Both the position numbers and the translations under genes were made by a program. A stretch of 59,970 nt of DNA, counting the filler, from Platydemus manokwari (lineage: Eukaryota): assembly GCA_037951405.1 (NCBI GenBank). It is 5 parts of 5 records of this genome, joined end to end, with 100 filler letters (N's around TTAATTAATTAA, not from the genome) between each part and the next. Parts side by side here need not be neighbours in the genome. Positions count along the whole stretch, not along the records: positions 48,521 to 59,970 come from JBBMOY010575551.1; 4 more parts are not named here. One strand, written 5' to 3'. Shown piece after piece: positions 1-59,970 of this stretch (position 1 is its first letter; each line of letters begins with the position of its first letter). Below the pieces are notes generated by a model. The model saw only the letters and a program-made list of their open reading frames with translations. It was not told the origin of the DNA and made no database searches.

Positions 1-1274
1 TTCTTATGGTTTTTTGAAAATATAATAATTATTTTGATAAATAACATATAATTTTTGCAGTTTTATAATTTTTATTGTTTTTATATCTAATTTTAAAAAT
101 TTCTTTACACATAAATAAACCAAAAATTATGCAAGATTAAAAGAGTCAGATTCACAAAAGGTAAGATATAGTCAAATAATCACAAAAGGTAAAATATAAT
201 TGTCATTCGTCCATGTCGACCTTCCACCTGGATTGTAGGCTTTGATAGGAGGTTGATTGAGTCGCTCGGTATTTGATCTTCTGATATGCTGAAGATAAGG
301 ATGATAAAGATGATATTGTTGAGCTTGAGCTTGATTCCATTTTGAATCACAAAATTTATTTAAGTGGAAATAATTCTATTTTTTATTACTTCATAAATCT
401 TAAATATTTAGAGATTTAAACATCTATCAAGTCAAGAAATTTAAAGTTTCGGATTTTACACTAGCATGCCATTATCAAATTAGCTTTTGGGGTTTGAGTA
501 CTATAAAGTGATTTCTTAAACTTGACAAAGGTTTAGTTTTCCCGATTATAACTAATTAGACACTCCTAAACGCACTAGAATGATTAAGACACTTTCAATT
601 GAAACTAAATAATATATAAAAATTACAACTATTTTAAACAACTTCCTTCTGCCTTTACCAAAATTGTCACTAAGTATTCAGTATAGACTGGGACTGTGCT
701 ACACTGCTGTCGTAAATAATTTATAATTTGATATCTAAACTTCTGCAATCACAACTTACTATTTCTTACATTTTCTAACAAATTTATTACTATTCAAGAT
801 TTTAATTAATAAAAATTCCACACAAACTCATTTTAAATACAGAAGAGTGGATTAATTAATCGAAAACATGGATCACTTGAATAAGAATATTCATACTTTC
901 AAACCTGTCAATATATTATATTAAATAATATATTTACCAAGTTTTTCAAATATCCATGATTAGCAATTACTATAAAAATCTGGGCCGGGCTTAAGTTTGT
1001 CAATTTATTTCGGTTCTTCATTTTGTAAGTCTTATAATTTTAAAGGCAGTAGGAAACTAAATTTCCATTCTGATTTATTTCTAGTGGATATTATTACTGT
1101 GTTATATTTTTTAGAAATAATAATTATTAACTCAATTAGTTTCGCTTCCATTTTTAATTATCAATTATGACTCTTGGTCATATGGTGATAAATAAAGTCA
1201 TTCACCTTTGATCTGTTTTGGAAATGGTTGAAATTTATTTGGAAATTATTGAATTCTTTACATAAATTAATATA

Positions 1275-2098
1275 TGCATCTTTGAAACCAATTATAATAT
1301 ATCTTGATCTATTCTTTAATAAAGCTACTTGCTATGTAATAGTTTGTGACTCAGGGATATCAATTAGATTAGAAAGTCTATTTAAAAAATGAACTTAATT
1401 TGGTTTATCAGTTTGTAATTTTTTTAATAATTCAAGTTCATTCTCTGAATCTAAAGTTAATTCAGACATACAAAATTCAAATAATTTAATAGTTAATTTT
1501 CCCTCTCTATTTGTTCTTAAAAATATTTTTTTATCATCTATTTTTCTGTTTAAGGTTAATTTAATCATCATCAAAAATAATGGTCTATTGTAGCTCTATA
1601 AATTTCAAACATATGTTTTAATGGAAATTGTCCTGTAAATCGGCTTTTTAAATTATAAAATATTTTTCTTCTGTATCTTTTATTCTCTTTATCCGAGTCT
1701 TTACTAATTTTATCTGGAATCCATTATGTTAATTCATCAGTTCCTTCATTAGATATATATACTAGATATTTCTCCAACAAATGTGATATTTTCAATTTCA
1801 TAATTTCCTAATGTCAATCACGTAACGTAAAATATATTAAAACAGAAATTATTTTCTAAAGTTATATCATGATATACTTCAACATTATTTTTCTTTGTCT
1901 TTTAAATTCGATTTCAATTTCATATCTTAAGAAACTATTACAAATATCTACAGGATTTGAAGTTTGGTGAGATTCAAAAATAATATCTTTGGATTGATTT
2001 AAATTAGTTGTTGTTGCTGATGGATTAATGATATATAAATCTTCTTTTTTAATTTCATGTTTAAATTTATAAATATTTTCATCCAATTTTGTTTCCAT
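1275..2098 (-). pseudogene. Degenerate Polinton/Maverick (adintovirus-like) double-jelly-roll major capsid protein gene
   Basis: Manual minus-strand translation across stops and frameshifts gives collinear MCP-like blocks: METKLDENIYKFKHEIKKEDLYIINPSATTTNLNQSKDIIFE...DICNSFLRYEI; DITLENNFCFNIFYVT*LTLGNYEIENITFVGEISSI; WIPD...FTGQFPLKHMF; YNRPLFLMMIKLTLNRKIDDKKIFLRTNREGKLTIKLFEFCMSELTLD...; RSRYIIIGFK. Recognised from memory of the Polinton MCP consensus, not from a search. Confidence 0.8.
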
Positions 2099-3745
2099 TT
2101 TATCATAAAAAATTTCACTAAAAATACACTTTGAGAATCCATATAATGTCATTAAAAAAATACAGTGGCACAGTCTAAAAAATGACTGAGAAGAGTAGAA
2201 AAAGACGGAATAAGAAGAACTGAAGCGTGGATTTAGATATCTGATATCAAAACAGAATAAATTCAAGAATAAACATTCTAAAAAATTAACATTCACAACC
2301 TAACAGTTATTTGAAAACATAAATCAAGAAGAACATGTGGGCAACATAAAATTTCCACCGGGAAAATTTTCAGTACCAATTACTATTTACAAAGTTTATA
2401 CGCACCAATATTTTGCACATAAATTGCAATAATTCCATATCAAAATTAAATAATTAATTTACAAGATTTTTCCTAAAATTGTCTGACCATTTTTAGCGCT
2501 CAAATTTCAATGCTCCTATCATTAATCGTAATATATATGACTAATATCTATAGGTATACATTAACCTATTTTCAATACGACCTCTTTATTTAACTTGGTA
2601 GTCTAGTTTTGTTGGTTTTATTTTGTTTTATTTGCCTTATCGATTTATATTACATTGATAATCTATAATAATTAACAAAAATTACAATATAAGTAAGCTT
2701 TGATATAATATATAACAGGTTAACTTTATATTCAGATGGGTAAAAATATAGCAATCGAACAACGCATCGTCATTACATTTTAAAACTCATTTTATTTTTC
2801 GACAAACATCTTACAATTACTACAATATTTAAACAGTAAACATAATGAATGTTGATGAATATTTGAATATTCTTCTGTATTTTATTTTGTTCTTTAATTT
2901 AAATTCATTGGACTATAACTTTTAAATTCATTAAGCAACCCTTGGTTTTAAATTGTCTGGAAAACATCTCACAGGAAATATAAATTACTACTTTTAAAGT
3001 TAACTTTCATACAAAATTTTTTTACAGTATAAAAATCAATTTGTACTCCACAAGTTATCCATGTAATTTTTTGTAATTATTTTTTATGCTTTATCTTTGG
3101 TTCTGCTAGTAACTTATTTTCCCAATTAATATTATTATTCTTTATTTTTAATACAATTTTTCTAAGATTTTTCAGATTTCATCGTATGGTCGTATCTCAT
3201 CACTAGTTCAGCTTCTTTGATGTATTGCTTGACTTTTTTATTATTTGGACATTCTAAATTAATTAATTCATAATTATGTAACCATAAATAATATAAAACA
3301 TTTATAAATAAATTTATTAAACTCACGATTCGGTTCGAAAATCAACACCAAGTGTAGTTGTAATAACAAGCTGATCAAAGGTAATGAAATTCATAGAAAA
3401 TGATGAAATCGTGAAATATTAAAGAGCCAAAGCGAATTAATCATTGTTCATATAAGCTAGTAATTATAGGTAATTTTTCATCCTCTTTTGTTTCACTACG
3501 AAAGTATGTCATTAATTTTATCCATAGTAAACTCTTTATAGTTTTGCTCTTTGGTTCTTCTCAAAAAAATCAAATAAATAGTATCAGAACCCGGATTTAA
3601 TAAAACCTGAATTTAAATATTTCTGTAAGCACTGCTATTTTGAATTTTCTTTATTTTCTTTTGAGTATTTTTCTAATTTATATCTATTATTACTAATAAT
3701 TATTATTATTCTTAATATTAAAATTGATTCATTTACTTTAAACTA

Positions 3746-3919
3746 AGACCTTCTCCGGTATTTTATTAAATAGACCTAAATACAAACTTTCGAAACCTAT
3801 TAATTAAGACTGATGTATTTGTGGTGATGTATCGGATTTCTCAAATGGTAGAGAAATAAAAATTCCTAAGGCGCTACTTTGAAATCATTACTATTTAAAA
3901 TTTTACGCGGAAGGTGTTA
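3746..3919. mobile_element. Possible decayed MITE
   Basis: Imperfect terminal inverted repeats aagaccttctccggta ... ttacgcggaaggtgtt around ~170 bp; no clean TSD. Confidence 0.25.
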
Positions 3920-4187
3920 TAATAATTTAATTAATCATCCGCTTTCAAATGATAGATACTAGTAAGAGTGCATCGGATAGGTCATATTTTTGTTACCAGG
4001 GAGGAAATACTATTATGTATAAAAACCTTTAATTGTTATTTATAACAATTATATAAATAATAAATAATAAACAATAAATTTGCGTTTCTGATAATAACTT
4101 TGTTTAAATCATTTATATGCATATACAATTATTCAATAATTGTGTAACCTGATTTCCACATTGTATTAAATTTTGATACATTCATTT

Positions 4188-7100
4188 ATGAATATTGAAA
4201 AGGACTGGCCAACATTGGTCGAAGCCAATCATGTGAAACCTGTGAAGAAAAAATATAACGTAGGAACGATCATATTTAAATATTTATTCAAATGATTTTT
4301 AGATTAAAAAAAAAAGTTCTTGGGTTAAAATTAATACTGGTCTAAATTTTAATAAATCAGATAATCCTGAGGAAAGTATTAATGTTAATTTAGTAAGTTG
4401 ATATATTTTAAATGTGTAGTAAACAAATATTTAGGATGGAATACCGTCTTATACACAGAATAACAATAATAATGTTACTTTGAAATGCTTTAAACGACTG
4501 CACATAAATAAGAGTCATTTGATACGACAATTCGATAACGGAAGTGAAGACTTGTATAATTATCATGAAGACTTGACTTCGAATATTGGAAAACAGAGAA
4601 CAATGTGCAGACAAGGCCCTTTGAAAATCAATATGGGTTCCGTTTTAACAGATTTTCGCCTCAACGAGATGTATTGTGAATTTTTAAATGAATATTTAAA
4701 TTATGTCAATACCATGCAAAATGATTTTGTTTATCAAGAAGGTAATGTTGAATCTAATAAAATTGAAACAAATACAAATAAACAAAATAATATTATTGAA
4801 AGTGCTTCAATCAAGCAAATTGATGGTAAGTTTTAAAGTTATTTTTAATAATTATAGCTATTACATCAGAAAGTGAAATTATGTATGTTCGTGGAAATGT
4901 GTTGAGTTATTATTTTTCTGAAATTAACTTGCACAATGATAAATACTTAGTAAGTATTATGGACGAAGATGGTTGGGTAAGCTTAGATGCTCTATTAAAA
5001 TTTCCACGCCTTCTCAAAACTAAAACAAATTTACAAGATGTTACAAATGTAATATGTTAATAATATAATTAATTTTTTAACAAAAAATGTAGATTATTAA
5101 AAACATCACATATCCTGAGTTCGAGACTATAAATAAAAAATCGCAGTCGCGTGTTATATTGGAATTGAAATATGAAGATGATTGGAAAATTCGAAGAAGT
5201 GATATGACAAAATTCAGAAGTAATTTATTGGCATTTTCTGAAGATAGAAATTATAAACCCAGGCAACACGAGCCTCCATATCCGAAATTCACATATAGTT
5301 ATTTTTTGAACAATTTAGGTACCTTTCATGGTAATTCAATTAAAAGTAAAATCCAAGGTTATGTTATATATTATTTTGTTTAACAATTTATTTGAATTGT
5401 TTTTTAGAAAGTTCAAAATGCTATGACTGGACAGAAGTAAAGCCTAAGGTTAGGCGATCAAGAATGTCTGAATCATTAGTGAATGAAAATCAAAATATCT
5501 TTAGCGCTGATAATCAAGATAATCTTGATTTTGAATTTTCCTCAGAGCCCAATCCACCATTGTCTCGAAACAATACTAATTTAAGACGAAAGCCAACATC
5601 CAGGAGAAGCATGGAAAGAGTAACTATTTACATATAAATATATATATTACATATAAATAAATATTTACACTTACTGATTTCCTAGAATAATATCGCAATT
5701 TACCAGTTAATCATTACTTGTTTTAAACTAATAAAATAATTTTGACGCATGCCAAAGTTTAAAGTAAATGTTACTTGTAAAATTTGAGCATTAATCCAAA
5801 GAAAATATAAAAAATTTGATTTCAAAATTAACATTTAATATCCTTTGTTACATTCAAATCTAAATATTGTCAATTAATTTCTCACATGACATTTATGGAA
5901 TATGCTAACCAAGCATTGATGAGAAATTAAGTTTTTAAAATATTTATTTCTTGTAAACAAAAATTATCACTGCTTTGATCTATACTAAGGGAGTTTGATA
6001 AAAACAACTATTTTCACAGAATAAAAGTTTTATTATTTGATTTAGTCACTGTAGGTTTTGTGTTCGAGAAGTATAGTTATAAAAGTTTTTATTTTCTATT
6101 GCTTAGCTTACAGGTTGTTTGATGTTCAAAGTCAGCTTATCAGTAAAAAACATATTTGAGTTACGCAATGAGTCCGTGTTATATAGATGGACAAAGTTAA
6201 AATATTATAACAAAAGCTTTGTATCTCAGGAGCAGACCAAAATAAATCAAGAATAATGTGAAGTTTTATATAGACATTTTTCATTCTACATTTCTTCACA
6301 TATTTTATCTCTCGTTTTTTGATTGATTTGTCAATTAACACATTAACAAATAATTTAAAAGTTAAAAATATAGCATCTATCACAAAAAGGGAAAAATTAT
6401 TCATTGTTGTACACTAAATTAATCTAAACATTTACTTTTCAAAATATGGTCTTTATAAACTTAAACATGATTATTTTGATAATGATGTATTGAGCTCGAA
6501 ATATGGCATATATTTCATAAACTTGTCTATTAAGTTTATCCAAAACAAGGTTGAAAAATTCATTGGATATTTGAATACAAATTTAAATGATTTTTGAAAG
6601 CCACTTTCGAAAATCCTTTTGCGTAACTCGAGTTTTCGAAAAGTATTATTACTACAATATAAAATTATAAGACATTTAAATTAACAAAAATGATTTCTAC
6701 TTTAATTGTATGAATTTTAGTGGGTGGTTATTTATTGGTTACTGGTATTTTGAAATTGAAATTGGATTTTTGTTAAACATTTTCTTTTTATTATTTTGAT
6801 ATTTGATAATAAAATTAAAATAATTTTGATTAGTCACGAAGTAGAACAATTTCTGGAGGATCTGAAGATGAATTAGATGAATGTAATATTTATATACTTT
6901 CCATGCGCCCAAAAATACCTTCAATGAAATCAATTGATTGGGCTGATGTTAATGATAGTGATGATGATGGTATACCAATTTCTTCGTCAAATCCTCAATC
7001 GAAAGTAAATATTATGTCTCAAAGACTTTTAGCAAAACATCCTAGTGGAGATCGACATCCTAATCCTGATTATCAGCCAAGGTAAATTTGGTTTGTTCAT

Positions 7101-9069
7101 AAATTTTAAATTATATTTTTAAGATCCAAAATTCAAGAACAGCTCCGTGAGATAATCTCAGATGGCCTAAAGGATTGGAAAAATAATAACGAGGTTCTTC
7201 GTAGAAATCGACGTGACTCATCTTCCAGTACTTCAAGTGATATCAAAGTATTTTACTCTTGGCTTTTCGTGATCATGTGTTTTTTACATTAGGTTCAAAT
7301 CTGTCAAGATGAGAAAACTTTTAAATTAATGCAGAAGAGTCTTCAAAATCATGACAACATAGATGATAATGATGATCCAAGATTACCTACTTCTACGATA
7401 CCAATTGAACAAAAAGTTGAGGTTATGAAGCAAAAACCTGTAACTGTGATGATCTTTAAACCATTACCTAAAGAAAAAAACACATCAGATTGTGATTTCT
7501 TGATGGAATCTAGTAATAGCAGCCTGATCAATCCTGTTCACTATGATTCTTGGAACCCTCCTTTTACGATTAATAATTCATTGAATCAATTATTGGATAA
7601 ATTATTGGAAAATGTTCAATATGAGTATTTAAATGTTGATAATTCCATTAAGTATGGTAAAAACGTCGATGTCAATAAAATAAAACTTGACAATCATTCC
7701 AAATCCAGCAAAGTGACTGATTTATGTGTCAAAGATACGAATATGGAACCAGCATCATCGATATTGATAAATGATGTTCGTAAAGAAATTAAAAAAATGA
7801 AAAAATCATGTAAAGTTGGATTTTATCCAGTAACTAAAGTTGGACCAGCAAAAGATAAACGAAAAGATAAAACTAGAGCAAGCAATAATCCGGTCGAAGA
7901 GTATGATGTCGGATATGCATATAGTGGTAGGCAATCTTTGCATAGAAGGCAAAGGACTTTTTCTGGAAGGTAAGGGATTTCTGAATCTTTTATTTCAATA
8001 TTTAAATATTGTAATGAAGTTTTATTTTTAACATATGATGGTTTTTAACATACAAAACTGCAAAGTTCTGATTAATTTTTATAATTTATGGCTTTTATTT
8101 CTATATATCATTTTAAATTGTGTAATTATAGCAATAGTTATGTTATTACATTAATATTAAATATACCATTAATTATTTCTGAGTTGATAAAATTTAAACT
8201 ATTAATAATATGTTTGTAAGTATTGCTATTACCGTATGGGAATTAGAAAATAAGCACTTATAATGTGTTCTATTTCAATATATTTTTCGGTAATATTTTA
8301 TATATAATTTTACATTATTAGCTCATATAGCCAATACAATGATTCCGGTTATGCTGTTGCTCATGGAATTCCTGTTCCTTTTAATGACCATCCTAGTCAA
8401 TTATTATTGCAGGAAAACGGATTTCAGATAAAGTTATATCATGTTTTTAGAAAAGAATCATTAGCAGATAGAGAAAAGAAGGGTGCTGGAAGGTCTCAAG
8501 TAATAAAATATTTTCATATTCATTTTTAATTTGAAACAAGGAAATGAATACTCTTTACCGATTTTGGTCATTTTTTCTTCGAGAAAACAAAAATAAAAAA
8601 ATGTATGAAGAATTTCAGAAATATGCTTGGGAGGATGCGGTTAAAGGATATCGCTATGGTGTAGAATGTTTGTTTAGAATGTATACGTATAAACTTGAAC
8701 AAAGAAAACATTTCAATGAACAACAGTATCAAGATTTTCAAGTCAATTTTTATTTTAAAAATTTATGAAAAATAATACTCGGTTTAGAAAAACGTTTTAA
8801 AGGATTTGGAAAGCAGTCGTTTATATGGTTTAGAAAAGTTTTGGGCATTTCTTAAATACAGTGGCCGAAAAATGGAAGTTCATCCTAGAATAAAAAAGTT
8901 GTTGGAGAAATATAAAACGTTAGATGATTTCAGAACAAATGTAATATTTATCATTAAATTAATTTTCCTTTAAAACTAAATCTAGTTTATTCCGCCACAA
9001 GGATTTCATAGCTATAAAATTGAATATCCTGAGCAATCGGCTGTTGAATCTGGAATTGATTCAGAGTAA
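4188..9069 (+). CDS. LARP1: La-related protein 1 (La motif + DM15 cap/TOP-binding domain), 13 exons
   Basis: GT-AG exons 4188-4259, 4303-4392, 4435-4825, 4858-5048, 5093-5357, 5408-5619, 6834-7081, 7124-7247, 7293-7969, 8322-8499, 8541-8741, 8788-8940, 8986-9069 join in frame. Motifs: DWPTL; La motif [36 protein letters not shown]; KHPSGDR; IISDGL; DM15 [12 protein letters not shown]...[14 protein letters not shown]...[11 protein letters not shown]...[14 protein letters not shown]...TLDDFR. Confidence 0.95.
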
Positions 9070-9594
9070 TTTTCAAAATTTGAACTAAGACATTGAAATA
9101 ACTTGTATTGCTTTATAATTTTCATAAACAATACATATATTTATTTTCTGTAAATTGATTTAGTTATATGTCAAGTAGCCGATGGTTTTGTTGAAATTTT
9201 CTCAGATTTTTGTATTTATAATTTATATTCAAGCTTGAACGCAATATTAAGTTTTTAAGTGCACTAAGTATAAAAAATCCATTGAATGCATGAAACATCT
9301 ATAGCATGGGTGTAACTTGTAAAAAACGGTGTATAAATTGTTGCCCTTGAATTTCTATTAATAAAAAATAATTAATATGTACAAAAAAATATTGTTCAAT
9401 TGTAAGTAAATTTATTTTTTCCAATAAAATTTTATCTTCAAAAAGACCGAAATTGAAATATTGATTAATGGGTAAACTTTGATTTTGCCATATAATACGT
9501 TTTTTGAGTGGCATCAATATTTTACTATCGAAATTTTAATGAAATCTAAAGTTTAACATACGAAAGTCATTAATATTTTAATTATTGAAGTTAG

Positions 9595-10100
9595 TGTAGC
9601 TAAATGTTTGGGTGAGTGCGCTGTCGATAAGATTGTAATTCTGAAATTATAATATCAGCTCTAGATATAGATAGATTCTACAAGTTTTGTGATTGATAAT
9701 GGAATTTGTTGATTAATTAAATTTATGAAAAATAAAATGTACTAAAGCAAATTTATTAAAATGTGCCTTACGTCACGAAAGTGGATAGCTGCTAATATCC
9801 ACCAACAGATACTGTTAGATTATTAACTAACAGTGAAAGCTAACAATGATAATTTGAATTACAAATAATTAAAGATTCAACCCGTAAGAAATCATAATTA
9901 AAAATTATACTACAACAATATTTAATCACTCAAGAGGGGATCAGCATCCGAAAGTTGAATACAGAACAGAAATCAACCGAGAAGACTGGTTGCCAGAAAA
10001 ATCACACAAAAGTCACAGAACACCATGAAGGTTAAGAATCAAAAAGATTGATGTTTGTTAGTATACGCCATTCGACTATTGACCTTCAATTATGGATTAA
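9595..10100. repeat. Dispersed LTR-like repeat, partial copy A
   Basis: 9925-10020 (aatcactcaagaggggatcagca...gactggttgccagaaaaatcacacaaaagtcacagaa) aligns by eye with 38677-38775. Boundaries approximate. Confidence 0.6.
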
Positions 10101-10869
10101 TATATTGTTGGGTACAAAAAAGAAATAACAGTAATAATTCACATGTTTTTTTTCATCGCCAATCACCCCAAATTAAAAATTATTAATATAACTAAAAATA
10201 GATTCATAAAATTAAAAATCCAAATATAGAAGAAAAAATATTCCAAAATTGAATTTAGATAAATAGACTACGAGAAATAACATCCAAATAGAGGGATAAA
10301 AAATTAATAAATCAAAATAATCAATAAAAAATTGAATAAATGTTCGTGTGTGGGGTTGCTTGGTTATTTTTTACTATCAGTCTTTATATTCAATATTTTA
10401 TTGTGGATCAATGCCGTCTTGATTAGTCTCTGTGAGCTCTGATCAACCCCTTAAGGTAAACAACTAAACCTTATCTTATAATCTTCTTTCTTCACCTCGC
10501 TATCATTACTATATGGAGATAGTATGATAGGCAACAATTATCCAATCGCTATATTTTATGGTTATCAGTCTCAAACAATTTTAATAGTCCTATCCTATAT
10601 CCGTTTACAGAGACGTTTATTAGCTACGGAATATACAACAAAATACAATTATACAACAAATGCTTTTGTTAAAACTACACTAAACAGCAAATATAAAAAT
10701 GACCTAGACGATGACACCTACAAATTCTGGAAAGAAAACGGTTGCAAACTTCAACTCTAGAAGCCGAACTTTTACCTTTAAGATATTTTGAGACACAGCT
10801 CTATAATATGACAATAACGTGTTTGCAGCTTAATGCTTTTGCCTTTGTATCGAGGTTCACCAATTAATT

Positions 10870-11380
10870 TAAAGGTGGCACCGAGTACAAATTCTTGCGG
10901 CTTTATACTCTGGCGCGGATGAAATGATCGAAATTACAGATTGCATTTTTAGAGGAGGTTCCTTCTGCAATAAAATTGAATTCCACAGCAATCTATTAGT
11001 AAAATTTGATTCCGTAGGCAAGTTGAGTTAAACATCCGTCAGCTATTGGATGTGTAGAATCGATTTCAGTGAGGAGATGTTAATTTCGAATAGATATAAA
11101 TTCCGTACGTGGATGCGAATGGAATTTAGAGGTAAATTTCGACTAAGTGTAATCTCCAATTAAAATAGATGAATTGCTATTGTAAAATTGTGGGCGTTGT
11201 TTATCTGTTTATAGTCTTTTCTCCTCGTGGGCGTATGTAGGAGTTACTGCTGATCATTTTTTTGGAAAAGATTTTTAATGCCGTTGTCTTGGCAAAATTT
11301 ATTTGATTTTTAGATTTTACCATAGTGAGTTAATGCTTCCAAGAGCGTTGCCCTTGTAACGCATTAATTCACCATGGTGA
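10870..11380 (-). mobile_element. Possible degenerate non-LTR retrotransposon (APE endonuclease) fragment
   Basis: Locally higher GC. Minus-strand fragments NSYIRPR and SSILIGDYT resemble the APE motifs (S/N)xYxPP and ILGDFN; many stops and frameshifts. Confidence 0.3.
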
Positions 11381-11529
11381 TGTGATTAATCATTATCTTT
11401 CATTAATAAATTATGAAAATTTTCCGAGATGTGTGAAAAGCATATGTGGACAAAATAATTGTTTATTATTATTATTATATTTACTATTATTATATTTGCT
11501 TAATAATATTGTTCCTATTATTCCCAACA

Positions 11530-11919
11530 CTAATTTTCAGGAAAATCAAACAAAATTAATGAACAGAATACAGGTTATCGATCAAAAAAGACTCGCAGAT
11601 GTTTATAAAACTCTAGCTCTTTTATAAACCTATTATGTACGTCCACTTGATTTCCAGAGCTTCGTTTTTCAATTGCTAAATATCCTCGTAAATAGATATA
11701 TTAGTCATTTTTCCTACGTCTCTTGTGTCATTAGCAGATATCGGTGTTTGTTATCATTTATTGATATGCAACAACCGATTATTAAATTCTGAGTATGAAT
11801 TGATGCTAGATGATTAGTTCTTGGCACTTGCGTTTATTGAATCTATGCATGTCAACCCTTTAAGGATTATTTCCATGGTTCTCGTGCACATTTCAGCTGT
11901 TTTCGTGACATGCCCAACA
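11530..11919. repeat. Dispersed LTR-like repeat, partial copy B
   Basis: Aligns with 38740-39083, e.g. ttggcacttgcgtttattgaatctatgcatgtcaaccctttaaggattatttccatggtt vs ttggcacttgagcttatcgaatctgtgtgtatcgactctttgaggattatttccatggtt. Both copies end gtgacat(g/a)cccaaca. Confidence 0.7.
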
Positions 11920-11946
11920 CAAACACACAAACACACACACACACAC

Positions 11947-11980
<34 letters not shown>
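11920..11980. repeat. (CA)n-(TA)n compound microsatellite
   Basis: Seen directly. Confidence 0.9.
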
Positions 11981-12250
11981 GAAAGAGCCCAATAATTAAT
12001 CATTTTAAAATTAAAGTTTAAAAGTTAAAGGCTTAAAGTTCAAAGTTAAGTAAAATAATAAATTAAAAGAAATAGATTAGTGTTGAAATCATAAATACTA
12101 AAAATAATTTGTTATACCCTGAAAAATAAATTAAAATAGAGTAATAATTTTTAAATAAAATTATTATTGCTAAAAATATTGGGTCTATAACTTAAAAACC
12201 GGAATTTTTTTAGAACAATTGAGTGTTTATTAAAGAAAATCTTGTACAAT

Positions 12251-12350
12251 NNNNNNNNNNNNNNNNNNNNNNNNNNNNNNNNNNNNNNNNNNNNTTAATT
12301 AATTAANNNNNNNNNNNNNNNNNNNNNNNNNNNNNNNNNNNNNNNNNNNN
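12251..12350. other. Artificial contig spacer N44-TTAATTAATTAA-N44
   Basis: Exactly 100 bp; the 12-mer puts a stop in all six frames; identical at four sites. Confidence 0.97.
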
Positions 12351-13449
12351 TATTAATAATGAAACCTATATTTTTACCCAACCTTTACACTCATTTTAAA
12401 ATAACATCAGCAATTAGACCCATATAAGCCCGCATGGCTACAGGCTTCAGAAAAATATCCCTATTTAATTTATAAAAGTCATCACAATAAAGTGGAAATT
12501 AGGCCTCCATATTTTATCCAAACGCAATATTTAGCCCATAGCCCAATAACCATATATAACAGAGTAAATATCATATGCATTTATCTATTTTGCCTGAAAC
12601 CACTAGGATAGTGTGTTACTTGTGAATTACGAAGATCGATTTTGCCGCCGAAATATACTATGTACTATAGAAATATACTATTCGTGTAAAAACAATATTA
12701 CAATATTTACATCGCATATTCTTCCTATCGATCGAGCCATGCTAGGAAAACATTCTTGTAAACGACACTTACCCAATAGTCATGAATGGTTTTGTTAGTT
12801 CATCATCTGCTATCCTGAAGTTGCACATAGATAAGTTTTTATCCAACATTTAAGTGTATGGCAGTAGTATTTAAAATCAACGTATAAAAATAGTAATTTA
12901 TATTTATTTTATTTTATTGCTGTATACATATAATTTGGTGCATTTGTTTCATAATAATAAAAAATTGCAACATTCAACCGAGTGGGGTTTTTGATCTGCC
13001 GGTTTGCATAAGACATCATAATTTCACCATATATAATTCTCAGTATCATCCACCACTTTATTGAGAATAGTTTTGATAATACATTTGATAAAAGAGACTG
13101 ATATAGGAATAATAGTGATAATAATAGAAGAAATAAAAGAAGTAAAATCAATTAAATCGATTTCTACGCCGTTCACCTTATCTTCACATAATTGAGGGGA
13201 AGCAACATCAAAATCTATAGGTCAAAATACTACCTAAGGATCGAAAAGGACTCAGAGTACTGATAAAGGCGTAGATTTCTATCAAGTAAAATAAGAAAGA
13301 AAGAAAGAAAGAAAAGTAGTGACTCCAAAACGTATTGGATCTAACAAAGTGTTATAACTTTCTAAAGATTTAAATAATTGTTGCAAATGAAATATTCCAA
13401 AAATTATAGCAAGCTTTTAACTCACATAATTTTGTTCAAATACAATTTA

Positions 13450-14335
13450 TCGAATTATAAATATTGTTATGCCCTCCTTTATTAACCTCTAATAACTTTT
13501 TAATTCATAAAATAACTCTATTGATACGACTTTAATTAGTTGTGCTAATCTTTTCCGTTTTGTGTCTTATTTATTTTATTTTGATGTTCTTTCCTTCGTT
13601 TTCTTTATCCTTTAACAAATTTTATAAATATGCTGTATATTTAAATCTCTTAAAATTCCATTGATTTGTTAAAATTTTGTTCCAAAGTCTCAAAATAAGT
13701 TTTAAGGTCTTTTTCAGCTTTATTTACCTTTTTATTTCCCAGTAATTTCAAATTTTGATTCATCACCAAATATAAAGTAATTTTTATTCCCTGATTTTGT
13801 AATGAAAAATTCTGTATTATAAACCCTTAAAATTTGAAACTTCTTGTTTTCTAATTTTTTATTTCTATGTTAATGTTTTTATCATTTTACAGATAATTTG
13901 CGGGGTAAATGTTTACTGCTTAATATATTTCAATTTTACATCATTTACTGAAATAAATTTGATTAACTCAATATTTCTAGATTTTTTATATTTATACAGC
14001 TTTAATTTTTTATTTTCTTCTTCTATTGCTTATTCTGATTTTGAATAACAGGTTCTAAATGAGGTTTACCAATACCTTGATTTAATAAACATTTTGGATA
14101 CTGTTTTTCCTCATCCTTATTATTCAATTTATTTTCTTAAGTTCTTTTTTCATCTATTTCCTCTATTCTTTTATTTATGTCAAAACTATTCAAACATTTT
14201 TTAACATAACATTTAGATTATTTTAAAAGGTTTTCATGAACGTCATATTTTATTATTTTATTTTTTGGGTCTCTCGAGCGGAAACTGAGGGTGTTAAACA
14301 ACTTTTATTTCTGGCTATGGTACCAATGTCTCAAT
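13450..14335 (-). mobile_element. LTR retroelement relic: putative LTR end, PBS and decayed purine-rich ORF
   Basis: Minus strand reads ...tgagaca-t-TGGTACCATAGCCAG, close to the common iMet-type PBS TGGTATCAGAGCCAG, followed by ~800 bp of A/G-rich stop-riddled Lys/Glu/Asn-rich frame. Confidence 0.35.
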
Positions 14336-15896
14336 TCCCCACTACTTTCGAATTTTGTAACCTATTGTGATTTATAATTACAATTTTTAGGATTCAGCGT
14401 CAATTGATATCATAGCAACTCTAACTTTGCAGTTTTGGGTGGGTGTATAACCAAAATGTCATTTGGTGTATTACACATTTTAATATAATATTTTAATATA
14501 GTATAATACATTTTATACATTTTAAAACGGACTAAGGAAAGATAATTTAAAATCATTTGCAGGATAATTTCTTTATTTTTCCAATTATCAATATTTGGTG
14601 CCTTTTTTACTTGTTAAAGGAAATATCTGATGGTTACAAGTTGTACATATTCAAGATGAAAATATTATAAATAATAAGCTTCTTTAATCATTTCGAACGT
14701 AGATATAGAGTTATTTTATTTTAAATATTGTCATGTAACATCGATAATTTATAATATAAAAATTTAGAATCGACTACAAATCTATTTCTTATACTTGTGA
14801 TGGATTTTTGCTTGATCAATGTTACTATATTCTAAAATTTGTAAGTAGTTTAGTTTAACCAAAATAGAACTCTATTTCATATTTTAAATGTGATTTTTAT
14901 CGGCTACGTTTTCATAAAATAAGTAGTGAAAACAATACTCACGCATCGAAAAATACCGTGTTCTAAATTTTTTTTAGCAGGTCAATATTCCACAATTTCA
15001 ATTCGGTAGACATATTTCAACAAATTATAGATCAAACTGCAATGAAATAAATGCATGTTAACATGAGTTGAATTATACAATAACTATATATCCTTAAATT
15101 CCAATTGGATCATCCCAAAGACCTATTATCATATTAAATCATGCAAATAAAATATCTTTATTGTCTAGAGTTTATAACAATGAAGACAGTAATAAAATAT
15201 GCAAGTCAAATTTGGCAAAGAATTTAATATTATAAATTGAAAAGTTTAATTACTTTTTGAGTTATCATTGTTTTACTTCCACTGTAGAGTTAGTGAAAAT
15301 CATTAGAATAGTTTAAAGTATTTGGTTAGGGCATCTTAAAAACAAAAACTGTTTAATTCAATTTATCGTTCTTAATTGCCAACACCATCCTAAATTCATC
15401 GAAAAGTACTAAGATATCAATAAATACTTGAATGTAAACACTTATTAATTCAATAATAGATTTATATGTTTAATAAACTGTAATTGGGTGAATCCAAATA
15501 CTATTTCATGGAATACAATTTTATTATTAAACAATACTTTCATTTTTCTATTAAAATTACAATATGTACAAAATTTACATCGAATTTGGACTTGCGAATA
15601 TTTACAAAGAAGTAGAAAATGAAATCATAAAAATATGCTGCAAACATTTCTAGCGATGAAGATAGAATATATCTGAGTCAACTTATTCACATTCAGCAGT
15701 TTGTTCTTAAATGACATGATATTACATGATATTCGATATACAATTATATATTTACAGCAGTGCTTCTGAGGTAGGAAAGGAAATATATCTTCTTGGTGAT
15801 TATTCTTATTCTATATACACTAAAATATAATTTAAATTCCAAAATAGCAATAAAATCACCTCTGGAAAGACTGTGATTAGATAATATCGATAAACG

Positions 15897-18800
15897 CTAC
15901 ACAGTAGTTATAACCACAAGTAAATTGGGAAATTTGTTGATTTCAATGATGTTTTGTAAATCTGGCGCAGTTGAAAGTAACTGATTTGTTGAGAAATCAC
16001 ATGGTGGAAAAATGTGAACCACGTAGAGACCCTAAAATAAAAATAAATTGAAATAGCAATTTATATAATTATTGCAATTTATTATAATCTAGGAATAATT
16101 TTTCATATTAAGAATATCAAAGATCAAAATATTTTATCATAATTTGTTTGAATGTTGAGATGAAATTTATTTTTGGACTTAAATTTGGCCTCGGTTTGTA
16201 TTTAATGGAATTGTATCAGTTGACAGAGTGACCAAAATTTCAGTGATAAATGAATGATTGACTTGTAGAGTTCGATCAGACTTCGACAGAATATGCTATA
16301 CCAAGCCATCACGTAATAATATTGGTTTTGACTACGATAGCTTGTGTATGAGTATTTTCACAATTATAATAATTTTCACAATAATAATAGAAGTAAATTA
16401 TTGTAATTAAATAAATAACGAACGGAGAATAAATGCCATGATATTAGAAATAGTTGTAATATTCAAAGGATTTGATAATAAGAAACATGAATGAAATTAG
16501 AAATTTTGTGAGCTCTGTGGATTATAGAATTTCAAATAATTTTTAAATAAAATATTTAAACCATGAAGGATAAAAACATTTCCACTTCGTGCGAATATTG
16601 CGGTGAAATATTTTTTGGTCGAACTTCTTCTATTATTTAATGAAATTGACCGGCTAGTTAACTGGTACAATATTTCTAAAAATCGAATATACAATTTTCA
16701 ATAATAATAACAATTTTCAAGGAACTAATTTGCTTGTATTCTATTAATATAAAAAGAAGTGATTTTAATTATATATTTTCAATTTATTGTTTCACTAAAA
16801 CTTAGTATAAAGTTAAACTAAGATACCTGTTGATTGTTTTCTGGGTGACAAACATTGATAATTCCAGCAGCTCCTTTATCGCGCATATACTTTATAAATC
16901 CCTCTTTAAGAATTTGAGATTGTTTCATCCATTGATTTATATCATCACCTCCAGGTAATGCCAAACCAATGCAGTACTCATTAGCATTCTGCATTCTTCT
17001 TTGAACACCTTCAAGTTGACTTAAATCTAATCTCATTCTTTGCACAATTTTCAAGGATCCAGTTTTATTCCACTGCAAAGGTCCGCTGCATATTAGAAGA
17101 TGCATGCAAGCATTTAGCAATTCCGTATTTCCGTGAACAAAATGTAATGCGACTTTGGCTTCTTCATTCTTCAAAGATAATTTCCCTTCCCATACCAATG
17201 GATACATCTGAATAAATTTAATTTCAGCGATTATATTACATTATTCAAATTAATACTAACCCTAGGAATAATTAAATCCGCTATCAATCTGGAGGATATA
17301 TTTGGTGAATGGCCAATGACACCAGAATTAACAGATTCTTGATTTGTTTCTACAATCGGTGACGATGATTCTAGTTGATTGGCATTCTGAATATTTCTAT
17401 ATGAATTGGAATCGGATTGAGAGTTTGCATTTTTCAATGACGAATCGCTAATCACACACTTATAATATCAATCTAGTTATGTTTATCATAATTCATCAAT
17501 AGTTACTTGATATTTCGACAATGTTGATGGATCCACATTAAGATTTGGTAAATTTGATCTTTGTAATATACTTTGTAAAAAGTATGTTTTTAAAGCATTG
17601 TTTTCTTCTGGATTATGGACCACGGGAGGAATTAATGGATTGATATTTTGTTGAGGTTGTGAGGAATTAACTGTTATATTAAGTAGATTATTCTTAGAAA
17701 TATTTTGAGGTAAATTTGTATCGAAATTCAGAGCCAATTTGCTATTATTTATAGTTTCTTTTTCAAAAGGTGATGAACATGTACTGGGTAAGATTGTGTT
17801 AACATCTCTATTATAAGATTGTAATTGAATTGAAGAAATTGGAATATTTGGTGCTTGAACTGGTTCTTGCAAAACATTTACACCAGGTTTTTGAGAGTTT
17901 ATTTCTTTAGGCTAAATAAATTATTTTAAAATAAATAACAAAACGAAAATTAAAATAATTATAATAAACTATATAAAAAGAAATTAATATAGATTCCAAT
18001 TAAAAGCCACATGTTTTCATTATGAATACACCCAGTCAAGTCATTTTCGAATAATCACATTAATTTAAAAAGATAACATTTCTGTATTATTGATGTTAAT
18101 TGATCATCTCATTAAAAGAACAAAAATGGTCAGAAATCGAAAAATTTTCAGGAAATTCGTATCATGCTATATATGATGCTTTATTAAGAAAATATTTTAT
18201 GAAAATTTTAAAAATTTAACTCAATATCATTTTATTCGCTTGATGTCACTTAAAATTTTTTAAATATTTAACTTCTAAAACTTTCATAAATTGCTTTTAG
18301 AAATTGAATACGGAAAATATTATAAATTTATAGATTAAAAATCTCAAAAATGATTCTATAATTAGCATCATAACAAATCCAATTTAATAACTTGGAATAA
18401 TTTATAAAAAACCATGTTAAAATGAAAACTCGCGTAATATTTGAAAATTTAAAAATATTAAAAATGCAATAATTACGACAAATTTTTCAAAACTTATTTC
18501 CGTTCAAAGATTCAATGAAAAAATGAGGTTGTTTTTCACATGATTTTTCAAGATTTAAGACACTTCAAAACAAGAAATTAATTAATTTTAAATTAACATA
18601 AAATATTTGAGAATAATCAGAGATTAAAATATCAATGAGTACTTTTAAAGTTAATGAATATTCTTACTTTATAAAGATTGATAAACGTTAATAGCTCTGT
18701 ATTGAACTGTGATGTATTAGAATTAAAAACCGGAGAGACAGAAACGTTCTGAGTATTGGATTTAAGTACATAGTTCGAATTTGTAACCTCTTTCTGAGAA

Positions 18801-21800
18801 TTGGATTTGTTTGTTGCTGTAGGATAAAGATTACAAAGATTAATATCATTGGCAGAAATCGAGGTTAATAATGTGACAGTTGATTTATTAGTTGATGGGC
18901 AGGGATTGCTCACTGTAGTTAACTCTGGTTTCCTATTTTCATCTAAGTTAACTTGATTAATAGGCTTCAAAGATGGATTATGCTTTCTAAAGGGGGTAGA
19001 CATTGTTTCGACATTTGTGTTACTCATATTATCAGCACTAACAGACGAACAATCTCGACTATCATTTGATACAAATGTTAATGGTGTCGTTGATGGACTA
19101 ATTTGAAATGAAGATAATTTGCCATTTTTAAATGACGACAAATACTCAGGATAATTAAAGTTTCCATTCACTACATCCTCTATTATTTGACTGACACTAT
19201 CAATTCCAGAGCTTTTGACTGAACTCGTTGTAGAAGTGCTAATAGCGATAGTCGTTGAAAGTGGTTTAATATTTGCTGATAATAATGTACTGGTTGATGA
19301 TTCTTCTGTCGAATGTCCAACTTTAGAAATTTTAAAGTCATTTGAAAAAAACGAATTTTTCCCCTTAGTTCGATATCTTGAAAATTCTAAAGGAGACTCG
19401 TCGAAATTAGGCTCATATGGGTCTGAAACTTTTTCAGGTTGAATACTTTCAGAAGTTGATCCACTATTTTCTGTTTGTTTAAAATGTGATTTATTTGTTG
19501 TTTGATTACTATCGATACTATTTGTTTTTGATTGATTATTACTGGTATTATTGGCATTGATATCTGATCGAGTTATACAAGTAGTTGTGACTATTTTATA
19601 ATTACTATCAGCTTTGCTAGGATCAGCTCGACGAAGACGTGTACAAATTCTTTGTTTGGTATGATCTTCTGAAAACGGTGATTTTAAACTACTATTGGAT
19701 AAATGTGTAGACATTGTGTCAGAAATAGATGAATTTAATTCATTTGAACCTGGAATTATGTTTAATTCCGTATTAATTTTGAGTTCAGACAATGTAGAAC
19801 TATTAATGCTTTGGTCGGGTTTTGAAAGTGTTCCACTTGACAAACTTATAATCGATATAACATTTGACCGCGTCGTTACAGATTTATGAGTTGAAGTTTC
19901 AGGTAATGGTGCAACAGATGCTTCTACAATTGGCTTACTGACTGGTAAATGAACACTCGTAACCGGAGAACAAACGTTAACACCTGGAATGTTTGGTGTT
20001 GATGACTGATTATGTGAATTTGCACAAATTTGCGAATCGGGATTTTCAATTACAGACGCTTGCAAACTAGCAGCTGGAGACTTCTGTAAAGTTGTCAGTA
20101 AAGAGATTGATACATTACTACTAGTGGAATTATTGGAACTTTGGGAATTTTTATTGGGAACATTTGTGCAATTTGATAACTTTTTTATTCGTTTATTTGA
20201 ATTCTTTTCTGATTTTAATTTATTCTGATTTTCTGCACTCTGTTCCCGTTTAACTTGTTCAATGACACCTTTAACGTACGAAGTTAAATCAATTTTCTCA
20301 TTAGGACTACTGTTGGTTTTATTTTGAGATGATGCTTTGTTATTATTTCGAGAACTTGTACTAGAAACCATTGATGGATTGTTTTCTGTTGATGAAATTT
20401 CATTTGTGGAACAGATTGGTTGATCAGTAGTAAGCTTTGTAACAATTCCCTTATTGCTATTATTTAAATTTATATTAACTTGCGAAATGGAAATTGAATT
20501 GCAATTTTCAACAATTATCCCCGATGTTACAGAATCGGTTGAACTAATTGCTGTCAATTTCTCTAAACACACAGAATTTTCAGTTTCTATATTATAAACA
20601 TTGTTAGTTTTCGGCACTACTGGCAAGCTTTCACAATTTAATACCAAATTTTCCGAAATAACGGATTCAGCTTGTTCAGAATTATTTACATCCCCAGTGT
20701 TTTCTAGAGCAATAGGTAGTGCTATTTCGTCAAAATTATTAGATTCGGTTGTAACATTTTCATTGCAGGAAGTGTTATCGAATATATTATTTATTGTATT
20801 ACTTGAATCATGTTCATTGCAAATATCACTTGGTATATTTGATTTCCAATCTATTGGGGATTTCGAATCATTTTCCTCTTTAAGCATTATACTAGCAATA
20901 GCTATGTCTTGTTCTTCTTTAACACATTCATGATTATCCATGTCTATTGCAATCCTTTCACCTTCTTTAATATCATTTATTTTTGCATCACCCCCTATGT
21001 TACAAGGTGAATTAACAATCGGCTCTATCTTATTATCTGTTGGATTCTCGTCGATTTCTCTTTTCAGTGACATTGTTTTCAATTCACAATTGTCGTCAAC
21101 TATAAAACTAGGTGGCTGAGTTTTATCTGATATTGTAAGTTTTTCATTGATTACTTGAACAGAATTTTCAATTGATACTTCCACTTCAATTTTAGCTGTA
21201 TTATTTCCACTTTCACTACTACTTTGACTGCTAAGACCAGATTTCCAATCATCGTCAGACATCTTTAAACTTTCTAAATCAACTTCGGCATATTCCATTG
21301 GTTCAGTACTAGCAGTAGCATCACTTATATTAGCTACTTCTTCTAATTCATTTTTCAAATATTCTTTAACTGGTTTATTAGAAAAATTAACATTACTAGT
21401 ATTAGTTTTGAAACTGAATTCCGAAATGTTTTCGTGCTCTTCATTGTCATTTTCATAATCATTTTCTAATTTCTTTGAACTAAAATATTTTCGATTTGGT
21501 ATTTTGTTGGAAGAATATTTAAATATTCGTAGCATATCATTTTTATTTCTTGAACGTTTCCAATTAGTTCCTGAAAATGAATTAGGTGATTCAAATGATG
21601 AAACAGTACTATTTTTCGTAGATTTATACATTTTACGACTATGAATATTTTTGTTTCTTCGGGCACAATCCTTTTCTGAAGCAACATACATTGTCGATGA
21701 ATAGTTGGACTGTGAATCATCTAACAATACACTACTATCATCGCTGTAAACTGTTGAAGTTGGTGAAGTGACAACATCACGGGATTTTTTATGACGTTTA

Positions 21801-24800
21801 TAATAAATTTTATTGTCTTTCGATGATTTTTGTTTATGCTCCGAAATTTTATTTTTTCGTTTGTTACGAGGTTCATTAATTTCAGGCGAATTTCTATTGA
21901 CTTTAGTTTCTGCTTGTTTTTGAGCACGTCTTTTCACCTTATCATACATTGATTCGTACATATTAATATTATTCATATCAATTTGAAAAATATTTTTACA
22001 ATCAGGAGATGTGGTATAAACACTATTAATTTTTGATGATTTTGTCGGTTTCTGTGATTTATATTTTTCATAAGGTGAGAATGTTTTCATACCAACACTA
22101 GAAGCAGATGAAACTTTTGAAGAATTTCCCTTTCTATGAACTGAGCTTTGATCGCTAGCCTGATCTCTTTTAAATTCATCAAATTCCTTTTGAAAAACAG
22201 CATCCGAAGAAATTTCCTGGGATAATTGTTGATACTCATGTCTCTTATATGCCGAATGAAGATCAAGGCTGAATGAATCGCTTGATTTTTTATCAGATGA
22301 ACGATAAATATTTGTTTTATTTAAATCATCATGTCTCATTTTCTTACGTTTCAATGGTGGTGAATCAGAACTTTGCCTGTTACGAGACATATATGGGTTT
22401 TTCTCATTATCCTTTTCATTAAGGCATTTACTAGGTAAGAAATTATGAGAACTATACACAATTTTACTCTTTGAATGATGTTCAGTATCTAGATTTATTT
22501 TATGAGATCTACTATCTGACATTTTTGATGAAAACTTGTTTTCTTTATACCTTCGGTCGATAATATATGAATTTGATCTTTTCCTTTCTTCATATTCATT
22601 TACAAAAGATTTAGATTTACGATTGGAATTGGCTTTATATTTTCTTTTAAATTCTTTATGATCATTATCTGATGATGAGGACATATTTAAATTATCATTT
22701 CGATAAAGCACAGATTTATCTGGTACTATTTTTCGCTTGTTATTAGGCAATTGACTTTGCTTTTTATTTATATTTAGGCATTTCTTCGGAATCTCCAAAG
22801 AACTATTATCTGTTGCAGGATTACTAATATCATCTGATTCCATAGGATTGTCTTCAAAATTCGAAAGAGATACATTTACAGTCAAAGGTTTCATGGAACT
22901 ACTCATTGCCTCAGATTTATCTTTCATTGATAACTTCATTTTTTGTCTGTTCATGTTTGAACTGTGATGTTCAGAACATAGTTCATCAGAACTTGCATTT
23001 CCACTAGAACATTTATTTGATTTCAATCGATTTTTTGGCCTTTTCGATGGTTTCAAGTGTATTGATTTTTTATTTGAATGATAATGGACTTTGGAAACTC
23101 TAATGAAACGATTTTGTTTTTCAGAAGATAGCACTGATATTGTCGATGAAGAATCAACTGATGGAGATTTACATTTCGATAACTTTTGCTTTCGCTTTCG
23201 ACTATTTGAGGCATAAGAAGATGCAGAATCGGAATCACTTAAATCCGAAAAATCTTCTCCAAATACTTCAGCAGCTGTAACTTGCTTAATTGGAATATCT
23301 GACATATCTGATACTTTGTAATTAAGATTTTTTGATGTCTTTAATTTGTGGACACCGGAGAAAATTGGTGTTCGATTTTCGAAAGACTTTGGAACACCTT
23401 CAGGATTTTTGGCTATTCGATAAGTGAGTGGTTGATTATAATTGGTGCGGCGTTTTAGATTTCCAAATTCACGATCATTAGAATGCAATACGTTCTTATT
23501 TATAGATAAAAAACTATCTTGCTTGATTGAAACACTTAATTCCTTTTCTGGAAATGAATTCAAAGTTCTTTGTACATTTCTAGTAACATTGTGAGAGGTT
23601 ACGGTATTGGGAATACGATTAAGAAAGGGTGAGCTCTGAACAGTTTTAGAGAGGATGTTGGAATTGGCTTGTGATGAATTATGTGTATTAGAACTGGTAT
23701 GAGAAAATGGATCGACTCTAGCTACTACTCTATTTCGAACTGGAGCACTCCAAGGAGAAAATTGTCTGTTGTAAATATCTGATTTATTAATATCACTGGA
23801 TTGAGAAGTGCAAGTATTTGTAGACCACGTGACTGGGCTGCAAGATAACCTAAAAATTAAAATTATACAGAATAATTTCTAAATTATTCCTATATCTTCT
23901 TATGAAATTTTACTTAAAATAATATTAACCAACTTACCTAACATTATTCACAGTTTTTCCTTCATTATTACTTTCAGAATAATTTCTATCCTTTTTAATG
24001 TTTGATAAATTTTGATTTTGATAGTCAGTCGTGGTTTGACTCACATGTGTAGAATTGATACTAATTGAAGGTTCGTAATTTTGAGAAAATCTATTATTTG
24101 ATGTAGTATCACAGTTTGAATCATAGGGATTTGTAACTCGAATGTTGCTTGATCTTTTACTACAAATCGGTGTAACTCTGGTAGCATTGTCTGTTTGAAT
24201 TCTTTCAGTTATAACCATTTCAGAAATATTTAATCCAGAATTACCGATAGAATTTTGAAAATTTCTATATATTAAAGTTCGACATATACAATAATTCCAT
24301 TAGACGTAAAATCAATATCAAATATTATTAAAAATGAAATGAAATTACTAATAGTGTGAATCACAACCACGTTTGTATTCTTATTACTGATTAACTAATC
24401 AAACTAGTCTTGGCTAAATTCAAGATAGAAAGAAACATGAGTCATGCTTGTGTGCATGCAAAATAATTATTATACTTATCTAAGATCGATATAAATGTGT
24501 ATATTTATTTATATTTAAATGTATCATAATTGCCTATAAATGATAATATCGATGATATAAAATAATGTTTGCTTAAGTTTAATCAGATTAATTATTAAAT
24601 TAACATACAAAAAATAAAGTCAAAGTTATCAAAATAAAATTCTTCACGATATTTCCTTATCATATTTATTAAAAAAAATTTTCAATGCAGTTAAATTTTG
24701 ACTTATTACCATCAAATTTATTAAGACTTTAAAATTAGAATTTTACCAACAAATATCTTTTATGTTGGTATTGTTAGTTACCTAGCAACTATTGAAAATT

Positions 24801-26583
24801 GAATTAACAAAATTGCATTCAATTTTTGTTTTATTTTTAGTTCTGTTATCGTGAATTTGTTGATGAATAGTTGCAGAAATGCATGCCTATTAAAGTTTGC
24901 ATGAAAATAAAATATACAGTCATATGAAAAATACAGAAAACTTATGTAATTACACCATAAATCCATGGCTATTCAGTGTGTGTGTATGTGTGTCTCTTTG
25001 ACAAGCACATCAATCTAATCGATAATATATCAGGTCATATTTCTCTATCCTTTATACATTTGAATATGATTAGTGTTACCTAATAATTAATTTAAATTTA
25101 GCTACATTTATTTGTTATAAAAATCGATATTTCATATGTCAAAATATTATTATTACTTGATAGAAATTGTCGGCTGAGTATAGTTAACTGGTTCATGGTT
25201 AGGCAGTAAATTAAATGTCGCTGGCAAATCAGATGGTTTTTGAATGCAATTTGAATGCAATTGAGAATTTTGCTCATTCGCTATTGATTTGTTGATATTC
25301 AACACCAACTTTTCTTGTATGAAATTTGTTCGAGAAACAGATCTGTTGTAAATAAGATTGTTGTTATAGGAATTGTTATCGGATTGAGAAGATTTAAGTG
25401 TAATGGCATCGGGTGGGACTGGTAGAGTTGGAAAATTATTTGATAGCCAATAAGATATTGTAGCCTGGCATTCCAAACTCGCATAATCAACCTGTACTCG
25501 ACAGGTTCCCAAGAAAGAGTTTTTGCGTTTTAAATGAATGATCGACTGTTGTGCTGCAAATGCGTTGTCGAGATACACCAATGCCTTTTGTTGTTTGGCA
25601 TCTTGAACGACCTAATAAAATTCCAATTATTTATTACATTACAACCCATGTGATTTCAATACAAACTTCATATTTTACCTTTATGACAAATTTTTAGCTG
25701 AAATTAAAGTACTTAGTGTAATCTTATCATTATACTTTCAATATAATTTGGATTTTGATCATTTTTGAATGACGCATTGTAATAATTGTTTATCTTGAAA
25801 TTTGTTTGACACTAATAACCATAACTTATCTATGTTGAAGTTAAACTTGTACTTTGATATTAGCTTATTCGTTTAAGCTGATGAAATCAATATATGATTT
25901 TTTTATCGAAATCATGTTAAAATGGGTTTTTATTAATTAATCTACTTATTAAATGTGCTTCATATTAGTCAAATCGTCACAAAGGACATTTATATATGAC
26001 TAATTTCATGTTGTCTCATGGCTTTGTGTCGCTTATGATTTGAATGCCTTAGTTAAATAATTCCTTTATTTTATTTTATGTACAAATAAATAAATATCAA
26101 TATTAAACTAACTTCCAGAACATGACCGAACCTCGAAAAATATTCTGTTATTTGACTTTCGTTTATCGAATTGGATATTTGTCCTAGCCAAATACAATTT
26201 GTAGGGAAACTTGGACCAAATTGAAATGATGTCGATGATGTAATCGATGACCCAACTAAACACTTCAGTACTGTTCTGGGACTAACCAGTATTTTAACTA
26301 CTTTTGATATATCACTGAATTGAACTAATGCTGATGCATGTAAAACTAGTTTGGGTTTAGTTTCAATATCCTAAATTACATTAAATGAAATGTGAATGGC
26401 ATGTTTAAATTATGCATACCAAAACCTTTCCTAATTTACTGAAGTACTCATAGAGAGTTTTGAAATTATTTAAATGAGGTGGTAAGTTGGATATTTGTAA
26501 TGTTCTCGATGCCTTTGGGTGAAATTCGTCAAGGCCTTGTGGACAGTTCGTAGTAATGTTCAGTTCGTCAAAGTCAAATAAGT
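15897..26583 (-). CDS. SPEN: Split ends / SHARP / MINT transcriptional corepressor (RRMs + SPOC); 5' end unresolved
   Basis: Exons 26583-26420, 26370-26113, 25611-25157, 24264-23938, 23849-18668, 17911-17507, 17458-17261, 17207-16827, 16031-15897 join in frame. RRM region LDEFHPKASRTL...PTNCIWLG...VQVDYASLECQ; SMYDKVK motif; SPOC YPLVWEGKLSLKN...IVQRMRLDLSQLEGV...FIKYMRDKGAAGIINV...VHIFPPCDFS...LVVITTV*. Confidence 0.93.
24976..24992. repeat. Short (TG)n tract in a SPEN intron
   Basis: gtgtgtgtgtatgtgtg seen directly. Confidence 0.8.
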
Positions 26584-29016
26584 CTATTTCGAAAAATCAT
26601 TATTAAAAATTATAATTGGATGATAATTCTAAATACAATTTTCAAATAATTACAAATATCTTTCGACTTAGAAAAAAAACAAATTCTATCATTAAAATTT
26701 GAATTTATAAATGTAATTTGTATTTTTCAATTCTTAATTTATTAATTTTGAATTTTTTCGGAATTGGTAAAAGAAACCATGCTTTTCACAAATTATTTTA
26801 AATTTATACCTTTGTTTTAATATGTGGTTTGCAAAGAATTTGTAAATTCTGTAATAATGAAAAATGAAAAATTAATATTAGTCAAATAAGCTTCGAAATA
26901 TATTCATAATGTTTCATCAAACATTTAACAATTTAATTAAAATATTGAATTTACTAGTAATTTATACATCGAAAAAATATTAAAATTATTACTAAGCTAT
27001 TCAAATAATTCTGATGATTTGTTCCAAACCATTTACAAATTAATTCATGTTTTCCTTACCATGGTTTTCATTAAGTGTAATTGTTAGAATGATTTTTTCA
27101 CTTTATCATAAATATAAAAACTAATGACAGGTATTTATGTCATGTTATTTGTTTTAGATATCGTATCCTAATGATTATCAATTGATAGATATGCATTAAA
27201 CCAAAGTAATTTTGGTGTTTTATGACGTCAGATTTTGATTTAATTTTTAAAAAATGATAAATAGTCTACCACAATCAGAAAAAATTGGAACTTAAATTAA
27301 ATCTTAACCTAGTGTAATTTAGAAGCCTTTGGATCCGTAAAAGCTTAAAATAAAATTTTAGCTAAATCATCTTTTAAGACTACTCCAAGAATGTTGATGA
27401 TATCGATAACTATTTGTGACACACATTTGTTATTAAGATTCAACTATTTTAAAATTTCCAAGTTCTTTCATTAGTTTCTTCGACTTTTTCAGAATTATTT
27501 TGAATATCTTTCAAAATACCAAGATAAAAATGAAAGGTTTCACTGCTAGAATTGGAAATATTTGAAGTTTCTTTACTTTCAATATAAAACTATTATGGAT
27601 TATCAGTGAAAACAAAATGCCAGTTACATATAGTTATGATTTTGTCTAACTTATTAGAATACAGAGTTTGATTGGAAATTTAGTTGGAAATATTATCTAT
27701 AGGAAACATTTGAAGTTTCATCTCGTTGTATATTTAATAATAATTCGTGTTATTATTCAAAATTGTTACATTACTAAATTTAAACTTAACACGCTAGATT
27801 TTATAAATTCTATATGTGTTATTTTTAGAAGTTGCTTATAATTATTTATCAAGTCGACTATTGTACCGACTATCAGGAATCCTATTTCGATTTATAGCTT
27901 GTATTAACAATTTAGCTCTGATCGCCGACTGCGAATCACCGTGAAATATAATGATAATTGTTTAGGGTTAGATATTTCTAATGCATAAAAACATTATTTC
28001 ATCTGTATTCATTAATTACTTCTTGCAAGTTCAGATTTGTTAGTTACTAATGATGTCTTTTAAATAATTTTTAATTTTATAATCTTTTCAAATTTGGAAT
28101 TGAAATTTTAACAATAATATCTTAAGAATTATTTTATTTTTTCTTTACTAGTTTAACGAACATATGCAGATCGGCATTTTTACTTGATCTGGGTCCTACT
28201 TTGTAATAGACCATCTCAAATCCTGTTGTAGTCATCCAATCAATTTAATGTATTTTACTCGAGATTTTATCGAAAATAAATTCTGTTGTAAAATCATAAA
28301 TATAATTTTAAAGCTAAACAGTAATACTATATTTTCTTATTATTTAACGTAATCCAAATTTTCGTTTTTTAATTTTGCTTTCAATGTAAAGCCTATCACA
28401 AAAATGTTTTCAACTATTTCTAGCGGTTTAATAGAATTGTTTTGATTTATTGCGAGATAATCACGTGATCATTAAAATTTGTATACTTTATTCTATAATA
28501 TCTAAAACGTTAACACTTAGCATGCATGGGGACATCAAATAATTCGAGTGTTCAATTATCATTCTGTCTCCGTGTCGAAAGCCCGCCCAATTTATCAACA
28601 TCAATTTAAGTTTAAACTGAGTATTAACTGAGATTACCCCAACTCCAACGTAAGTACCGAACTGACATTTACATTGTATGATATATGGAGTCAGCTTAAA
28701 TCCAATAACTAACATGTGTCATTTTTTAATATAAACTTCACTGAAGTAGATTATAACCAAATTAAAAGGAGAAGTTTATCACGCTTACCAGTGTATAATA
28801 AGATATTTTAACTTTGTCATCCCAAAAAATTCCAATTGTTACTTCAAGACAAAATTTATAAGTAATCGACTTTCAATAAATGTTGTTTTAGACATATAAT
28901 CCGACAGTTAAGTTATAAAGTGAATTTTAAAAAGTAAAGAAATACCAGGTTGAGTCAAAAGTTATTCATGTTTTTATGCAGGTATTTTATTAACACAAAT
29001 TGTTATAACGCTGAAC

Positions 29017-29116
29017 NNNNNNNNNNNNNNNNNNNNNNNNNNNNNNNNNNNNNNNNNNNNTTAATTAATTAANNNNNNNNNNNNNNNNNNNNNNNNNNNN
29101 NNNNNNNNNNNNNNNN
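29017..29116. other. Artificial contig spacer
   Basis: N44-TTAATTAATTAA-N44. Confidence 0.97.
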
Positions 29117-29741
29117 ATTGAAAGTGTGGACAAGAGGCAAAGCATCATCAACAGAAATGATGACTCAAAAAAGGAGATATTACCAAACACGGGTGAGAAA
29201 ACGAAGAGGTCTACCAAAAATAAAAAGCCAGCAAGATACATGAATTACCTAGGCGCAGGCTTTTCCGAAGACGGACGGATGTAATATTTATATGTATATG
29301 TATTGTTTAAATACTATATATTTGTATAATTTTTTAAAATAAATATTTACTAATCTTTATCACAAAAAGCATCAAATAAATGTTAATATGTAACATCTAT
29401 TTATTAATAGCTCTAACATGTTGTGTAGTATTGTTAATGTAGTGTTTCATCTAAATGTTTGTAGAAACATATTAGTTCTGATTAAATCATGAAACAAAAT
29501 CATATATAATACTCGATTATTGGAATTCTGTAAAAGTTAATGCAGTTCTGATTAAGACGTCAACATATCTGATTGTTTTGTAAACTATAAAACAAGCTAT
29601 TAAAGGTAAGAATGCTCCTCCCAATAGATCAGAAATATTATTATTAGAAGATGATAACGTCTGTCGTCGTCATAATAAGTTAACATTATTTATCCGTAAA
29701 TAAATTTTTATAGCTATAAATGTCGAATAATAAATTCATAC

Positions 29742-31385
29742 TTTAACGTATTTTAAATCACGACCTTCATAACTTCTACCATATGTATGTATTGAAATAA
29801 ATGGGTAATAATTTCCTAGATATTCTATCCACTCCATAATCTAAAAATTAAAATTAATTATAATATATTACATTATGAATTTATTATTTATAATTCTATA
29901 TTTAATATATTTATTTATTTAAAGTAATTATTCTGATAAACTTGATAACTTGAAAATTAAAAGTTAAATAAATGCCACATCCCAACATATAATAAAAAAA
30001 TGCTTATTATAATTATTATTACATAAACTCAACTTGTATCGAAATTTCTATTTTAATCCATATCAACCTATAAATCGGTGATATTCTCAATATCTTTAGA
30101 TAATCAATTTCTCTCAGATAATCAATAGAATTTGATCAAAGTCCTGTCATTATTTTTTATTTTTTTGTAGGATAGAAGATTAAAAGAACCTCTTTAAAGA
30201 TTTTTAATAATACCAATGTAGGATTGAGAGATTTTTCTACCAATATAAAATTCATTCACTATTTATCTGCAACAATTTAGCTTACAAAAAAGGCATTGGA
30301 CAGTTGATATACAGAAACCACTTTCATAAAATAACACACAATTACACATACTATTATAAATATATTAAATTTATTATTAAGGTTATAATTTTATTTTGTT
30401 TATCTGATTCAGTTTACTTCTTCAAATGTAGCAAAGTGATCTGTAACATTTGGTTTTGAACCCATTACTCTCAAAGACCTTTTCATTTTGTTTTCATTAT
30501 GTTGTTCATCAATTATTCTGAAAATATAATTAATCAGATATGCAAGCCAAATATTTAAAAGTACTTCTGAACATTTCTTATCGTAACTTTATAACGTATA
30601 CCATTACGTACTAAAGATTTGAGAAAAGATTTCAAAGATGTCGGGGATATCATTATGTGAGTAGAAATTACTTTACTCGGACCGACCCAAATGTCTGCCT
30701 AAATTAATGGAAAAATAAATAAAGATTATATGTATTTATATATAATCTAATATTAGCTTCATAAATTTTAATGTCAAGCTTGTAAATCCAATCATAAATT
30801 ACTTAGCAATAATGAATAGCGATGACAACTTTTCTAAATCATCTGTAGTATCTTTTCTATGTGCTAAAAATGAGAAAATAGATCTGATGATAATAATATT
30901 TTTTATTTCACTAATAATATTCAATGGGTGAATACTTCAATAGAATCTTATACAAAATCACCTTTCTGGAAATTTGAAATAAATAACTGTTCAACTCTAT
31001 TTATGTTCTATGAACTAATGCAAACTAAATTTGGAAAACAAGAATTAAATATTCACAACACAATCCTAATGATAAATAAATATAAATACAATAATTTTTA
31101 AGAGTTATATAGATTTATTCTAAAAATTATTTACGATAAAATCAAAATATTCTAAGAAATAATATTTTTGTTTAAACGCATTTGTAATCTAACCTGATAT
31201 TTTTCGACTAATTTCAAAATGAAATTTATTTCTTGATCTGTTTTGAGATTAATTTCGACCAAGTGGTATCTATAATATGTTATAGAAGTCAAAATTGATA
31301 AATTATTTGATTATTACCCTTCATATGACGAGTATATAGGCCGAACCGTCAACACAGCTGTTATTATTATGAGTTCAACAAACAT
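29742..31385 (-). CDS. Zinc carboxypeptidase A/B-type (M14A) preproenzyme, 5' part only (3' exons not on this contig)
   Basis: Exons 31385-31318, 31269-31194, 30698-30565, 30517-30418, 29840-29742 join in frame: signal peptide MFVELIIITAVLTVRPIYS; propeptide SYEGYHLVEI...ADIWVGPS...HIMISP...GIRYKVTIRNVQKIIDEQ; start of the catalytic domain HFATFEEIMEWIEYLG...TYGRSYEGRDLKYVK. The HxxE zinc-ligand exon was not found before the spacer. Confidence 0.88.
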
Positions 31386-32931
31386 AGAGTTGATAATATA
31401 ATTTGAAATTAGAAAATTGTAGACTTATTTAATAATATTTATATAAAATCTGTTTAATTATTTTGATAAGATAAGAGTTTTGACATTTTTGCTATTATTA
31501 TATTTATTGCAAATTTTATGATGCTTGTTGAACTTATCTGTATCGAATAATAAATTTTAAGTAATTTAATTTTTTATCATATCCATCATTAGATTTATGA
31601 ATTTTGTAACGCCGAATTAAATAATTGATATAATGTTGATAAGATTATAGTTGACATTGTATAAATAATTATATTGTCGATCAGAATGTTTAATCTATCA
31701 AATTCTCGATAGTAACTACAAATAGAAGAAACAATGGTACCAATAATTAAATATTATTTTAGCATTGAAATATAAATATACGAGTATGATAAACTCAAAT
31801 AAATGAAATAAATCCAAAAATATAGAAATAATAAATTGAGATTATGATATATTGAAGAATTTCTAAGATTCAGTAGAAGGTACTCTAAAATTCGCAATCA
31901 ATATTATAACTAACCCTCAAAATGTTATTAGATAGTTGCAACAGATTATTAGAAGTTAGATATTTCTTATTTTGGTTTGATAATATTACCATATTAAGTA
32001 TAACCATAACTATTTTAGAATTTGATTAACTAATTTAAAACACCTTAATCCATAAGTAGAATTTTTGTTAAATATACATTAATAAACTTGATCTTATTAT
32101 AAATGTATACATATTAATTAACTACCTAAAATATGCTTATAATTCAAAATTATTGATGGAAATCGATTGTATATTCTTTTTACAGCTAATGAGAATTCTT
32201 ATGCTGCATGGCTGATACATTCAACATTAAAAATATTCTTAAAAATGTTATTTCGAAGATTATCTTAACTTACTAAATATGACTCGTTATTTTTAAATAA
32301 TAAAAGATAATATAAGATATTGAATATAATATTTATAAATTTTTGTGAAATATCTAATATTTGAATTGATGGATAATTATAAATACATTAATATTGTTGG
32401 TTCTACAAGTGCATTCGTATTGGAAATCCCCAAATATAATCTTATCAACATTATTGCAAATAATTAATTCGGTGTTGGGAGAATCGTAAATCTAATGACG
32501 GATAGGATTAAGAATAAAATTGCTTAAAATTTATAATTCCAACCCGATAAATTCAACAAATGTCCTAAATTTTCGCATAAATATAAAACAGCGAAAATGA
32601 CATAATTCTTGTAATGGAAATTTGTAATTGATTGTGAGTGCGTAACTGCCAGTTGCTACTAACCAATCAACCCCCTTGATGTGATTAAATAAGATGATAT
32701 AAAACATCCTAATTGTATAACATCCTACAATAAAATTCAAATATAATGACAAAACTGAAGTCAAATCAAATGAAGAAAAATATGAATTGTTGCAAATTTA
32801 TGTCAAAATTATCTAAAATAAATTTGATCAATATTTACCATCAATACAAATCATCTTTAAATTAAGATAGCATTACGATATTTTTTGGATCTTAGCAAGC
32901 ATATTTATTTAAAGGTAAGATTTATCTAAAT

Positions 32932-33207
32932 CAGTGGTTTTTAATCTTTTTGCTGGAACCCCACAGAAACATTCCTCTAGCTCGAGGAACCCCTGTCCAA
33001 CAATGTAGCCAGTTTAATTATGTTAAATTTAGTATATTTAAACAATAACTAATAATAAAATAATAATGAAATAATAATAATAATAAAAAAATAGATTTTC
33101 GAAATTGAGTTTAACATGTTGTTTATTTGTTCGTTGTTGTAATTTAGAAATTTAGAAAGTGCGAAACCCCTTCAGTGTACTAGCGGAACTCTGGTTGAAA
33201 ACCACTA
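32932..33207. mobile_element. hAT (Charlie-like) MITE, 276 bp
   Basis: TIRs cagtggtttttaa ... ttgaaaaccacta; 8-bp TSD atctaaat (32924-32931) / atctaaaa (33208-33215), 7/8 identical; subterminal ggaacccc motifs. Confidence 0.85.
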
Positions 33208-34029
33208 ATCTAAAATGATTAAGGATTTCATTAACTTAGGATGATATCACTAAAAATAGAAGTTTTAATACGAAATGAATTTAGTTTTTATCATTTATTA
33301 ACATTTATTACCTGAAAAATAATGTTGAATTCATGTTATAGTATATCTGTTCACCAAAAATGTTTAATATTTTAACAATTTTTCAAATTATTGCTGCAAT
33401 CTTAATTTATCTTTATTAATACTGCTCTAATTTTATTTAAGAAATTATCTAAACTACTTGAATAAGACACAATACGGTCACTACAAAATTTCATACCAAG
33501 CTCATCATTAAAAAAAATTTTCGATGTTTTGTTTTCAAGTATAAATTTGTATTTCTTTCCATAACTTTTTAACCATTAAGAAATTCCATGGGATTCGAAC
33601 AAAACATATGAGATCTGGAGATCTAAATATATAACTTAATTTAAAATAGTAGTATAAAATAAAAATCGTAAAAATGCTCAAAATTATCGATTGGTATTTC
33701 TTATGTCATTTGTCCCAAGTTCGACTAAAATGTGATGAGAAATGATGCTATCACTGTGCTCCTACCAATAATCCGATTCCTACCAATTTGTAGGTTGTGT
33801 GTATAAAACTACTAATAAAGATGCTAAAAGTTCAATGTTAATTTTATCCTAATATAAATTTATAATTTGATATAAGAAGCAATAATATCGTAAATGTTAG
33901 AAGTGTCGCACCCTTAAGAGATTCTATGAAAATGCTAGCATCGGGATTAATAGATCCGGGTCTAAGTCGATTAAAAAGTGAAAATTGAATTTTGAAATTT
34001 AAAATGAAAATGTAGGTAACTGAGTGTTC

Positions 34030-34900
34030 CATTCTACACTAGGCATAGTGCCTCATCCAATACAGATCCTATTAAGAGCAATTTTAGTTCCTCATTACTA
34101 TTAATAAATGGTCATTCTATTTCCACCCATTCTATCAACTAATCTACTGTGGTCTACTGTAGAACAAATACTCCTCTTTTTCTTAACCGTTCTTGACATT
34201 GATCACCTTTAAATTGTAGCATTATTATATTTGATCTTTCACTTTTATTGATCTGATTTGTAACAACCTCAATTTCGTCAGCATTATCATTGATCGTTTC
34301 TTAATCTAATAGGTTCTTATTTTCCTGCAGATCTTTTGATAATTATAAGATTCTGTTTGAGTCTTACATTAATTGCCGGTTCAGCAGCTGAGTTTAAACT
34401 CATTGCTTCAATTGCAAAATTCTCTACATCAATTGCTTCACCTATTTCACAGTAGAAATTATTTTATGTATCTACTTCATCCCATTCTATTCTTTTACCT
34501 ATTTGATTGATTTTGTTATATCTCTGTTTCCTTTAGTCCTTCACATTTTTAGATCTATGTTTCAGGTCCTGTTTGACAGCCTCTATTTCTTGTTTGGTCT
34601 TTGCTTTATACCATTTCTTTTACTACTTTATAACTAGAATACATCATTACAATTTTCGATATCCTTTTTTAATGTATTAAAAACATTGTATATACTCGTC
34701 TTAATTTATTTGATCTTCTAAAAATCCTCAGTAACTTCAATAGTTTTTTCAACCTCTTCAATCCTTTCCTTCATTATCCATTATAATAAACCAATTTGTT
34801 CAAGGGTTTTGGGATCAAACCTAACAAAAAGGAAAAATTATGCGGTTGTTATAAATAATTGATGATTTCACAACTATTGCATCTTTCTTAATCTACCTAT
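34030..34900 (-). mobile_element. Decayed coding relic, possibly retrotransposon gag-like
   Basis: Strong minus-strand purine skew and interrupted frames such as LIEWVEIE*PFINSNEELKLLLIGSVLDEALCLV*. Confidence 0.25.
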
Positions 34901-36388
34901 GATGTTGAGTCTTCTAGTCCTTGTACTGGCCATATACAAATTAGAGTGCCTAGTGTAATTGATGTTTCTCTCTTCTGCTGGATCGTAATATTGTTGTTAT
35001 GTATTATCGCGCTTCTATCGTAGTCTGACTGTAATAATTGTGCAATAACTTCTTATTTAATAATTTCGATGAGTCATATTTAATGCATTGCAATATGTCA
35101 ATTGCACTGGAATTTATTGCGGGATAAAAATTCTCTGCAACAAAATTTTATTATTGCAGAAATAAATTCTCTGCGATTAAGTATAATCCGTAACTATTTT
35201 ATTTTATTTTACCTGCTTATTTTATCTAGTGTACATAATGATGGGCTATAATTCATTTATTGGGCGATAATATGTAACCAGTTATTTCTTATTGTTGTTG
35301 TGAGGATATTTTTATTATAGGCCGAATTTTTAAAGGCTTTTTAAGTTGTATTATTTTAATAGACGTTAGAAACTGGTTTTACAATATTATTTCGGATTTT
35401 TTTATATATCCCCGAAAGCACAATTTTTCCATTCTTGATTAGAAGCCCTCGTAATTTAGAAGTTAAACTTTAAAACTTTGAAATTTAATTACATTTAGAA
35501 TATTAATTAATAAAAAACTAAATCTATTAAACAACAATTTACAAAATAGTATTTGAGGTTTTTTATGTTTACCAGGTACAATCTACTTTCCTAAATTAAT
35601 GTAAATAATTTAAAGATCATTGTTATTTTAAACAAAAAAATATTAAAAAAACAACAATATTCAAAATCGAAATAATTCATCATTATTTAAATGATTTAAC
35701 ATAGCAAAAAATAAAAAATTGTTTAACTGATCATTGAACAAAGCTCGGCGGTATTTAACAACAAATATTTGTGTTTATTTTAAACATAGATATTTCTTAA
35801 TTTCAGATCAGTAATTTATAAATATTTGTGTCTTTTTGCATAAAAAACATTACTGGTTCTTTGTAGAGAATTGATGTTTTTTAGTGTAAACAAAAAATGC
35901 GTTTACAGTTTATGCTTTTTTTAATTATATTTTTTAAATTTTGAATCATCATAATATTATTAGTAATTCATATTATTACATATATTGTATAATAGCATAA
36001 CATTGCCAATAGCATTTTCTTACATTTTTAATGGCAATGTGTTCGTAATAAGCAAACTTAAATAACAAAACAGCTGATAAATATGAAAAATATATTAAAT
36101 TATTTTTCATCAAATCTTAACCGATCTGAAAATATATAAAAATAATAATTTGTTCCGTGAACTGAAAGCTACATATATTTAAAAAGAAAAATTGAAAAAG
36201 ATTGCTAAATATATTGATATGAATTTTGACAAAGCTATTATTAATATCAACAATTGGTCAGTATAGAAAAAAAGTTGCAGGATTATCTCACTCTATCGAT
36301 TTTTCTCTCCCAGCTAGGTTAGTAAATAAAGTCATTTATCGATGGAAATTTTGAGCAAATCAAATTTGTCTATTTAATATCAGGTTTC

Positions 36389-37129
36389 ATGAAACAGACG
36401 AGTGTAATTATAGAAGATGAGAGTTCTAAAGATCGAAAACGTGAGGATGATAAAAGACAAATTTTTGCTATTAAATTCACGTGGATATCATTAGCTTGTG
36501 GATGTTTCATTTTTCTATTTGGAATAGTGTTATTCGGTTTGGTTTTTAAATTGGAGGATGCTCATCTGCTCATCAATAACAAAAATAAAAGCCAGAGATC
36601 AACTAGTCTCGTAGCAGCTTTGATTTTAAAAACGGTTTCTCCGTTCCTGTGTGGAATTGGTGTATTTTCCATAATAATAAGTTGTGTTGTTAAACTAGAG
36701 ATTTATCAGCAAAAAGTTCGACTTCGTGAAGTATTCGAAGTGAAATCTGAACGTCTGTCGAAATTTCGCACAATCATTCTTCAGAAATATCTAAATCAAA
36801 TAAATCACAAGAAAAAATTCAAACCTGAAGATGAATTCAAGCGAATTAATCAAATCAATCAGCAAATCAATACAACAGTAAAAACCGATATTAAACGTGT
36901 CGATATTATTCAGAATAATTATTTGATACAGAAAAACATCAAAGCTCATTTGGATATAAACAATAAAAGTAGAAATAAAAATCCCACAATACAACATATT
37001 CTATCGGCGGTTGAATATTTGCCTCTATTCTTAGGTATTACTGATGCTGAGGATAAAACCATATCGCGAAAATCATCAACTCATAAAAGCAAAGAGAGCT
37101 TAAGTTATTTAAGTAATGAAAGTATCTGA
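36389..37129 (+). CDS. TMEM200-like two-pass membrane protein
   Basis: 246-aa ORF with two hydrophobic helices. The second, LKTVSPFLCGIGVFSIIISCVVKLE, resembles the TMEM200 pattern LKxxGPxxMGIGxFxxIxAxxxLxE. An acceptor (ttaatatcag) lies just before the ATG, so an upstream exon is possible. Confidence 0.65.
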   Translation: MKQTSVIIEDESSKDRKREDDKRQIFAIKFTWISLACGCFIFLFGIVLFGLVFKLEDAHLLINNKNKSQRSTSLVAALILKTVSPFLCGIGVFSIIISCVVKLEIYQQKVRLREVFEVKSERLSKFRTIILQKYLNQINHKKKFKPEDEFKRINQINQQINTTVKTDIKRVDIIQNNYLIQKNIKAHLDINNKSRNKNPTIQHILSAVEYLPLFLGITDAEDKTISRKSSTHKSKESLSYLSNESI

Positions 37130-38213
37130 AACTAAACGATTTTACTTTTCTTTCAAATTTTTTACATAATAGTTTTTTTAATATAATTATAATTTTCATT
37201 ATTATGATAATTAAGGCACTAATTTATATGATGTAGTTCGATGATAAATGATCAGTTATTGGTACAGTTAATTATCATAAGTTTTAAAATTCTTTGATCA
37301 ATGCAGAATTATTATCAATTTATGAGTTTTAATGCTTCGATAATGGCTTAGGTAAATCTAGAGTTATAATTTATTAAGATATTAAATCAATTATTCAATA
37401 ACGATTTTTTTCTATTATATTATATTTGGATGTTATTATCAGAAGTAATTAAATTCTTTTAAGGTGAGGTCGAGGAGAGTTGTTTTTGGAATATTTTTAA
37501 AAGAACTGCAAAAGAATAAACGTTTTAATTATGTTCATTGGAAATTTGTTTATTTTAATGGATTCAATAAATAATGTCGAAGTGTAAGAATTATTCGAAA
37601 CATTATTCATTATCAAGACATCAAATAAGACTAATTTGCTGTAATTATATTATGTGGTTACACGATATTGTATAATTTTAATAGCATGTTTAATAATTTG
37701 TGCTTTTCACGAGTTAGATTAAGAATTTAATGAACTTATAAAAGCCTCATAAATATTTATTATCATCAATGTTATATGTCGAATAAATCAGTCTTTCAAC
37801 TAGAATACTCAGTGCTTTCGAAATGATTCCACCAGACTGACAAAAATAAATAAATTAAATTTAATAAAAAAATTCCATTATTTTGATAATCACTTGGTGG
37901 GGATAATTTAAACAAAGCAATCAGAAACATAAATTCAATGCTATCATATTGAATTCCTGATCAAAAACAAATTCAATTCTTTATATTTCTTCCTGTCTTG
38001 ATTTAATTTTAATAGTGGAATTCAATAAGACTGAGAAAAAAACTGTTAACGGATTTATATCGTTTATTTAATCATTATAGGTACTTTTCAACAGATGTAC
38101 TTTATTGACATTATTGTGTAGAAAATTCGATTCATTTGGAATAATTTAAAAATAAATCAATAAATATTGCATTAAATATAAAAGAATTAAAACTAAAAGT
38201 ATAACAAGAAATA

Positions 38214-38313
38214 NNNNNNNNNNNNNNNNNNNNNNNNNNNNNNNNNNNNNNNNNNNNTTAATTAATTAANNNNNNNNNNNNNNNNNNNNNNNNNNNNNNN
38301 NNNNNNNNNNNNN
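38214..38313. other. Artificial contig spacer
   Basis: N44-TTAATTAATTAA-N44. Confidence 0.97.
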
Positions 38314-38428
38314 TTAATATTTTATTTATTTATTTCTTATATTATTACTATTATTTCTCTTATATTTTTATTATTCTCTCGTCGCATATTCCAGGATTTT
38401 TCTTTCACTTTGAATATCTATTTAGGAC

Positions 38429-39083
38429 TGTAAATATCAGGTTATTGGATATAGATGATCGCTGCATATATGAGATTCGAAATTATTTCTGGGTTTTGAA
38501 TAATGACTAAGGATAATAGATAGAGGATTTTTGAATATAGTTTGGATAGACATTGATTATAGTGTTGGATTATTGATTGACTTTGGATACTGAAAATCAT
38601 AATTTAAATCACAATGAATTACAATACTCGATTGGTTACTAATCGCAATTAAAATCACAGGAAATCAACAATAGATAATCACACAAGAGGGATCTGCAAT
38701 TAAAAGTTAAGCAACAAATCAGTAAAAAAATAACAAAGACTGGTTCTCAGAAAAATCACGCAAAAGTCACACAGAATGAAATTTATCGACCAAATAGTTG
38801 GCAGTGGCTAGTGAAATTCACTTTTTATTTGGTAGAGTCTTTTACATGTCAATCTGTTAGGAATTTCTCTGGCATCTCTCGTGCCATTGGCGAATCTCGA
38901 TGTTTACTGCCAGTTGTTGATATGCTCCAGTCGATTATTGAATAGTAAATATGGATTGATACATGGGAAGAATCTGATTGGCCATTGGCACTTGAGCTTA
39001 TCGAATCTGTGTGTATCGACTCTTTGAGGATTATTTCCATGGTTACTTTCAAGTTTTGGTTATATTTTGTGACATACCCAACA
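38429..39083. mobile_element. Solo-LTR-like element (~655 bp, TG...CA), most complete copy of the repeat family
   Basis: Begins tgtaaat and ends cccaaca. Internal blocks match 9925-10020 and 11530-11919. No matching TSD found, so the left end is tentative. Confidence 0.55.
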
Positions 39084-41279
39084 ATAGAAATTAAATTATA
39101 ACTAACATACTGTGAGTTATAGACACAAGGTTAATTGCTGGGTCAGGTGAGTTTCATCTTTCAACGTCTATAGTCATTTCAAATTTTCATTTCAAAAATG
39201 AAGCAAATTATTCAGTGACAAAACTCAAACTTTCTTAAATTAGCTGTTTTATAATTATAGAAGATAAAAAAAATCTTTAAAGGCCAAATAAGGTCAAGTC
39301 ATTCATTAGTGGGCTACACGATTTTACCTTTCCACCAAAGACTATTTACAAATAAATGATTTGTTGATCAAATTAAATATAAAATTACATATAAATAAAG
39401 GAATTTTGACAAAATATCTCGACTTATCGACCGTCAACAAATTATGATATATTGATTTGTCCATGGGGATCCATTTAAGTTGCTATAAAATACTATCAAA
39501 ATTACAAGCAATACATAAACAGTTCAAAAGAAATAATATTGCTCTAAGAGAACTGAATATTTATCTACATCTATATCATAAAATTTTTAAAATTTTGCTT
39601 TGTAAATCACGTGATTCCAGTTTAATTGATCTAATGTAGAGAAACTTTATTTTCATTTTATTAATCCTATTTTAATTTTAGCTATTTATTCACAAATGAT
39701 ATCATATCAAACTGCCTAAATTGTTGGTTTGATTGTTGATGTTTCGAAAGCGATTGGATCAAAAATTACAACTTGCACCAAATATTTGAATAATTTATCA
39801 GTTCTATCAAACTTGGAGTTGTGTTGAAAACAAAACTAAATTTGAATGCATATTGGCTTGCCATTTGAGAAACAGCATTCTAATTTTACTCAATTAGTTG
39901 CCATCTATCAAGACTTTCTTTTGGTTTATATTTCATTGATAATTTCATTTTTTCTTTGTTCTTTCGATATCGATTTGATACATTTTGCAATCAAATTTTT
40001 CTAGATTGCTTTGGGATATGGGACCTCTTCCTTTGAACTTTATTTCCTCTTTAATTCCTGAATTGGTTGTCAAACTTGTTTATAAAATGCTATTCCTCTG
40101 ACTTGTTTCTCCCTACTGAGTTTGATTCTTAATTTATCATACTGGCTCACTATTATGATCGATATGGTTATATGAAATCAATACCTAATGACAACAGAAC
40201 AGCAAGGTCAGGTGAATAAGAACATCAGTTTGTATTTGAATTCGCCAATAGTGAATTATGATATGTTGGATCTTATGTCATAATTAATACTGATTGATAA
40301 AAACGACGTATTATTGGACTGTCTGTAAACTTTAGCAAACGAACAAAAGCTAAGTCGTCATAGCAAAGCCATGCTTTTTCATAAAAAAAAATTGTAGAAA
40401 ACTTAGGGGGCAGTAGTTGTGCAGTAACATATCATTAGAGTAATAAAATATATTTACCTATCAATTTCAATCGGGAATCGCACTATATCTTAGACGTTTA
40501 GACAAAAAACAAACAGACATTACATCTCATGTATATCACAATAATTTCCGAAGACATTTGGAAAAAGAATAAAGTGGTTATCACAAAATCACTACATAAT
40601 TTATCAGTTCCTTAATGATAACTGTACTCCTTCATGACTTCAGTAATCAAACTCTTATAAATGTCATTATTCAAATGCATTGTAACTTCTTGGAAATATC
40701 ACCATGCATATGAGGCTTAAATTAAATTAACTAACAATAATTTTAAATAAAAATTTTTAATAATGATTTAAAATATTTTAATAAATTCTAGAATTTAATA
40801 TATTGAAATAAATGTTTTAAAATTTTAATAAAATATTTTAAAAGTTAATATTTTGAAATTTATAATTGAAGTAATTTAAATATTTATATTCATACCTGAT
40901 TAAGATCGAAAACGAAAAAGCTCTCTATAAATTTGTTTGAAAAATGTTGGATTTGTTATGAAATAAAATTTAAGAAAATCCTAATCATGACTTCTTTTGT
41001 TGAAATATCAACTGCAAGTGAAGTAGCCGCTACTAACAATGCAGATAAATTTTTATTTATTTATAACGATTAGTGATGTTATGGAAAGAGAAACAATGAT
41101 ATCGATTCTTTCTAAAAATCTACTTTTCATCCATCACCATCCTAAATTAAATATTCCTTCTGTGCTCGTCTTCGGAAATTTCTTTCGGAATAAGTTACTG
41201 CTAACAAAATACAGCTCTGCATATTAGCTATTTTTGATTACTAATAACCTAGTTTCTAAAGGTTTCAGATTCATGATTG

Positions 41280-42025
41280 GATTTATTCGTTATAAAGCAA
41301 GGCATTGAAACCCAACTGACAAATCAAGATACCAAAGTATATTTTAATTCTAATTATTCAAACAAATTAGTAAGTTATAAAAATCCAATTCTAAAATTCT
41401 TTAAATTTCAATTCATTATAAATCCTCTCATCCGCCTTCCTTAAAATCTTTGATTTTCTCAGAACTCTTAATTATCTATGTATCAAATTTTATGGGTGTC
41501 TATATAAAAATTTACGTTTCTCCTACACTTTATATTTTATTTATATCATCTCTATATCTTTTTTATATCTTCTTTTAATCATTTATGTATCTTCTTTACA
41601 CCATTTCTATATCTTCCTCTCTTCTCTTCTATATCTTTCATGCCACAAGCATTCTCTGAATCGAATTCAAATGAGTTGTAAGTATGTAAGCTGCTACTAT
41701 TTTATAAAGCGCGCCTTGAAAACGAACTGACAAATCACGACAACTAATTATATTTTAAATTAATAATTTATAAAAATATTCTCATATCTTCTCTATATCT
41801 TCTGTATGACTTCTCCAGTACTTCTCTGTATATTTTTTATATAACTCCCTAAATCTTCTTTACATCTTTTCTATATCTTCCTCCTGGTCGTCTAAACCTC
41901 CATATCCTAGACATTATCTGAATCGAATCCAAATACGTGGTCACCACGTAATCCGCTACTATTTCATAAAGCACGCCTTGAAAACGAACAGACAAACCAC
42001 AACACCAAATTATATTTTAATAAAT
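41280..42025. repeat. Degenerate tandem repeat, 3 units spaced ~410 and ~260 bp
   Basis: Core ataaagc(a/g)..c.ttgaaa..caactgacaaatca.ga.accaaa.tatattttaa recurs near 41292, 41704 and 41967, with C/T-rich tctatatcttc spacers. Confidence 0.8.
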
Positions 42026-42960
42026 TTAATTTTCTTATGAATCCTCACATTCATGATTTGATAACAACATTAATCGAAATTCTCATTCGATTCCAATTAT
42101 AAAAACATATTATTGGCAATTATTGTGTATAAATATCCATATGAACTAATCAATACATTAAAACCAGCCCAACTCCATCAATTTCGTCTACACAGAAATA
42201 TTTGCACTTGTGAAATTATTCGATGAATAGCAAATTTCTGTCTTCTCAGATCCTTAATTAAAAACCAAATACAAACATTAATATCTTTGATCTGCAGTTG
42301 AGATTTAATGGATTTTTATGTAGGATTTTTAAAATATTTTCAATAAATTTCATTAAATTTTGACATCTACAAAGCATTGTCTCGACATCGATGTGTTGAA
42401 CATGCATTATGTAGTTCGTATTTGTTTGGCAAAAGTTATTAGGTATTTTTTAAAATAACGCTCAATTTTTTGTGAAAATTATGAGGTAACAAATCCAAAA
42501 TTAAATTGGTATGAATTAGTTAAGATATAGATTTCCAATGGTGATGTAATAAGATTAGATAATCTCAGTATAATATATATAAGAAATACTGTCAAACCAC
42601 TGATTATCAAATCAGCATAAACCGATGTAATATTCAAAAGATATCCTAAACAACTTCAACTTACATAAACTTCTGATATTACCTTGAATTTTCCTATTAT
42701 GTGCTTAAAGACCATGAATTGGATGTTTAATAAAAATAGCCAAAAATAAAGAAAAATAAGGTTTTACAAATAATGGAAAGAAACGAATATAGATAAAGTA
42801 ATCCTCATTATTTTTCGTAGAAATCATAAAACAGCAATACAATGAATATAAATTCTAAATAACTGAGTTTGATTTTACAAAAGAAATAATAATTCTTCTT
42901 TCCTTCATTTACCGATAAGACTTAAACAAATCAAACTCATCCAATATAAAACGATTATGA

Positions 42961-43659
42961 TTAATTTTCCTCAGTATTGCATCTATATATGACAGGTTTA
43001 AAATCATGAAACGAAACATTATCATTTGAATTTTTTCGAGAATAATTTCTCTGGAAATTTCTTGAAATGGTATTCTCAACAACGATGTGGTTTTTTCGTT
43101 GATTTCTTTTTTTCAATTTAATCAATAAAAATCCAAAACTACAATTGAAGACCAAAGAAACCAATAAGAGAAATAAGATGGGAATGTAACTGTCGAATTT
43201 CACGGAAATGAATTTGTCCTTGAAATTTGATTTATCAGTTTCACTACTATTTTTCGCACAAACAGCACCGGCCATATATTGATTGCAAGATTCAGCTGAT
43301 AAACCATGATAATAGTCCCAATAAATGCACATTTTGTGTTGATGTTCGTTGAGAAATTGAACGTTCGGAATTATCGTTTCGACTGTACTGTCCATGCTCG
43401 TATTCCACCAACAGTTGCATTTTCTTGACCACATAAAAGGTTTGGTCCACAATCGACGCGGAAAATGCATTGTTTTAATAATTCGTTTTAGATATTGCAA
43501 ATCGTCATCGTTAATTACGGTAGCAAGCACTAAATTGTTGCTGATACAGAATTTATAGGCTTCGTTGTGAGTGAAAGTCCCCTTGAGTACTAAAAACTGT
43601 TGAATCGATTCGTACATTCTTAAAAATGTTAACGAAAGTAAAATTAAATTGTACAACAT
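42961..43659 (-). CDS. Single-exon type I membrane protein with a C-type lectin-like domain
   Basis: Likely ATG at 43659: signal peptide MLYNLILLSLTFLRMYES; CTLD FTHNEAYKFCISNNLVLATV...RLW...MCIYWDYYHGLSAESCNQYMAGAVCAK; TM YIPILFLLLVSLVFNCSFGFLLI followed by basic KLKKR; 232 aa. Confidence 0.82.
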   Translation of the reverse strand: MLYNLILLSLTFLRMYESIQQFLVLKGTFTHNEAYKFCISNNLVLATVINDDDLQYLKRIIKTMHFPRRLWTKPFMWSRKCNCWWNTSMDSTVETIIPNVQFLNEHQHKMCIYWDYYHGLSAESCNQYMAGAVCAKNSSETDKSNFKDKFISVKFDSYIPILFLLLVSLVFNCSFGFLLIKLKKRNQRKNHIVVENTISRNFQRNYSRKNSNDNVSFHDFKPVIYRCNTEEN

Positions 43660-46309
43660 TATTATCGGTGATCGAATTTGATTTCGATATAAATGATATA
43701 TATGAGTTCGAATATTTATTATTTGATAGTTTGGTGATTGGCTGATTAACAACCAATCAGCTGTCGGATAATTTTGTATATAAATCTGGTGCATTGGATT
43801 GAAACACAAAATCTTATAATCTCAATAATTCGACATTTTAATGATTTATTAGCAAATTTAATTACAAATGTTCTTTAATATTTGTTTTAAACAAATCCAC
43901 TTTTTTATGGGAACTGAAGAGTTGGTAATAAAAGCATTTGACTCCTATTCTTTGGTTCTGTTTCTGAAATTATTCAAGCATAAAAATTTAATCAATATAA
44001 AAAATGAAATGCCTCTCGATATCTGGAATGAATTTCTGGTTAAACTGAGAGCAATTATTTCGAAAGATAATTAAATAAATAAATATCATTTTTTTTAATT
44101 TAAACAAACGCCACCTTTTGTGTATTTGACAGACAACCATTTTGGTTTGAATGCCAATAAATAAATAAATAATTTGTCTTTCATTGAACGCATAATAATA
44201 GTCACAGATCTGAATTATTGTGAATAAAATATTAAGAATAGTAAAAAATATTTAATTACAGTTCTATATCTTATAATACATTCGAATGTTGCTCAAAACG
44301 TTGCCTACCAAAAAGTGTGACAAATTTCGTCGATATTCAGTTCATATTATATGCAAAAACTTTTGTGTGAAGTTTATTTGACAATTTCAATTTTCGTCTG
44401 TATAACAACTCCATCTTTACCTCTCCGTGATAAACTATCAACAATATTACTATTTAACCCATAATAATCAGATCATTTTGGAGCTTATCCTGACACCCAT
44501 CATTCTCGTTTTCGTCATCATTATTATCATCCCTAATTAACATCAATCACATTGTCACATCAATCATCATCTCATAATTTCATTCATTCGTCACATAATT
44601 AACTCCAAATTACCGCTCTTTGCTTTTACTTACTGATTTTAACTTTCTCTAACCGGACTTGCTCGTCTTGTCTTCGGACTTGGCAAACCTTACCTACTCA
44701 TGACTCAAATTTTACCTACTATTTTCCCTGGGTGGTATTGATTATAACCAAATCTAACCTTATGGTTTTGTGAATATTACAGTTATTCTCCTGGATGGAT
44801 CAGATTACGATTTTTCAACAATGGAAGTGATCATATTTCACTGTTGAGTTTGATGTAGCCCATAACCATTGTCGATTCCGGAGTGATCGATGCTCGGAAG
44901 TGTGATAATAAACCTCCAGGATTCGAAAGACAAACCACATCAAATGGTTTGCTGCTTAGCCAATCGGATTCTCAACGATCTGACCTGGACGCTTGCGGAC
45001 ACATAGTGCAGATCAGTCCACCAATTGAGGAAATGGCTCCCTATTAAGAAACATTTCCATGACTAGAAAAATATTTAAATCTTTCCTGTGTTCTACAGCC
45101 AAGATTTATTTTGGCTGTATGTGTATTATTATAAATATTATAAATATAATTTATGAAAGTTAGCTATATAGATAAGTGAGACAAATGGAAATAGGAGTGA
45201 CACTCAATTCCAATTTCAAACAAAATTTTTAATTTTAAGCTATCATTCTATTTTGGACGTAATTATTTATGTCTCGTTTCATGTTAAAAATGTGAAAATA
45301 TAGAAATACATTTTATAGCATCGATGCACAATATTTAAACATAATTCTTATCGTAAGATTTATGCACAGCTTTTAAAAACCTAGGAAATTTTTAAACTTA
45401 GAAAAAAGTTAAATAGATACGGATTAAAACACTTTTCATTTTTATATAATCATATTATCATAAATACATCAACGTTAAACAACAATGACCATTTTTATAA
45501 TTGTTGGGTTGCAGTTAATATAGTTTAGTAAACTAACCAGAAATTCGAATCACAATAATTTTCAAAAATCGCTTTCATTGATAGAAATAAAATTCGAATT
45601 GTTTTCATTTGGTGTGTTTCTCAATTGTTTACACTTTTATATTAAATTTTGTTGAATAAAATTTATGAAATTCATTATCAATCTCGATATTGCAATTCCC
45701 TATTTACGAACACGAATAAAGAATTCTTTGATTTGAAAACGTTCATTGAATATCCACACTAGATATAAAATGCCAATCACAAAGACTCATGAGTTTGTAA
45801 ATTTAAATGTAATTTACCTTTCTTTAAAATAAATAGTTCAGTTGTAGGAAAAATTTTACGTATCAGCAAATTCTCTTTCCTCTTGAATAGTTTTGGTTTT
45901 ATATGGATTAACATGAGATTAGCTGAAACAATTGTTCCAGTAAAATTCAAATTCATTTTCTATGATCGAATTGTTCCTAGTGAATCTGGAATATTTATGC
46001 TCGCATTTTCGTGGTTAATTTGATGGAATAAATTTAATTACTTTATTTTTTTAATAGTAGATAGATGGAAATTATTATTATTATTATTATTTAATTTTAA
46101 ATAAATTCATTAAATTCTTTATTTTATTTCCCATTAGACTCTCTTATTTTATTTGGATATTGAAAATTCATAACAAATATTTAAAGTGCTAGATTTCCTT
46201 ATAATACTTGTAATTATTTTTGGTGTTTCACTTATCTGGTTTTCTATATGATAACTTCAACTTCTTAATCTGAATATTTTTAATATTCAATATTATTTTT
46301 TATATAATT

Positions 46310-46448
46310 NNNNNNNNNNNNNNNNNNNNNNNNNNNNNNNNNNNNNNNNNNNNNNNNNNNNNNNNNNNNNNNNNNNNNNNNNNNNNNNNNNNNNNNNNNN
46401 NNNNNNNNNNNNNNNNNNNNNNNNNNNNNNNNNNNNNNNNNNNNNNNN
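46310..46448. other. Assembly gap (139 N, no linker)
   Basis: Seen directly. Confidence 0.97.
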
Positions 46449-48420
46449 TGATAGGATTATTATTTTACTGGATTAACGGAAAAATAAAAATAAAATTTTG
46501 TTATCGCAATAATATTGGTACATTATAAATCCAAGATTCTTTATAAAAATGGATGCTCTATAAAGGAATATTAAATGGAATATTGTAAAGATGATTAAGT
46601 AAATACGAACCTATAAGTTGCCACATACAAATAAAGTATTTTCCAAAATGAATTATTTTAAGATTATCAGTATATATATTAAGATTATCTGTCTTAAATT
46701 GTGGATTTTGTGCTTCATTCTGATTTGGAATCGAATTCGTCGATATCTACCTTTCACTTCTGATGCTTAAATACCAAACCTTGGTTAGCCCATTGCATAT
46801 AGTTACGAATTTCTTTCAGTGTTTCCATCGTTTCTTTATCGTCATTGGTCAAGGATATTTCCAGTTCATGAGTCTGGTGGGTCTCCAGACTAGGTAATTC
46901 ACATTCGCAATGCGGCACTGTAGTTTACACAGGTTCGGCCTTTGTGGTTCATTATAGTCTGAATCCGTCTCATTCTCTTCGATTCTCGAACCAACTTTAT
47001 ATAAATTTAATTATTATAATTATTATATTGTTACTCATAATTATAATTGCAGACTACTTGAACTGTAGTTTTTCTCATACTGTTAGATAATAAGGAGATA
47101 TAGTGAACATATAAAGAACAAACATGAGGGGATATCAACCCAGTATAAATAATAATTTCTCATCCTTGTAAATATATCAAAGTAGTTTGTTCAGTAATTC
47201 AGAAAGAATCAGAAAGAATAAGAAGAAAAGGAAGAAGATGTGCCATGACTATAATTAATGAATGCAGATGACAATCATTAGATTTCCTAACGAATCCAAC
47301 AAAAAATTACAATTTGACAACTTAATTGATTTTGAACATAGTGACATTTTGGATCATATTTTTGAGTTAACATTTTCTTTCTGAATTGTTTGTGATTACA
47401 ATTTCGAATTTTTTTACTATAGTATGTATTGTGACACAGTGATCGATTTTTCGAAGGATTGCATCAATTTCGCTGTAGAAGATTTCTTCTACAACACTTG
47501 AGCTGAAAAAGATTCATAATTATTAAGATAATATTCCGTCATCATGTTTTTATTAATATCAATTTCACTTTATTATCTCCGTCCGTTTCGGACTTCCAGT
47601 AATCAACTTGCGTGATGCACTTGGCATTGCTCAAAAAAATAATTTTTTGATATTTTAAAAATTTTATACTTCGATTATTTCTAAATAAAGTTTAATTGCA
47701 TTGTAACAGCCTTGTTTCTTAAGCAAGTGCAGTTGTTATAAACGATAACATTTAACAATCATATTGATTTTTACTCTCAATCTATATAATATTTATTAGC
47801 ATTGATCAACTCTATTTAGTAAAAAAAAAAGTACAACACCTAGGTTATATCCAATCAGATTTGCATATCGCGCTATCTTATAAATTAATCTAACCTATTT
47901 TTCCGATAGTACTTACTATCGAAGCCCCTTGGGAGATTTCAAGTCAGATTAAACAAATACAAAATTCAACCCACGCTTTTAATAAATATAAAATAAGCCA
48001 CTAGATAAATTTGTTAATTTTGGAGTGCCATGTTTTTAATCTTCATCAACTTTATTTTGGAAATCTTGCTTAGTCTCTGAGCTCTGATGACTCTTAGGAA
48101 ATAATTTAATTCTAATTTTGATCTTCCTTGGCCTTGTAATTTTGATCCCTTGTTTGAAGACAAGGAGAACGGTCAATATAGTGATAGTTTATGCATTTTA
48201 ACCTTAACTTTAAAGGTAACACCTTCATCACTAAAAAGGTGATGTTATGTTTCTAAATGATGGATTATCAAAATGAATGCTCACTTGGTAACTTAAAAAT
48301 AAACTGTCTTTTAAATAAAAGGTTTATTTGCACTACAATTATAATATACTGGTCATCATAATTTTTGACACACCCGATAACCTCCGAAATAACTACCCGT
48401 TTTATATGAAATTTTGCTAT

Positions 48421-48520
48421 NNNNNNNNNNNNNNNNNNNNNNNNNNNNNNNNNNNNNNNNNNNNTTAATTAATTAANNNNNNNNNNNNNNNNNNNNNNNN
48501 NNNNNNNNNNNNNNNNNNNN
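48421..48520. other. Artificial contig spacer
   Basis: N44-TTAATTAATTAA-N44; truncates the dynein gene. Confidence 0.97.
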
Positions 48521-48544
48521 TATAGAAAAATTATTATTTCGAAC

Positions 48545-51500
48545 CGGTTCATAAACTTTTGGCATATCGAAATCAGCGTCGTCTGGCTCATCTCCAGTAG
48601 CTTCTTGAGCATCTCTACATAAGAAAACATAAATAAAGTTGTATAGTCACACATTGAATAAAGCTGTTAAATGCAATGCATTCAGCAATTTCCGGTTATC
48701 ACAGCAATGATACCTCATGAAATCCATGAACCACGAATCCACCTCCATCAATTGATTTTGAGCGACAAATTCTTCTGGAAATTCTTCCGATAGGCATCTC
48801 TTGATAGCTTTTGTGAACCAATTAATATCTTCCACTTGAACAAATCTATAGGTTAGCAAACAGATGTTGTTAGCAAATGTTAGAGGAGCATTGGTTAAAT
48901 AATTAGTTAAAATAGCGTAGGCTACACTGACCATTCTGGTCAGGATTACCTTAAAAAGTCCACAAAATAACTATCATCGTCGAAATATTGTAAACAACCG
49001 TCACCAAATACTTCTTCGATAGTTCGAACAAGTGCTTTGTTAAACCAGTTAATATTTTCATGAGTAGTGAATCTATCAATAGTTCAGATTATAGAATTTT
49101 ATTGATTTTTATTATTATTTTTTTTTATTATTATTATTATTATCTTTTTTATCATTATTATTATTGTTATTATTATTGTAAGGGATAAATAATCGTTTAA
49201 TGATATGAGTCCATATTGATTGTTTGTTTAAGTATGTTGAATGGATGAGTCATAACTGTTAGACATATCAAATCTATTTCTCTGATCGACAGAATTATTA
49301 ATTAGGACAACTATCCATATAAAATAGACAGAATTTTATAAACAATATTTGCGTTCATTAAGCCAATCATCATCATTACACTGTACGCCATAAGATATTC
49401 AATTATTTATCTGATAATCATATTTCAATCTAACCTGTCTGAAATCACTCGGCAACATTCGTGTTTCCAAAGTCCGAAAAGAGTTTTTGCATTAACAATA
49501 ACATCGCTCTGAGTGTTGATCATACCCTGCCAGATTCGACTGAGATCTCGCAAATTGAATACATAATGGAATTTTGCTGGTGTTGGCAGCATTTTGGATT
49601 TCGTCAATTGCCATAATCGTCTCGTTATTGGAATGAGATTTTTAACGAGACCACATATCTTGATTAATTGGAATTATTATAATTATTATCGATTTGATAA
49701 TTATTATTTTAATTAATTATTAATTGACTGATGAGAATAATTATAATTATTTTTTTAAGTTGATTATAAATGATTGGCATTAAAATTATTATTGTTGATT
49801 GATTGATGCCTGATTGACTTTATTAGATTAATTTTACCGATAATTAGTATTTTATTATTATTATTATTATTATTATTTATTATTATTATTATTATTTATT
49901 ATTATTATTAATATCGTTAATATCATATGTCATCGTTATTATTACTTTAATTATTATTTATTATCATAATCTATTATCATTTTCATTATTATGATTATAT
50001 ATTATCATTAATTTCATAATATTTCCTCATAAGAATTATAATGATCTTACTTCATCAGTGAATCCTCTCTCCTTGCAATAATGCCCCGTACCAATGATGC
50101 TGAATATTTTATCAATACTATTGTTGCTTGGCAAAGTACAGTTAAAAATGCAGAATTGTCTCTTCAATCGCTGTGGAATATCATTTCTGCCACCACCTGG
50201 ATGAATCATAGCAGCCATAAATTGCATATCCACAATATTTGTAAAATCTCCTGGCTTCTCTAGATTGTAGAATCCTCTCACTTCCAACAATTGTCGAACG
50301 ATCTCGTTAGCAATCTATAATTTGCAGAAATATGGTTTTAATATCCATAAACCGATATCGATTATCGCCAAACCTGATCTCCCCACTCATTAATGACGGG
50401 CATATTTATATCATCGATGAAGACAGTCATTTTACGCCCAGCCGGTGGTCCATACGTGCTTCCCATTCGTTTGTCAACAAAACTCTCAATCGTTCTTTGG
50501 AACAAGAATGGTACGGTAGCACTGGAGAAATTCAAAGATTTGAACATATGGAATTCAGGATTCTTATTGGAGAGATATTTGTTGATCATGACCGTTTTGG
50601 CTGTACCTTGTTCTCCGATCAGCAGTACAGCTTTCTCCTGCGATGCTATAACGTGCATTAGAAACTCTGTGCGAACATTATCGACATTAGGCACGAGGAT
50701 AGATCCATATTCGGGAGTTGAATCATGAGGATAGATGTATTCCTCTACTTTAGAATTCCAGTGAACCCATTCGCCATTGTCACCGACCATATAATCAAAT
50801 ATGGTTTCCTCGGAATCTTTATCAATTTTCGGAAGATCTAATTTTATATTCTCAGTCGTCCGGATGAATGTTTCCAGCTTAATTCTGTCTTCCAATTCCA
50901 ACAATGATCCGACACTCCACATTAATACAAACACATACAAACGCTCATAATGTTCACGAGATATCTAAACAAATCCAAAATAATCGATATCAAATCAATA
51001 GCTTAAATCTTAATTCCACCTGAGAAGTGTCCTTTTCGTCTTTACGAGGTAGCAAACCTTCCAATAAATCACATGCCTGTCGAACTACAAAAGCTTCTAA
51101 AGTATCCATTTTGTAATTGAGGTACTGAATTGAATAACGGTAAATATCCGGGAATGATTTAGAGAAAAGGTCCAAAATTATTTCTCGTTCATTTGCATTT
51201 CTCTTCAATAACCATGCTTTAAGAATGGGACACCAATCAAGAGCCGAACTACTCATGAACACCATTCCTATTATTACAGAAAATAATGAATAAATAAATC
51301 GAATATATTTATCCGTCACATTACCATTTCTTGACACAGTAGCTGGTGAAGCATTGTCGATATTGTGAACTTCAAAGACAATTTTACAGGATGGTGACAT
51401 TGGAATTCGGTCACCGTTAGCCAATGTTAAGGTCTTATTATCGTCAAGGACAGAATTCAAATTTTCAATCCAAATAGCATCCACCGGCCCATCGAGGACA

Positions 51501-53872
51501 AGCCAAATGTGTTCACCTTTCTTTCCTTTGAGGGTTCGTCGCCACAATGTTGAAAATATACCATCGGTCCAATCATTCGTTGCAACATCCAGCCGACCAA
51601 ACATCTGTGGTGCTGTGATGGCTTTTGGATTCATTCTCATTTCTCGATGAGGTTCTCCACAATCACCCATAGCCTAAATATTATTTCAAACAATCTATTC
51701 TGGTTCTTATATATAATGAAACCTTCATCAATATATGAATACAACACGTTTTTCCTGCTCCAGAAGGGCCTAATGTCATCATTCCATGTCGGACTCGTTG
51801 AGTTTCAAAGAGTTGAATTAACTTAAGAACCCATGGTGGATGAGGTATGATAAGAGCATCTTCAATCTGTTTTGTAATCGCTGCCTCGAGATCTGGATAG
51901 CCACCTTTATCAAGTGTTATTCCTGAAAATTTTAGTGAAAATAATAATTTCAGAAATCATCCAAGCATCATTTACCTGGGAACAAATCGTTGATTAAAGA
52001 AATGAACAAGGGTTCATCTTGATCAACAAGCTTGCTCAAATTCATGTCTCTCAATACTCGCATGACCGTCGTTTGTTCAGTGTCGGTGGGATTAGCTCGT
52101 TTCTGTTGACCAAGAGTTCTCAACACTGATAAAATGTTTCTCAATCCAAAATCATAATGGACCTAAAATGTCAGTAATGATGAATATACATCCATATTGT
52201 CAATAGATCCAACCTGTTTCGTGAGTTGTTCTTCGCATAGTTTGTATAACGTATAGAATTTTCTAGCCAGAACGATATTGTCGATAAAACCGCATGAAGC
52301 TAATTTCACACGGATAATAATCTGACGATCTGGAACCATCATAGCGACGTTTCTGAAATTGATTTTCAAATTTTCCGGTAATTCCTGTCTGCCGGCATAA
52401 CCAGGATTCTGAGAAGTAACAATTGAAATAATTCTTGATTAATAGTTATCGTACCATTGTAAGGAAAAGTCCGAATTCTGGATTCATATCCACCAGATCT
52501 CCATCAGTGAACAAGAATTGTTTCTTTCTTTCCTTCTTACACGACAAAACCACTGCAATTTGCTGTGCAGCAACGGATAACACTGGTAGATCAATTCGAT
52601 TGAATTCATCAAAGCATCCCCACGATCCTGACTGAGATAAACCTTTGAAAATTCTTCCAAGACCTCGGAAATCCATTTGATCAGAGCAATTAAAGACAAC
52701 AACGTATTTTCCAAGACAACGACCCATATCTTTAACAGTTTCTGTTTTTCCCGTTCCTGCAGGACCAGCTGGAGCACCTCCCATAGACATTCCCAATGCT
52801 TGAGCTAGAGTAATGTAGCACCTGAAAGATAACAAATATTCTTTGATAAGACTTCGTTTGATAAAGATAATATCGATAAGGATAATTTCTATTTCTATCA
52901 TTATCATTACCTATCAGTGAGAGGCGTGATAACCAATCTCTCAGTACATCCCAGAAACTCATTCTGATATATGAAATCCACATCAGTGATCGAAACAATA
53001 CATTTGTCAACATCTTCAACGAAATAAAATCTTGTTTGTTTCAGCCAATCGAAATCAGTTGGCGATTTGATTTTATCTTTTACCTGGATAATAATAAAAT
53101 AGAAAAGTAAAAAATCAATTGTTATATCAATCCACAACCAGTTGATCGAAGATATCTTTCTGGTGAACGTGAATTGTGATCAGTGTTTCAAATTTAGTCC
53201 GCTCAACTTTGCCGAGATCGGTTGTTGTTTGTTGAATGAGAAGATTTAATAATTGCAAGAAGTGGTCGTTTGTTTGCTGCATGATTTTCTTATCGGATTT
53301 GGCATTCAATAAAGCTTCAGTGGCATCTCTCGTCCAAATGAACTGAATTCCTAGCAATCCAATTTGCGCTGGATACATGTTGAGAAATTCGAGCACATTG
53401 AATTCATTGTCATTGATCGTGTTGTAAGCCGTTCTAATGACACTATGGAGAGATTTTTGGGCCATATTCAAGAGAGCCATTAACCACACTTCTACATTGC
53501 TTTCTGCCTTAACTGGTTTTTCCAACTTTAAAAGAGAATGTGTGGATAAATATAAATGTTGAGAGAACAAGAAAATCTTACTTCCAGCGCTTCTCCTTCT
53601 GACGAGTAGCATGACAAAATGGTTTCGTATTGTTTTTCATGAAATTTAACAGTCTTGATATTGTCGAATACCGATAACAAATGAGCTTGAATTGTATGAG
53701 GATCTGAAGCTTGACCAAGAATTTCCAGTAGTGCTGGATCAGAAACGAAGAAAAATCGGGGAAAGAGTAATCTTTTCTTTTCGAGGTACCTATGGAAGAT
53801 TAATAATATTAATAATAATAAATTAATAATGGTAATAATAATGTTAATAATAATTATATTAATAATAATAAC

Positions 53873-53915
<43 letters not shown>

Positions 53916-56900
53916 TTAAAAATAGTAAATTAATAATGATAATAATAATGTTAATAATCATGTTAATAATAAAGTGAATACAAATTAATAAAAATCAAAC
54001 CCTGTTAAGCTCTTCTGACATATTTCTAATTGCTCAAGCAGGTGAGGTAATAATTGGCTTAATGTTTCATCTCCAACACAACATTGTAATACATTGATAT
54101 TCTCATGTGCTCGTGACATTATTTTGATCCAACTCTTATCAATATTACTAAATCTCTTAGCTTCTTTCGGTAGTTGTTTAGCAATATCACCTCCAACAAA
54201 TACAGCTTCTAAATAGACCCACAGATTTTGAACGGTCATCCATTGTTCAATGATTTCACTGGAATTTGAAAGCTTGAATACCATGTCTTGAATATCCTTT
54301 TTAAATGGAGTATTGTATCTATTGCTCAACAAGGAACTGAGAACCATCAATGAGTCCTCCATGATGGAAATTATTTCGCTCGTATGATCTCCCCGAAGAA
54401 GTAATTCACCACGATTTTTAAATGTTCCAAAATGCAATTCATGAGCACTCCATTCTGCTTTGACGGTTTTTAATTTAGCCTCAATATCCTTTTCTTTGAC
54501 AGCTGAAATGCAAATATCTTCAATTTCTTCTTTGAACTTCAATAACGGAGCTTCAAGAATGTTTCTCAAAGCGAAACCATCCGATTCCACATCGAAATGG
54601 TGTGCGGTCAAATCACTCATTCTCTGCCAATGACGTGGTTTCATCGCTTGGTTGGTCATCAATTCTAATAGCGGCACCATTGCATTGAAATCGTCAATTG
54701 TTTTCCTCAGATCTTCAAACGCTGGCCAGTCTTTCAGACCTTTCGGTAATTTTCGGCATCTATTTTGAAATTCGGTCAATTCATTAGATATCTTTTCGAT
54801 ATCGACATCTCCCCACAAGATATCATAGTAACTATTCACAGAATTTATGACGTCGTTGTAGAGACTGTATAGTTTTTGGAGAAGATTTAATTCTTTCTTG
54901 ATGTCTTTAAGTCTGGCATAATCGGTTACTTGGAGACCAAATAATTCTTCTCCTCCTGAATACGTGATAAATCTTCTTTCCAGATTGTCATATCGGTTCT
55001 GATGAATAATTAACCGATCTGAAGCTTCTCGTGGAGCCAGTCCAACAACCATTGGTCCACTCTATAATTTTCAAATATAAATTACATCTACAAAGGCTGA
55101 GCCATCTAAATTTACCTTATCGTAATCCATATAAAATTTAGAACAATCCTCTTTGAATATTTGGACGTTTTCTATCAATGTCGATCTAAATTCGGGCTGT
55201 ATTGAAATGAGATAATCTTGGACTTGTGATCCATGAGCGATCAATTTTTGCCATGTATATCTGAGAGTATCTACTCGTTCTGTCTCATCTTTCTGAACTG
55301 GTAGCTCATAGCGCACTAACATGGCATATGATTCTTCTACTGGCGTTATTGTCATATCAATTTTTATTTCATTTTCACGAATTTCCTGTCAACACACACA
55401 CATTTATTTCATGAATTATATGCACAGAAAGATTATCTAATAAATAATGGAATCAATATATCTATTATAGACCGAATAAAAATTTATAAATATCTATAAT
55501 TTATTGTATAAATCTATAAGATTTTTATTATTATTTTTTTATATTTTTTGTTTGTAGTTTGTTATTTTATTTTTGTAAGAAACTGATGTAATTATTATAT
55601 CATCAATCCATTATTAAACTATTTATTTATATAATATGAATTGAATCTAGAATATAATATAATATTAATAACCTTCAATGCCCCCATAGCAATTCGAATA
55701 TCATCAAGATCTTTGATCTGCCTGGACAATCTCTTTTCCAAATCTTCAGCAAATGTGAAAATTTTCTCCATTTCTGCTTTATACTTTACGTTGCAAGCTT
55801 TTCCATAACATACACGCCATGATTTCGTTTCAGAAAGCAGACCAATTTTCAGAAATTCAGTGAAGAGCGCTATTGGACCGCAATCATAATACATTTCCTC
55901 AGCATTAATTCTCTTCTCGATGTTTAAATAATCCTTAATGACGAAATCGAATTCTGACACTTTTGGGTCATCCTTCAGAAATTCATCCAAAGTCGTTTCC
56001 TTGTTCTTTGCCCAGAGTGAAGTGTAGGCATTGAATCGACTCATTGCTGTTTCAACTTCTTTTCTCGTTGAATTGATGCAAGTCGAGAGAAGTGATTGAA
56101 CTTTAGCAATCTCCTTATTTTCTGAGACATTTTTGAAGCAGTTCTTGTTCTGATAATTGAAGTTTTGATGTGTGCTCAAACCATCTTCATCTGCGAATTG
56201 GCTACTGCTGCCTAGTTTCATTTTAGCTCTTCGGCCAGTTCCCGAATCACTGAGTCCATCACTTATCGATTGAACAATACTAACAGTTGATTGTCGTCGA
56301 TTTACTGCATTTTCACCGACAAACATTCCAATTTCTTCATCTTCATCCTTTTCGTTTGACTACAATTATAAAATTTGGTGAAATCATCAAGCATTTATTT
56401 CTTTTTATCTTACCTGCAATGCTGCTGCTGCAAGTTGCTTGGCACTTTTCCTCTCTTTACTCCATTGGCTAATTCCTTTACTCACAGAAATAATCATGTA
56501 GGCCGTTTTGTTTACTGTGTGTTGGACCTCTTCCATGTTGGGAATCATAACAATATTAGGGATTTGTAGATGAGCATTGCAACGAAAGAAAGGTTTTGCG
56601 GATGATTTGACACTTGTATCTATTAAAAGAAATCAATGTCAACATGTAATACCAATAATTCCAAATTCAACCATAAGCTATCATTGTCGGAGCAGCAATT
56701 CTTTTTCGCAAGCTTTCTAAAGTGTTTCTGATAACCTTAACAACGGCTTCGAGATTTCGATGATGAAAATGAGTCAAAAGTTCATGAGCAGCTTCAGAAA
56801 TGTTGTGTTTGATTTCTTTGATTCTCTTTTTAGTATGAACGACTTGTGTTGGATGATCGGTTTGAGTTTTCGAAAGTTGTGACGGCGATTTTCTCATTGA

Positions 56901-59183
56901 TTTTCGTTCATCTTAGTTAGAGATTGAAAAATATAAACTAAAAAAAATGTCAGAAATAGAGATGGCTACCTGCACTTTCAATAATATCTTCTTCAAATAT
57001 TTCATCTGACTCGAAATCTTCTTGATCTCCACAAAGCATATTTATCAATTCATTTACTGATTCCTCTACGTTTTGAGATTTTGTGTTTAATATTTTCGCT
57101 GACGCGACGCATAATTCCTTGATTTTATTTAATTATTAATATTGTTGTCACTATTATTATTATAATTATCATTATTGTCATTAACATTATTATTATTATC
57201 ATTATTATTATTATTACTATTAATATCATTATTTTTATTAATATCATTATATTATTATCATTATTAATATCATTATTATTATCATTATTATTATTATCAT
57301 TATTATTATTATCATTATTATTATTAGTATCATTTACTTGTGTAGTGTATACAAATTCTTCAACAGTAACTGGAATATCGCTAGGCAGCTCACAGAGTAG
57401 AACATTACCCATTTCTTCTAACACTAGATCAATACGATATTTTCTCAGATCTTCTGCTCGTTCAAGCAATAACTCCATATCAGCCAGTCCAGCGTAGACA
57501 GAGTCGATGTATTCTTGTAGCTTCATGCTTGTCCAATTATGAGTAGTTAGACCAGGTTCAATGATTCTCTTTAATTTGGCCATTTTCAGAACCATAAGCA
57601 GTTCGTATTCAGGAGGTATTCTATTCGTCACATTTCTGATATAGTTCACCATCAGCTGACAAAATACAATGCTTAATTTATTGAATAATTACACGTAACC
57701 ATACCAATAATTTATTGTGAAATTCTTTGAGAGCATTTTGCTTCATTTTTAGATTGATCGCTGCTGGTGGAATGTCCAATTTGAGCTTCATCATTACATC
57801 GGTTTCTCGAGCAAGAATTAAAATATCTGGATCAAAATTCACATATAGTTCTTTAGTTTCTGGATGTCGAATGATCAAGGACGAATTCAATCCGGTATGT
57901 GTGGCATTGATCTAGATGGAGAAATATCAATCCAATCAAATCACTTGATGAATATCAAAGTCTAACCTGTCGAACCCATTCCTGATGATAAATTAGTTCA
58001 AACGATATTAAGGTTTCTGCCAATTTGTTGTAATTCTTTATAATTGGTTTTGCCTCTGGAGTCTTCAATAAAGCTGGATGTTCCTTTTCAAAAATTTCCA
58101 TCGGTCCTTGAATTCTTCTGAATAATTGACGAGCCCAAGCTATTTTCCCAGCTATTGGAGGCATATCTCTAGCAACAGGAGGATCTTCTTTATTCCGTGA
58201 ATAATGCTTGATAACTGCTTCTACGTCACGACCATAATGAGCAAGAATTTTCATGTATTTTTCTTCGATTCCTAAATCTGGAATATTTAGTCGTTCAAAC
58301 CTTCGAAGAGTTTGTATAGCTCTGCAGGTATTGGTGATTCGATCGAATATCGTATCCATGAAGTTTAGAATGTTGTTCTGAATATTGAATGTAGAATCAT
58401 GGTGAAAATCCATTAAAATAAATTAATAAAAGAATATTTTTAAAAAATTAAATAACTCTATCTTACATGCAGTTCCATAATCTGTCTATTAAAATCGTCA
58501 AAGTCTTGATTGAACTCTGTTTTACGTTGATCGAGAAAGTTATAATTCTTCTTCTTGATCACCGATGTCACCACATTGAATTTTGTGGCAATGCTCTCAA
58601 GACCTTCGATGTTGGCTTGAGAAAGAACTGAATAGGTTTTGATTGTTTCAAAGATTTGAATGATGCTCGTCAATCGTCGACAAAACGTGTCGAATTTTCC
58701 GAATATATACATCTCTGATAATTCGAATTGTTTCTCATTCGGTTGTTTCGATAATCGCTGCTTAGTTTCTTGGAAACAAGCTTGATAGACTTTACTCAGT
58801 TCACAGCAAAGTACAAGTCTTTTCAAGAGTTCATCCGAATCAAGAGTCCAAATCGTTTCCGTATTGTCATCACTGATGTAAATTTTGCAGCTTGTTATCA
58901 TTTGATTGGTGATCTTCACGAATAGTGACGTCATCTTTTCTGATGTGTTGTAGAATTGAGAAATGCTGTGAATCATCCTGACGGAATTGATCAATTTTGG
59001 AATGTTCTCTATCATCAAGGCCTACAAAAGATTTAAGTGATATATATTTTAAACGTTGCTTTGACAAACTGGATTATTTTGATAGAGTGGGGCACAATGT
59101 TCTTCCAGTGTATAAAGAAATTTGACATTATCTTTAGCTTCATTAGCAGCATCCGTGATTCTGCGATCCATTTCAATCCAGGT
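48545..59183 (-). CDS. DNAH5: Axonemal outer-arm dynein heavy chain, DNAH5/DNAH8 (gamma-type) family; partial, tail to AAA3/AAA4 junction
   Basis: More than 20 in-frame GT-AG exons. Tail [22 protein letters not shown]; linker [31 protein letters not shown]; AAA1 [10 protein letters not shown] and [10 protein letters not shown]; AAA2 GPSGAGKT and [30 protein letters not shown]; AAA3 [11 protein letters not shown] (typical of DNAH5/8); [25 protein letters not shown]5 and DNAH8 cannot be separated in an invertebrate. Confidence 0.95.
48714..48845 (-). CDS. Dynein alternative exon B (132 nt), paralogous to exon A
   Basis: ctaacctatag|A TTT...ATG AG|gtatca; encodes (R)[43 protein letters not shown](R). 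Confidence 0.85.
48950..49072 (-). CDS. Dynein alternative exon A (123 nt)
   Basis: gatag|A TTC...TTA AG|gtaatc; encodes (R)[40 protein letters not shown](R). Confidence 0.88.
49670..50020. repeat. (TTA)n low-complexity tract in a dynein intron
   Basis: Seen directly; a similar tract lies at 49100-49180. Confidence 0.85.
53800..53970. repeat. (AAT)n microsatellite filling a dynein intron
   Basis: Seen directly. Confidence 0.9.
57125..57330. repeat. (ATT/ATC)n microsatellite filling a dynein intron
   Basis: Seen directly; causes the spurious poly-N/poly-I tail of ORF 57125..57652. Confidence 0.9.
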
Positions 59184-59482
59184 CTGGAAGGAATTAATAA
59201 TATATCAAACTGGGATATTCGACCGAATGTTAAATTCAGTGAGTCGTATACATACTCATGCACAATCAATTTCCGATTGTTTAATAATAAAAATAAGGAA
59301 ATCAATAAGTCACTGAAATGGTCTTATAATTGTAAGACACTGAAAATCGATACAATTTTTCCAGAGATAAGATGAATCAAATAATTACCTAATAGTTGGC
59401 ACCAATCACTGGAGAAGTAATTTTAACACAGAACTCAAATAACCGAACAATATTAGAGACATCTTTTGAAAAACACAGATCC

Positions 59483-59496
59483 GTTGCCATAGAGAC
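59483..59496 (-). promoter_or_regulatory. RFX X-box
   Basis: Minus-strand GTCTCTATGGCAAC fits RTHNYYWTRRNRAC at 14/14 positions and lies in a ciliary gene. A second near-match ATAACCACGGTAAC lies at 59733-59746. Confidence 0.6.
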
Positions 59497-59970
59497 TCGT
59501 GTGTTAAGGTTTAAGATCGATATTTCCAAAGATGTACAACGCTGTGGCAACTATTTTACTGAAAACAATAGTTCTGGAAAACATATCTTGTACCGGAACA
59601 CTGTCAGACTAACAGAAAATTTGTTTTGTTGTTTTCAGCTATGAGAAAAGAATACGGTGTGCCATTATTATTATTTGAATAAACTCTCAGTAATAATATT
59701 GTTCGTTGAATGAAGACTTGTGTGCCAACTGTGTTACCGTGGTTATGAAACGATATTTTGCAAATGAAATGGGATGTATTGTGTGAGGGATTATGCATAA
59801 AGTAATTATTCTAAAATATTGCCATCAATATTTATAATCAATATAAATCAATTTAAATTTTCAATTCAAATTTAAACGAGAAAATGCATTAAATGATGTT
59901 TGTTCCTCTTGCATGCTATTAAGGGCGTTCACTACCATTTAGCTTCAAATGATGAATACTTCTTTTAGAT

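What the first reader, a model, noticed from the sequence alone, without database searches (positions are those of the whole stretch)
48714..49072. Tandem duplicated, probably mutually exclusive exons in the motor ring of an outer-arm dynein
Seen: between exons ending ...CCRVISDR and starting [24 protein letters not shown] lie two homologous exons, A (49072-48950, [22 protein letters not shown]...DSYFVDFLR) and B (48845-48714, [22 protein letters not shown]...DSWFMDFMR). Both are stop-free, phase 2-2, with canonical AG/GT sites, and they share F....INWF.KA......E.F...DS.F.DF.R while diverging elsewhere. Known: DNAH5/8 proteins carry this segment once, at the end of the AAA3 small subdomain leading into AAA4. 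Inference: both exons are under selection and are used alternatively, giving two motor isoforms from one gene (e.g. epidermal or flame-cell cilia versus sperm flagella), a splice-level analogue of the vertebrate DNAH5/DNAH8 split. I do not know whether this has been described.
Basis: partly seen in the sequence, partly recalled or inferred. Interest (0 to 1): 0.85.

Follow-up and report, generated by a model that had tools for sequence, protein, structure and literature searches.

The report
Conserved alternative exon pair in dynein motor
An outer-arm ciliary dynein heavy chain gene carries two adjacent, homologous versions of one small exon; nine species keep the same pair, so it probably gives two motor variants by either/or splicing, but no RNA data could be obtained to show this.

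Summary
On the minus strand, exon A (49072-48950, 123 nt) and exon B (48845-48714, 132 nt) lie between the exon ending ...CCRVISDR (49658-49435) and the exon starting [11 protein letters not shown] (48614-48545). Both have AG/GT sites, phase 2-2, a length divisible by 3, and are homologous (BLASTP E=1e-9).

Both align to the same 41 residues of human DNAH5 (2834-2875). This is the last helix of the AAA3 lid plus a beta-strand leading to AAA4. The gene is a DNAH5/DNAH8-type (gamma) outer-arm heavy chain.

New evidence: the same two-exon arrangement occurs in all eight other related species whose contigs reach that far. 17 of 18 copies are intact. Both copies score 24-67 bits against a profile of 107 single-copy orthologues; intronic controls score at most 1.5. 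About 250 other dynein sequences carry the segment once.

Both exons are therefore under protein-level selection. Either/or use is the best reading, but it is inferred. No RNA run was available, and no enforcing mechanism (frame, steric, U12, RNA pairing) was found.

Precedent: a mutually exclusive exon in the Schistosoma mansoni cytoplasmic dynein DHC1. I rate this a new member of a known kind, of moderate interest. The taxon is unresolved.

The parts
49435..49658 (-). Constitutive upstream exon (224 nt, phase 0 to phase 2), encoding ..[55 protein letters not shown](R). It is the core of the AAA3 lid (Pfam DYN_lid / AAA_lid_1).
   Evidence: for the boundaries caag|ATATGT and GACAG|gttaga; homologues carry PF22597 and PF17857. 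It is 96% identical in L001 and about 81% in L003-L006.
49073..49434 (-). Intron between the upstream exon and exon A (362 nt, GT..AG, AT-rich).
48950..49072 (-). Exon A, copy 1 (123 nt, phase 2-2), encoding (R)[40 protein letters not shown](R). It is the more canonical version and keeps the YFVDFLR motif.
   Evidence: human DNAH5 2834-2875, E=0.0036; 49.4 bits on the family HMM.
48846..48949 (-). Intron between exon A and exon B (104 nt, GT..AG, with ctaac branch-like motifs near the 3' end). It is long enough to be spliced, so there is no steric block to joining A to B.
   Evidence: Other introns of this gene are about 50 nt, for example 50364-50315.
48714..48845 (-). Exon B, copy 2 (132 nt, phase 2-2), encoding (R)[43 protein letters not shown](R). 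It is the derived version, with a 3-codon insertion and WFMDFMR in place of YFVDFLR.
   Evidence: same DNAH5 stretch; 40.3 bits; groups with copy 2 of L003, L004 and L012 (support 85-92).
48615..48713 (-). Intron between exon B and the downstream exon (99 nt, GT..AG).
48545..48614 (-). Constitutive downstream exon (70 nt), encoding (R)[23 protein letters not shown]: an acidic loop plus the strand that pairs with the YFVDF strand of the alternative exon. The next intron runs off the edge of the piece at 48521.
   Evidence: It is 83-87% identical in L003-L006 and L009. One search gives the secondary structure in an orthologue model.

Best explanation
An old tandem duplication of one 41-codon exon in the DNAH5/DNAH8-type (gamma) outer-arm dynein heavy chain gene left two adjacent, interchangeable exons. 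Each encodes the same structural slot: the last long helix of the AAA3 lid, a short helix, and the beta-strand (YFVDF) that pairs with a strand of the next exon on the way into AAA4. Most likely each mRNA takes one of the two (mutually exclusive splicing). One gene would then make two motor isoforms that differ only at the AAA3-AAA4 junction. What is shown: the exon anatomy, the homology, the location in the motor, and retention of both copies under protein-level constraint in nine species. What is inferred: the either/or use, and any cell-type specificity. The selection mechanism is unknown. It is not frame-enforced, steric or U2/U12-based, so it would rest on regulated splice-site competition.
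For: Anatomy. Homology of A and B: E=1e-9. Both map to DNAH5 2834-2875. Pfam places this at the end of AAA_lid_1 and before AAA_8, and an AF2 model of an orthologue shows helix, helix and strand there. The gene class is DNAH5/8: 282-290 bits against 161 for Chlamydomonas gamma and 81 for DNAH9, and the best representative is Bufo DNAH8. Conservation: every related locus that reaches far enough has exactly two copies at the same place, with the same phase, AG/GT sites and lengths of 123-132 nt (L003, L004, L005, L006, L009/L010, L011, L012, L013). Both copies score 24-67 bits on a profile built only from single-copy species, while 80 stop-free intron windows score at most 1.5 bits. No species shows its two copies as supported sisters, and copy 2 of four species groups together, so the duplication predates their split. 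About 250 other dynein sequences carry the segment once, so a doubled segment is not a normal dynein architecture. In L003, copy 1 is broken by a frame shift while the rest of the gene is intact, which fits one copy being enough on its own.
Against: There is no RNA evidence. Both exons are multiples of 3, so including both or skipping both would stay in frame and nonsense-mediated decay would not police exclusivity. The 104-nt intron between them is spliceable. No U12-type sites are present and no consistent intron-intron RNA pairing was found. The 41-column tree is largely unresolved, so orthology of copy 1 across species is not demonstrated.
Confidence: 0.7

Rival explanations
1. Both exons are constitutively included. 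The protein would then carry a tandem repeat of the helix-strand segment between AAA3 and AAA4.
For: Both lengths are multiples of 3 and the 104-nt intron between them is spliceable, so co-inclusion is in frame and mechanically possible. Purifying selection on both copies would also be expected under this model.
Against: None of about 250 dynein sequences examined has a doubled segment. Both copies keep the same start (F), the WF helix motif and the terminal strand motif, and in the model that strand pairs with a single partner strand in the next exon; this points to one slot with two alternatives. L003 has a frame-shifted copy 1 in an otherwise intact gene.
Confidence: 0.1
2. Only one copy is a real exon. 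The other is an unused relic of the duplication that merely looks intact.
For: No expression data exist. In L003 one copy is indeed decaying. Copy 2 scores lower than copy 1 on the family profile in 6 of the 8 species that have both intact.
Against: Both copies stay open, in phase and with AG/GT sites in eight of nine species (17 of 18 copies in all), although their sequences have diverged to 20-54% identity. Both keep the family-conserved residues, scoring 24-67 bits against at most 1.5 for intron controls. A neutral 123-nt stretch would not survive that divergence without stops or indels.
Confidence: 0.12
3. The pair is an assembly artefact or a very recent duplication in this genome only.
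For: Tandem duplications can arise from mis-assembly, and only one sequencing run holds the stretch.
Against: A and B are only about 40% identical at the protein level and differ in length. The same arrangement is found in independent assemblies from eight other species and several data sources: ENA, JGI and NCBI.
Confidence: 0.01

Closest known systems
Mutually exclusive exon in the cytoplasmic dynein heavy chain DHC1 of Schistosoma mansoni (Pillmann et al. 2011, PMC3228551; cited again in Kollmar 2016, PMC5100056)
   Same: It is a tandem pair of homologous exons with the same phase inside the motor domain of a dynein heavy chain. It was called mutually exclusive on the same grounds used here: the two exons occupy one slot of a large dynein alignment.
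   Different: That case is cytoplasmic dynein 1, its exons are of identical length, and it was reported for one species. Here the gene is the axonemal outer-arm gamma-type chain (DNAH5/8), the slot is the AAA3-lid to AAA4 junction, the lengths are 123 and 132 nt, and the pair is conserved in nine species. Whether the two cases sit at the same position of the motor was not checked.
Vertebrate DNAH5 / DNAH8 paralogue pair
   Same: It gives two versions of the same outer-arm gamma-type heavy chain. From general knowledge, they are used in different axonemes (airway cilia versus sperm flagella). The window gene is the orthologue of this pair.
   Different: The vertebrate solution is whole-gene duplication with differences along 4,600 residues. 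Here only about 41 residues would differ. Cell-type-specific use of the two exons is pure conjecture.
Drosophila muscle myosin heavy chain (Mhc) alternative exon sets (textbook knowledge; also used as a test case in PMC3228551)
   Same: A single-copy motor gene produces isoforms by choosing among tandemly duplicated exons that encode the same piece of the motor domain, which tunes motor kinetics.
   Different: It is a different motor family, has several clusters with up to five alternatives, and is validated experimentally. Here there is one two-exon cluster and no expression data.

Membership tests
DNAH5/DNAH8-type (gamma) outer-arm axonemal dynein heavy chain | Closest sequence relatives are DNAH5/DNAH8 rather than other heavy-chain classes | tested here: met
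   the 200-aa AAA3 exon scores 282-290 bits to human DNAH5 (8j07) and a 4730-aa chain of 9fqr, 161 bits to the Chlamydomonas gamma chain, and 81 bits to DNAH9; the best representative is Bufo DNAH8 at 62% identity.
DNAH5/DNAH8-type (gamma) outer-arm axonemal dynein heavy chain | Dynein motor domain order (linker DHC_N2, AAA1, AAA2, AAA3 + lid, AAA4 ...) | tested here: met
   Minus-strand exons in the piece run from linker to AAA3 lid. Near-identical or related ORFs carry PF12774, PF12775, PF17852, PF22597 and PF17857. The orthologous locus L013 continues with AAA_8, MT, AAA_9, Dynein_heavy and Dynein_C.
DNAH5/DNAH8-type (gamma) outer-arm axonemal dynein heavy chain | Complete heavy chain with tail and C-terminal motor half | not testable with these tools
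   The piece ends at 48521, just after the AAA3-AAA4 junction, and at 59970 in the N-terminal region. The rest of the gene lies outside the piece.
Tandem-duplicated mutually exclusive exon cluster (criteria of Pillmann et al. 2011) | Candidate exons are adjacent, between the same two constitutive exons | tested here: met
Tandem-duplicated mutually exclusive exon cluster (criteria of Pillmann et al. 2011) | Sequence homology, similar length, same splice-site type and same reading-frame phase | tested here: met
   (E=1e-9). Lengths are 123 and 132 nt, both with AG/GT sites and phase 2-2. The same holds in eight other species.
Tandem-duplicated mutually exclusive exon cluster (criteria of Pillmann et al. 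2011) | [quoted passage not shown] | tested here: met
   Both align to DNAH5 2834-2875 and to one profile of single-copy segments. The slot is helix-helix-strand in the model.
Tandem-duplicated mutually exclusive exon cluster (criteria of Pillmann et al. 2011) | Exactly one of the exons is present in each mature mRNA | not testable with these tools
No transcript-derived ORF of the clade was found in the protein collections.
Tandem-duplicated mutually exclusive exon cluster (criteria of Pillmann et al. 2011) | A known enforcing mechanism: frame shift plus nonsense-mediated decay on double inclusion, steric hindrance, or U2/U12 incompatibility | tested here: not met
   Both lengths are multiples of 3. 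The inter-exon intron is 104 nt here and 217-1992 nt in relatives, against about 50-nt introns elsewhere in the gene. The donors are GT with no conserved U12 consensus. This lowers certainty about strict exclusivity but does not exclude regulated competition.
Tandem-duplicated mutually exclusive exon cluster (criteria of Pillmann et al. 2011) | Competing intronic RNA pairings (docking and selector sites) | tested here: inconclusive
   Only AT-rich, low-quality inverted repeats were found in the window. RNAduplex z-scores between intron pairs in four species ranged from +1.6 to -2.8 with no consistent pair.

The most novel reading that the evidence does not exclude
The exon pair is an ancient, widely conserved either/or switch. 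It would let animals with a single DNAH5/8 gene build two outer-arm motors with different AAA3-AAA4 junctions for different kinds of axoneme, for example locomotory or excretory cilia versus sperm flagella. That would be a splice-level counterpart of the vertebrate DNAH5/DNAH8 gene split, and it would point to this junction as a tuning site of the outer-arm motor.
Probability: 0.3. Interest if true: 0.75.

Novelty: new member of a known kind. Interest (0 to 1): 0.55.

Why it matters
Outer-arm dynein sets ciliary beat frequency and power. In vertebrates, different axonemes use different paralogues of this heavy chain. A conserved pair of alternative exons confined to 41 residues at the AAA3-lid/AAA4 junction would show a second way of making axoneme-specific motors. 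It would also single out a small, swappable element of the motor ring as functionally tunable. That gives a clean natural experiment: two isoforms of one gene for motility assays, exon-specific knock-down and cryo-EM. It also matters for annotation. Because both exons are in frame, gene predictors can include both or drop one, giving wrong dynein models in these genomes.

Tried and rejected

2. Transcript-derived ORFs. Two searches were run: one with the upstream exon and one with a profile of upstream exon plus both copies (A2). They returned hundreds of ORFs, but none from the pair-bearing clade that crosses an exon junction. 'No support' here says nothing about expression.

3. Closest relative. 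L001 is 92-96% identical, but its contig ends 148 nt into the intron before exon A. No dN/dS on a close pair was therefore possible.

4. Orthology tree of the copies. With 41 columns it is mostly unresolved. Only a copy-2 subgroup (W, L003, L004, L012) has moderate support.

5. Enforcement mechanisms. Frame, steric and U12 mechanisms were rejected from the sequence. Docking/selector pairing was inconclusive, and a first RNAduplex run timed out.

6. Taxon. The tree of the 200-aa exon, identities to named partial proteins, ESM Atlas taxa and accession searches in papers did not identify the organism. The only lead is that ERR14224706 (L002) belongs to a coral-microbiome study (PMC13083261). The 'flatworm' label is unverified.

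7. Named flatworms. The S. japonicum contig (L007) ends before the region. Fasciolopsis buski (L008) has a single copy fused to the end of the upstream exon and no second copy in the 4 kb that follow.

9. Assembly artefact and chance ORF were rejected (see rivals).

Full report
**1. The observation**

The piece (48521-59970) carries, on the minus strand, part of a dynein heavy chain gene running from the linker to the AAA3 lid.

Around the finding the layout is as follows:
- A constitutive exon at 49658-49435, ending ..[11 protein letters not shown] + AG|gt.
- A 362-nt intron.
- Exon A at 49072-48950 (123 nt).
- A 104-nt intron.
- Exon B at 48845-48714 (132 nt).
- A 99-nt intron.
- The exon at 48614-48545 ([23 protein letters not shown]), after which the intron runs off the piece.

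Both A and B are preceded by AG and followed by GT. Both begin and end in phase 2 and both are multiples of three.

A and B are homologous: 17/43 identities, BLASTP E=1e-9 for the single comparison. Each aligns on its own to human DNAH5 residues 2834-2875 in entry 8j07. A is the closer of the two.

**2. What gene and which part of the protein**

The neighbouring 200-residue AAA3 exon scores as follows against solved structures:
- 282-290 bits to human DNAH5 and to a 4730-residue chain of a sperm doublet entry.
- 161 bits to the Chlamydomonas outer-arm gamma chain.
- 81 bits to DNAH9.

Among 1.8 billion representatives, its best match is Bufo DNAH8 at 62% identity. The gene is thus the orthologue of the vertebrate DNAH5/DNAH8 pair.

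Pfam on the Bufo protein gives these boundaries:
- AAA_7 (AAA3) at 2558-2732.
- The AAA3 lid models at 2758-2854.
- AAA_8 (AAA4) from 2924.

The alternative segment (2834-2874) is therefore the end of the AAA3 lid and the start of the connection to AAA4.

An AlphaFold2 model of a single-copy orthologue fragment was made (P0412 with a 31-row alignment; mean pLDDT 70, and about 90 over the helix). It shows the segment as a long helix, a short helix and a beta-strand (YFVDFL). That strand pairs with the strand KIYEP of the next exon across a disordered acidic loop.

**3. Is the segment normally single?**

Yes. None of the 150 best representative dyneins has a second match to A or B. None of about 110 further ORFs that read from the upstream exon into the segment has two.

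**4. Comparative evidence (new)**

Using exon-level ORFs as anchors, I fetched contigs of relatives.

Every related locus that extends far enough has exactly two homologous exons between the conserved upstream and downstream exons. These are L003, L004, L005, L006, L009 (=L010), L011, L012 and L013 (=L014 in part). With the window, that makes nine species. They come from ENA, JGI and NCBI assemblies, with GC from 28% to 47% and very different intron sizes.

All copies have AG/GT sites and phase 2-2. Lengths are 123-132 nt, except copy 1 of L003. The introns between the two copies range from 104 to 1992 nt.

I built an HMM from 107 distinct single-copy segments of other species, with none from the pair-bearing loci. 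Against it:
- The 17 intact copies score 24-67 bits.
- Family members themselves score 45-83 bits.
- The best of 80 stop-free intron windows from the same loci scores 1.5 bits.

Copy 1 keeps the canonical YFVDF[LMI]R ending. Copy 2 varies at the central valine (FMDFMR, FCHFLR, FGDFMR, FQDFMR, FCSFMR). Copy 2 scores lower in six of the eight species with both copies intact.

Identities among the copies compared, within and between species, are only 20-54%. Two copies that stay open, in phase and profile-like over that much divergence must both be under protein-level purifying selection.

The 41-column tree is mostly unresolved. It shows no supported within-species sister pair. It does group copy 2 of the window, L003, L004 and L012 with support 85-92. 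This fits one old duplication rather than repeated recent ones.

A trematode gene (Fasciolopsis buski, L008) has one copy fused to the end of the upstream exon and no second copy in the next 4 kb. The pair is therefore not universal.

**5. How it most likely works**

The two exons encode the same slot of a highly conserved fold, and a doubled segment is not seen in any other dynein. In L003, copy 1 is frame-shifted, has lost the conserved tryptophan and is three codons short, while the rest of that gene is intact. This suggests that one copy alone makes a working protein.

The best reading is mutually exclusive use, giving two isoforms that differ in the last AAA3-lid helix and the first strand of the hairpin leading to AAA4.

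This step is inferred, not shown. Double inclusion or double skipping would stay in frame, so nonsense-mediated decay does not enforce exclusivity. The 104-nt intron between A and B is well above the roughly 50-nt introns elsewhere in the gene, which rules out steric hindrance. The donors show no conserved U12 consensus. Searches for docking/selector pairings were inconclusive. Choice would have to rest on regulated splice-site competition.

Any link to particular cilia types is conjecture.

**6. RNA evidence could not be obtained**

The only run holding the stretch is not on record as RNA. No transcript-like ORF from the clade appeared in two protein searches.

**7. Comparison with what is known**

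Pillmann et al. 2011 (PMC3228551) report a mutually exclusive exon in the motor domain of Schistosoma mansoni cytoplasmic dynein DHC1, argued on the same alignment logic.

Full-text searches for mutually exclusive or tandem-duplicated exons with axonemal dynein, DNAH5 or DNAH8 found nothing on this pair.

I therefore file it as a new member of a known kind: a tandem-duplicated, candidate mutually exclusive exon pair in the axonemal outer-arm gamma-type chain. Its conservation across nine species is notable.

**8. Open points**

L003 is odd. Besides the broken copy 1, its copy 2 is open, but the canonical helix motif lies in another frame, as if two compensating frame shifts had occurred.

**9. 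Verdict**

- Observation: confirmed.
- Both exons functional: about 0.9.
- Either/or splicing: about 0.7.
- Cell-type-specific isoforms: about 0.3.
- Interest: moderate (0.55). The pair is conserved and sits in a mechanistically interesting part of the motor, but the kind is known and expression is untested.

Noticed in passing
L003:8682-8794 and L003:9859-9984: In this relative, copy 1 is 113 nt, lacks the conserved W, and changes frame between ..KFGDD and ..HYFVDYFR. Copy 2 is open, but the canonical helix motif (LKWFETTTTRVAH) lies in another frame, as if two compensating frame shifts had scrambled about 14 residues. Other exons of the locus are clean, so assembly error is not the obvious cause.
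   Followed up: partly
window 57128-57330 (minus strand): A long AAT/GAT-type low-complexity run reads as Asn/Asp repeats (..[17 protein letters not shown]..) inside an open frame next to a coding exon. It is probably intronic simple sequence, but it is in frame with the exon before it.
   Followed up: no
They lie inside a well-conserved AAA2/AAA3 dynein exon. No letters of them were sent to search tools afterwards.
   Followed up: no
L008:10243-22871 (Fasciolopsis buski, GCA_008360955.1): The trematode counterpart of the upstream exon is split by an intron of about 12.6 kb. Its second half is fused with a single copy of the segment. The annotated gene model there is a 144-aa fragment of what is clearly a full dynein heavy chain gene.
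   Followed up: partly
L004:2170-5048 and L006:1-4872: LINE-like ORFs (RVT_1 with Exo_endo_phos domains) sit in the intron just upstream of the AAA3-lid exon in two relatives, on opposite strands in the two loci.
   Followed up: no
L013:1-14848 (JGI 3300008966; also NCBI GCA_031546565.1): In this species the same dynein gene is very intron-poor, with exons of 404, 761, 437, 365 and 1253 codons. It still keeps the small two-exon cluster with short introns (146, 276 and 293 nt) around it.
   Followed up: partly
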